Source: Cetorhinus maximus
Taxonomy: Eukaryota
Assembly (NCBI RefSeq): GCF_964194155.1
Contig: NC_135901.1
Location: 21,948,001 to 22,012,000 of the forward strand
DNA: 64,000 nucleotides
Direction of reading: 5' to 3'
The position numbers and the translations under genes are program-made. Positions 1 through 64,000 of the stretch are shown piece after piece. Each line of letters begins with the position of its first letter. Position 1 is the first letter of the stretch. Below the pieces are notes generated by a model. The model saw nothing but the letters and a program-made list of their open reading frames with translations. It was not told where the DNA came from and ran no database searches.

Positions 1-86
1 CCCGCCCGGGGTTTGTTAACCTGCAACAAAAACAAAAATACCTGGAAAAACTCAGCAGGTCTGGCAGCATCGGCGGAGAAGAGCAA

Positions 87-125
87 AGTTGACGTTTCGA
101 GTCCTCATGACCCTTCAAAAGAACT
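87..125 (-). ncRNA. Minimal type I hammerhead ribozyme-like motif (degenerate core)
   Basis: Reverse complement reads AGUU CUUUUGA AGGGUC AUGAG GACUC GAAA CGUC AACU. Stem I is AGUU/AACU and stem II is GGGUC/GACUC. Confidence 0.6.
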
Positions 126-491
126 AAGTAGAAATAGGACAGGGGTGAAATATAAGCTGGTTTAAGGGGGGTGGGGGGGGGGGTGGGGGGAGAAGGGGGT
201 GCGGTTGTTGGGACAAGCAAGCAGTGATAGGAGGAGATAACCAAAAGATGTCACAGACAAAAGCACAAAGAGGTGTTGAAGGTGGTGATATTATCTAAAA
301 GAATATGCCAATTAAGAGCGGAGAGCAGGACAAGCTAGATAGCTCTAGTGGGGGTGGGTGAAATAAAGCATGGGTGGAATACATTTTAAAATAATGGAAA
401 TAGGTGGGAAAAGAAAAATCTATATAAATTATTGGAAAAAACAAAAGGGAGGGGGAAGAAACGGAAAGTGGGTGGGGATGGAGGGGGGAGT

Positions 492-821
492 TCAAGATCT
501 AAAGTTGTGGAACTCAATATTCAGTCTGGAAGGCTGTAAAGCGCTTAGTCGGAAGATGAGATGCTGTTCCTCCAGTTTGCGTTGAGCTTCACTGGAACAA
601 TGCAGCAAGCCAAGGACAGGCATGTGGGCAAGAGAGCAGGGTGGAGTGTTAAAATGGCAAGCGACAGGGAGGTCTGGGTCATGTTTGCGGACAGACCAAA
701 GGTGTTCTGCAAAGTGGTCACCCAGTCTGCGTTTGGTCTCTCCAATGTAGAGGAGACCGCATTGGGCGCAACGAATGCAGTAGACAAAGTTGGGGGAAAT
801 GCAAGTGAAATGCTGCTTCAC
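492..821 (-). pseudogene. GIY-YIG endonuclease domain of Penelope-like element
   Basis: VYCIRCAQCGLLYIGETKRRLGDHFAEHL...VACHF...RKLEEQHLIFRL...LN. Nearly identical to ORF 29301-29630. Confidence 0.9.
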
Positions 822-1212
822 TTGAAAGGAGTGTTTGGGCCCTTGGACGGTGAGGAGAGAGGAAGTGAAGGGGCAGGTGTTGCATAGTTTGCGTTTTCAT
901 GGGAAGGTGCCGTAGGTGGGGGTTGAGGAGTAGGGGGTGATGGAGGAGTGGACCAGGGTGTCATGGAGGGAAGGATCCCTATGGAATGCCACCGGGGGGT
1001 GAAGGGAAGATGTGTTTGTTGGTGGCATCATGCTGGAGTTGGCGGAAATGATGGAGGATGATCTTTTGAATGCGGAGGCTGGTGGGGTGATAAGTGAGGA
1101 CAAAGGGGATCCTATCATGTTTCTGGGAGGGAGGAGAAGGCGTGAGGGCGGATGCGCGGGAGATGGGCCGGACATGGTTGATGGTCCTCTCAACTACCGT
1201 GGGTGGAAAACC

Positions 1213-1905
1213 TCAGTTAAGGAAGAAGGAGGACATGTCAGAGGAGCTGTTTTTGAAGGTAGCATCATCAGAACAGATGCGACGGAGGTGAGGGAACTGA
1301 GGGAATGGGATGGAGTCCTTACAGGAAGCGGGGTGTGAGGAGCTGTAGTGGAGGTAGCTGTGGGAGTCGGTAGGCTTGTAATGGATATTGATGGACAGTC
1401 TATCACCAGAAATTGAGACAGAGATGTCAAGGAAGGGAAGGGAAGTGTCAGAGATGGACCATGTGAAAATGATGGAGGGGTGGAGATTGGAAGCAAAATT
1501 AATAAATTTTTCCAGGTCCCGACAAGAGCATGAAGCAGCACCGAAGTAATCATCGATGTACCGGAGAAAGAGTTGTGGGAGGGGGCCGGAGTCGGACTGG
1601 AACAAGGAATGTTCCACATACCTCATAAAGAGACAGGCATAGCTGAGGCCCATGTGGGTACCCATAGCCACACCTTTTATTTGGAGGAAGTGAGAGGAGT
1701 TAAAGGAGAAATTGTTCAGTGTGAGAACAAGTTCAGCCAGATGGAGGAGAGTAGTGGTGGATGGGGATTGTTCGGGCCTCTGTTCGAGGAAGAAGCTGAG
1801 AGCCCTCAGACCATCCCGGTGGGGATGGAGGTGTAGAGGCATTGGACATCCATGGTGAAGAGGAGGCGGTTGGGGCCAGGGAACTGGAAATTGTTGATGT
1901 GACAT
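1213..1905 (-). pseudogene. Reverse transcriptase core of Penelope-like element (fragment)
   Basis: LTLNNFSFN, GVAMGT, RYIDD and LPFLD motifs typical of PLE/telomerase-like RT. Confidence 0.9.
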
Positions 1906-2784
1906 AAGGTGTCAGAGGAATCACGGATGTAGGTGGGAAGGGACTGGACAAGGGGAGAGAGAAGGGAGTCAAGATAGTGAGAAATGAGTTCCGTGGGGCA
2001 GGAACAGCCTGACACAATCGGTCTGCCAGGACAGTCCTGTTTGTGGATTTTGGGTTGGAGGTAGAAGCGGGCCGTCTGAGGTTGGGCGACTATCAGGTTG
2101 GAAGCTGTGGGAGGAAGATCTCCAGAGAAGATGAGGTCAGCGACAGTCCTGGAAACAATGGCTTGATGTTCAGTGGTGGGGTCATGGTCCAGGGAGAGGT
2201 AGGAGGAAGTGTCTGCGAGTTGATGCTCAGCCTCCGCGAGGTAGAGGTCAGTACACCAGACAACAACAGCACCACCCTTGTCAGCAGGTTTGATGACAAT
2301 GTTAGGGTTGGACCTGAGAGAACGGAGTGCAGTAAGTTCAGAGAGAGACAGGTTAGAATGGGTGAGAGGAGCAGAGAAATTGAGACAACTAATGTCACGC
2401 CGACAGTTCTCAATGGAAAGATCAAGAGAAGGTAAGAATCCAGAGGGAGGGGTTCAGGTGGAGGGAGAATATTGGATGTGGGTAAAAGGATCCGTTGAAC
2501 GGGGAGAGGACTCCTGCCCAAAGAAGTGAGCACGGAGACGAAGGCGGCGAAAGAAGAGTTCAGCCACATGCCGAGCCCGAAATTCATGGAGATGAGGGCG
2601 TAAGGGTATGAAACTAAGTCCTTTGCTGAGCACTGAACGTTAAGCGTTGGAGAGGGGAAGGTCAGGGGGTATAGTGAAGGCCCAGCCGGGGCTGGGATCG
2701 GAAGATGGGGTGGGGACGGAGGGACAGGGGTGGAGGGTCCTAGATGGATGTTGGTGTCGACGAGTTGTTATTATCCCGCTCCCA

Positions 2785-2970
2785 ACAGTGACCTCTCACC
2801 TGACACCTCACAATGCCCGGCTGATTGATGGCAGAGCCAGACCAATAGGAAGAGGTGCAGGCCTGGAGGACCCAGCGGGAATGGCTGGTCCTCCAACTAA
2901 TCGGAACAAATAAGGGGCAGGGCTGGGCTGTGACTGAAGGATTCGTTGTGCGGGTGCTAGAGCTGGAAGG
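2785..2970 (+). promoter_or_regulatory. CCAAT-box promoter module of ZNF locus A
   Basis: gattga...gaccaatagga...ccaactaat...ggggcagggc. Paralogous to 13600-13750 and to the reverse complement of 55865-55970. Confidence 0.55.
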
Positions 2971-3030
2971 CTTCTTCAGAATTTCTATCCTGTATTTAAA
3001 GTGAAGAGCTTTCTAGTCTCTTTTTACAGG

Positions 3031-3975
3031 GAGTTAGAAGGGGAGGATTTACAAATGGGAAAATCATAACAAACATCACACTGAGACCTGACAGAGTCAC
3101 TCAATTCTTCAGGACCTGAATATCATCAGCCTTTGAATGTGGAAGGGAAAGGACAGTGTTCTGTCTGTGAGAGAACATTTCGAACATCAGTGTGACTGGA
3201 AAAGCAGCAAGACATTCACACACTCCTGAGTGAGGGTGTGAACTGACTGGAAATAACTTTAACCAGTTACACAGCTGAAAACAAATCACACCATTCACAC
3301 TGGGGAGAAGCTGTACACATGTTGTGTGTGTGAATGAGGCCGCAACTGATTGTCCAATCTGAAGAAAGACAAGGACACTGACACCACGGAGAAACCATGG
3401 AAATGTGGGCACTGTGGGAAGAAATTCAGATCTCCATCTGAGCTGGAAATTCATTGACGCAGTCACACTGGGGAGAGACCATTCACCTGTTCAGTGTGTG
3501 GGAAGGGATTTACTCAGTTATCCACCCTGTTGACACACCAGTGCATTCACACTGGGGAGAGGGCGTTCACCTGCTCCGAGTGTGGTAAGGGATTCATTAA
3601 TTCAACTAACCTGATGAGACACCAGTGGGTTCACTAGAGAGAGGCCGTTTACCTGCTCCGAGTGTGAGAAAGGATTCACTTGTTCAACTGACCTGCAGAA
3701 ACATCAGGAGATGGCCGCTCTGGGGAACGGCCATTTACCTGCTCTGAGTGTGGGATAGCATTCACTCATTCATCAGACCTGCTGAGACACCAACGCTTTC
3801 ACAATAAGGACAGGCCATTCACCTGCTCCAGGTGTGGAAAGGGATTCACTCATTCATCCTACCTACAGAAACACCAACAAATTCACAATGGGGAGAGGCG
3901 GTTAATCTGTTCCATGTACGGGAAGGGATTCATTCACTCCTCCACCCTGCTGAGACACCAGCAAGATCACAAGTT
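3031..3975 (+). pseudogene. C2H2 zinc-finger pseudogene A
   Basis: Acceptor ttttacag at ~3030, then the conserved leader and repeated [16 protein letters not shown] units with stops and indels. The MEKPWKC start is ACG at 3386-3388. Confidence 0.88.
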
Positions 3976-4189
3976 ACTACAATGATTGGACTTTGCTGTG
4001 AAGCATATTCAGGACTGAAATATGTTCATTGGGTTCTGTTTCTGCTGATGTTAATAAACTCCAGTCCTGTAATTGGAGCTAACTTTCTGCATAAAAGTCA
4101 AAGAAACTCATTTTGTATTAAACACAGACTGTTGAGCCTTTTTAATATCTCTAAACTAAGTTAATTCCTTTTGAAGTGTTCTCTCTCTC

Positions 4190-4500
4190 TGCTCTCTCCT
4201 CCATCCTCATCTCCAACTAGTCCGAGGAGCTCATGGAGCTTCTTTGTCACTAAGATTGAGGCAATCTGATCAGTTCACTCTGCTCCTTTCCTCCCTTCTA
4301 CTAGCCCACTGATCCAAACTGCCTCTAAAACTGCCTCTTGCCAAGCCCTGAACTCACGTCTTTCTCCAGTTTCTCTCCAATCTCCCCTCATGCCCTCTCA
4401 GTGCTCACCTTGTCTATGAGACCCATCTCCTGCTCCATCAGCCCGTTTCCTACTCAACTGCCGACCATCCAACTTTTCCATGTTTGGTGACTTTGTTAAA
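4190..4500 (+). mobile_element. Old L2-like LINE fragment shared downstream of ZNF paralogs
   Basis: ctcctccatcctc...gaggagctcatggagcttctttgtcactaagattgag also follows loci B (~17540), D (~32200) and F (~40490, minus). Confidence 0.6.
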
Positions 4501-5131
4501 AGAACCACTATCCTATTTCAGTGAAGGCTGTGGTCGAACAAGGTTGTGTTATTTCTTACGAAAGTATAATAATTTTCACAATATTTTGCTGGTTTGTTGT
4601 AAAGTAGGTATATGTGTGTGAGGGTAGATGGTCCTGTCTATGTGATTTTACTACATTTGGAGTCAGGTAGACTGCAAGCTTGAAATTATCAAAATAAGCT
4701 AGGTGTCGAAATGTACTTGAAATGCTATTGAGTAAACATAGATGCTATTTTAGCATGTAAAATGTGAAGGGAATTTGTATTTTTAGGTATGTGAAAGCAT
4801 TGTTTGGATTTAAAAGGGATGTCAGTCTGTTTGCTACCAGCCAGATAAGCAAGGCTAAGGAGTGTGTTTATTTTTCCCAAAGGTTATTGTCAATATTGGC
4901 AACATGAAAGTTTTTATATTATGGGAAAGGTACAGTTGCAAAGACATATGAAACATTGGAACTTTCATACTAAATAGAAAGAAATGTATATAAGGAAGGC
5001 GCTGGTAAGAAGTGACTGAAGCATTCTGGGAGAAGACTGCAGACACCATGACTCAGGAGGGAATCGAGGAGAAGGTCCCTTGCACTCATCAGGAGGAAGA
5101 GCATCCAACTGAAGGCGCTGGTGAGAAGTGA

Positions 5132-5550
5132 CTGTGACACAGGACTCTGTGCTCTACGGGCTGTTCCCAGGGACACACACCGAGACACAAAGAGTTGTCC
5201 CCGACCGATTGTTGCGGACTGGCACAATCCAAAGTCCAGGACTACGTGCTGAGGGACGCACTAAAGCTTGGGGCAGCTGCCGCAAAGGCGCAATGGGGAA
5301 GGGTCGCTGTCTAAAACCTTTCTACCACAGCGCTCCGAGAGACTGGGAACTGTTTAGAGCCCCTCGGGCTGTACAGATCAAAATGAAAGGCTGTAAATGA
5401 TTGTAATATTGTTTGTACTGATGCACCTGGTGATACATTTTGTAAAAGTTTAACCTGGATTGTACCCTTGTAATGTTGTTTTTGAAATGGTTTTGAATGT
5501 GATTGAAGATTTTTTATGAATAAAGTATATTTTTACAAAAAAAAAAAAAA
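5132..5550 (+). mobile_element. Tx1/L1-clade LINE 3' fragment (copy 1) with internal deletion and poly(A)
   Basis: VTQDSVLYGLFPGTHTE...LKLGAAAAKAQWG coding end, 3' UTR with aataaagtatatttt, and an A-tail. Confidence 0.85.
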
Positions 5551-5567
5551 ATTCTGGGAGAAGTCAC

Positions 5568-6590
5568 AGACTCTCAGTACGCAAACACCAAGTGTCACTA
5601 CGTGCTGAGGTTCTACCTGTCCCCGGTGTTGCGAAGGATGGGTCTGGCCATGCTGCCGCGGAACGCTCCAAGTAGTTGGACCGTGCCGTACCACCTGTCC
5701 CTGGTGGAAAAATTTATGCAGAAAAACACCTTTGACCACAAGTCCATCAGGCAGTGGTCAGCACGTAACGTCCTAGAGGCCCTGAGGGAAAAGGAGAGGG
5801 TGGACCCTGTGGGATGGTTCCCCGAGCAGACTGTCAAAGTCATTTGGCAGAATGCCTCATCGCCAGAACTTTCCAACAAGCACCAAGATGTAGCTTGGCT
5901 GGTGGTGAGAAAGGCCCTCCCTGTCAGATCCTTCCTACACGCCAGGAGGCTCACCCCCTCTGCACGTTGCCCTCGAGGTGGCTGTGGTGGGGAAGAGACC
6001 GTTGTTCACCTCCTTGTGGATTGTGCCTTTGCAAAGAAAGTCTGGAGAGAGATGCAGTGGTTGCTGTCGAGGTTCATCCCGAGCAGTTCTGTGACACAGG
6101 ACTCTGTGCTCTACGGGCTGTTCCCAGGGACACACACCGAGACAAACATCAACTGCAGCTGGAGGATCATCAACTCGGTGAAAGACGCGCTTTGGTCTGC
6201 CCGAAACTTGTTGGTCTTCCAGCACAAAGAGTTGTCCCCGACCGATTGTTGCGGACTGGTACAATCCAAAGTCCAGGACTACGTGCTGAGGGACGCACTA
6301 AAGCTTGGGGCAGCTGCCGCAAAGGCGCAATGGGGAAGGGTCGCTGTCTAAGACCTTTCTACCACAGCGCACCGAGAGAATGGGAACTGTTTAGAGCCCC
6401 TCGGGCTGTACAGATCAAAATGAAAGGCTGTAAATGACTGTAATATTGTTTGTACTGATGCACCTGGTGATACATTTTGTAAAAGTTTAACCTGGATTGT
6501 ACCCTTGTAATGTTGTTTTTGAAATGGTTTGGAATGTGATTGAAGATATTTTATGAATAAAGTATATTTTTACAAAAAAAAAAAAAAAAA
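5568..6590 (+). mobile_element. Tx1/L1-clade LINE 3' fragment (copy 2), ORF2 C-terminus with CCHC zinc knuckle
   Basis: ORF 5602-6351 contains CPRGGCGGEETVVHLLVDC (zf-RVT-like) and W..RN motifs. Poly(A) tail. Flanked by duplicated ATTCTGGGAGAAGTCACA. Confidence 0.9.
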
Positions 6591-6610
6591 ATTCTGGGAG
6601 AAGTCACACT

Positions 6611-7260
6611 TCTGGAGAGAGATGCAGTGGTTTCTGTCGAGGTTCATCCCGAGCAGTTCTGTGACACAGGACTCTGTGCTCTACTGGCTGAACCAGGGAC
6701 ACACACCAAGACAAACATCAAATGCAGCTGGAGGATCATCAACTCGGTGAAAGGTGCTCTTTGGTCTGTCTGAAACTTGTTGGTCTTCCAGCGCGAAGAG
6801 TTATCCCCAACCGAGTGTTGCAGACTGGCACATTCCAAGCTCCAGGACTACGTGCTGAGGGATGCACTAAAGCTTGGGGCAGCTGCCGCAAAGGTGCAAT
6901 TGGGAAAGGTCACTGTCTAAGACCTTTCTGCCATAGTGCACTGAGGGGCTGGGAACTGTTTAGAGCCCCTCGGGCTGTACAGCTCAAAATGAATGTATGC
7001 ATTGAATACTAATTGTATTATAATTGTATTGAAGCAGCTCAGAGTGCAACATGATGTATGTTGATAACTCCAATTGCATTGTCTGTTTGTCTGTAATGAC
7101 CATATTGAAATGATTGTAATATTCATTGATTGTATCGATGCACCTCGTGATCCATGTATAAAAGTTGAATCTGATTGTAATTTTTGTGATAGCGATTTTG
7201 AAATGTTTTGTAATGTTCTTACAGGTATTTTATGAATAAAGTATATTTTTCAAAACAAAA
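6611..7260 (+). mobile_element. Tx1/L1-clade LINE 3' fragment (copy 3, different 3' UTR)
   Basis: Same ORF2 end with stops, and a longer, diverged 3' UTR. The tail is followed by ATTCTGGGAGAAGTCACA. Confidence 0.88.
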
Positions 7261-7393
7261 ATTCTGGGAGAAGTCACAGCAGACACCGTGACTCAGGAGG
7301 GAATCGAGGAGAAGGACTCTTGCGCTCAACAGGAGGAAGAGCATTCAACAAAGGGCGCTGGTGAGAAGTGACTGAAGCATTCTAGGAGAAGTC

Positions 7394-10253
7394 CAAGGTC
7401 ATCGCCAATCGGGTCAAGTCCGCTCTGGAATTGGTGATCCACCCTGACCAGACCTGCGCTGTACTCAGGTATATGTGCAGGACAGGGGCATGGACACCTG
7501 CCTCATCAGCCTGGATCAGGAGAAGGCCTTTGACAGAATATCGCACACCTACATGGTGGATGTGCTCTCCAAAATGGAGTTTGGGGATGGAATTCGCAAT
7601 TGGATCCAACTGCTCTACACTAACATCAGTAGCGCAGTCTCAATCAATGAGTGAGAATCAGATAGCTTTCCCATTAAATCTGGAGTCAGGCAGGGCTGCC
7701 CTCTCTCCCCTGTCCTGTTTGTGTGTTGCATAGAACCCTTTGCTGAGTCCATCAGGAAGGATATGGGCATAAGAGGAGTGATGATCCCAGGCAATGGAGG
7801 CATTCAGGTCAAAGCCTCCCTGTACATGGACAATGTCGCCATCTTCTGCTCGGATCCGCTGTCGGTGCACAGACTGATCCTGCGCATCTGTGACCTGTTC
7901 ATACTGGCCAAGGTGGGAAGAGCGATGCCATGTTCTTTGGGAACTGGGCTGACCGATCCTTTGACCCCTTCACCGTCAAGGCTTACGGCCTGAAGGTGCT
8001 GGAGATATGGTTCGGAGGGGCATGTGTTAGGAACTGGAAGGAGCGAGTGTCTATGGTGCAAAGAAAACTGGACATGTGGGAGTGATGCTCCCTCTCCATT
8101 GTGGGTAAGAACCTGGTCATCAGGTGTGAGGCACTCTCGCTGTTGCTGTACGTGGCTCAGGTTTGTCCCATTCCAGACTCCTGCGCAATGGCGATCACCT
8201 GATCTTTCGCTTTATCTGGAGGTCGAAAATGGATCGTGTCCGCAGGGACACGATGTACAAGCCTCTAGATAAGGGGGGAAAATACATGCCCAACATCGCC
8301 CTCATAAAGATGGCCACCTTTCTGTGCAGCTGCATCAAGCTGTGCGTAGATCCTCGGTACGCAAACACCAAGTGTCACTATGTGCTGAGGTTCTACCTGT
8401 CCCCGGTGTTGTGAAGGATGGGTCTGGCCACGCTGCCACAGAACGCTCCAAGTAGTTGGACCGTGCCGTACCACCTGTCCCTCGTGGAAAAATTTACGCA
8501 GAGAAACACCACAAGTCCATCAGGCAGTGGTCAGCACGTAACATCTTTGAGGCTCTGCGGGAAAAGGAGAGGGTGGATCCTGTGGGATGGTTCCCCAAGT
8601 AGACTGTCAAAGTCATTTGGCAGAATGCCTCATCGCCAGAACTTTCCAACAAGCACCAAGATGTAGCTTGGCTGGTGGTGAGAAAGGCACTCCCTGTCAG
8701 ATCCTTCCAACATGCCAGGAGTTTCACCCCCTCTGCACGTTGTCCTCGAGGTGGCTGTGGTGGAGATGAGACCGTTGTTCACCTCCTTGTGGATTGTGCC
8801 TTTGCAAAAAAAGTCTGGAGAGAGATGCAGTGTGTCCGGCCCATCTCCCGCGCATTCGCCCTCACACCTTCCTCTCCCTCCCAGAACCATGATAGGGTCC
8901 CCCTTGTCCCCACTTATCACCCCATCAGCCTCCACATTCAAAAGATCATCCTCCGCCATTTCCGCCAACTCCAGCACAATGCCACCACCAAACACATCTT
9001 CCCTTCACCCCACCGACCGCCCCCCCCCCCCCACCCCTCCCCCCACCCCCAGCAGCATTCCGCAGGGATCGTTCCCTCTGGGACACCCTGGTCCACTCCT
9101 CCATCACCTGCTACACCTCAACCCCCCCCCCCCCCCCCCCCCCGCGGCACCTTCCCATGCAACCACAGAAGGTGCAACACCTGCCCCTTTACTTCCCCTC
9201 TCCTCACCGTCCAAGGGCCCAAACACTCCTTTAAAGCGAAGCAGCATTTCACTTGCACTTCCCTCAATTTAGTCTACTGCATTCGCCGCTCCAAATGCAG
9301 TTTCCTCTACATTGGAGAGACCAAATGCAGACTGGGTGACCACTTTGTGGAACACCTTCGGTCTGTCCACAAGCATGACCCAGACCTCCCTGTCGCTTGC
9401 CATTTCAACACTCCACCTTGCTCTCATGCCCACATGTCCGTCCTTAGCCTGCTGCATTGTTCCAGTGAAGCTCAACGCAAACTGGAGGAACAGCACCTCA
9501 TCTTCCAACTAGATACTTTATAGCCTTCCAGACTGAATATTGAGTTCAACAATTTTAGATCATGAACTCTCTCCTCCATCCCCACCCCCTTTCGACCCCC
9601 CTTTTTTCCAATAATTTATATAGAATTTTCTTTTCCCACCTATTTCCATTATTTTTAAATGTATTTCCACCCATTGTTTTATCTCTGCCTTTTAGCCTAT
9701 TACGATCCCTTCCTCCCACCCCACCCCCACTAGGGCTATCTGTACCTTTATTATCACATTCCTTAGATAATATCACCAGCTTCAACAGCTCTATGTCCTT
9801 TTGTCTATGACATCTTTTGGTTATCTCCACCTATCACTGGCCCTCTATCCAGCTCTACCTGTCCCACACCCCCCACCGCCCCCTTAAACCAGTTTATATT
9901 TCACCTCTTTTCTATTTTTCCTTAGTTCTGTTGAAGAGTCATATGGACTCAAAACGTTAACTGTGTTACTCTCCGCAGATGCAGTCAGACCTGCTGAGTT
10001 TTTCCAGGTATTTTTGTTTTTGTTTTGGATTTCCAGCATCCGCAGTTTTTTGCTTTTATCTGCAGTGGTTTCAGTCGAGGTTCATCCCGAGCAGTTCTGT
10101 GACACAGGACTCTGTGCACTATGGGCTGAACCAGGGACATACACTGGGACAAACATCAACTGCAGCTGGAGGATCATCAACTCGGTGAAAGACGCTGTTT
10201 GGTCTGCCTGAAACTTGTTGGACTTCCAGCACAAAGAGTTGTCCCCGACCGAG
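7394..10253 (+). mobile_element. Tx1/L1-clade LINE (copy 4) containing RT region, interrupted by a Penelope element, 3'-truncated
   Basis: KVIANRV..VIHPDQTC, LDQEKAFD, SGVRQGCPLSP, IEPFA and LYMDNV (YxDD) motifs. Resumes at 10061 after the nested insert. Confidence 0.88.
8833..10060 (+). mobile_element. 5'-truncated Penelope-like element nested in Tx1 copy 4
   Basis: GIY-YIG (VYCIRRSKCSFLYIGET), pseudo-LTR and hammerhead-like motif at 9924-9962. TSD TGCAGTG at 8826-8832 and 10061-10067. Confidence 0.9.
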
Positions 10254-11044
10254 AATTGTTAGTGACTAGCTGTTATTTATTCTCATTCTGTCTGCAAGCA
10301 GAAACATCTTCCACTGGTCTACCCTGTCAGGCCCTTTCATAATCTTAAAAGATCAAGTCTCTCTTCCAGAGAAAAACGTTTACAGCCTGTCCAATCTTTC
10401 TTGACAGGTGTAATCTATCAGTTACAGCATTATTACTGTAAATGTTTCTTGCATCTCATCCAGTCCTTCTGAATCCATCTTATAATTTGGAGATATGAGC
10501 TAATCTGAGCATCAAACTCACCATTGTCCCAAAATACCTGTATGTTGCAGTATTTTATTCATTTTCCCATGAGCTGCATATAAGATGGGATGGAATGAGC
10601 AGATCCAACGAGCCAGTCTAAAACACTATGGAATATCTATAAAGTTGTCTTTTTCCCTTACAGTGAAATGGTGGTCTGTTTCACTCTTAATTTGTCAATT
10701 ATGACATTAAGAATAACATGTCTGAGAAAGACATGATTTTAGCGCAGTGACACTACGTCAGGTTAAGTTCAGTTAATATGATTGCTGAGCAGTGATAGGA
10801 AATACTTGCAATTCATATGCGTCTTCTCTGTGCATTTACCAGATTAAAATGAATTGATTCTCTCACTCCCTGTCTTGAGGATATTCAAGCTGCAAATCCA
10901 TGAAGATTTGGATATGAGAGGAATCAATGGATTTGGGGAGAGTACAGGAAAGTGGAGTTGGGGTCATTTAATGGTTCAGAGACCCAAGGGGCTGTATGGT
11001 CCACCCCTGCGCCTATTTCTTGTGTTCTTATGAACATCACTGTG

Positions 11045-11857
11045 AATCATTTCCATGTAAGCACAGCAGATGCAGCACCTGCCCTTTCACCTCCTCCCTT
11101 CCCATGTTCCAGGCCCTCAACACACTTTCCAGGTGACACAGTGATTTCCTTGTACTTCTTGCAATCTCCTATTGTGTTTTCACTGCTCACGATGTGGTCT
11201 TTACACTGAGAGGACCAAGTCCAGTTTGAACGACTGCTTTGTGGAACATCACCATTCAGTCTGCGAGCATGATCCTGAGCTTCTGATCATTTACTATTTT
11301 GATTCTCCACCTCACTTCAGGTCTGACCTCTCCTGCACTGTTCAAATGAAGCTCAACAGAAACTCAAGGAACAGCAGCTCATCTTTGATCAGGCACGTTA
11401 CAACCTTCCCAAATCAACATTCCTTTCAACAATTTCAGGTCATAATCATCACTCCCATTTTTTTGGACAGTAGGTACTGGTATGGGTTCTGCTGTTACAT
11501 TTATACCTCCTCTGAGTCTGTATTTTATTTGTTCACTTGTCCCATTAGTTTCTTTACTTGCCTCATTATCACCCAATTTTGCCTTGAATCATTGTTCCCT
11601 TGATCATTTACTCTCTTCCAGCCTTTCATCCTATCACAAGACCATTTGTTCTTTCCTCCTCTCCACCTCTCTTGTCTTTGACTCTGTACTTCTTTGTAAA
11701 CTATTAAACCTCTAAATTCTTCCAGTTTGGATATAAGTTCAGTGACCTGAAACGTTCACTCTGTTTCCCTCTCCAGAGATACTGTTTGATCTGTTGAGTG
11801 TTTCCAACATTTTCTGTTTTGAGGTCAGATTTCCACCATCTGTAGTATCTTGTTTTT
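11045..11857 (+). mobile_element. Older, diverged Penelope-like 3' fragment
   Basis: ORF 11172 CFHCSRCGLYTERTKSSLNDCFVEHHHSV is a degenerate GIY-YIG. The tail is similar to other copies. Confidence 0.75.
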
Positions 11858-12077
11858 GGGTCAGAGTGGATCAGTTTTCTCTCATTTATCATTAATTGTT
11901 TAGAGGTGAAGAAGGAGCTTTTAAAGAGTGCAACAACATTGACTGTCACCCTGTTCGACATGAAACTAAACTCACATAGAAACTAGGAGTAGGCCATTCA
12001 GCCCTTCGAGCCCGCTCCGCCATTCATTATGATCATGGCTGATGTTAGTTCCTCATCAGTAACAATTGTAAACAAAG

Positions 12078-12149
12078 AGCTTTCAGCTGGGATTGAACCA
12101 GGGACTTTCTCATGTAAAGTAAATGTGATAATCACTGCACTGGGGAAAT
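12078..12149 (-). pseudogene. tRNA-Val-derived pseudogene (anticodon loop reads TAC)
   Basis: Reverse complement ATTTCCCCAGTGCAGTGATTATCACATTTACTTTACATGAGAAAGTCCCTGGTTCAATCCCAGCTGAAAGC aligns by eye to vertebrate tRNA-Val, with many CpG-type transitions. Confidence 0.75.
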
Positions 12150-12262
12150 GAACGTGAATCCCCCCAGACAGAGGAGAACTGACCATCCATCTCTAGCTCT
12201 AATTCACAAACAGAAAATGCTGCCAATGATCAGCAGCATTCTGAGCAGCAGGCTGAGTCTGT

Positions 12263-13094
12263 CATAAAATCAAAATACTGCAGATGCAGATACTTCTTCA
12301 CCCAGGGAGTGGTGAGAACGTCTAATGGTCTTATAGAAACCAGGGGCTCTCCTTGTTGTATAAAAGCAAAATACTGTGAATGGTGGAAATCTGAAACAAA
12401 AACAGAAAATGCTGGAAAAATTCAGCAGGTCTAACAACATCTGTGGACAGACAAACAGAGCTAACATTTTGAGTCCGTACGGCTCTTCTTCAGGTCTAAA
12501 GAAAAGTAAAAATGTGATGAAATTTATACTGTTTAAGGGGGTTGGAGCAGGTGAAGCTGGATAGAAGGCCAGCGATAGGTAGTTACAAAGGAGAGATTGA
12601 CAAAGATGTCATGAACAAAAAGACAAAGGGAGTGGTAATGGTAAGGGCGAACAAATGGTGCTGATCGTGGCATAAAGGTAAGAAAGCAGAATGTGATAAT
12701 GGCAAAACAAGGGTAGCATTGTGTGAAAGAACAACATGAACAAGTGACAGATGGCCCTGTAGGGGATGGTGGTGGGGGATAAAATAGAATCGAAATGGAA
12801 TAAAAAAAGGGGGGGATAAAAAAGGAGATAAAACAATGAATAAGTGAATAAAAATGAAAATAAATGGATTAAAAAAATGAATTTTGAAAAAAGCGATAAA
12901 AAAGGGGTGAGGAGAGAGTGCAAGGTCTGAAGTTGTTGAACTCAACGTTAAGACAGGAAGGCTGTAAAGTGCCCAATTGGAAGATGAGGTGCTGTTCCTG
13001 CAGAATCAAGCAGACTCGAAACGTTAACTCTGTTTCTCTCTCCACAGATGCTGTCAGACCTGCTGAGTTTTTCCAGCATTTTTTGCTTTTCTTT
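12263..13094. mobile_element. Composite Penelope insertion (minus-strand 3' end plus inverted short piece)
   Basis: Minus-strand pseudo-LTR at 12360-12998 and plus-strand hammerhead/tail piece at 13010-13094. Flanked by direct repeat CAGGCTGAGTCTGT (12249-12262, 13095-13108). Confidence 0.75.
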
Positions 13095-13118
13095 CAGGCT
13101 GAGTCTGTGGCCACTCTC

Positions 13119-13586
13119 CTCCATCCCCACCCCCTTTCCAATACGCCTTTTTCCAATAATTTATATATATTTTTCTTTTCCCACCTATTTCCATTATTTT
13201 AAAATGTATTTCCATCCATTGTTTTATCTCTACCTTTTAGCCTATTTCGATTCCCCCCCCCCCCCCCCCACCCCACTAGGGCTATCTGTCCGTTGCTCAT
13301 CCTGCTTTCTACCCTTAATGTCCCCATCAGCACATTTCTTTGCTAATATCACCACCGTCAACACCTCTTTGTTCTTTTGTCTAAGACATCTTTTGGTTGT
13401 CTCCACCTATCACTGGCCCTCTATCCAACTCTACCTGTCCCACCCCCTCCCCCCCACCTTAAATTTCACCTCTTTTCTATTTTTCCTTAGTTGTTGAAGA
13501 GTCATACGGACTCGAAACGTTAACTGTGTTCCTCTCCGCAGATGCTGTCAGACCTGCTGAGTTTTTCCAGCTATTTTTGTTTTTGT
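13119..13586 (+). mobile_element. Penelope pseudo-LTR insertion
   Basis: Matches the 3' region of other copies. Flanked by TCTGTGGCCACTCTC (13104-13118, 13587-13601). Confidence 0.85.
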
Positions 13587-13599
13587 TCTGTGGCCACTC

Positions 13600-14040
13600 T
13601 CACCATTTGAGACCGTCACAAAGCCCAGGTGATTGACAGCAGCCCCGGACCATTAGGAAGAGGGGGCGTGACTGGAGGTCCGAGTGGGAGCAGCTCGTCC
13701 TCCAACCAATTGGAGTGAATGAGGGGCGGGGCCGAACTGTGACTGAAGCATGCGCAGTGCGGGTAATGGCGATGGAAAGAGTCTTCTTTGTCGGATGTGC
13801 ATTGGTAAGGGGGTAAATGGCGGGGCGGAAGGAGCGATGGATCTGCAGGGTGGGGGGGGAGGCTTCATAAAGATATTCTGTAAATCGCAAACGCGGAAAA
13901 AGAACTGCCTGTTACGCCATTTGCACCTAGCAGGACTGCAGCCTCCACGAATCTGCCCGTGTTAACGGCCGCCATCTTCATTGGGGGCAATGTGGAGCAG
14001 GGCGCATGTCCGGCCGCCATTTTTGTAGGGGGCAATGTTT
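13600..14040 (+). promoter_or_regulatory. CpG-rich promoter/first exon of ZNF locus B
   Basis: CCAAT boxes, GC box ggggcgggg, NRF1-like gcatgcgca (~13748) and two YY1-type cggccgccat(c/t)tt (~13966, ~14011). Confidence 0.7.
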
Positions 14041-14990
14041 TTCATGACTGGGAAGAGTACAAAGTGGTGACAACTTGCCTATCAAGCTGCATTATCCTTT
14101 GAGTCTCAATGTCTTATTGATGAGGCAGAACAGCGGCAGAGAAGGAAAGTTAAGGAAGCAAATTCTGCTCTCCTGATCCTACTACACAGCGAGTAGTTAG
14201 GGTTTGGAATGCACTGCCTGCAAGTGTGGTGGAGGCATGTTCAATTGAGACATTCAAGAGGGCATTAGATGATTATTTAAATAGAAACAATGTGCATGGT
14301 TACGGGGAAAAGGCAGGAGATTGGCACTAAGTTAAAATGCTCAGCAAGCCGGTGCAGACACGATGGGCCTAATGGCCTCCTAAACCGTAACAATTCTGTA
14401 ATTCTGCGATTCTATTATACCTCATGGGACCTCCTGCCCCATGTGCCCAAAGATCTGTGGGTCTGTTCAGTCACATGGAGATCCATGGCAGAAACTCATA
14501 ACCCTGTGTGGACGTCATCCTCGAATTGAGGGACTCCTGATGACAACGACAGGGCAATGTGCAGCAGGGTGCATGCACGGTCATCCTGGGCTTGGAACCA
14601 GGAGGAGATAACTTTGTGAATTTCTACCCTGGACTGACAGGGATGGGTTTTTGAAACTCCTTTTACAGGGATTTAGAAGGGGGAGGATTTACACACAGCA
14701 AACTCAAACCAAGAGAAAAAGTTATCCCTACTGACTTTCTTTCCAAGACTGACAGCAATGGCTTTTGTAAACATCTTTTACAGGGTATAAGAAGAGTATT
14801 TGCAGACAGAAAACTCAAACCAAACATCACATCAAAATCTGGCAGAATCACTCGATTCATCAGGAACTGGATATAATTGGCCTTTGAGCATAAGCATTGA
14901 GTTCCAGATCACTACCACTCTTTGCATAAAATATTTTCCTCACATGTCTCCTGTAGATCTTGCCCAAAATCTTGAATCTGTGTCCTGTGA

Positions 14991-15297
14991 TCAAAAGATG
15001 TCACAGATAAAGGAACAAAGGGGTTTTGATTATCTGCTCCTATCACTGCTTGCTTGTCCCTTATACCAGCCCCCCCCCCCCCCTGCCCAACTTCTCTCCC
15101 CACCCCCCCACAACCTTAAACCAGCTTATATTTCACCCCTCTCCTAACTTTACTCAGTTCTGCCGAAGGGTCATGAGGACTCGAAACATCAACTCTTTTC
15201 TTCTCCGCCGATGCTGCCAGACCTGCTGAGTTTTTCCAGGTAATTCTGTTTTTGTTTTGGATTTCCAGCATCCACAGTAGTTTTTTGTTTTTATCTC
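14991..15297 (+). mobile_element. Penelope pseudo-LTR fragment in intron of ZNF B
   Basis: Short inverted piece at 14991-15020, then a sense tail with the hammerhead motif. Confidence 0.8.
15156..15194 (+). ncRNA. Minimal hammerhead ribozyme-like motif
   Basis: AGUU CUGCCGA AGGGUC AUGAG GACUC GAAA CAUC AACU. Confidence 0.65.
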
Positions 15298-16034
15298 AGT
15301 GTTGGTGATGATGCTGATACGTGGTTGGAAGCTCAATTTGGGGTGAAATATTTTGCCATGGTTGTGAACAGTCTGGGTCAGCCTCAGACTGTTGCCAGGG
15401 AGAGGGATAGAGTCAGTGGCGAGGGAGTGAAGTTTGCAGCAGGGATTGAAGGGAATGGCTTCAGCCTCCCAGTATTTAAATGGAGGAAATTTCTGCTCAT
15501 CCAGTACTGGATGCCAGACAAGTCAGTATGGTGTGCGACTTGGAGGTGATGTTCACATACACCTGTTACCCTGGCCATTCTAGATGGAGGAGGATGAGAG
15601 TTTTGGAGGTCCTGTCAAATTTCTGGTTGAGTTGTAGATAAATAAATCCCTCCCCCTCATCCCTTGCCTCTCCCACCCCCTTGTCTCTCTTTCTCTTTTC
15701 CCACAGTGTTCTGAGTCTTGTATAGGCCCAGACTAGGAGGCAGGTTCCCTTCCCTGAAGGACATCAGTGAACCAGTTGGGTTTTTATGACAATCCAGCAG
15801 CTTTAATAGTGACTTTTTCCTAGTGCCAGCCCCACAAATTACCAGATTCATTCATCTCAATTTCACAACCTGCCTTTTGTGGGTTCTCTCTCACCCCCTG
15901 TTTTTCTGTTTTATATCAATTTCACAGGGTATTAGAGCGGGAGGATATGCAATTGGGAAACTCAAACCCAACATCACATCAGAATCTGACAGTCACCCAA
16001 TTTATCACAACCTGAATATCATTCGAAGTTAAAC

Positions 16035-17324
16035 ATGGAAGGAAAAAGCACTGTTCACAGTGAAGAGAAACCATATAGGTGTTGTGTGTGTGGACAAGGC
16101 TTCAGCCGATCATCTGGCCTGTCGAGGCACAAGCACAGTCACAACAGGGAGAAACCATGGAAATGTGGCGACTGTGGGAAGGCGTTCAGTTACCCGTCTG
16201 ACCTGGAAACTCATCGGCGCAGTCACACTGGGGAGAAGCCATTCACCTGCCCTGAATGTGGGAAGGGATTCACTCAGTCATCCAGCCTGCTGAAACACCA
16301 GCGAGATCACAATGGGGAGAGACCGTTCACCTGCTCCGAATGTGGGAAAGGATTCACTCAGTTATCACATCTGTTAGGGCACCAACGTGCTCACACTGGG
16401 GAGAGGCCATTCACCTGCTCAGAGTGTGGGAAGGGATTCGCTCAGTCATTCCATCTGCTGACACATCAGCGAGTTCACACTGATGAGAGACCTTTTAAAT
16501 GCCTGGCTTGTGGGAAATGCTTTAAAAGTTCTGGGGAATTAGTGTACCATCAACGTGTTCACACTGGGGAGAGACCTTTTAAATGCTCAGACTGTGGGAA
16601 GTGCTTTAAAAGTTCTGGGGACCTGATGTCCCATCAACGTGTTCACACTGACGAGAGACCATTCAGGTGCTCTCACTGCGGGTCTGGATTCAGGCAATCA
16701 TCTCAACTCACTGTACACCAGCGAGTTCACACTGGAGAGAGACCATTCACCTGCTCCGAGTGTGGGAAGGGATTCACTCAGTTATCGCACCTGATGGCAC
16801 ACCAGCGAATTCACACTGGGGAAAGGCCATTTATCTGCTCCGAGTGTGGGAGTGGATTCACTCAGTTATCTGAACTGCTGAAACATCAGCGAGTTCACAC
16901 AGGGGAGAGACCATTCATCTGTTCTGAGTGTGGGAAAGGATTCACTCAATCATCCAATCTACTGAGGCACCAGCGAGTTCACACAGACGAGAGACCTTTT
17001 AAATGCCCAGACTGTGGGAAGTGTTTTAAAAGTTCTGGGGAACTGATTTCCCATCAACGTGTTCACATGGACAAGAGACCTTTTAGATGCCCAGACTGCA
17101 GGAAGTCATTTAAAAGTTCTGGGGAGCTGGTGTCCCATCAACGTGTTCACACTGACGAGAGACCGTTCAGGTGCTCTCACTGCGGGACTGGGTTCAGGCG
17201 ATCAACTCAACTCACTGTACACCAGCGAATTCACACCGGAGAGAGACCATTTACCTGCTCCGAGTGTGGGAAGGGATTCACTCACTCAGGCAACCTGCTG
17301 AGACACCAGCAAGATCACAAGTAA
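16035..17324 (+). CDS. C2H2 zinc-finger protein B, 15 tandem fingers, no effector domain seen
   Basis: Intact 429-aa ORF of CxxC-x12-HxxxH units with TGERPF linkers. Acceptor tttcacag at 15927, in-frame TGA at 15987 upstream of the ATG, and AATAAA at 17401 and ~17449. Confidence 0.92.
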
Positions 17325-17539
17325 CTACAGTGATTGGAGTTTGGTGTTAATCACATTCAGGACTGAATCATGTTCACTGGGGTAAGATTCTGCTGATGTT
17401 AATAAACTCCAGCTGTGTTATAGGGGCTAATATTCTGGATAAAAGTCTAATAAATCAGCTTTGTGCTCAACACACAACTGTCAGGTCTTTTTAATATCTC
17501 TAACGCAGGTTAATTCATTTTGAAGGGCTCTCCCTCTCC

Positions 17540-18320
17540 CGTCTCCTCCATCCTCACCTTCAATAACAAGTGTGAGGAGTTCATGGCGCTTCATTGTCAC
17601 TAAGACTGAGACAATCCAATCAGCTGCCTCTGCTGCTTCCTCCCTTCCACTAGCCCACCGAGACAACCTGCCTCTAAAGTTCCTTCTTGTCGGAGACCTG
17701 AACTCCTATCTCTTGTTATGACCCTGTCAGAGCTCATTTTGTCCTTGAGACTTGCCTTCTGCTCCCTGACCCTGTTCTCATTAAACTGCTGACCATTTAA
17801 CTTCCCCATGTTAGTTGATACTGTTAACAGTTCTCTCTCTTTTTTGGTACTGTCCCTTCCACCTTTAAGTTCACCATCATCATGCATCCTGAAAAAAAAA
17901 TGACCCCAATGTCCTCTCAAACTACTGCCCCATCTCCAACCTCCCTTTCCTCTCCAAAGTCCTTGAACTTGGTGTCCCCCAAGGATCCTTGGTCCCTCCT
18001 ATTTCTCACCTACATGCTGCCACTAGGTGACATCATCCAAAAGCACCGCATTAGTTTTCACATGTACACTGACAACGCCCAGCTCTACCTCACCAACATC
18101 CCTCTCCATTCCTCCACTGTTACTAAATTATCAAACTGCTTATCCGACATCCAGTACTGGATGAGCAGAAATTTCTTCCAATTAAAAATTGGGAAGACCA
18201 AAGTCATTGCCTTCAGTCACCACTACAAATTCCGTTCCCTAACTACCGAGTCCATCCCTCTCCCTGGGAACTGTCTGAGGCTGAACCACGCTCTTCACAA
18301 TCTTGGTGTCAGATTTGACC
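17540..18320 (+). mobile_element. L2-like LINE remnant
   Basis: ORF 17882: LLFLTYMLPLGDIIQKHRISFHMYTDNAQLYL...CLSDIQYWMSRNFFQLKIGKT, a degenerate L2 RT. Confidence 0.8.
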
Positions 18321-19109
18321 TCTCTATCGAAATCTTTCACAATTTTAAAGATCTCTATTAGGACATCCTTCAACCTTTTTTCCAGGAGTGAAGAGACCCG
18401 ATTTGTCAATCCTTTTCTCATATGTATTTCAGTTATCATCCTCGTAAATCTTCTCTGCTCCCTATCCAGAGTCTCTCTATCTTTTTTACAAAATGGTGAC
18501 CAGAGCTGTACTCATTATTCTCAGTGTGGTCTAACCAAAGTTCTAGACAGCTTTCGCAGAACTTCCCCACTTTCCAATTCCATTCCTCGTGAAATAAAAC
18601 CTAGTGCTCGATTTGCCCTTTTTATGACCTTGCTCTGATTGCTGTATTTATACTCGGAGATCTCTTTGTTCCTCTAACCCACCCAGACTCACACCTTCCA
18701 AGTAATAAATGACCTCCTTATTCTTCTGACCAAAATCTGCTACCTCACATTTATCTGTGTTCAACTTCATTTGCCCCTTCTCCCCACCTCTGATCTAACA
18801 AGCTGCAGCTACACTGGAGATATTTATATTTAACTTGTTCACTATATTCATGATGACTCTGCTCAAACCGTAACCACAAGGATATCTGTGCATTGTTCTG
18901 AGTGTGAGTACAAGGCTGTGTCACTATCACACACAGATACCGTTTCCTTGGTTCACATCTCCAGACAAAGACCAGCTCTTTACACATCCCCTTTCTACAC
19001 AATTGCAGCAGACATGAGCAAGGATGTGAGGCTCATTAATATACGCCCACATTTCATAACAGCAAAGGTTCCACTGGGACAAAGGTTCAAGCATTTTCCA
19101 TTACAGGCA

Positions 19110-19582
19110 AAACACAGAGAAAAGAAAGACTTGCATTTATATAGCACCTTTCACCATCTCAGCGTGTCCCAAAGTACTTTACATCAGGGAAGTCCTTTTG
19201 AAGCACAGTCACTGTTGTAATTTAGAAAACACATCACAATCAATTTGCACACAGCAAGCTCCCACACACCAACATGATAATGACCAAATCATCTGTGTTT
19301 GTCACATTGGCTGAGAGATGAATATTGGCTGGGACATAAGGAATAACTTCCCTGATCTTCTTCAAAATAGAGGCCAGTGTATCTTTTACATCCACCCAAG
19401 CAGCCAGGTGGGGCCTTGGTGTAATATTCTCAGTCGAAAGACAGCATCTCTGACAGTGAGGCACTCCCTCAGTACTGCACTGGAGAGTCAACCTCAGTTT
19501 TTGTGCTGAGTGACTGAAGTGGAACTTGACCCCACAACCCTAGTTGAGGTGAGAGTGTTACCCACTGAGCCACGGCTGACCC
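19110..19582 (-). mobile_element. tRNA-derived Deu-core SINE (SacSINE1/AmnSINE1-like)
   Basis: Reverse complement begins gggtcagccgtggctcagtgg (A box). Contains the ctccagtgcagtactgagggagtg...gtggatgtaaaagat core and an L2-type tail ending tatataaatgcaag. Confidence 0.7.
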
Positions 19583-19912
19583 AGCAATACAGCTGCACAC
19601 TGGCACCTTAACATTGTCTCATCAGCTGCAGTGTTTCATTAAATACATTTACTGAGTAGATTTCAATTTAAGCCAGGTTTGCAGACGTGATGTTCCATTC
19701 ACACATCGAAGGTGAGAGAGATGCTGTGGGACACACATCAAGTTCAGGTGCTGAAAGTCATTAACAGGCAGAGTTTTGTATTTAGTGATCCTGAGTGCCT
19801 TACAGATGCCTTCCCTGGATCCCAAGGCTAAGAAAGACACTCTGGAAGGTATGGGGAGCTGGGACTTTTCCATGAGAGTAACTGAAGGTATGAGAACTGT
19901 AATAATTTAGAG

Positions 19913-21676
19913 TCAGAAAGAAGAAAAGGTGCAGTCCCGGACGTAATTCTCAACAGCAAAAACAAGAAAATCCAACTTTGCCGGTGACCTGTGAACTTGC
20001 TGGTGTCTCAGCAGGTGGTGTGAACAAGTAAATCCCTTCCCACACTCGGAGCAGGTGAACGGCTTCTCCCCAGTGTGAATTCGCTGGTGTGTCTGCAGGG
20101 TGCCTGAGTGAGCAAATCCCTTCCCACAATCGGAGCAGGTGAATGGCCTCTCCCCAGTGTGAATTCGCTGGTGTAAAGTGAGTTGAGATGATTTCCTGAA
20201 CCCAGTCCTGCAGTGAGAGCATCTGAACGGTCTTTTCTCAGTGTGATCGCGTTGATGGTGCATCAGTTCTCCAGAAGTTTTATAGCACTTCCCGCAGTCA
20301 GAGCATTTAAAAGATCTCTCTTCAGTATGAATGCACTGGTGTCTCAGCAGGTGGGATGACTGAGTGAATCTCTTCCCACACTCGGAGCAGAGGAACGTCC
20401 TCTCCCCACTGTGAACTCGTCGGTGTCTCAGCAGGTTGGCTAACAGAGTGAATCCCTTCCCACACTCAGAGCAGGTGAATGGCCTCTCACCAGTGTGAGT
20501 GCATTGGTGTCTCACTAGATCAGATGACCGAGTGAATCTCTTCCCACACTCGGCGCAGAGGAGTGACCTCTCCCCAGAGTGAGTACACTGGTGTTTCGCC
20601 AGATCAGATGAATGCGCAAATGTCTTCCCACAGTCGGAGCAGAGGAATGGCCTCTCCCCAGTGTGAATATGCTGGTGTCTCAGCAGGTCATTGCTTCTTG
20701 TAAAGGTCTTCTCACATTCAAACCATTTAAAAGTTCTCTTATCAGAGTGAACACGTTGGTGTTCAGTGTATTGGGTGGATTCAGAAACTCTCTTGTGATA
20801 TATGGAGTAGGTGAACGGCCTCTCCCCAGTGTGACCTCGCTGGTGTCTCACCAGGTGGGATGACCGTGTGAATCCCTGCCCGCACTCAGAGCAGGTGAAC
20901 GGTCTCTCCCCTGTGTGAATTCGCTGGTGTGTCAGAAGGTGGAATGATCGAGTAAATGTCTTCCCACACTCGGAGCAGGTGAAGGGTCTCTCCCCAGTAT
21001 GAACACCCTCGTGCTTCAGAAGGTGGACTGAATGGGTGAAGCTCTTCCCACACACGGAGCAAGTGAATGGCCTCTCGCTGGTGTGAGTGCGCTGGTGTCT
21101 CAGCAGTTCACTGTGTCTTTTAAAGGTCTTCTTGCAATCAGAGCATTTAAAAGGCTTCTTATCGGAGTGAACAAGCTGGTGCTCAGTGTAGTGGGAGGAC
21201 TGAGCGAATCTCTTCCCCCACTGGCAGCAGCTGAACGGCCTGTCTTTGGTTTGAACTCACTGGTGCTCATTGGGTTGCACTGACTCACTGAACGACTCCC
21301 CACAGTGGGAGCAGCTGAACGGCCTCTCATGCGTGTGAAGGAGCTGGTGCTCCGTGAGGCGGGAGGACAGCCTGAACCTCTGCCCACAGTGGAAGCAGCT
21401 GAACGGCCTCTCGTCAGTGGGAACTCGCTGGCGTTGGACCAGTTCCTTAGAGGTTTTAAAGCTTTTCCCAGGGTCAGAGCATTGAAGAGGCTCTTCATCA
21501 ATGTGATTGAGCTGGTGTGCCAGCAGGTTGGATGAACACATGAATTTCTTCCCACACATGGAGCAGGTGAATGGCCTCTCACTATTGTGAGCTCGCTGTC
21601 GTGTCAGCATGTTTACCAGCTTTATCAATCCCTTCCAACAGGAGGAACAAGTGAATGGCCTTTCAACAGTTTCCAA
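19913..21676 (-). pseudogene. C2H2 zinc-finger locus C: ~587-codon frame with a single internal TGA
   Basis: ORFs 21257-21676 and 19913-21055 are in the same frame. Reading between them shows only HQ-TGA-VQ at 21257-21259 (CGA>TGA). About 20 fingers, several degenerate. Confidence 0.85.
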
Positions 21677-22089
21677 CTGAGACAGTCGATTAAATCCCTT
21701 CGGACGTACAAATCTTCAGATCCCGATGAATTGAGTGGCTGTCAGATTTTGACGTGAAATTTGGTTTATTTTTTCTGACTGCAAATCCTCCTCTTCTTTT
21801 TCTCAACCACTTCCCGTAGGAGCGAGTTCCATATTCTAGCAACAGAAATGTCCTGTTGTCCTCTTGGATTTAATACTATCAACAAGTGTAAACATTCTGC
21901 CCACATCATTCTGTCCAACCTAATCAGAATTTTAAAAACCTATGTCAGAAGAGACAAACATTTCTCTAGGTTTGAGTTTGCTGTGTGTAAATCCTCCCCT
22001 TCTCACCCCCGATCAGAAGAGTTTCCAAAATCCATCCCTGTCAGTCCAGGATAGAAATTCACAATATGCTCTCCTCCTGCTGACAGAGA

Positions 22090-22500
22090 CAGGGCTGACC
22101 GCGCATGCGCCCTGCTGCACTTTGCCCCGGTCAAGATGGCGGCCGTTAACTCCACGTGTGACTCAGAAACGCGGCCCGCAGCTGCTGCCCCGTTCGCTGC
22201 GACTGCGGGAGCACCTGTTCCTTATTCGGGCGTTGAAGCCGCCAGTGGATCCTCATAAAGCCTCCCGACTTACTCTGCCGCCTTACATCCTCCTCATCTA
22301 CCGGCTTCATTCACTCGCCAGGACCCGACATTTCTGAACGACTTCGACCAGCTCCGGGTGCAGCCTCTACTGCGCATGCTCTACTCAGCGCCCGCAAAGC
22401 GCATGCTCGAGTCACACCCGGTAACGCGCCTGCGCAAGACGCTTCTGCAGCGAGGATAGGGCACATTCTGTCCCGCTGCGAATGCTGGGTAAGAACCCAG
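22090..22500 (-). promoter_or_regulatory. CpG-rich promoter of ZNF locus C
   Basis: Several GCGCATGCGC-like NRF1 motifs (22101, ~22371, ~22399, ~22425) and YY1 motif caagatggcggccg (~22132). Confidence 0.72.
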
Positions 22501-23874
22501 CCATTAAAAGACGATATAATTGAATAGAGGATTATGTTTTGTGATCGATTGGAGTCATCGAGCCAAGATATAGTATTATTACATCAATTGATACAGCAAC
22601 CAAAGTTCACGGGTCCTCCAACATAGTTCCATCCTGGGTGTAATTAACAGTTAGATGCAAACTGGGTGTCAATGGTATTGTAGCTGTCCAGAGACCCAGG
22701 GAAATGCTCTCGTGAGCCGGGTTCAAATCCTGCCATGGCAGATGGAATTTGAATTTAATACACTGAAAACTCTCAATCCTTCTCCACCGTTACCTTGTAC
22801 AAACATTTCATTGAACACACAGTCACACAAGAAAACAATTAGCATTTTGAAGCATTGAAACAATGAAAACATAGAAATATCTTCACAACCATCTTGTTCA
22901 TGGTTCGTATTAATATTTTAGAGGTAATTTTAAGGTAATAACCTTACTCTTAATTATAAGAGTAAGGTTATAAAAATTCTGGACTTTAGAAATTTCCAGA
23001 ACAACTCAAGAAATAGCAGTTTAAAGGGTGGCTTGTGTTTGTTTAATATGGTCAGAATAGAAGAGAGAGAGAGAGGGAGATCTATAAAATAGCAGGGGAG
23101 CTCATTAGCTAGAAATCTGGAGACAGAGTGTGTGAGCTGTAATGTCCTGTCTTTGTTAAAGAGGCGAATTATTTAAGCAGACTTCAGGGTTAAGAGGTTT
23201 GGTTGATTAATGTAAGTATCTATTTGTACATAGGCTCTTTTTTCAAGTGTCAACGTGCATTGTACATTAGGCCAAACCTAGAAACTTGTCTTGTATAACC
23301 CATCTGGTTCTCTAGGGGAGGAAATCTTTTGTCCTTATCTGCTCTGACCTACATGTGACTCCCGGCCCACAGGATGTGGTTGACTTTTAACTGCCTTCTA
23401 AAATTGCCGATCAAGCCACTAATTTCAATGGAAATTAGGTTTTGGTCATAACTGCTGGTCTTGACAGTGACCCCACATCCCATCAAAGAATGTTAAAAAT
23501 GAGCAATTAGCATTTTGTTCCATTTGTTTTCAAACAGGCTGACAGTAACTGTTGCCTCATTCTTTAATAGCTCCTTCTTTAACTTCTTTAAACAGGTCAC
23601 ATTAAGTGAGAGAAAACTGATCCACAGTGACCCAAAAACAAAATACTGCAGATGCTGCAAATCTGAACTCAAATCAGATATTGTTGGAAACACTCAGCAG
23701 GTCAAACAACTTCTATGGAGAGGGCAACAACATCAATGTTTAAGGTAGGTGAACCTTTATCAAAACTTGAAGAATTAAGAGGTGTAATAGTTCACAAACA
23801 AGTACAGAGTCAGGGAAAAGAGAGGGGAAGAGGAGGAAAGAACATTGTTGATGGAAGCCGGGGTGATTAAAGTG

Positions 23875-26800
23875 AGAGGTAAGTGCGACAAGAGGACCCT
23901 GGGACAGGCGGTCAGCAGCACCCAGAGGAGAGTGTGAGAGGAGGGCCTTGGGTCAGGTAGTCAGCAGCACCAAGAGGATCTAGTCTAATTAGAGGATTTA
24001 GCATCTAGTCTACACTTATGGAGGAGTAAGGGTAAAATAAAAGCAAACGTCCATATTCTGTTTAGTTAAGGTATGACTGGGGAACTCAGTCCTGTGATTT
24101 GCACATGCTGTGCTATGTGGGAAATCCAAGATGCTTCTGGCAGTCTGGATGACCATGTGTACAGGAGATGCCTCCGACTGGAGCAACTCGAGCGCCAGGT
24201 TTTGGAGCTTGAGCAGCAGCTGGGGGCACTACGGTACATTCACGAGGCTGAGAGGTTCATGGATAGCACGTTTCAGGACGTGGTCACCCTGCAGCTTAAG
24301 GAAGTGCAAGCAGAGAGGGAATGGGTAACCACCAGACAGAAGAAGGGGACTGGGGAGGTAGTGAAGGAATCCCCCAAGTGCATATCACTCGCAAACCGTT
24401 TATTGGCCTTGGAAAATGGTGAGAGTGACGGTTCCTCTGTGGAGGCCAACCAGAGTTAACACCATGGCACAGTGGGTGGTCCAGCTGCTCGGTGGGTGGG
24501 GGTAGAGGAAGAAGTGTGGAAGGGTGACAGTGGTAGGGGATTCGTTACTGAGGGGAGTAGACAGGCGCTTCTGTGGCCATAGATGTGATTCCGGATGTGT
24601 GTTGCCTCCCGCGTGCCTGGGCCAACAATGTCACAGAACGGTTGCAGGGCATTCTGAAGGGGGAGGGTGAACAGCCAGAGGTCGTGGTCCATGTTTGGAC
24701 CAATGACATAGGAAGAAGTAGAAATGAGATCCTGCAAGCAGACATTCGGGAGCTAGGTAGGAAATTGAAAAGGACTTCAAAGGTAGTAATCACTGGATTA
24801 CTCCCGGTGCCACACAGTCGTGAGTATAGGAACAGGAGGATAAAGCAGATGAATATGTGGCTGCAGAGATGGTGCAGGAGGGATGGCTTTAGATTCCTGG
24901 GGCATTAGGACCATTTCTGGAGGAGGTTGGACCTGTACAAGTTGTATGGGTTACATCTGAACAGGAATGGGACCAACTTCCTCGCAGGGAGGTTTGCTAA
25001 TAATTTTGGGACAGATTAAAACTAAATTGGCAGGGGGATAGGATCCTGAAAAGTAGTTCTGAGGGAGAGAAGCTGAGATGGAATTGGAGGTTAAAACACT
25101 AGTAAGTGAGTCTGGAAGGCAGAGGAAACAGAGACTAGGTAAGAAAGAAGTGAGTTTAGCAAAGGTAAATGGAATATATTTTAATGAAAGGAGCCTGAGG
25201 AATTAGACAGATGTGCTGAGGGCACAGATAGGCACATGAGAGTGTGATATCATAGCTATGACCAAGACCTGGCTAAAAGAGGAGCAGGATTGGCAGCTCA
25301 ACATTCCTCGTTATAGGCTATTCAGACGAGATAGAGAGGAGGGGGGTCGCAATATTGATCAAGGAATCAATTATAGTAATGAGGAGGGATGATATCTTGG
25401 AAGGATCATCAAATGGGTCTATATGGGTAGAAGTAAAAAACACAAAAGGGGAAAATATGCTGTTGGGTGTGTACTATAGGCCCCCAAACAGTCAGGGAGA
25501 GATAGAAGATCAAATATGTAATCAAATTTCAGAGCAGTGTAAGAATAATAAGGCAATAATAGTGGGGGATTTTAACTACCCAAATATTAACTGGAATAGT
25601 TTTAGTGTGCAAGGTAGGAATGGGGGCAAAATTCTTAAATTGCATCCTGAAGAACTTTTTTATCCAGTGCGTAGAAACCCGACAAGGGAGGGGGCAGTTC
25701 TGTACCTAATATTAGGAAATGAGCCTAGGCAGGTGGAAGGCGTATCAGTAGGGGAGCATTTTGGAGATAGTGACCGTAACTCAGTTAGATTTAGGATAGT
25801 TATGGGAAAGGATAAGGTTGGGCCAGAAATAAAAGTTCTAAACTGGGGAAAGCTAATTTTACTATGATGAGATACGATTTGGCCCAAGTGGACTGGGAGC
25901 AGCTACTTGCAGATAAAACCTTGTCAGAGCAATGGGAGGCATTCAAGGAGGAAATAGCAAGAGTACAGGGCAAACATGTTCCCGTAAAGTCAAAGGGTGG
26001 GGGGCGGGGTGGTGGCAGGGGGGAAACCAAGTCTGGAGAACTTTGGATGACAAGGGACACAAAGGTTTGGATTAAGGTAAAAAGAGAAGTTAATGGCAGA
26101 TACTGAGGGCTCACATGGCAAAGTCCCTAGAGGAGTAGAAAAAGTGCAGAGGGGAACTTAAAAAAAAAAATTAGGAAAGCTAGGAGAGTGCATGAGAAAG
26201 CATTGGTGGGTAGAATAAAGGAAAGCAAAAGGGGTTTTTAAATGTATGAAGAGCAAGAGAATAACTCGGGAAAGAGAAGGGCCAATTAGGGACCATAGAG
26301 GTAATCTGTGTGTGAACCTGGAAGACATGGGTACAGTCCTCAATGAATACTTTGCATTGGCCTTCACAATGGAAAAGGACGACGCAGGTATAGACATCAA
26401 GATGGAGGACTGTGAAATATTAGAGGAAATTAACATAGAGAGAGAAGCGGTACTAGTGGGCTTCACGGCCTTAAAATGGATAAATCCACAGGCCCGGATG
26501 AGATGTATCCCAGGCAGTTGAGGGAGGCAAGGGCAGAGATATCAGGGGCGCTGGCAGTAATTTTCAAATTCGCTCTGGCCACAGGTGAGGTGCCAGAGGA
26601 CTGCTAATGTTGTCCCATTATTAAAAAAGGGAGGGAGGGATAGGCCAGGAACTTACAGGTAAGCCAGTGTAACCTCAGTGGTGAGGAAGTTACTGGAAAG
26701 AATTCTGAGGGATAGAATATATCTGCACTTGAGATACGGATTAATCAGGGATAGTCAGCATGGATTTGTTAAGGGAAGGTCGTGTTTGACAAATTTGATC

Positions 26801-27690
26801 GCATTTTTTGAGGAGGTAACCAGGAGTGTTGATGAGGGTAATGCATTTGATGTGGTCTACATGGATTTTAGCAAGGCTTTATATAAGGTCCCTCATGGCA
26901 GACTGGTCAAGAAAGTAAAAGCCCATGGGGTCCAAGGCAAAGTGGCAAGTTGGATCCAAAATTGGCTAAGAGGCAGGAAGCAGAGGGCGATGGTAGAGGG
27001 ATTCTGTGACTGGAAGTCTGGTTCCAGTGGAGTTCCGCAGGGCTCGGTGCTGGGGCCCTTGCTGTTTGTGGTGTATATAAATGATTTGGTCTTAAATGTA
27101 GGGAGTATGATCAAAAAGTTTGTGGATGACATGAAAATTGGTAGGGTGGTAAATAGTGAGGATAGCTGTAAACTGCAGGAGGACATTAATAGGCTGGTCA
27201 GGTGGGCAGAGCAGTGGCAAATGGGTTGAAAAGTGTTAGGTAATGCACATGAGAAGGGCTAACAAGGCAAGGGATTACACTATGAATGGTAGGCCCCTGG
27301 AAAATGCTGAAGATTAGAGGGACCTTGGTGTGCATATCCACAGATTTCTAAAGGTAGCAGAGCAGGGAGATAAGGTGTTTAAGAAGGCACATGGGATACT
27401 TGCTTTTATTAGCTGAGGCACATAATACAAGAGCAGGGAGGTTATGCAGGAACTGTATAAAACGCTGGTTAGGCCACAACTGGAGTACTGCATGCAGTTC
27501 TGGTCACCAGAGGAGATTTACCAGGGTGTTGCCTGGGCTGGAGGGGCTGAGCTATGGGGAAAGACTGGGGATGTTTTACTTGGCGCAACGAAGGTGGAGA
27601 GTGGACCTGATCGAGGTGTATAAGATTATGAGGGGCATAGATAGGGAGGATAGGAAGGCACTTTTTCCATTAATAGAGGGGTCAATAACC
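23875..27690 (+). mobile_element. CR1-clade LINE, near full length, degenerate
   Basis: ORF1 zinc finger/leucine zipper (24073), SGNH esterase-like region (VVVHVWTNDIG), AP endonuclease (GVYYRPP, IVGDFNYP, GDSD) and RT (SQHGF, YMDFSKA, GVPQGSVLGP, FVDD). Confidence 0.92.
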
Positions 27691-27756
27691 ATGTCTGGAA
27701 GCATCTAAGGATTGAGAAACATAATTAACATTTGAGCTCTGTACATTGACGCAGTG

Positions 27757-27795
27757 CAGTTCTGATGAAAAGTTAAAGACCTGAAATGCAAACTG
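27757..27795 (+). ncRNA. Hammerhead-like motif with canonical CUGAUGA core in an old Penelope tail
   Basis: CAGUU CUGAUGA ... GAAA UGCA AACUG. Stem II is degenerate. Confidence 0.45.
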
Positions 27796-27929
27796 TATTT
27801 CCCCTCTTTGGATGCTATCAGATTTGCAGAACATTCCAGAATTTTCTGTTTTTATTTCAGATTTACAGCATCTGCAGTATATTTTTTTCTTTACTGGGAG
27901 AGTGTTGAGAATCTGGAATTCATTACCAG

Positions 27930-28270
27930 AAAGGTTTGAAATCCTCTTCTGAGCTGGAAATTCATGAGTAAATTCACCCTCATGAATGGATTGTTCACCA
28001 GCTAAACGTGGAAATGGATTCATTCAGTTATTCCATTTACTGACACAGCAGCACAGTCACACCAGAGACCATTCAGATACTACACATGTGCAATGCGACT
28101 TATTCAGTTTTCCGACCTGTTCACATGCCAGCTTTAAAAGTTCAAAGGATTTGATCCACAATCGTTGCACTCTTACAGGCAAAACATGATTTAAATGTTC
28201 CATGTATGGGGAAATAAATCACTTGTTTACCCCCAGCTGTAAACTTTGAACTCCAGTGAGTTCACACTTA
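27930..28270 (+). pseudogene. Highly eroded zinc-finger remnant
   Basis: ggattcattcagttattccatttactgacacagcagcacagtcacacc encodes GFIQLFHLLTQQHSHT. Also FKSSKDL and gagttcacact. Confidence 0.5.
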
Positions 28271-28487
28271 ACTGTAGTGGTTTGTTCTGTTGTTAATGAC
28301 ACCCAGGATACAATTACGGTGGAGGGCCTCTTTGTTTACTGTATCTAATTAATTTTATAATTTTATAACTGGGCACTATGGCTCCATCGTAATCTGATCA
28401 CAAATCATAATTTTCTATTCAACAATGATGTGTTTCAATGGCGTGGCTCTTACCCAGCATCTGCGATGATACAGATGTGCCCTAATA

Positions 28488-29975
28488 AAAACAAAAAACT
28501 ACTGCGGATGCTGGAAATCCAAAACAAAAACAGAATTACCTGGAAAAGCTCAGCAGGTCTGGCAGCATCGGCGGAGAAGAAAAGAGTTGACGTTTCGAGT
28601 CCTTATGACCCTTCAGCAGAACTGAGTAAAGAAGCTCCACCCCTCCATCCTTTTCACATGGTCCATCTCTGACACTTCCCTTCCCTTCCTTGACCTCTCT
28701 GTCTCAATTTCTGGTGATAGACTGTCCACCAATATCCATTACAAGCCTACCGACTCCCACAGCTACCTTGACTACAACTCCTCACACCCCGCTTCCTGTA
28801 AGGACTCCATCCCATTCTCTCAGTTCTTTCACCTCTTTCGCATCTGTTCTGATTATGCTACCTTCAAAAACAGTTCCTCTGACATGTCCTCCTTCTTCCT
28901 TAACTGAGGTTTTCCACCCACGGTAGTTGACAGGGCCCTCAACCGTGTCCAGCCCATCTCCCGCGCATCCGCCCTCACGCCTTCTCCTCCCTCCCAGAAA
29001 CATGATAGGATCCCCCTTGTCCTCACTTATCACCCCACCAGCCTCCGCATTCAAAGGATCATCCTCCGCCATTTCCGCCAACTCCAGCATGATGCCACCA
29101 CCAAACACATCTTCCCTTCACCCCCCCCGGCGGCATTCCGTAGGGATCGTTCCCTCCGTGACACCCTGGTCCACTCCTCCATCACCCCCTATTCCTCAAC
29201 GCCCACCTACGGCACATTCCCATGCAAACGCAAAATATGCAACACCTGCCCCTTCACTTCCTCTCTCCTCACCATCCAAGGGCCCAAACACTCCTTTCAA
29301 GTGAAGCAGCATTTCATTTGCATTTCCCCCAACTTAGTCTACTGCATTTGTTGCTCCCAATGCGGTCTCCTCTACATTGGAGAGACCAAACGCAGACTGG
29401 GTGACTGCTTTGCAGAACACCTTCGGTCTGTCCGCAAACATGACCCAGACCTCCCTGTCGCTTGCCATTTTAACACTCCACCCTGCTCTCTTGCCCACAT
29501 GCCTGTCCTTGGCTTGCTGCATTGTTCCAGTGAAGCTCAACGCAAACTGGAGGAACAACACCTCATCTTCCGACTAAGCGCTTTACAGCCTTCCAGACTG
29601 AATATTGAGTTCCACAACTTTAGATCTTGAACTCCCTCCTCCATCCCCACCCCCTTTCCGTTTCTTCCCCCTCCCTTTTGTTTTTTCCAATAATTTATAT
29701 AAATTTTTCGTTTCCCTCCTATTTACATTATTCTTAAATGTATTCCTCCCATGGTTTATTTCACCCCACCCCCACTAGAGCTACCTTGCTTGTCCTGCTC
29801 TCCACTCTTAATTGGCATATTCTTTTAGACAATATCACCACCTTCAACACCTCTTTGTGCTTTTGTCTGTGACATCTTTTGGTTATCTCCTCCTATCACT
29901 GCTTGCTTGTCCCAACAACGCCCGCCACCCCCCCATTCTTCCCATCCCCACCCCCCTTAAACCAGCTTATATTTC
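28488..29975. mobile_element. Penelope element with inversion (tail on minus 28488-28630, body on plus 28631-29975)
   Basis: GIY-YIG ORF 29301-29630 is nearly identical to 492-821. The hammerhead and tail are inverted at the left end. Confidence 0.9.
28585..28623 (-). ncRNA. Minimal hammerhead ribozyme-like motif
   Basis: AGUU CUGCUGA AGGGUC AUAAG GACUC GAAA CGUC AACU, with a GUC cleavage triplet and ACGU palindrome. Confidence 0.7.
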
Positions 29976-31387
29976 TATAATGTGCAGCATGGCACATGCG
30001 CGGTCATCCCTGATCCCTGTCAGCAGGAGGAGAGAATATTGTGAATTTCTATCCTGGACTGACAGGGATGGATTTTGGAAACTCCTTTTACAGGGGAGGA
30101 TTTACACACAGCAAACTCAAACCAAGAGATATGTTTGTCTCTTCTGAATTTTTAATGTTGGACTGTCAGCGATGACTTTTTTTACAGGGCTAGAGAAGAG
30201 CAGGATTGCAGGCAAAAACTGAAACAAAGCATCACATCAAAACATGACAGCGTCGCTCGATTCATGCAAACTTGAATGTATGTGTATCTGTTTTATCTGT
30301 GGCCAAAGAGTCTAACATCTGTGTGGTTGGAAATACGGAAGAGCAAGGTTTGAAAATAAGGATGAGAACATTCAATTGGGATGCCACTGAACCGCCAGCC
30401 TACGTAGGTCAGAAAGGACAGGGTGATCGGTGAATGAGTCAAATTCAGTGCAGAGGACATAGGCAGCAGAGATTTGGATAAATTCAAGTTTACAAGTGGT
30501 TGAATGTGGGTGGCCAGCCTGGAGTGCATTAGAATAGTCAAGTCCAAAGCTAACAAAAGAATAAATGAGAGTTTCAGAAACAAATGAGGTGAAACAGGGA
30601 CAAGTCAAGCAATGTGACTGAGGTGGAAATGTGCATTCTTGGAGCTGGCACATGTGTGTGGTCAGAAGCTCAGCTGGGGATGAAATATGACACTAATGTT
30701 GTGGCCAGTCTGGTTCAGCCTCAGACAGTTGCCAGGGAGAGGGATGGTGTCGGTGGCTAGGGAGTGGAGTTTGTAGTGGGGACTGAAGACAATGGCTTTG
30801 GTATTCCCATTATTTACATAGAGAACATTTTTGTACATCCAGTACTGGATGTCAGACAAGTCAGAACAGTGTATAACTTGGAAGGGAACTTGTAGGTGAT
30901 GGTGTTCACATACACCTGCTACCCTGGTCCTTCTAGGTGGTGGAGGATGAGTTTTCAGGAGATTCTGTCAAAGTTCTGGTTGACTTGTAGATATATAAAA
31001 TCCCTCTCCTTTGCCACTTGCATATCCAGCTCTGTCTTTTTCCATAGAGGCCAGAGTCTTGTGTCGACCCAGACCGGGTGACAGGTTCCCTTCCCTGAAG
31101 GACATTAGTGAACCAGTTGGGTTTTTATGACAATCCAGCAGTTTTCATCCTAGGTCACTTTTTCCTTGTGCCGGCCGCACAAATTACAAGATTCATTCAG
31201 CTCCATTTCACAACCTGCCTTAGTGTTTTTGTGGGTTCTCTCTCCCTCCCTTTTTTCTTTTTTAAATTAATTTCACAGGGTATTAGAAGTGGAGGATTTG
31301 TAGTCGGAAAACTGAAACCAAACGTCACATCAGGATCTGACGGAGTCACTTAATTCATCACAACCTGCATCTCATTGGATTTTGAAC

Positions 31388-32001
31388 ATGGAAGGAAAAA
31401 GCCCCGTTCACAATGGGGAGAAACCATACACATGTTCTGTGTGTGGGCAAAGTTACAGGCGACCATCTGGCCTGTCAAAACACAAGCACATTCACATTGG
31501 GGAGAAACCGTGGAAATATGGACACTGTGGCAAAGGGTTCAGTTACAGGTTTGAGCTGGCAAATCATCAGTTCACACTGGGGAGAGGCTATTCACCTGCT
31601 CAGAGTGTGGGAAGGGATTTGCCCGTTCATCTGATCTTCTGACGCACCAGCGAGTTCACAATGAAGAGAGACCTTTTAAATGCCTGGACTGTGGTAAGTG
31701 TTTTAAAAGTTGTAGTGAACTAATGCGTCATCAACATATTCACACTGATGAGAGACCGTTCAGGTGCTCTCACTGCGGGACTTGGTTCAAGACATCATCT
31801 GACCTCACTGTTCATTGGCGTGTTCACATTGGGGAGAGGCCATTCACCTGCTATGCATGTGGGAAGGGATTCACGACCTCATCGAACCTGCTGGAACACC
31901 AGCGAGTTCACACTGGGGAGAGACCGTTCACCTGCTCCGTGTGTGGGAAGAGATTTGCGTGTTCATCCACCCTGCTGAAACACTGGCGAGTTCACAAGTA
32001 A
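31388..32001 (+). pseudogene. C2H2 zinc-finger pseudogene D (about 7 fingers, frameshift near 31570)
   Basis: [16 protein letters not shown] start. catcagttcac deletion shifts the frame. The downstream fingers end in HK-stop at 32001. Confidence 0.85.
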
Positions 32002-33504
32002 TTACAGTGATTGGATTTGCCTGTTTATCACATCCAGGACTGAACTATGTTAATTTGGGGCTGATGCTGCTGATGTTCATAAATATTAGCCCAGTTGCGG
32101 ATAAAAGTCACATCATTCAGCTTTGTGTTAAACAAACAAGGTGTTGAGTCTTTTTAATATCCCTAACACTAGTTATTTCCTTTTGAAGGGCTATCCCTCT
32201 CCCCTGCCTCCTCCATCCTCACCTCCAACAACAAGTGTGAGGAGCTCATGGAGCTTCTTTGTCACTAAGATTGAGACAATCCAATCAGCTGCCTCTGCTG
32301 CTTCCCTCTCTTCCACTTGCCCACCGGACCAAACTGCCTCTAAAGTCCACCCTTGCCCGAGCCCTGAACTCTGATAGTTCTTTCGTTTCTCTCCCCTTAC
32401 ACTCTCTGAGGACGCAAATTGTCCATGAGACCCCTCTGGTGCTCTATCGACCATTTTGCCACTAAACTGCTGATCACCCAACGTGTTCATTGACTTTGTT
32501 AATGATTCTCTTCCTTCAGGCACTGCCACTTCATCAAATCCGCCATCATCACACCCTCCTCACTGAAAACAACTTTTCACCGTCCTTGCAAACCTTTGCC
32601 CCATCTGCAGCCTCCCTTTCTTTTGCACAGTCTTGAAATGTGTTGTCACCACCCAAATCCTGCCCATCATTTCGGAACGTCATGTTTGAATCCCTCCAAT
32701 AAGATTCTGACCTTGCTGCAATATCGAAACAGGTCTTCCCAAAGTTCCAAATGACATCCTATTTCATTAAGGAAATAAAGGTAAACTATCTCTCATCATT
32801 CCTCTTGACCAGCCTTCAGAGTTTGATATGGTTGGCCAAACCATTCTCCTCCAATGCCTTTCCACCGTTCCCCAGCTGATTGTGTCTTCACACTCTGGTT
32901 CCTTTCTTATCTATCGAATTGTCGGCAGAAAATCACCCTTCCAGGGTAATCTAAGGTAGACTGGGCATTTTTCAGAGTTGAAAGTGACGCCCTAAAGCCT
33001 GTTCATGAGTTTGCATGATATACAGCGTGAAATGATCTGATCAGGGTAGCCTTTATCCTGTAGGATGTCTATGATGCGCCTGATTTCAGCATCAGGCTTG
33101 GTGAGCAAATGGCTCGAGTCCGATTTACAATGTTGCTGATAAGACCAATCTTATAGCATCAGGGACTGTAAGAATCCCAATGTGTACATTGATCAGTGAA
33201 GGTAGGCTTGTAGTAGACCTGCAAACAATGTTTTCCCCTTACATTAGTATTCTTACAAAATTTATTAGAGTTCTTTGAGGGCTTAACAAACAGAGTGCAT
33301 AAACGGGAACCAGTTTATGTGATGTTTCTGGATTTCCAAAACAAAACATTCAATAAGGTGCACATAAAAGGTTACTGCACCTGATGAAACTTATAGTTTT
33401 GATCATGGAGGGGAGGGTGGTGGGAGGCAGTGTTGGGCGGGGTGGGGTGGGCTGATACATTAGTACAGACAGGGGATTCATTAATATCAGGAAACAGAGT
33501 CAGG

Positions 33505-34180
33505 ATTTTTTCTTTATTCAGTCACGGGATGTGGGCTTCGCTGGCTGGGCCAGCATTTATTGTCCACCCCTAATTGCCCTTGAGAAAGTGTGGTGAGCTG
33601 CCTTCTTGAACTGCTGCATTCCATGTGGTACAGAAACATCCACGGTGCTGTTAGGAAGGGAATTCCAGGATTTTGACTCAGCGACAGTGAAGGAATGACA
33701 ATAAATTTCCCAAGTCAGGATAGTTAGTGGCTTGCCGGGGAACTTCCAGCTGGAGGTGTTCCCCTGTGTCTGCTGCTCTTGTCCTTCTAGATGGTAGCAG
33801 TCGTGGGTTTGGAAAGTGCTGCCCAAGGAGCCTTGGTAAGTTCCTGCAGTGCATCTTGTAGATGGTATGCAATGCTGCTACTATGTGACGATGGTGGAGT
33901 GAATGTTTGTGGATGGGGTGCCAAACAAATGGGCTGTTTTGTCCTGGATGGTGTCAAGTTTCTTGAGTGGCGTGGGTGCTGCACTCATCCAGGCAAGTGG
34001 GGAGTGTTCCATTACACTCCTGCTTTGTGCTTTGCAGATGATGGACAGGCTTTGGGGAGTCAGGACGTCAGTTACTCACCGCAGGATTCCTAGCCTCTGA
34101 ACTGCTCTTGTAGCCACATTATTTATATGGCTCATCTGGTTCAATTTTTGGTCAATGGTAACCCCAGGATGTTGATAATG
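33505..34180 (-). mobile_element. LINE 3' fragment (clade not determined) nested in CR1 remnant
   Basis: Homologous to 53278-53940 (MEY.PL.WMSAAP...LD..QDKA) with the same tail. Confidence 0.7.
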
Positions 34181-35400
34181 GATCATTTTCAGGTTGGCAA
34201 ACTGTAACCAATGGAGTGCCACAGGGATCAATACTGGGACCTCAAATATTTACTATCTATATTAATGACTTGGATGAAGAGACTAATTGTATTGTGTCCA
34301 ACTTTGCTGACAATACAAAGAGATAGGAAAATAAGTTGTGAGAAGGACACAAAGAGTCTTCATAGGTTTATAGATAGGGCAAATATTGGGCAAAAAATGT
34401 CAGGTGGAGTAAAATGTGGGAAAAAGTGAACTTGTCCACTTTGGCAGGAAGAATATAAAAACAAAATATTGTTCAAATGGAGAGAGGCTGCAGAATGCTG
34501 CAATAGTGAGGGATCTTGTTGTCCTTGCACACGAATCACAAGTTAGCGTGTAGGTACAGCAAGTAATTAGAAAAGCAAATGGAATGCTGGCCTTTATTGC
34601 AAGGGGGTTGGAGTATAAAAGTAGGGATGTCTTCCTGGAACTGTACAAGGCATTGGTGAGACTGCACCTGGAGGTATTGTGTACAGTGTTGGTCTCCTTA
34701 CCCAAGTATGAATATACTTGCATTGGATGCAGTGAAGAGAAGGTTCGCTAGGCCGATTCCTGGGATGAAGAGGTTTTCTTATGTGAAAAGGTTGAGCAGG
34801 TTGAGCCTATATTCATTGGAGTTTGGAAGAATGAGAGGTGATCTCATTGAAACATATAAGGTTCTGAGGGGGCTTGACAGGGTAGATGCTGAGAGGATGT
34901 TTCCCCTCATGGGGGAATCTAGAACTGGCAGGGGAGGGGGGGTGAGTGGGAGGGACACAGTTTAAAAACAGGGTCAAAGCTAAAAGCAAAATACTGTGAA
35001 TGCTGGAAATCTGAAATAATATGGTCTCGAAACATTAGCTCTGTTTCTCTCTCTACAGATGTTGCCAGACCTGCTGAGTTTTTCCAGCATTTTCTGTTTT
35101 TGCATTAAAAGTAGGGTCTCCCATTTCTGAATGAGATGAGGAGGAGTTTTTTTCTCTCAGAGGGTTGGTTGTCTTTGGAATTCTCTTCCATAAAGAGAGG
35201 TGGAGACTGGGTCATTAAATATATTCAAGGCTGTGTTAGACAGATTTTTGAACAACAAGGGAGTCAAAGGGTTATGATAGCAGAGAGGAAGTTTACGCCA
35301 CAATCAGATCATCCATGATCTTATTGAAGAATGAAACATGCCCGATGGGCTGAATGGCCTACTCCTTCTTCTATTAAATATGATCTTACGAATTAAACAT
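34180..35400 (+). mobile_element. CR1 LINE 3' part, degenerate, with short Penelope insert at 34981-35102
   Basis: GVPQGS.LGP and RMRGDLIETYK motifs, and the CR1 3' end ggctgaatggcctactcct. Confidence 0.8.
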
Positions 35401-36044
35401 ATAGAAGTTTAGCCTGTGCCTAAGAATTCCCAATTTTATTGAAGTGCTGGCATAAGTGAAATAAATGGTCTGGAATATCCATGAGAATTTGATCCTTACA
35501 GTTACTCACAGAAAGGATTCACTCGGTCATCTGGCCTGCTGAGACACCAGTTCCCATGTGACTACAGGGGTTGCTTCTGCTGTCGTTGCTGCTGTGTGGG
35601 ACTCTCCATTCCCCACTAATTCCCACTCACTGTTTTAGTGGTTCATGGTGGAAGGTTCATGTACTTGATTTTTGTTTTGAAACTAATTTCAGACTTTACT
35701 GATTAGCTCTCCAAGCCACCACAGCAAATAATATAATTAAAAATAGTATTTTAACCAGAATATAAAGATTAATCACCCAGCACATGAATTGAAATGATGA
35801 TGCTGGGATTAAGATCCCCATTATCTACCAGTTGAACAACACAGGCTGTGTAAAATCTCCCTCCACAAAACCTTAACACACTGGATCTGGGCATCAATCT
35901 CATATCAAATCTCATTGAGATTATGATCCCGCCAATCTGGGAAGAATTGTTTCTTGAAAATTATGTTTTTTGATGTGCTACAGTGGAATTCCCATTATAA
36001 TACCAGTTGGTCATATTACTGGCAACATATACATATCGCAGTTT

Positions 36045-36422
36045 TTTTAAATATTCGTTCATGGGGTGTGGGCATCACCAGCTGGGCCAGCATTTATTGC
36101 CCATCCCTAATTGCCCTTGAGAACTGAATGTCTTGCTAGGCCATTTCAGAGGGCATTTAATAGTCAACCACATTATTGTGGGTCTGAAGTCACATGTAGG
36201 CCAGACGAGGTAAGGATGGCAGATTTCCCCTTAAAAGGACATTTGTGAACCAGATGGATTTTTACAACACCCGACAATGGTTTCATGATCATCATTAGAC
36301 TTTTAATTCCAGATTTTTCACTGAATTCAAATTTCGCCATCTGCCATGGTGGGATTCGAGAATTACCCTGGGCATCTGAAGTACAAGTCCAGTGTTAATA
36401 CCACTACACCACCGCCTTCCTA
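36045..36422 (-). mobile_element. tRNA-derived SINE
   Basis: Reverse complement has A/B-box-like ggtggtgtagtgg...tcgaatccc. The 3' tail is shared with the LINE at 33505 and 53278. Confidence 0.7.
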
Positions 36423-36540
36423 CCATTGAATTTTAACACTGGAATTCCCATGGGAAATGCATATCTTGCAGCTTCCAATGCAGTGTGTGAAAGAGCACAG
36501 CCTTCGATCGATCCAAACTCTGCTGGGACCAGTACGCTTG

Positions 36541-36645
36541 CGGGGGGAGGAGGGGGAGAGGGAGGGGGGGGAGGGGAAGAGGGAGGGGGGGGAGGGGGAG
36601 AGGGAGGGAGGGGGAGGGAGGAGGAGTGGGGTGGGGGGAGGGGGG
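36541..36645 (+). repeat. Polypurine G-rich tract (GGGA/GGGG runs)
   Basis: About 100 bp almost entirely of G and A. Confidence 0.9.
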
Positions 36646-36651
36646 AACAAA

Positions 36652-36780
36652 AAAGATAAAAACAAAAAACTGCGGATGCTGGAAATCGAAAACAAAAACA
36701 GAGGACTCGAAACGTCAACTTTGCTCTTCTCCGCCGATGCTGCCAGACCTGCTGAGTTTTTCCAGGTAATTCTGTTTTTG
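36652..36780. mobile_element. Short inverted Penelope tail insertion
   Basis: Minus-strand tail at 36652-36702 joined to a plus-strand half-hammerhead piece at 36701-36780. Confidence 0.8.
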
Positions 36781-37060
36781 CGATTGCGGAAAAGCTTGTT
36801 TGTTGCTCGGCAGCTGGTAAGAGGCTGCAACGGGGAATGGGGGGGGGAATCCGGCGGGTGGGCTGGTAGGGTTCATTAACACCCGATGTCGGGTCCAAAA
36901 TCCGAATAAAAACCTCCAGGTCCCGCGTTTGCAGCTCGGAGGCTTTTACCCCGGGAACAGGCCTGGGTGAATGGCCGCCATTTTGTTTCAGTGGGGATGA
37001 ATGCGCAGGCGCGGCCATCTTGGTGTGGCAGAGTGGGCGGGGCTTCAGGATCCAGTGACT
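36781..37060 (+). promoter_or_regulatory. CpG-rich first exon/promoter of ZNF locus E
   Basis: Paralogous to 51140-51400. YY1-type ggccgccattttg and gcggccatctt, and NRF1-like tgcgcaggcgc. Confidence 0.65.
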
Positions 37061-37704
37061 AGGAGAGAAAATGATTGATTTTATTGTCAGTCTGCAGACG
37101 GGAGCTGGAGAACTGAACCCAGGCAGAGGAGAGGGAGGGAGAGAGAAAACTGGGAGTGGAGGAAAGAAATGATGGAGATGGTGAGATGGGTTTCGATTTC
37201 AGCCCAGGGAGGAGGGAGAGTGTGTGGGACGGGGATTTACAGCTTTGGGGGAACAAGAGAGGAAAAAATATTTCATAGAAACTGTCTGTTCTGAATTTCT
37301 AACCTGTACAGACAGTAAATAATTTTTAAAACTCTTTCCCAGGTTATTCAAATGAGAGGAATTACGACAGGAAACTGAAACGAAACACCACAGCATGATC
37401 TGACAGAATCATCAGGACCTGAATATCATTGGCCTCTGAATGTGAAGGAGAAGCATTTGTCTTCTGTTTGTGGGAGAAGATTTCAAACATCAGTGTGACT
37501 GGAAAATGACCGAGACACACACACCTGAGTTAGAGCATTCAAGCGAGGAAAGAGCTTTAACAAGTTACTCAGCCTGATAGACATTATACCATTCACATTG
37601 TACACCGGTTTACACTGGGGAGAGACCGTTCACCTGCTCCGATCTGTGTGTGCACAAGGTTTCAACTGATTGTCCAGCTGGGGCAACACAAAGACACGGG
37701 CACC

Positions 37705-38418
37705 ATGGAGAAACCATGGAAATGTGAGGATAAAGGATTCAATTATCCATCCCTTCTGAAAAGCCATCGCAGCTCTCATACTGGGGAGAAACTGTGGAAA
37801 TGTGAGGACTCTGATAAAGGATTCAATTATTCATCCCTGCTGGAAATCCATCGACGCATTCACACTGGGGAGAAACCATTCAACTGTTCCGTGTGTGGGA
37901 AGGGATTTACTCAGACAACCTCCCTGATGTTACACCAGAGAATTCACACTGAGGAGAGGCCCTTCAGCTGCACTTACTGTGGCAAGAGGTTCAACAGTAC
38001 ATCCACCCTCACCATACACAAGCGAATTCACACTGAGGAGAAACCATTCAGTTGCACAACCTATGGACAAAGGTTCAGATCTTCATCCACCCTCAGAACA
38101 CACCAGCGAGTTCACACTGGGGAGAGACCGTTCACCTGCTCCGTGTGTGGGAAGGGTTTCACTCAGTCATCCACCCTTATTGCACACCAGCGAGTTCACA
38201 CTGGGGAGAGGCCATTCACCTGCTCCATGTGTGGGAAAAGATTCACATGGTTATTCGTCCTCCAGTCTCACCACCGAATTCACACTGAGGAGAATCCATT
38301 CAGCTGCACAGCCTGTGGAAAGAGTTTCAGGCAGTCATCCAGCCTCACTGCACACCAGCGAGTTCACACTGGGGAGAGACCATGTGCAGGAAGGGATTCA
38401 CAAAGTCCTACAACCTGA
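37705..38418 (+). CDS. C2H2 zinc-finger protein E (about 5 intact plus degenerate fingers; last finger frameshifted)
   Basis: ORF from MEKPWKC. A deletion in the final finger shifts the stop from the paralogous HK-TGA at 38442. May be a pseudogene. Confidence 0.65.
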   Translation: MEKPWKCEDKGFNYPSLLKSHRSSHTGEKLWKCEDSDKGFNYSSLLEIHRRIHTGEKPFNCSVCGKGFTQTTSLMLHQRIHTEERPFSCTYCGKRFNSTSTLTIHKRIHTEEKPFSCTTYGQRFRSSSTLRTHQRVHTGERPFTCSVCGKGFTQSSTLIAHQRVHTGERPFTCSMCGKRFTWLFVLQSHHRIHTEENPFSCTACGKSFRQSSSLTAHQRVHTGERPCAGRDSQSPTT

Positions 38419-38496
38419 TGAGACATCAGCAAGTTCATAAATGACTGCAGCAGTTGGATTCTGCTGCTTTTGCTGCTGTTAATCACATCCAGGATT

Positions 38497-39687
38497 GACA
38501 GCCTGATCACCTGAGCCATCTTCCGCTTTATCTGGAGGTCGAAAATGGATTGTGTCCGCAGGGACACGATGTACAAGCCTCTAGATAAAGGGGGAAAAAA
38601 CGTGCCCAACATCGCCCTCATACTGATGGCCACCTTTGTGTGTGGCTGCATCAAGCAGTGCGTAGACCCTCAGTATGCAAACACCAAGTGTTACTCACTA
38701 CTTGCTGATGTTCTACTTGTCCTCAGTGTTGCGAAGGATGGGTCTGGCCACGCTGCCGTGGAACGCTCTAAGTAGTTGGACCATGCCGTACCACCTGTCC
38801 CTCATGGGAAAATTTATGCAGAGAAACACCTTTGACCACAAGTCCATCAGGCAGTGGTCAGCACGTAACGTCTTAGAGGCCCTGAGGGAAAAGGAGAGGG
38901 TGGATCCGGTGGGATGGTTCCCCGAGCAGACTGTCACAGTCATTTGGCAGAATGCCTCATTGCCAGAACTTTCCAACAAGCACCAAGACGTAGCTTGGCT
39001 GGTGGTGAGAAAGGCCCTCCCCGTCAGATCCTTCCTACATGCCAGGAGTCTCACCCCCTCTGCACGGTGCCCTCGAGATGGCTGTGGTGGGGAAGAGACT
39101 GTTGTTCACCTCCTTGTAGATTGTGCCTTTGCAAAGAAGGTCTGGAGAGAGATGCAGTGGTTTCTGTCGAGGTTCATCCTGAGCAGTTCTGTGACACAGG
39201 ACTCTGTGCTCTACGGGCTGTTCCCAGGGACACACACCGAGAGAAACATCAACTGCAGCTGGAGGATCATCAACTTGGTGAAAGACGCTCTTTGGTCTGC
39301 CCGAAACTTGTTGGTCTTCCAGCGCAAAGAGTTGTCCCCGACCGAGTGTTGCAGACTGGCACATTCCAAAGTCCAGGACTACGTGCTGAGGGATGCACTA
39401 AAGCTTGGGGCAGCTGCTGCAAAGGCGCAATGGGGAAGGGTCGCTGCTTAAGACCTTTCTGCCACAGTGCACTAAGGGACTGGGAACTGTTTAAATCCCC
39501 ACGGGCTGTACAGCTCAAAATGAATGTCTGCAAATGATTGTAATATTCATTTATTGTATTGATGCATTTCGTGATACACATTGTAAAAGTTGAACCTGAT
39601 TGTATTTTTGTGATGGTGATTTTGAAATGGTTTGAAATTTTGTTGAAGATATTTTGTGAATAAAGTATATTTTTGCAAAAAAAAAAG
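38497..39687 (+). mobile_element. Tx1/L1-clade LINE 3' fragment (copy 5)
   Basis: ORF 38675-39451 is near-identical to 5602-6351. aataaagtatattttt plus poly(A). No TSD. Confidence 0.9.
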
Positions 39688-40500
39688 ACAATGGCTTTGG
39701 TCTTCCCAATTTTTAATTGGAGGAAATTTCTGCTCATCCAGTACTAAATGTTGGATAAACAGTTTGATAATTTAGTAACAGGGGAGGAATGGAGAGGGAT
39801 GGTGGGGAGGTAGAGCTGGGCGTTGTCAGTGTACATGTGAAAACTAACGTGGTGCTTTTGGATGATGTCACCTTGTGGCAGCTTGTAGATGAGAAATAGG
39901 AGGGACCAAGGATAAATCATTGGGGGACACCAAGTTCAAGGACTTTGGATGGGAAATGGAGGTTGGAGATGGGCGGTAATTAGAAAAGATGGTGAGGTCA
40001 AAGGTTGTTTTTTTTAGGGAGGCAACAGTGGATTTAAAGGTGAGGGGGACAATATTGGAAGTGAGAGAGAACTGTTAACAATATCAGCTAACATGGAGAA
40101 GTTGGGTAGTCAGCAGTTTAGTGAGAATGGGGTCAAGGGAGCAGACGTCTGGTGTCTAAGCAGGGTGAATGACTGTGTGCATCTCTTCCCACACACAGAG
40201 CAGGTGAATGGTCTCTCCCCAGTGTGAACTCGCTGGTGTCTCAGCAGGGTGGGTCTCACAGACATGATGAGCTCTGACATGCTTGACCGGAGATCGGAGA
40301 GAAACTGGAGAAAGATGTGAGTTCAGAACTTGGAAAAAAGCGACTTTAGAGACAGTTTGGTCCGGTGGGTGAGTGGAAAGAAGGGAAGCAGCAGAGGCAG
40401 CTGATCAGATTGTCTCAATCTTAGTGACAAAGAAGCTCCATGAGCTCCTCACATTTGTTTTGGAGGTAAGGATGGAGGAGACAGGGAGAGGGAGAGCACT
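39688..40500 (-). mobile_element. L2-like remnant downstream of ZNF F (paralog of 17540-18210)
   Basis: Reverse complement matches 17540-18210. Confidence 0.75.
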
Positions 40501-40688
40501 TCAAAAGGGACTAATTTTTGTTAAAAAGACTCAACACACTGTATGTTTAACACAAAGCTGATTTATTTGACTTTTATCTAGAATATTCTCCTTATAACTG
40601 GGCTGGAGTTTATGAACATCAGCAGATAGACCCTAGTGAACATGGTTCAGTCCTGGATGTGATTAACAGCAAAATCCAATCATTGTAG

Positions 40689-41458
40689 TTATTTATGAAC
40701 TTGCTGGTGTGTCCACAGGCTGGAAAACTGAATGAATCCCTTTCCACACTTGGAGCAGATGAATGGTCTCTCCTCAGTGTGAACTTGCTGGTGTCTCAGC
40801 AGGGTGGATGACTGATTGAATCCCTCACCACACTTTGAGCAGGTGAATGATTTCTCTCCGCTGTGAGTGCGCTGGTGTATGGCAAGACAAGATGATCGTC
40901 TGAACTTAGTCCCACAATGAGAGCACCTGAACGGTCTCTTATCAGTGTGAACACATTAATGATGCATCAGTTCCTGGGAAGTTTTATAACACTTCCCACA
41001 GTCTGGGCATTTAAAAGGTCTCTCGTCGGTGTGAACTCACTGGTGTGTCATCAGGTTGGCTGAAGAAATAAACCCTTTCCCACATTCGGAGCAGGTGAAT
41101 GCCCTCTCCCCCGGGTGAACTCGCTGGTGTGTCTGCAAGTGGGATGACTGAGTGAATCCCTTTCCACACTCAGAGCAGGTAGATGGCCTCTGCCCCGTGT
41201 GAACTCGCTGGTGTGCCAGCAGGGTGGATAACTTTGCAAATCCCTTCCCACAGCCAGAGCAGGTGATCGGCCTCTCCCCAGTGTGACTGCGCTGATGGGT
41301 AATCAAATCCCTTCCCACGGTCCCACGTTTCCATGGTTTCTCCCCCTGTTGTGACTGCATTTATGTTCTGACAAGTCAGATGATTGGTTGAAGCCTCGTC
41401 CACACACAGAACACGTGTACAGTTTCTCCTCACTGTAAACAGTGCTTTTTCCTCCCAT
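40689..41458 (-). pseudogene. C2H2 zinc-finger pseudogene F
   Basis: MGGKSTV-type start and HTGERP units with frameshifts and stops. Terminal HK-TAA and 3' UTR are paralogous to B. Confidence 0.85.
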
Positions 41459-42224
41459 GTTCAAATTCAGATGATATTCAGGTTATGATACATTCGGTGA
41501 CTGTCAGATTTTGATGTGATGTTTGGTTTCTGTTTCCTGACTGAAAACCCTACCCTTCTCACACCCTGTGAAGTGAATCTTAAATAGAGAAAAGAGAGTG
41601 AGAGAGGACCCACAAAAACACAAAGGCAGGTTGTGAAATTGAGCTGAATGAATCTGGTAATTTGTGGGGCTGACACCAGGGAAAAGTGACCATGAAAACT
41701 GCTGGATTGTCGTAACAACCCAACTGGTTCACTAATGTTCTTCAGGGAAGGGAGCCTGCCACCCAGTCTGGAGTTACACAAGACCCTAGCCTCTAAGGGA
41801 GAAGAAGGAGAGAGAGAGAGAGACAGGAGAGAGAGAGAGATAGACAACTGGGAGAGGCAGGAGGTGAAGAAGAGGGATTTTATATATCTTTTTATATATC
41901 TACAACTCAATCAGAGCTTTGACAGAATCTCCCAAACCCTAAAGTCCCACCACTAGAAGGGCCATGGTAGCAGGCGTATGTAAACATCATCACCTCCAAA
42001 TTCCCCTCCAAGTCACACACCGTCCTGACTTGCCTGACATTCAATAATGGATGAACAGAAATCTCCTCCATTTAAATATTATGAAGACCAAAACCGTTTT
42101 CTTTAGTCCCCACTGCAAACACCATTTCTTAATCATTGACTCCATCCCTCTCCCTGGCAACTGCCTGAGGGTGAACCAGCTGTTCACAACCATGGAGTCA
42201 TATGAGATGAGCTTCCAACTCACA

Positions 42225-43510
42225 ATGGAGTAAAATATGGGAAAACGTGAAATTGTCCATTTTGGCAGGAAGAATAAAAAAGAAGCATATTATCTAAATG
42301 GTGAGAGATCGCATGGCTCTGAGATTCAGAGAGATCAAGGTGTCCTAGTGCATGAATCACAAAAGGCTAGTATGCAAGTACAGCAAGTAATCAGGAAAGG
42401 TAATAGAATGTTATCGTTTATTGTGAGGGGAATTGAATACTAAAGTAGGGAGATAAAAGCAAAATGCTGCGGATGCTGGAAATCTGAAAAAAATTGCTGG
42501 AAAAACTCAGCAGGTCTTACAGCATCTGTGGAGAGGAAAACAGAGTTAACTTTTCGAGTCCGAATGACTCGTCATCGGAACTAAAGAGAAATAGAAATGT
42601 GGTGAAATATAAGCTGTTTAAAGGGGGTGGGACAGGTGGAGCTGGATAGAGGACCAGTGATAGGTGGAGGCAAAGGAGAGATTGCCAAAGATGTCATAAA
42701 CAAAAGGTCAAAGGGGTGTTGACGATGGTGATATTAGCTAAAGTGTGTGCTAATGGTGACATTAAGGGTAGAAAGCAGGATGAGCAAGTGACAGATGGCC
42801 CTAGTTGGGGGAGGGGATCGAAATAGGCTAAAAGGTGGAGATAAAACAATGGATGGAAGTAAATTTTTTAAATAATCATAGAAATAGGTGGGAAAAGAAT
42901 ATATATATATATATATAAAAAATATATAATAATTATTAGAAAAAAGTAGGGAGGTTATGCTTTAGTTGTACAGGACACTGGTGAGACCACATCTGGAGTA
43001 TTCTATACAGTATTGATCTCCTTATTTAAGGAAATATGTAAATGCATTAGATGCAGTTCAGAGAAGGTTTACTAGGTCAATACCAAGAATGGGAGGGTCG
43101 TCTTATGAGGAAAGGTTGGACAGGTTTGGCTTGTATCCACTGGAGTTTAGAAAAGTAACAGGTGACCTGGTTGAAACCAGGTCCTGAGGGGTCTTAACAG
43201 GGTGGATGTGGAGAGGATGTTTCCTCTTGTGGGAGAAAATACAGCTCGGGGTCACTGGTTAAAAATAGAGGATCGCTCATTTAAGAGAGATGGGGAGAAT
43301 ATTTTTCACTCAGAGGGTTGTGAGTCTTTGGAACACACTCTTCCTCAAAAGGCAGTGGAAGCCAGTCTTTGAATATTTTTAAAGCAGAGCTAGACAGATT
43401 CTTGATTAACAAGGAGGTGAAAGGTTATCGGGAGTAGGCAGGAGGTTACAATCAGATCAGCCATGACCAGCTTGAAGGGCTTAGTGGCATTCTCTTGGTC
43501 CTAGTTCGTA
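42225..43510 (+). mobile_element. CR1 3' fragment interrupted by Penelope pseudo-LTR (42453-42942, minus)
   Basis: EIVHFGRKN and LVRPHLEY motifs. TSD AAAGTAGGGAG at 42442-42452 and 42943-42953. Confidence 0.82.
42544..42582 (-). ncRNA. Minimal hammerhead ribozyme-like motif
   Basis: AGUU CCGAUGA CGAGUC AUUCG GACUC GAAA AGUU AACU. Confidence 0.55.
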
Positions 43511-44341
43511 TGTATGTACCACATATCAGCATCATCACCAAGACAATCTATTTCCACCTCAGTGACATCGCCCAACTCCACCCCAGTCTCATTTCACCTG
43601 CAGCTAAAACTCTCATCCATTCCTTTGTTACCTCTAGACTTAACTAACCTAACGCACTCCTGGCTGACCTCCCACATTCAACATCCCTGTAAACATGAGG
43701 TCATCCAAAACTCGTGTGCGTACTCACACTAAGTCTTGTTCACCCATCACCCCTGCGGTCACTGACCTACAAAGGTTCCTAGTCAATAAGTAACTACATT
43801 TTAAAATTAAAGTTTTCATTCTTATTTTAAAATTCCTCCATGGCCCCTTCCTGTCTCAGTAATTTCCTCGAGGCTCACTTTCCCCCTTTAAGATACTCCA
43901 CAAAACCTACCTCTTTGACCATCTGCCCTTACATCTCCTTACATGACCCCTGTGCCAAATGTTGCTTTATAAAACTCCTGTGAAAACCCCCAGAATGTTC
44001 TATTACATGAAAGTGCTGTGAAAATGCATATTGTTCTTGTCACCTTCCTTCATCACCACTGGGTGAATAATCTGTAACCCCTGATCTAACAGCATTATGG
44101 GAGCACCTTCACCACACGGACTGCAGCAGTTCAAGAAGGTCAAACATCATCTTCTCCACAGGTAATTGGGGGTGGGTAATATCTGTTGCTGACCTTGTCA
44201 TTGACGCCCAAATCACAAAAAAACCTTTAAAAGTATGTATGTTAAACAGGTAAAAAACGTTTAAAGAAATACTTGTTCCTTGAACAATATCCATTTTCAT
44301 TACACCGACAGTCTTATTTCACCTCTTTTCTACTTTTACTT

Positions 44342-44380
44342 AGTTCTGTTGAAGAGTCATACGGACTCGAAACGTTAACT
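44342..44380 (+). ncRNA. Minimal hammerhead ribozyme-like motif
   Basis: AGUU CUGUUGA AGAGUC AUACG GACUC GAAA CGUU AACU, with perfect stems and AACGUU palindrome. A second degenerate copy with a CUGAAGA core is at ~44475-44513. Confidence 0.7.
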
Positions 44381-44784
44381 GTGCTCCTCTCCACAGATGC
44401 TGCCAGACCTGCTGAGTTTTTCCAGGTATTTTTATTTTAGTGTTTGTTTAACAACCTGATCTCTCCTGGATAAAAGCTCTGAAGAAGAGTCATACGGACT
44501 CAGAATGTTAACACTGTTTTTCACTCCACAGATGCTGTTAGACCTGTTGAATTTTTCCAGCATTTTCTGATTTTGATTTTGAAAGCTGTCTCAAACTCCA
44601 GGAGAAAACCGGACCTTTCTGTTTGTGGCTTTAAACAGATGAAACCCTGTGGGTGTGGAGCAAACACTTCAACATTTGTTCGTGAAAATTGGGAACATGA
44701 TGAAACAATGTATCAACAATTCAAGGGCTGACTTCAAGGGATAAATGGGCAGACAGGAAATGTCATCATTACAAATATACAAAC

Positions 44785-45860
44785 ATATGAAATAGAGCAG
44801 AGATCGGCCATTCAGCCCCTTGAGCCTGCTCCACCATTCAATAAGTTTATGGCTGATCTGTTTGTATTTCGAGTTTCAACTTTTCAACTACCCCTGATTA
44901 ACTTTGATTCCCTTGCCTAACAATAATCTATCTTCCTCTGCCTTAAAAATATTCAGTGATCCCGCCTCCAACACCTGATGAGGCAGAGTTCCAAAGTCGC
45001 ATAGCCCTCTGAGAGAAAAAAATTCTCCTCATCCCTGCCCTATAAGGGCGACCGCTAATTTTAGAGCAGTGCCCCCTGGTTCTGGACTCACCCACAAGAG
45101 GAAACATCCTTTCCACATCCACATACTCAAGACCATTCAGGATCTTATATACTTCAATCAAATCACCTCTCACTCTTTTAAATGCTAATGGAAACAAGCC
45201 CAGCCTGTCCAACCTATCCTCATAAGACAACCCGCTCTTTCCAGGTATCAATCTAGTAAACCTCCTCTGAACCGCTTCCAATGCATTTACATTTTTCCTT
45301 AAATAAGGGGACCAAAACTGCACAAAGTATTCGAAATGCAGTCTCTTCAATGACTTGTATAACTGAAGCATAATATGCTTACTTTTATGTTCAATTCCCC
45401 TTGTAATAAAATATAGCATTCCATTAGCCTCCTTGATTACATGCTTTACCTGCAGACTAACATTTTGTGACTCATGCACGAGAACACCTAGATATCCCTG
45501 CACCTTGGAATGCTGCAGTCATTCTCCATTTAAGTAAAACTCTACTTTATTATTCTTCCTGCCAAAGTGAACAGCTTCACATTTTCCCACATTATACTCC
45601 ATCTGCCTGCTCACTCAACTTATCTATATCTATCCGCAAACTCCTTATGTCTTCTTCAAAACATACTTTCCTACCTATCCTTGTTTCGTCTGCAAATTTT
45701 GCTACCATGCCTTCACTCCCCTCATCTAAGTCATTGATCTAAATTATAAAACGTTGAGGCCACAGGACAGACCCCTGTTAATCAAACACCCATTTATGCA
45801 TACTCACTGTTTTCTGCCAGCTAGTCAATCCTCTATCCAGGCTAATATGTTACCCCCCAG
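44785..45860 (-). mobile_element. CR1 LINE 3' fragment
   Basis: ORF 44943-45503: LGVLVH, LYKSL, EYFVQFWSP, LEAVQRRFTR, RGDLIEVYK. Confidence 0.88.
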
Positions 45861-46499
45861 ACTAGAACAAGGAGAGCCCCAGGTTTCAATAAATGAACTG
45901 ACAGAAAGGTTAGGACAGATTAGGGAGAAGATTAATACTGTCACCATTCAGAACAACACAGACTATAAAGGAACAACTGATCTCAAAAACAATCTCTTGT
46001 AGTTTGTAGTTAAGGAGGGGGTGTGCTGAATCAGATTTAAAGGGGTTAAATATGGTTTCCACGTTGGACATTCACATTCCAAGCTTCAAAAATTAGACAT
46101 GAAACCCCTCAATATTAATCATGACAAGTGGGAAATTCTAGCTGATGATCGATGCAAATGACACCAGCTGTAGGCAGGGTTTCACCACCACACCGACATG
46201 TGATTTCAGAAGCTTCAAAGCAGGCACCATCTCTGCAAACAATATGTCAGCTGAGATTATCCCGCAACATAAGTAATGAATACCTTCATATGTGGCACTT
46301 TTGACAGGCTTTGCCTTTCCAGAATCGGATTGTTTAGCCATCAGATGAAATGCAACAGATCATCTCGTCTGACCTCACCAAGGGTCTGAGGCTGCATTCC
46401 CATTATCTCTCACAGATGAAAGGATGCCAAGCATATGGAACAATCACGTTAAAATCAGGAACTCAGATGGGGATATGGATTGGTGTTAGGCGGGAAGCC

Positions 46500-47200
46500 T
46501 TAAAATCAGAGTGACAATATTTGAGAACTGATTCCTGTGATAGCAGCAATCCCATTGCTATCTGTTAGTAAGACTGATGGGGGTATTTAAAGTGAAGGCC
46601 GTAGATATGCTAGAGGATGGTGTACACGGGGAATTTGTGAAATATCAGAGGATAATAGTGAGGGGAAATGAAGGGATCTGGAAAAAAGAACAGATTCTTC
46701 CTGTTGTTACAAAGGAAGTGGGAACTGGTTGTACAGATGTCAGTTTTCGCACAACACACACAAACAAAACAAAAATGGGTAACTTCCCATCGATCAGGTG
46801 GACTAGACTTGCCTCACACCAGCTAACCTGACTACTGACTAAGATAAAGTATCGGATCCTGTAATGACCAAAAAGTTCAAAGTAGAAATTCAAGTAAATA
46901 TTACCCTCCAGGGATTACGAGCAGTTTTGACTATCTAATTCCAACACTTTCTCTGAACCTTAAATCTATAATGAACGACAGCTTGGACAGAAGCAGCAAT
47001 GAAAAGTTGAGTGATCAATAGATATTGAGCAGTCTATGGCCACCCGGGTGATCAGCCACAGTGGGAGATTTTAGACAATACAGGACAATATCCTTGGCTA
47101 ATTGCAGCCTCTACTTTCCACTTGGTATTACAGATTATGCTAATTCCTCTTACATTGATGATCTGTTTGAAGGTCAGGACACCAAACAGAATGGATGGAA
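46500..47200 (+). mobile_element. Possible LTR-retroelement RT remnant
   Basis: Short in-frame pieces PLLSVSKTDG, IAASTFH and YIDDLF (47151). They lie in different frames and are very degenerate. Confidence 0.3.
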
Positions 47201-48503
47201 ATATTGCTACAAACTCCCTGTGAACCTAACCTTCTGATTTCTGTTTTGTAACCACCTTTCCATCATTCTGCTGCCTGACCCTTCACTCCACACAGGCTGA
47301 TCTTGATCTCCTTGTAGATTGTACACACTGTTATGGATAACAAGCTGGTTACAAAACAGAAAACAAAAGAGGTTGAGAGCAACTACTCAGACTGGCAGAA
47401 GGTGGGAAGTGATGTTCCACAGGAAGCAATGCTGGGACCACAGTTATTTACAATTTACGTAAACGATTTGGACTCAGAAATCAGAAATCCAATTTTAAAG
47501 TTTAGTAGCAGAATTATAGTAAATCAATAGTTAATAAAACTTTGTCGCACAGTTCATTAAATCTATAATTTCAGTAGCAGACTGAACAATTACAAGAGGA
47601 AGTGATGAAATGAGTTATTTATGAATTAATTGATTACCAGATTGGGAGATACAGTTAATACTTAGGAAGACTGCAGCAAAATCCTGGGATCCAAAATGCA
47701 CAAATCAATAAAACAGGGAATTCTTGGAAACATGCTGCAGCTCCTTCTTTATCTGGAGATCAAATGTCAGTTGTATAATTGTTCCAGTAGTTAAAATGAT
47801 CCTGTGAACTCCTTCATGTGTTATTTTAATACAGACTTTAAACTTTTTTAACTGTATTTTATCATGTTAAAGGAGGTATATCAATATAAGTTGTTGTTGA
47901 CGTTGGCTTAAAGTGGTGGACTCAGGGCTGTCACTAAAAAACCCTAAAAACTTCACAGAATAATCACCATGGTCATTTTTAAACTGAAGACTTAATCCTG
48001 CTGTTTCAGATTCAGTCAAGAACAGAGCACAGTTTTACACCAATCTCTGATTTAACAGCACATTTCAAGTCTGCCTGACTCAGGTTGTACAACCACAGTT
48101 TTAAAGGAGCCTTCTGCTCTGTGCCTCAGAGCTTTGAAATACAATGGTTACAAAACAAAAATCAGGAGTTTAGATTTACAGGGAGTTTGTATTTTTTCAT
48201 CCATTTTTCTATGTGGCCTTGGACTCGACACAGCCTGACCTTGGTAATCTTTAGACTGTACGTACAGCACAGAAGCGGCTGGGACACATTTCTTACACAC
48301 CTGAAGATTAAATCAGATGGGAAAGGCAAAAATGTACAACAATGTGTTAAAAACAAAGCTTGATATTTATCCAGAATATTAAACAGCAGTCCATTTATAT
48401 GGTTTATTAACATCAGGAGAAACAAACTCCACTGTCAGAAAGAAAGAATTCAATCCTGAACATGATTAACACCAACAGTAATCGCAGAATCCAACTTCTA
48501 CAG

Positions 48504-48831
48504 TCACCTGTGAACTCGCTGGTGTGTCAGCCAGGAGCCTGACTGAGTGAGTCCCTTCCCACACATGGAGCAAGTGAATTATCCCTCCCCAGTGTGAGTT
48601 TGCTGGTGTCTCTGAAAGTTTGATGAATGATTGATTGCCTTCCCCCACACGGAGCATTTGACTGAACTCTGCTCAGTGTGAATGTGATGGTGTCTCAGAA
48701 GGCTGGGTGAATTAGTTAAACCCTTCCCACATTTGGAGCAGGTGAACGGTTTCTCCCCGTCAATGACTTTCCGCTTTTGATGGTGAATCAAATCCCTTCC
48801 CACAGCTCCCACATTTCCACGGTTTCTCCAT
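48504..48831 (-). pseudogene. Short C2H2 zinc-finger pseudogene G
   Basis: [14 protein letters not shown] start and about 4 damaged fingers. Conserved leader remnant to ~49130 and paralogous 3' UTR. Confidence 0.78.
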
Positions 48832-50589
48832 GGTGCCGGTGTCCTCGTGTCCCTCCAGGTTGGATGATCAGTTTAAACCTCGTCCACACAATTTCTCCCC
48901 GCTGTGAATGGTGTGATGCTTTTTCAGGCTATGCAATTGGTTAAAACATTTCTCCTTCTATATTAAAGATTCAATGATATTGATTTATTGAATGATATGA
49001 TTTATTGAATGATTGTGACGTGATGTTTCATTTGAGCATCCCGTCTGCAAATCCTCCTATTCAAACATTATATAAAAGGAGATTACTAATGTCAGCACAG
49101 GATGGAAACTCAGAACAGAACAATTCTAGTTTCTTTTTCATTATTTGTTAATAAGATGTGAACGTCACTGGCAAGGCCAATGTTTGTTTTCCATCCCTAA
49201 TTGCCCTGAGAAGGTGATGTTGAACCACGTTCTTGAACCACTGCAGTCCATGTGGTGTAGATGCCACTAGGAAGGGATATCCAGGATTTTGACACAGACA
49301 GTGAAGGAATGATAATATATTTCCAAGTCTGACCTTGTGATGGAGGAAAGGTCATTGATGAAGTAGCTGAAGATGGTTGGGCTGAGGCACTACCCTGAGG
49401 AAATCCTGCTGTGACGCCTTGGGACTGAGTTGATTGACCTCCAGCAACCACAACCATCTTCCTTTGTGCAAGATTTGATTCCAGCTAGATGTTTCCACCA
49501 TGATTCCCATTGAGTTCAATTTTACTGGGCTTCCTTTTTGCCACACTTGGTAAAATGCTGCTGGGATGTGAAGGGCAGTCACTCTCACCTCACCTCTAGA
49601 GCTCTTTTGCCAATTACCTTAAACCTGAGCTGTCTGCTTACCAATCCTTTGACAGTGGAAACAGTCTCTCCTTATGAAGAGGATTGGAGTCTTGCAGGAG
49701 GACACAGGCGGACGAGACCATGGGAAGAATTGAACAAAGAAAGATAATTTTAAAGTATTCAGTTAGTAGGCATCTTCACCAGTACAAACTGTGGTTCACC
49801 ACTAAAAGAATGAATGTTTCTTTATATTTTTTTATTATGTGGACATCACTGGCTAGGCCGGCATTTATTGTTCTTGAGAAGGTGGTGGTGAGCTGCCATG
49901 AATGTGTAGAAGGGTGAGAGTTTGTCCCTCTAAATGCCACAAATGGACGCACAATGAGGAGGAAATCAATCTCTATCTTTAATTAACAGCAACATGGAAC
50001 GAGGAAAATGAATGTTTTTAATCACCTCATCAACTTGGAACTGAAGTGTCTGACATTCATAAAAGGAACTCCAAAAAAATAAAATACTGACAAATGTTAA
50101 AGTGGTTTGTTAATAAAATAAATTTCGAGTTAATTTTTAAAAGATAAATTGTTTACCAGGGTTTCACATTGACTCACTAGACTGGACAACTCTGGATCCA
50201 ATCCTGAAGCCCCAGGATTGGTTACAGAACCCGATGTTACCTTGGCCCTCTGAGTTGTCTTCCTGTTAGTTCCCAGCACAACCAATCAGCACTCGGCAAG
50301 ATTACACTGTCTGATAAAGTTAAGGGGTTGGGAGGAAAAAAAACAACTGAAGCCATGAATCTAAGTTGGGGAATAAAAATAGAGAAATGTTTAAAGAACA
50401 TCATTTAAAACTATTCAAATGAATTATTGCTCTTAATGTCTTCATTTTGCGAGAGACTGGAGAGGTGCGGGGGGTGGAGGTGTACAGGTTTGGAGGCGGT
50501 GGTGGGAGTTAAGAAAGTTCATTACTTTATATCATTCTATTCTTCCATGATTGTGATACATGAACTTTCCCTCCATTTATTACATAAAT

Positions 50590-51400
50590 GGCGGACTATA
50601 CGGCATTCTGCACGGCGAGGGTGAATACGGTATATCGCCATCATTAGGGCCGCAATGCACAGGCGCAGGAAGGCCCCGCCCCCTGAGACTGGCCATCTGC
50701 ACGGAGCATGCGCGCTATGGTTCCAATAAGCTGGGGTGGGGGCGCATCCTCAGCAAACGGGAATAAATAATGATTAAATAATGGGGCTTGTCCCAACAAC
50801 CAACCCCCCCCCCCTTCTCTCTCCCCCCCCCCTCCCTTTAAACCAGCTTATATTTCACCCCTCTCCTATTTTTACTTAGTTCTGTTGAAGGGTTATAAGG
50901 ACTCGAAACATCAACTGTACTCTTCTCCGCCGATGCTGCCAGACCTGCTGAGTTTTTCCAGGTATTTTTTATTTTGGATTTCCAGCATCCGCAGTTTATT
51001 TGTTTTTATATATATAAATGATGAGGCGGTCCCAGCATTCTTCGCGGTGGAAATTGTACATGTTCAAACAACAGGAATCTGTACGCATGCGCAGTGCTGC
51101 ATAGTGTTCCGAGCATGCGCAGCCTGAGCGATGACGATGCAGAGACGTTTGTTTGTCGCTGGGCAGCGGGTAAGAGGCGGCGGCGGGGAACCGGCGGGTG
51201 GGCGGAGATGGTTCATTAACACCGCCGTTAGGCCGCAAACGCCGAAAAAATACCTTCCAGTCCCGCGTTTGCAGCTCAGGGTTTTTTTTTATTTGGAGGC
51301 CTAGGTTAACGATCTCCATGTTGGTCCAGCGGGGAGCAGGGCGCATGTGAGACCATCCTGGTGACTTCCAGAGCGCGGACGGTGCTTCGGGGTCCCAGTG
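50590..51400. promoter_or_regulatory. CpG-rich promoter region of ZNF H (possibly shared with divergent G), interrupted by Penelope tail 50785-51010
   Basis: NRF1-like gcatgcgc at ~50706, ~51085 and ~51113, a GC box, and homology to 36781-37060. Confidence 0.68.
50878..50916 (+). ncRNA. Minimal hammerhead ribozyme-like motif
   Basis: AGUU CUGUUGA AGGGUU AUAAG GACUC GAAA CAUC AACU. Confidence 0.6.
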
Positions 51401-52182
51401 ACCAGGAGAGAATGTGATTGACTCATTGATTTTATTCTCACCCTGCACACAGGCGCTGGAGAACTGAACCCAGCAGAATAGAGGGAGGGAAAAACTGGGA
51501 GTGGAGGAAAGAAATGGTGGAGATTTTGCAACGGGTTTGGATTTCAGCACAGGAGGGATATAGAATCTGTGGGACGGGGGTTTACCGTTTTAGGGGAGCA
51601 AGAGAGGAAGAAAAATTCCATAGAAACTCGAATTGTACATTCTGAATTTCTATCCTGTACTCAAGGTGATGACTTTTGTAAACTCTTTTTACAGGGTATA
51701 AGAAGGAAATATTTGCAGACGGGAAGCTCAAACCAAAGTCACATCAAGATCTGATAGAGTCTCTTGAGTTAACAGACCCGAATATCATCAGCCTTTGAAT
51801 GTAGATGGAGAAATATTTACCTGTTCTGTCTCTGTCTCAACTTTAGTGTAACTGGCACCTACTGTGCTGTACCCTTTGTAAGATGCTATTCTATTTAACA
51901 GCACCGGGACACATGCACACACAAGTAAGAATGTTCCAGTACATTGACTGTGGAAATAGCTTTAACCAGTTACATGGCCTGAAAGAACTTTGCACTATTC
52001 ACAATGGAGAGAAACTGTATACATGTGGGTGTCGATGAGTCTTCAACTGATCATCCAAACTGGAGAGACACAAGGACACCGACTTCATGGAGAAACCATG
52101 GAAATGTGAGGACTGTGGGAAATGATTCAATTATCCATCCCTTCTGGAAATCCATCGACGCAGCCACATTGGGGCTGGCACT

Positions 52183-53076
52183 ATGGAGAAACCGTGGAAA
52201 TGTGCGGACTGTGGTAAAGGATTTTATTATCCATCCCTGCTGGAAAACCATCGACGCAGTCACACTGAAGAGAAGCCGTTCATCTGTTCTGTGTGTGGGA
52301 AGGGATTTACTCAGTCAACGTGCCTCATGTCACACCAGAAAATTCACACTGAGGAGAGGCTGTTCAGCTGCACTTCCTGTGGCAAGAAGTTCAGGCAGTC
52401 ATCCCATCTCACTGCACACCAGCAAATCCACTCTGAAGGCAGGCCGTTCAGCTGCAGTTACTGTGGAAAGAGATTCAGACAGTCATCCAGCCTCATTGAG
52501 CACCAACGGGTCCACACGGGTGAGCGGCCATTCACCTGCTCCGTGTGTGGGAAGGGATTCACTTGGTCATCTGGCCTTAGGTCACACCGGCAAGCTCACA
52601 CCGAGGAGAAGCCATTTAGCTGCACTTCCTGTGGAAAAAGGTTCACGCGTTCATCCAGCCTCATTGAACACCAGCGTGTTCACTCTGGGGAGAGACCATT
52701 CACTTGTTCCGTGTGTGGGAAGGGATTTACTAGGTCATCCAGCTTCCAGAAGCACCAGCGAATTCACACTGAGAAGCCATTCAGCTGTACTTCCTGTGGA
52801 AAGAGTTTCAGGCAGTCTTCTGACCTCAATGTGCACCAGCGAGTTCACACTGGGGAGAGGCTATTCACCTGCTCTGTGTGTGGGAAGGGATTCACAAAGT
52901 CTTTCACTCTGCTAATACACCAACGCACTCACACTGGGGAGAGGCCATTCGCCTGCTCTGGATGTGGGAAGGGATTCACTCAGTCATCTAACCTATTGGC
53001 ACATCAGCGAGTTCATAAGTGTCTGCAGGAGTTAGGTTCTCCTGTTATTGCTCCAGTTAATCACCTCCAAGATTGA
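52183..53076 (+). CDS. C2H2 zinc-finger protein H, 10 tandem fingers, no effector domain seen
   Basis: Intact 297-aa ORF starting [10 protein letters not shown]. An upstream duplicated finger (ATG 52087) carries an in-frame TGA. Confidence 0.9.
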
Positions 53077-53277
53077 TTGAAAATATTTGCTTTATTTCTG
53101 CTGATGTTAAACTCCAGCCAGTTATAGTGTTGTGAATATCTAGTTCATGGTTTGTATGTTTTAGAATATAACTCATAGTTTTATGAATTAGAGTTTTAAA
53201 TAGAAATTAAGGCAAAATATATGAAACTGGTAAAATCAGCCCTGAAGTAAATGAAATTCAAACAATCTTGGTGTTTA

Positions 53278-53945
53278 TCACACATCCTGGGGGTTACCAT
53301 TGACCAAAAACTGAACTGGGCTAGCCATATAAATACTGTGGCTACAAGAGCAGGTCAGAGGTTAGGAATCCTGAGGTGAGTAACTCACCTCCTGACTCCC
53401 TGAAGCCTGTCCACCATCTAGAAGGCACAAGTCAGGAGTGTGATGGAATACTTTCCACTTGTCTGGATGAGTGCAGCTCCATCAATGCTCAAGAAGCTTG
53501 ACATCATCCAGGACAAAGCAGCCCCTTCATTTACACCCCATCCACAAACATTCACTCCGTCCACCACTGATGTACAGTGGCAGCAGTGTGCATCATCTAC
53601 AAAATGCACTGCAGGAACTCACCTAGGCTCCCTTGCACCTTCCAAACCTATGGCCATTACCATAGAGAAGGACAAGGGCGGCAGACACATGAGAACACCA
53701 CCATCTGGAATTTCCCCTCCAAGCCATTCACCATCCTGACTTGGAAATACATCACCATTCCTTCACTGTCGCTGGGTCAAAATCCTGAAACTCCCTTCCT
53801 AGCAGCACTGTGGCTGTACCTACACCACATGGACTGCAGTCATTCAAGAAGGCAGCTCACCACCACCTTCTCAAGGGCAATTCGGGATGCGTAATAAATG
53901 ATGGCCTAGACAGCGATACCCACAACCCATGAATGAATAAAGAAA
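53278..53945 (+). mobile_element. LINE 3' fragment (clade not determined)
   Basis: ILGVTIDQKLNW and QVRSVMEYFPLVWMSAAP..LKKLDIIQDKAA. Tail gaatgaataa. Confidence 0.75.
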
Positions 53946-54291
53946 AATAAAATGTTGGGGCCATGTTGACTCAAGAGTATAACAGTATGAAAGATTAGAT
54001 CATAAAACACCAGGTGGCCTTAGCTAAAGAACTGGAGACATGTCACTCACACTTATTCCAGTAAAAGTTGTTATTCACGGTTTCTCAGGATTAAGGAAAG
54101 CTTTGAAATTAAAAGCTAGTTAATTTGCATTTGTACCTGTGTCACATCATCATGGAGATGGTGGAGCTTAAGGAGTGGGCTTAAGAAGAATCAATTCATT
54201 TTGATGTTTGCTGAGAGTTTTAGTAGTTGTAGTTTGGACCTGGTGTGAGCAGTTTGCAGCTCACTGAGGAAGATAGCCAAAGTAAATGACA

Positions 54292-54426
54292 CTAAGATAA
54301 AGGCAAAATACTGCGGATGCTGGAAATCTGAAACAAAAACAAAAATGCTGCAAAAACTCAGCAGGTCTGACAGCATCTGTGGAGAGAAAGATAGAGTTAA
54401 CTTTGCGAGTCTGCATGACTCTTCAA
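54292..54426 (-). mobile_element. Short Penelope tail truncated within the hammerhead
   Basis: TSD CAAAGTAAATGACA at 54278-54291 and 54427-54440. Confidence 0.82.
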
Positions 54427-55864
54427 CAAAGTAAATGACAGTTTGATGGGCCTTGTAGGGAAAATTGATATTTAATGATTATTTTTAGTTTAGATCACAT
54501 AATTAAAGCATATTGATTTTTTAACCTGGTAGTATACTATCCTTTTAAACTGTAACCAATGGACAACACCAGTGGTGAATATCACATGACTCTGCTTGGC
54601 TTCATTTGATAGAGAGGACACAATGGGATTTTAAACACAATGAGGTAATATACTAGTGAGTTAATTATAACAACTGATGAAGAGACCCTTGTTACACTTA
54701 TCTCCATATTAGAGAGACACATTGAGTAGCCGCCTTCACGGTTGAATGGGCAAGCTTATATTCCACCACATTTTAGAACCTTATCAGAACCAGGTGTTAC
54801 CAGGAGAGGGAAGGTAGGAGAGAAAGAATAGCAACAGCTGTGTCTGACATTAAGCTAGTTTTACTTTGTAGTGTTTTAGAAGAAAGCAATTAAATTTGAC
54901 TCAATGTATTCTTTGTATTAAGAACTAACTTTTGGTACAATGTGTGACTAGTTTTGTAACTGTGTAATCTTTATAGACATTTATCATTCAAGACTATGTA
55001 TTAATTGAATGTATAAGGAGACTTACTACCTTACATTTTAAACACTGATTACTGCTCCACTTATATTTCATACATACTCTGTATAACTTTTAAGTATTAG
55101 TACTTTGCAATCTTTTGTATTAGGCCTACATAGTTTTATGGTAATAAGCAACTTTTCCAAATCATCCTTTTGTTTTAAAAGTAAAGTAACTCATTCCAAT
55201 TACCAACAACCACAGAGAGAAAATCATCACCCAGCAGATGGCCTGCAAAAACAGCTATTGATAAGGGTTCTAAGAAGATGAGCTCGGGGTATCATTCATG
55301 AGGACATGATAGCATGCCTCCCCTATCCTAAACAAATGGTCACAGGAAGATATCATGATACACCCTTTTGTCTGAGCAAGAAGTTATTAAAATAACAGAA
55401 ATAATCTCTATTGAGAAGCAATATCAATTGATGACCATCACCCTTGAGGCCAATCACAGATTGATCATGCACACCTTAAGCCAATTAGAAAATAGCCTCA
55501 CCTCGTTTAGACCAATCAGAATGCAATAACATAATTGATTGCGCAGTGGGTTGTGGCTTTGAAAGAGTTAATAAGCAGCAGCTTTCACTGACCAACGCAC
55601 GCTGAATTTGAAACTGAAGACTGTTTGTCAGCTGAAAGCAGAAGGTCAGAAGCCATAGAGAAGACTGAGTGTTGACCTGTGCCCAAAGCTGAACTGGGAA
55701 ACAAGAACTATGGTACGCCTGTAAAGTCACTGCCTAGCTGTGCTAAGTATCAACTTATAATTTGTTAAAGTTTCCTGAGTTACTTCATTAAACTGTCTCC
55801 GGTTGCCTGATTGGTTATAGTCTCAAATGAACAAAATTGGAATTCAAGTTCAAAAGAACTTACA

Positions 55865-55970
55865 GGAGAATCAGGGACTGCCACTTGGTCCTCCTGTCCC
55901 ACCCCCTCTTCCTATTGGTCTGGAGCTGCCGTCAATCATCCAGGCATTGTGAGCTGTCATGTGAGGTAAT
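55865..55970 (-). promoter_or_regulatory. Orphan copy of the ZNF CCAAT promoter module
   Basis: Reverse complement tcacaatgcctggatgattgacggcagctccagaccaataggaagaggggg matches 2807-2860 and 13615-13670. Confidence 0.5.
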
Positions 55971-56064
55971 TGGATGGAACCTCCTTCTCTGCTGTTCTAT
56001 TAGGAGATTCTATGATTTGTAATAATATTATAGAATATAATAATGAAATGATTCACAGTAAACA

Positions 56065-56840
56065 TCATATCAGAATCATAGAGCACAGATGGTGGCCATT
56101 CAGCCCCATGTGCCTGGATTGTCTATAAAAACATTACCAATCTGTCCCACCCCCTGCTTTTTTCTGATAGCCCTCCAAATCTTTCCTTATTAAATAAAAT
56201 TCCAAATCAGTTTTCAGACTTACGACAGAATCTGCTTCCACCAGTCATTTGGACAATGTGTTCCAGATCATCATAACTCAGAGAAAAATAATCTCTCCTC
56301 ATCTTCACCCTGGATATTTTGCCAATTGCTTTAAATCTATCTTCTGCGGTTACCAACCATCCTGCCAATGGATACAATTTCTCCCTATGTGGATGAAAAA
56401 TCTTCAAAAACGCCCACAGCTCTATTAAATCTCTTCTTAACCTTCTCTGCTCCAAAGTGAACAATCCCAGCTTCTCCAGTCTCTCCATATTACTGAAACC
56501 TCTCATCCCTGATACTATTCTGGTAAATTTTCCACGTACTCTCCAAGGCCTTGACATCGTTCCTAAAGTGTGGTGCACAGAACTGAACACGATATTTCAG
56601 GTGAGGATTAACCCCAGCTTTATAAGGATTCAGGATAATCAAAATTGCCCTGCTTTTGCATTCCATGCCTATTGATAAATCCAAGGCTCCGATTAGCTTT
56701 ATTCAAACAGTTTGATCAACTTGCCCTGTCGTATTCTAGGATTTGTTCACTTAAGCTCCCAGGTCACTCTGTTCCTGTCGTCTGTTTAAAATTGTACCAC
56801 TTAGAATGAGCAACATAAACTTCCTTCCAAAATGCATCAT
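56065..56840 (-). mobile_element. Old CR1 3' fragment
   Basis: LEKLGLFTLEQRRLRRDLIE and a CR1-type 3' end. Confidence 0.75.
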
Positions 56841-56889
56841 TGACTGTAAATCACTTTGGGATGTTTTGATGGTGTGAAAGGTGCTAAAT

Positions 56890-59800
56890 CACAGAATCAC
56901 ACAGTGCAGAAGAGGCCCATCGAGTCTGCACTGACACATGAGAAACACCTGACCTACCCATCTAATCCCATTTACAAACATGTGGCCCGTAGCCTTGAAT
57001 GTTATGATGTGCCAAGTGCTCATCCAGGTGCTTTTTAAAGGATGTGAAGCAACCCGCCTCCACCACCCTCCCAGGCAGCGCATTCCAGACTGTCACCACC
57101 CTCTGGGTAAAAAAGGTTTTCCTCTCATCTGCCCCTCACCAAAACTGTGTCCCCTCGTGACTGACCCTTCAAATAAGGGGAACAGCTGCTCCCTATCCAC
57201 TCTGTCCATACCCCTCATAATCTTGTACACCTCGATCAGGTCTCCCCTGAGCCTTCTGATCTCCAACGAAAACAACCCAAGTCTATCCAACCTCTCTTCA
57301 TAACTTAAATGTTTCATCCCAGGCAACATCCTGGTGAATCTCCTCTGCACCACCTCAAGTGCAATCCCATCCTTCCTATAATGTGGCGACCAGAACTGCA
57401 CACAGTACTCCAGCAGTGGCCTCACCAAGGTTCTATACAACTCCAACATGACCTCCCTACTTTTGTAATCTATGCCTCGATTGATAAAGGCAAGTGTCCC
57501 ATATGCCTTTTTCACCACCCCACTAACATGCCTCTCGCCTTCAGAGATCTATGGACACACATGCCAAGTTCCCTTTGTTCCTCAAAACTTTCTAGTGTCA
57601 TGCCATTCCTTGTCAAATTACTCCTTCCAAAGTGTATCACCTCACACTTTTCAGGGTTAAATTCCATCTGCCACTTATCTGCCCATTTGACCATCCCGTC
57701 TATATCTTCCTGTAGCCCAAGACACTCAACCTCTTCTGTTGAAGAGTCATACGGACTCAAAACGTTAACTGTGTTCCTCTCCACAGATGCTGTCAGCCCT
57801 GCTGAGTTTTTCCAGGTATTTTTATTTTTATTTTTGTTTTGGATTTCCATCATCCACAGTTTTTTGCTTTTATCTCACTATTAACCACCCGGCCAATCTT
57901 TGTGTCATCCGCAAACTTACTAATTCTACCTCCCACATAGTTATCTATGCCGTACATATAAACGACAAATAAGATGGGACCTAGCAGAGATCCTTGTGAT
58001 ACGCCACTGGACACTGGCTTCCAGTCACTAAAGCATCCTTCTGTCATCACCCTCTGTCTCCTACAAATAAGCTAATTTTGAATCCACCTTATCAAATTAC
58101 CCTGTATTCCATGTGCATTTGGCTTCTTTATAAGTCTCCCATGTGGGACCTTGTCAAAGGCTTTGCTGAAATCCATATAAACTACATCAACGGCACTACC
58201 CTCACCTACACACCTGGTCACCTTCTCAAAAAATTCAATCAAATTTGTTAGGCATGACCTCCCTCTGACAAAGCCATGCTGACTATCCCTGATTAAACCT
58301 TGCCTCCCCAAGTGGAGATAGATTCTCTCCTTCAGAATTTTCTCCAACAGTTTCCCAACCACTGACGTGAGACTCACTGGCCTGTAGTTCCCTGGCTTAT
58401 CTCTACAACCCTTCTTATATAGCGGAACCACATTCGCTGTTCTCCAGTCCTCTGGCATCTCCCCCATGGCCAAAGAGGAATTAAACATTTGGGTCAGAGC
58501 CCGTGCGATCGTCTCCCTTGCCTTCTTCATCAGTCGGGGGCACAAATCATCTGGACCTGGAGATATGTCCACTTTTAAGCCTGCCAACATCTCCAATACC
58601 TTGTCACACCCTATATCAATTTGCTCAAGAACCTCGCAGTCTCTCTCCCCGAGTTCCATACCTTCATCTTCATTCTCTTGGGTGAAGACAGATGTGAGGT
58701 ATTGGTTCAATACTCTAGCGATGTCCTCTGGCTCCACCCATAGATTGCCCCCTTGGTCCCTAATGGGCCCTACTCTTTCCCTGGTTATCCTTTTCCCATT
58801 TATATGCTTTTTGGATATATTGGGATTTTACCTATTTTTACCAGCCAGAGTTTTCTCATATCCGCTCTTTGCTCTCCTAATTGCTTTCTTAAGCTCCACC
58901 CTGCACTTTCAGAACTCCACTAATGCCTCTGCTGATTTGCTTCCTTTGTACCCTCTAAAAGCCTCACATTTCCTTCTCAGCGTAACCTGAATATCTCTGG
59001 TCATCCATTGTTCTCTGGGCTTGTCACTCCTTCCTATCACCCTAGAGTGAACATGTTGAGCCTGTACTCTCCCCATTTCCTTTTCGAACGCCCCCCACTG
59101 ATCCTCTGATTTCCCCACAAGTAACTGATCCCAGTCTACCTTGGCCAGATCCTGTCTTATTTTACTAAAATCCACTCTCCCCCAATCCCAAACATTTTTT
59201 TGCAACTTGTCGATTTCTTTGTCCATAACAAACTTAAATTGTACCATGTTGTGGTCGCTATCACTAAAATGCTCCCCCAGTACCACCTCAGCCATCTGTC
59301 CGGCTTCATTCCCCAGAATTAGGTCCAGCACCGTGCCGTCCCTTGTTGGACCCTCTACATGTTGACCTAAAAAGTTCTCCTGCACACATTTGAAGAAATT
59401 CACTCCATCCAAGCCCTTAACACTATGTCTATCCCAATTAATGTTGGGAAAGTTGAAATCACCTAATATAATCCTAATCTTTCCTAATATAATCCTATTG
59501 TTATTGTTTTTACACACCTCCACAAATTGTCCACATATTTGGTCCTCAATTTCCCGCTGACTATCTGGGGGTCTATAATAAACACCTATCAATGTGGCTG
59601 CCCCTTTTTGATTCCTAAGCTCTACTCACAAAGCTTCATTCGATGTCCCCTCCAAGATATCATCTCTCCTTACTGCAGTAACTGACTCCTTAACTAATAA
59701 TGCAATGCCTCCTCCTCTTTCACCCTCTCCCCTGTCTCGCCTGAAAATTCTATATCCCGGATGTTGAGCTGCCAATCCTGCCCCTCCCTCAACCACGTCT

Positions 59801-60312
59801 CAGTGATGGCTACTATATCACAATTCCATGTGCAAATCCTCACCCTTCACTCATCCGTTTTACCTGTAATACTCCTGGCATTAAAGTAGAGGCCATCCAG
59901 CCTTGCCTTACTCCCTTGAAACTTAATGCAGCTGAACTCCCTCTGACTTGATTGTTTGACTGTATTATAATGTGTCCCTATTCTGCTAACATTCTGCGTC
60001 CCCTCCCCCTGCCGAATTAGTTTAAACTCCTCCCAACAGCACTGGCAAACCCGCCCGCAAGGATGTTAGTCTCGCTTTTGTTCAGATGTAGACCATCCTG
60101 CTTGTACAAGTCCCACCTTCTCCAGAAACGGTCCCAGTGATCCAGGAATCTAAAACTCTCCCTCCTGCACCAACTCTTAAGCCACGTATTCATCTGCGCT
60201 ATTCTCCTATTTCTTAGCTCGCTAGTGTGTGGCACTGGAAGTAATTCAGAGATTACAACCCAAGAGGTCTTGCTTTTTAGTCCGCTGCCTAACTCCCTGA
60301 ATTCTTGATGCA
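56890..60312 (-). mobile_element. CR1-clade LINE, degenerate (esterase ORF1 end, APE, RT), with Penelope tail at 57734-57875
   Basis: ORFs 60017 (DGLHLN esterase), 58909 (GVYYRPP, GDFNFP, SDH), 58072 (GNYRPVSLTS, DFSKAFDKV) and 57093. Confidence 0.92.
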
Positions 60313-60554
60313 AGACATCATCAGTGAACAACCCCACTTCTGACTTCATGATGGACGGAAGGTCATTGATGAAGCAAGTGAACATAGTTCAGCCTTGGAC
60401 ATTCCCCTGAGGAGCTCCTGCAGCTATGTCCTGGGGCTGAGATGATTGGCCTCCAATAACCACAACCATCTTCCTTTTTAGAAGGAAGAAAACAGATCCC
60501 ATTGAACATGGTTCAGTCCTGAATGTGGTTAACAGGTAAACAAAATAATAGTAG

Positions 60555-61592
60555 TTACTCGTGAACTCGCTGGTGTGTCAGTAGGTGGGATGATTGAGTG
60601 AATCCCTTCCCACACTCGAAGCAGGTGAATGGTCTCTCCCCAGTGTGAACTCGCTGGTGTCTCAGCAAGTTGGATGATTGAGTGAATCCCTTCCCACAGT
60701 CGGGGCAGGTGAATGGTCTCTCCCCAGTGTGAACTCGCTGGTGCTTCAGCAGGGTAGCTAACTCAGCAAATCCCTTCCCACACTCGGAGCAGGTAAACGG
60801 TTTATCCCCATTGTGAACTCGCTGGTGTACAATGAGTTGAGATGATTTCCTGAATCCAGTCCCACAGTGAGAGCACCTGAACGGTCTCTCGTCAGTGTGA
60901 ACACGTTGATGGGTCATCAGTTCCCCAGAACTTTTAAAGCACTTTCCACAGTCTAGGCAATTAAAAGGTCTCTCGTCAGTGTGAACTCGCTGGTGTAACA
61001 GCAGGTTGGATGAGGTAGTGAATCGCTTCCCACACTCAGTGCAGGTGAATGGCTTCTCCCCAGAGTGAAAACGTTGGTGTATCATCATGTAGGATGACTG
61101 AGCGAATCCCTTCCCACACTCGGAGCAGGTGAATGGTCTCTCCCCAGTGTGAACTTTCTGGTGAGCAATCAGGTAGGACGACTGAATGAATCCTTTCCCA
61201 CACTCAGAGCAAGTAAATGGTTTCTCCCCACTGTGAACTCGCTGGTGTGTCCTCAGATTGGATGACTGAGTGAACCTCTTCCCACACTCGGAGCACGTGA
61301 ATGGCCTCTCCCCAGTGTGAAGCTGCTGGTGTGCCAACAGATTTGATGACTGATAGAAATCTTTTCCACATACGGAGCAGGTGAATGTTTTCTTCCCAGT
61401 GTGAACTCGCTGGTGTATCAGCAGGGTGGATGAATGAGTGAATCCCTTCCCACAGTCTCCACGTTTCCACGGCTTCTTTCCACTGTGACTGCATTTATGC
61501 TTTGACAGGCCAGATGATTGGCTGGAGCCTTGTCCACACACAGAACACGTGTATGGTTTCCCCCCACTGTGAACGGTGCTTTCTCCTTCCAT
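60555..61592 (-). CDS. C2H2 zinc-finger protein I, 12 fingers (second lacks first Cys)
   Basis: Intact [19 protein letters not shown]...HQRVHE. Paralog of B, D and F, with the same upstream intron sequence. Confidence 0.9.
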
Positions 61593-63789
61593 GTTCAAAA
61601 TCTGATGATATTCAGGTTATCATAAATTGGGTGACTCTGTTAGATCCTGATGTGATGTTTGATTAGTTGCACGACTACAAATCCTCCCCTTCTAATAGCC
61701 TGTCAATTTGATTGGAAAGAAAAAAGGGAGTGAGAAAGAGAGCCCACAAAAATCATAAAGGCAGGTTGTGAACGTGAGCTGAATGAATCTGGTAATTTGT
61801 GGAACTGGCATGAAGATAAAGTGACCATGAAAGCTGCTGGACTGTCGCAAAAACCCAACTGGTTCACTAACATTCTTCAGGGAAGGGAACCTGCCACCCG
61901 GAACCTGCCACCTGCCATACACAAGACTCTGGCTTCTATGCAAGGAGAGAGAGAGACATGGGAGAGGCAGTGGGTGCAGGAGAGAGATTTTATACATTTA
62001 CAGCTTGACCAGAACTTTGACAGTCTTTTCCAAACCCTCAACCTCCGCCACCTAGAAGGACCAGGTGTATGTGAACACCATCACATCCAAGTTCCCTCCA
62101 AGTCGCACATCATCCTGATTTGTCTGACATTCAGTACTGGATGAACAGAAATGTCTTTCACGTAAACCCTGGAAAATCTGAAGCCATTAGCTTCAGTCCC
62201 TGCTCCACTCCCTAGCCACTGACTCTATCCTTCTCCATGGCAACTGTCTGAGGCTGAACCAGACTATTCACAACCTCGATGTTATCTTTCACCCCCAACT
62301 AAGTTTCAAACCACATATCTGCATCATCATCATGATCACCTATTTCCACCTCAGTAACATTGCCCAACCCTACCCTAGTCGCAATTTATCTGCTGCAAAA
62401 ACCATCATCCATTCCTTTGTACCTCGAGACTTAACTATCCTAATGCACTCCCGGCCGGTCATCCAAAGCTCTGCTGTTCATGTGCTTAGTTACACCAGGT
62501 CATGTTCACCAATCACCCTGTGCTCGCTGACCTACAAAGGCTCTGGGTTAAGAAGCAGCTAAATTTTACATTTCTCATCCTTGTTTCAAATCGCTCCATG
62601 ATCTCGCCCCTCCTGTGATGGGTGATCTCCTCCAGCCTCGCAACCCTTTGAGATGCTTTTTAAAACCTACCTCTTTGACCAAGCTATTGGTCACCTATCC
62701 TAACATCTCTTTATACTTTTTATTCACCTGTGAACACACATTGGAAGGTTCAATTACATGAAAGACGTGATATAAATACATATTGTTGTTGTTGGTTAGG
62801 AAACATGTCGCTGTTCCTTCAACATCACTGGTTGAAAAAAAATCTGTAACTCTTTATCTAACAGCATTGTGGGAGCATCTTCACCCACATGGACTGCAGC
62901 GGTTCAAGAAGTTCAAGCATCATCTTCTCCACAGGAAACTGGGGATTGGTAATATCTGTTGCTGGTCTTGTTAGTGAAAGGGCAGGACAGTGGGACTAGC
63001 TGATTTGCTCTTGCAGAGAGCCAGCACAGGCAGGACGGGTTGAATAGTCTCCATCTGTATTGTAACCATTCAATGATTCAATGACCCTTTGAAAAAAGAC
63101 CTGCACTAGAGGTCAGGGACGAATTTCTGTCACCAGTGCCCATCCTGCTACAAACCAGCTCTTGTTTGTTCCACCTGTCTTTCTGGACTCGATTCTGTGA
63201 GCAACGACTGTAGTAAAATATCACAAAATACTGCGGGTTCTGGTAATCTGAAATAAATAGAGGGAAATGCTTGAAATACTCAGCAGGTCAGGCAGTATCT
63301 GCGAAGCAATGGAATTAATGTTTCAGGGTGTGCAGAATTAATTATGGGGAATAAAAATGATGCCGAATCTCATGGTCAATATAAGCTCAGAAGTGGAAGA
63401 GAAATGGACGATCGCGCAGGAAAACTAATTCCTGACTCTGAAAGATACTGTGGGATGATCAAGCTGGGAAGCCAGAAGCACATGGTCAGGGGATGGGCAG
63501 CAGTGGAAACCTCATTTGGGCACAGTTGGCTGAATCAACAGTATAATACTGAACATAACTAAAATACGCCTATTATTAGAGATAGAGGAAGGCAGACAAT
63601 GGCAGAGAGGTGATCAGGGAGGGGAGAGGTGAAATAGAGCAATGGGTGGACATGGATTCAGTAAAGGAGCCACACCAGCCCCAGAGACATGGAACCTCTC
63701 ACAGATGACAGAACATAGCACTAAAAACTCCAAGTTACAGATAAATAATCAAAAATATAGACCTCCGAATCAATTTCAGTTTTAAAACA

Positions 63790-64000
63790 GATGCCGAAGT
63801 CTGCAATTGGAAAGATATTTCATGACTTTTTTGACTAGGTAACAGAGAGGAAAGGTGAGGGTAATGCCGTTGATATGGTGTACATGGACTTCCAAAAGGC
63901 ATTTGATAAAGGGGTACAGAATATACTTGTGGGCAAAGTTAGAGCTCATGGAATAAAAAAGGCCGTCAGAAAATGGATACGAAACTGGCTGAGTGACAGG
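63790..64000 (+). mobile_element. CR1 RT fragment running off the window
   Basis: VDMVYMDFQKAFDK...HGIK...WIRNWLSDR. Confidence 0.8.

Follow-up and report, generated by a model that had tools for sequence, protein, structure and literature searches.

Tx1 families have been reported to prefer Mariner, Harbinger, LTR retrotransposons and satellites as targets (Kojima 2015, PMC4494074), so that the list of known Tx1 targets in the preliminary description of the locus presented here is incomplete. In crocodilians, the preference of Tx1 ranges from 13% to 90%, duplications and target truncations both occur, and tandem insertions of SINEU-3 sandwich a 16-nt duplication (PMC4494074). We have analyzed a window of 64,000 nt from Cetorhinus maximus (NC_135901.1, positions 21,948,001-22,012,000, forward strand), in which LINE copies lie in a short repeat array (Table 1). 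Like Tx1-Mar and SINEU-3 of crocodilians, these copies appear to combine Tx1-clade machinery with a non-absolute preference for a site within another repeat, and they form tandem insertions round one duplication (16 nt there and 15-19 nt here), but the crocodilian duplication, AGGTTCCCATCAGCAT in Mariner-N4_AMi, and the host are different (PMC4494074). The arrangement is thus of a known kind, because both the transposon and satellite preference of Tx1 and the tandem SINEU-3 insertions round a duplication have been reported (PMC4494074).

Xenopus Tx1L in Tx1D is described as another APE LINE at a fixed site, with an endonuclease that nicks its target almost exclusively (PMC1950540, PMC6719617, PMC4494074). 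Tx1L is described there as stringent, whereas one of the four intact 3′ ends in our window lies off the array. It sits in the mobile element Tx1D, whereas a search of the window for inverted terminal repeats of a host transposon gave none. Tx1D presumably has internal tandem repeats. Mutsu (5S) and Dewa (tRNA arrays) are Tx1-clade elements that use one base of a multicopy sequence; together with Keno they target RNA genes, whereas the window contains no Rfam match at gathering level and no tRNA, and an RNA gene was rejected as the target here. Keno (U2) is also a Tx1-clade element at one base of a multicopy sequence, and Kibi, Koshi and related crocodilian families target (TC)n, (TTC)n, (TTCC)n and (TTTC)n, whereas the unit here is complex and of 116-118 bp (PMC3812793, PMC4494074 for Kibi/Koshi; PMC4494074 for Keno). 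No papers with the target strings and no literature on L1-Tx1 in shark were found, and neither was a description of the Tx1-like family in the literature, as judged by titles and the starts of abstracts, with Repbase and Dfam outside this coverage.

The target repeat and its junctions

The repeat array consists of a 28-nt partial unit, units of 116 and 118 bp and a further 16 nt. The two units are 89.5% identical over 114 columns. Of the tandem repeat of ~117 bp described previously, just ~2.4 units are visible, and no repeat unit was found elsewhere in the 64-kb window. An older unit upstream was unconvincing, as 52 and 51 of 2000 shuffles, and also 177 and 143 of 1278 window tiles, score as high. 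At the lead-in, homology with three paralogues breaks off at 4499-4518. The lead-in interrupts the L2-like remnant near a TTAA/TGT junction and has lost its far end; searches gave neither a terminal repeat nor a coding match, and nhmmer detected no second copy within the 64-kb window. It ends in TATATAAG (4987-4994), which reads as a TATA-like box of putative function. The lead-in is probably the body of a candidate element carrying the target array, and the array itself in all likelihood belongs to another mobile or repeated element that has decayed. Duplicated zinc-finger units are clustered in this region, and deletions are seen at copies 4 and 5.

Table 1. Features of the repeat array, the LINE copies and their surroundings (positions in the window).
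Feature	Position	Strand	Description
Lead-in	4503..4994	.	AT-rich, GC 34%, unique; interrupts L2-like remnant common to paralogous zinc-finger gene units
Partial repeat unit	4995..5022	+	28 nt, ends GTGACTGAAGC; with next 13 nt matches 7354-7391 at 36/38 nt
Target site, intact and unoccupied	5012..5035	+	24 nt; unlike occupied sites from position +14 on (2-nt gap)
Repeat unit A	5023..5134	+	112 of 116 nt remain; last 4 nt gone at copy 1 junction
LINE copy 1	5135..5550	+	5′-truncated; lacks 80 nt internally at 5187/5188; 3′ UTR short, tail pure poly(A)
Duplicated target	5551..5569	+	17-19 nt; flanks copy 1 on its 3′ side and is the 5′ duplication of copy 2
LINE copy 2	5568..6590	+	Looks youngest; C-terminal ORF2 piece open over 259 codons, has zf-RVT; 3′ UTR short, tail pure poly(A)
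Duplicated target	6591..6608	+	18 nt; flanks copy 2 on its 3′ side and is the 5′ duplication of copy 3
LINE copy 3	6611..7260	+	Older; 3′ UTR longer and tail decayed; shares 1-nt frameshift allele with copy 4
Repeat unit B	7261..7378	+	118 nt; no Rfam family, no stable fold
Third unit, start	7379..7393	+	12-15 nt duplication-like stretch 5′ of copy 4
LINE copy 4	7394..10253	+	Starts within RT domain; decayed; interrupted 8833-10060; 3′ end lost at 10253
Penelope-like (GIY-YIG) insertion	8833..10060	.	Inside copy 4; 7-bp duplication TGCAGTG (8826-8832, 10061-10067)
LINE copy 5	38505..39686	+	Same family; poly(A) joined to middle of L2-like remnant on opposite strand

A simple repeat was rejected as the target, since the flanks are complex sequence and no microsatellite is reported at the site. 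A coding target was also rejected, since neither 116 nor 118 nt is divisible by three and stops occur in all plus-strand frames of the units. One of the six unit frames (40 aa), searched among longer proteins only, gave nothing at E up to 10, and no convincing unit-derived peptide was found in 271 proteins. Rfam gave two sub-threshold hits in 4400-7500, both across poly(A) junctions and far below the cutoff, and the folding z-scores of the four unit strands range from -0.16 to +1.16. Control searches, which are silent on eukaryotes, gave 0 hits for the 24-nt target and 0 relatives of the ORF in prokaryotic genomes and no match of the lead-in to plasmids; a sigma-70 scan is irrelevant to a eukaryote.

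It is evident that the same motif recurs at the LINE junctions. ATTCTGGGAGAAGTCAC has three exact matches, at 5551, 6591 and 7261, and two further ones with 3 mismatches, at 5023 and 7379 (5 matches seen, 0.31 expected; 0 of 100 shuffles reach 5). As noticed previously, each exact match lies directly 3′ of an A-rich tail (ends 5550, 6590 and 7260), with AATAAA upstream of each. Three of the four intact 3′ ends and three of the five 5′ junctions adjoin the same base. Before the 5′ junctions the motif extends over 17-19 nt in copy 2, 18 nt in copy 3 and 12-15 nt in copy 4, the ranges being due to microhomology. Two-sided target-site duplications, previously taken to be general, are confined to copies 2 and 3: the 5′ end of copy 1 is joined at GTGACTG (5134) with 4 target nt absent, a 3-nt CTG microhomology and no 5′ duplication, and copy 4 has no 3′ end. 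The motif does not belong to the 3′ end of the LINE, since copy 5 lacks it.

It could be argued that the 15-19 nt are a 5′ head, gained by template switching onto an array transcript starting with ATTCT, like the U1/U2 heads on crocodilian Tx1. All repeat stretches before the copies begin at the same ATTCT, a TATA-like box is located upstream (TATATAA starts at 4987, 36 nt before ATTCT), and U1/U2 heads have been described on Tx1 families (PMC4494074). However, a head would still require targeting to the locus and would leave the duplication-like lengths of the three heads unexplained; copy 5 is headless, and the repeat unit has no Rfam match or stable fold. We therefore regard such an origin as very improbable.

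Divergence and order of the copies

Copies 1 and 2 are identical at 412 of 419 positions (98.3%), and their independence is therefore not established by divergence. Identity to copy 2 is 86.5% for copy 3, 93.7% for copy 4 and 92.3% for copy 5, and copies 3 and 4 share 90.3% identity. In the alignment, the 3′ UTR of copy 3 has about 107 nt more than those of copies 1, 2 and 5. Copy 3 is not merely a deleted duplicate of copy 4, because its duplication is of 18 nt as opposed to 12-15 nt. The nest thus comprises three or more independent insertions (copy 1/2, copy 3 and copy 4) at the same base of the 116/118-bp repeat, where four had been claimed; the difference in 3′ UTRs was seen correctly.

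The same data bear on whether a non-specific, abundant LINE inserted once or twice and was then multiplied by unequal crossing-over between duplications, with deletions trimming the products. The 98.3% identity of copies 1 and 2 would agree with such local rearrangement, as would the 1-nt frameshift allele of copies 3 and 4 (the sole 2:2 informative site among copies 2-5) and the setting of duplicated zinc-finger units with deletions at copies 4 and 5. Yet copies 3 and 4 are diverged (only 90.3% identity) and unequal in duplication length, copies 2 and 3 are unlike in 3′ UTR structure, and at least three independent events are left even if copy 1 stems from copy 2, which makes rearrangement an unlikely source of the nest. 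An assembly artefact might be suspected in a repeat-rich region with two almost identical copies, but every copy has private junctions and substitutions and the 80-nt deletion is peculiar to copy 1, so this is hardly credible.

Over 205 shared columns, the private substitutions number 3 in copy 2, 9 in copy 3, 8 in copy 4 and 3 in copy 5, and the CpG counts are 10, 6, 6 and 8, respectively. Copy 2 has the fewest private substitutions in two of three comparisons (one tied) and the highest CpG count in each of the three. In one three-way comparison, private changes are higher in copy 2 than in copy 5 (14 vs 10) and copy 1 is near copy 3 (12 vs 15), which makes for a modest age gradient. The older copy has the apparently younger ones on its 5′ side, as would be expected if a site that retains its upstream flank were re-used. 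The insertion inside copy 4, which we take to be Penelope, has related copies at 25-1174 and 28945-29901 with sub-cutoff GIY-YIG matches.

Family assignment of the LINE

Judged by its RT, zinc-knuckle and 3′-end features, the LINE is probably an APE-type non-LTR retrotransposon of the L1 group and Tx1-like. The copies show an RT domain and a C-terminal CCHC zinc knuckle, a 3′ UTR with AATAAA and poly(A), and 5′ truncation. The ORF2 piece of copy 2 matches Pfam PF13966 (zf-RVT, E 1.8e-11), for which ESM Atlas confirmed zf-RVT and nothing further, and two RT pieces of copy 4 match RVT_1 (E 1.7e-10 and 1.6e-4). An N-terminal APE endonuclease is absent from all five truncated copies in the window and is found in the full-length relatives P0008 and P0013 (Exo_endo_phos + RVT_1 + zf-RVT), whose RT is about 47-51% identical to that of copy 4. 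No ORF1 was found in the window; PF23057, which we take to be a Tx1-type ORF1 domain, is present by precomputed annotation in P0002, a close relative (72% over a third of the query). In an RT tree of 90 sequences (FastTree), which was built without curated Keno, Kibi, Koshi, Mutsu, Dewa and Tx1L references, the RT of the window forms a group with amphibian proteins, joined next by a teleost clade including Takifugu Q76B34, presumably a Kibi/Koshi element (local support 0.996 for the grouping with amphibian and teleost proteins), and lies apart from P0079, the sole TX1-labelled protein included. Close relatives make up 65 of the 148 library proteins examined; many are decayed, some are fused to apparent CR1 or host-gene sequences, and one lies within a Heterodontus francisci collagen gene model.

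A copy outside the array and the preference for the site

The preliminary description counted four family copies and overlooked copy 5. Its 5′ side is joined to a zinc-finger gene 3′ UTR without duplication, and its intact tail is followed by sequence other than the target motif. The resulting proportion of three in four intact 3′ ends comes from a window chosen for its cluster and is not a genome-wide rate, whereas target-specific Tx1 families have been defined by >20% of flanks genome-wide in one sequence type (PMC4494074). The nearest empty paralogue of the copy 5 site (18211, minus strand, 92.9% identical) reads GTGACTGAA^GGCAATG and carries the upstream 10-mer GTGACTGAAG at an offset of 2 nt. 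This 10-nt run in common with the target at the nick has a score reached at 108 of 127,880 strand-positions; at least 8 nt are common to the target in three of the five copy 5 paralogues (reached at 612 of 127,880) and 4-5 nt only in the other two. With the upstream flank taken from the paralogues, copy 5 was probably nicked 2-4 nt off the array position. Five of the six exact GTGACTGAAG matches in the window have no adjoining LINE copy, which counts against the preference. No convincing target-derived peptide was seen among the library proteins examined either, a weak test, as most of them look like spliced gene models.

Strict site specificity, with insertion almost only into the repeat unit, like Keno in U2 genes, would account for the fact that every one of the four array copies has one or both junctions no more than 4 nt away from the same base, and for the use of this base by two subfamilies with different 3′ UTRs. 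It is nevertheless improbable, given copy 5 outside the array and the many decayed relatives in the protein library, including the fused ones and that in the collagen model. At least three diverged copies re-used one base and are separated by target DNA, which speaks for a sequence-directed endonuclease and for serial stacking, and agrees with the earlier proposal that each insertion regenerates the site. Preference is favoured over strict specificity because copy 5 is off-array, its nick is offset by 2-4 nt, and the site at 5012-5035 is empty. We thus consider it fairly probable that the locus is a nest of 5′-truncated Tx1-like copies of a sequence-preferring, not strictly specific family that re-used its site serially. 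The support for the preference model comes from one locus.

Under the preference model, the endonuclease would favour a short sequence centred on GTGACTGAAGC^ATTCTGG. The bottom strand would be nicked opposite C^A, the 3′-OH would prime reverse transcription at the poly(A), and a top-strand cut 15-19 nt downstream would duplicate the target. After each insertion, a copy of the site would remain upstream, still preceded by its original flank, and later copies could enter there: copy 3, then 2, then 1. Copy 4 would have entered at the same base in the repeat unit that follows. Such a preference would be strong and not absolute, and near-cognate sites with the same upstream core may be usable, as for copy 5.

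Stacking of a Tx1 element in another repeat is a phenomenon already known. It is possible, though doubtful, that the family is an undescribed cartilaginous-fish Tx1 lineage, kin to the microsatellite-targeting families, whose endonuclease reads a complex ~20-bp site at the transcription start of a repeated element. If so, the LINE would enter in sense orientation directly after a TATA promoter that it borrows, and its copies would stack in a fixed 3′-to-5′ order; this would provide a new APE target specificity, with on-target and near-target sites forming a natural series. Not many APE-type LINE endonucleases with complex sequence targets have been characterised, and they are relevant to the evolution of specificity and as leads for site-directed insertion tools. 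The locus offers a precise predicted nick site and duplication length, and the candidate near-cognate site suggests that the recognition core is the upstream flank.

Target array and junctions of the inserted copies

Four 5′-truncated LINE copies (copies 1–4) lie in an array of ~117-bp repeat units. Without the insertions, the array consists of a 28-nt partial unit, two units of 116 nt (A) and 118 nt (B) that are 89.5% identical, and the first 16 nt of a third; the repeat unit was not found elsewhere in the window. The exact 17-mer is present at 5551, 6591 and 7261, each time directly preceded by a LINE tail, and three-mismatch versions are found at 5023 and 7379 (0.31 expected). The site GTGACTGAAGC^ATTCT is available at three array boundaries, of which the first (5022/5023) is empty, the second is occupied by copies 1–3 and the third by copy 4.

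The target duplications proposed in the preliminary description are complete in two of the four copies, copy 2 (target on both sides, 17–19 nt) and copy 3 (18 nt). In copy 4, whose 3′ end is lost, 12–15 nt of the target precede the element. The 3′ flank of copy 1 is the target too, but its upstream junction, at GTGACTG, lacks 4 nt; this copy also carries an 80-nt internal deletion. Copies 1 and 2 contain, ~40 nt before the poly(A) in their 3′ UTRs (5499–5508 and 6536–6545), the sequence GTGATTGAAG, which differs from the target core at a single position; this may be chance. Over 22 nt, the WQNAS codons of ORF2 (5838–5859, 8611–8632) show 77% complementarity to the top strand of the target, spanning the nick; as relatives conserve this peptide, the match is probably due to chance.

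Coordinates of the repeat units, LINE copies and associated features
Feature	Position	Remark
Partial repeat unit	4995–5022	28 nt
Unit A, 112 of 116 nt	5023–5134	
Unit B	7261–7378	
LINE copy 1	5135–5550	
LINE copy 2	5568–6590	
LINE copy 3	6611–7260	
LINE copy 4	7394–10253	
LINE copy 5	38505–39686	outside array
Penelope-like GIY-YIG elements	8833–10060; 25–1174 (−); 28945–29901 (+)	
Paralogous zinc-finger units	3463–4502; 16811–17830; 31571–32502; 40250–41202 (−)	3′ UTR + L2-like remnant
Unoccupied upstream core	13739	GTGACTGAAGCAT, 13 nt identical
Unoccupied upstream core	2930	GTGACTGAAG

Independence and order of insertions

Pairwise identities are 98.3% (copies 1/2), 86.5% (2/3), 93.7% (2/4) and 90.3% (3/4). 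At 98.3% identity, copy 1 may have arisen from copy 2 by local duplication and trimming, so that the four independent insertions described previously reduce to a minimum of three events. A 1-nt frameshift allele (6683–6686 and about 10128–10131), located some 90 codons ahead of the ORF2 stop, is common to copies 3 and 4 and suggests that both came from one source lineage and that their source gene was defective or altered, yet still spread. Copy 3 might instead be a deleted duplicate of copy 4, but its longer target duplication speaks against such an origin. Copy 2 has an open 259-codon frame, the highest CpG and a pure tail, whereas the tail of copy 3 is decayed and its private changes are more numerous; in one comparison, private changes number 12 in copy 1 vs. 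15 in copy 3. The age gradient is modest. The position of younger copies 5′ of the old one fits re-insertion at a regenerated site with the upstream flank kept, consistent with the serial stacking proposed earlier.

Copy 5, overlooked in the preliminary description, is 92.3% identical to copy 2 and shows that the LINE family also inserted outside the array. Its poly(A) joins an L2-like remnant midway, its 5′ end abuts a zinc-finger 3′ UTR, and there is no duplication. Since its tail adjoins other sequence, the motif does not belong to the element's own consensus. The closest empty paralogue of its flank (92.9% identical) reads GTGACTGAA^GGCAATG and carries the upstream 10-mer of the target, with the junction 2 nt earlier; the offset could reach 4 nt, should target A's have been absorbed in the tail. 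Common-run scores in the five paralogues are 10, 9, 8, 5 and 4; 108 of the 127,880 strand-positions have a 10-nt common run in near register. These results suggest that copy 5 is a near-cognate insertion, although its upstream flank is reconstructed from paralogues and the offset is real. The 10-mer has six exact copies in the window (about 0.3 expected), five of them without an adjoining LINE. The upstream core is present in two paralogous GC-rich promoter-like stretches (13724–13760 and 2905–2960), both unoccupied.

Probable carrier of the target and genomic setting

The array is the end of a unique AT-rich 490-bp stretch that interrupts an L2-like remnant at 4499–4518, and TATATAAG directly precedes it. 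The stretch and array look like one end of another inserted element, possibly an LTR element or a TTAA-type DNA transposon, whose other end is lost; no terminal repeat of it was found in the window. A known RNA gene was rejected as the target, with neither Rfam families nor tRNAs in the whole window, as was a structured RNA, the repeat unit having no stable fold. Unit A (5045–5134) contains what we take to be Kozak-like CACCATG, AP-1-like TGACTCA and donor-like CTG/GTGAGA motifs. A protein search with one of its six frames (40 aa), against longer proteins, gave no match at E up to 10, and the repeat is apparently not coding.

A vertebrate-type C2H2 zinc-finger gene cluster fills the window, with 84-bp-period arrays in nine groups and a zf-C2H2 domain in one ORF (E = 5.6e-96). 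The gene units are paralogous and share their 3′ UTR as well as the L2-like remnant behind it, the one interrupted by the AT-rich stretch; the cluster thus grew via duplication of whole units. LINE fragments are abundant in the window. The GIY-YIG elements are presumably Penelope-like, and the one inside copy 4 is flanked by a clean 7-bp duplication, TGCAGTG.

Identity of the LINE and relation to known Tx1 systems

RT and zf-RVT pieces are encoded in the window, and full-length relatives carry an APE endonuclease, RT and zf-RVT (PDB match, human L1 ORF2p). A FastTree phylogeny of 90 RT-region sequences places copy 4 with two close relatives (support 1.0), next with amphibian proteins (0.946) and then with a teleost clade including Takifugu Q76B34 (0.996). 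Because the sole TX1-labelled protein lies outside this group, Tx1 membership is likely rather than formal.

Kojima (2015, PMC4494074) describes Tx1 families with preference for Mariner, Harbinger, LTR retrotransposons, satellites and microsatellites. That study also reports SINEU-3 copies inserted in tandem around a 16-nt duplication, truncated targets and preferences ranging from 13% to 90%. Other papers report that Tx1L targets Tx1D with a specific endonuclease (PMC1950540, PMC6719617), list the Kibi and Koshi targets (PMC3812793) and place Tx1-like repeats in sharks (PMC8455134). The three target strings appear in no paper of the literature library searched.

The feature is real. A Tx1-like endonuclease with a sequence preference, its copies stacking serially at this locus, is probably the best explanation; a newly evolved APE specificity for a complex site, placed at a borrowed promoter, seems rather unlikely. 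Tx1-like preference and stacking are of a known kind, and this pair of family and target may be new. A Heterodontus francisci gene model holds a piece of the same family (60% identical to the library protein P0001, 64% to copy 2), which suggests a cartilaginous-fish host for the window. Over 195 residues, one library protein shares 96% identity with a shifted reading of copy 2. The library search matched 811 proteins at E up to 0.001, and close relatives account for 65 of the 148 newly listed ones that were inspected. The lineage is abundant and may vary in specificity between subfamilies.
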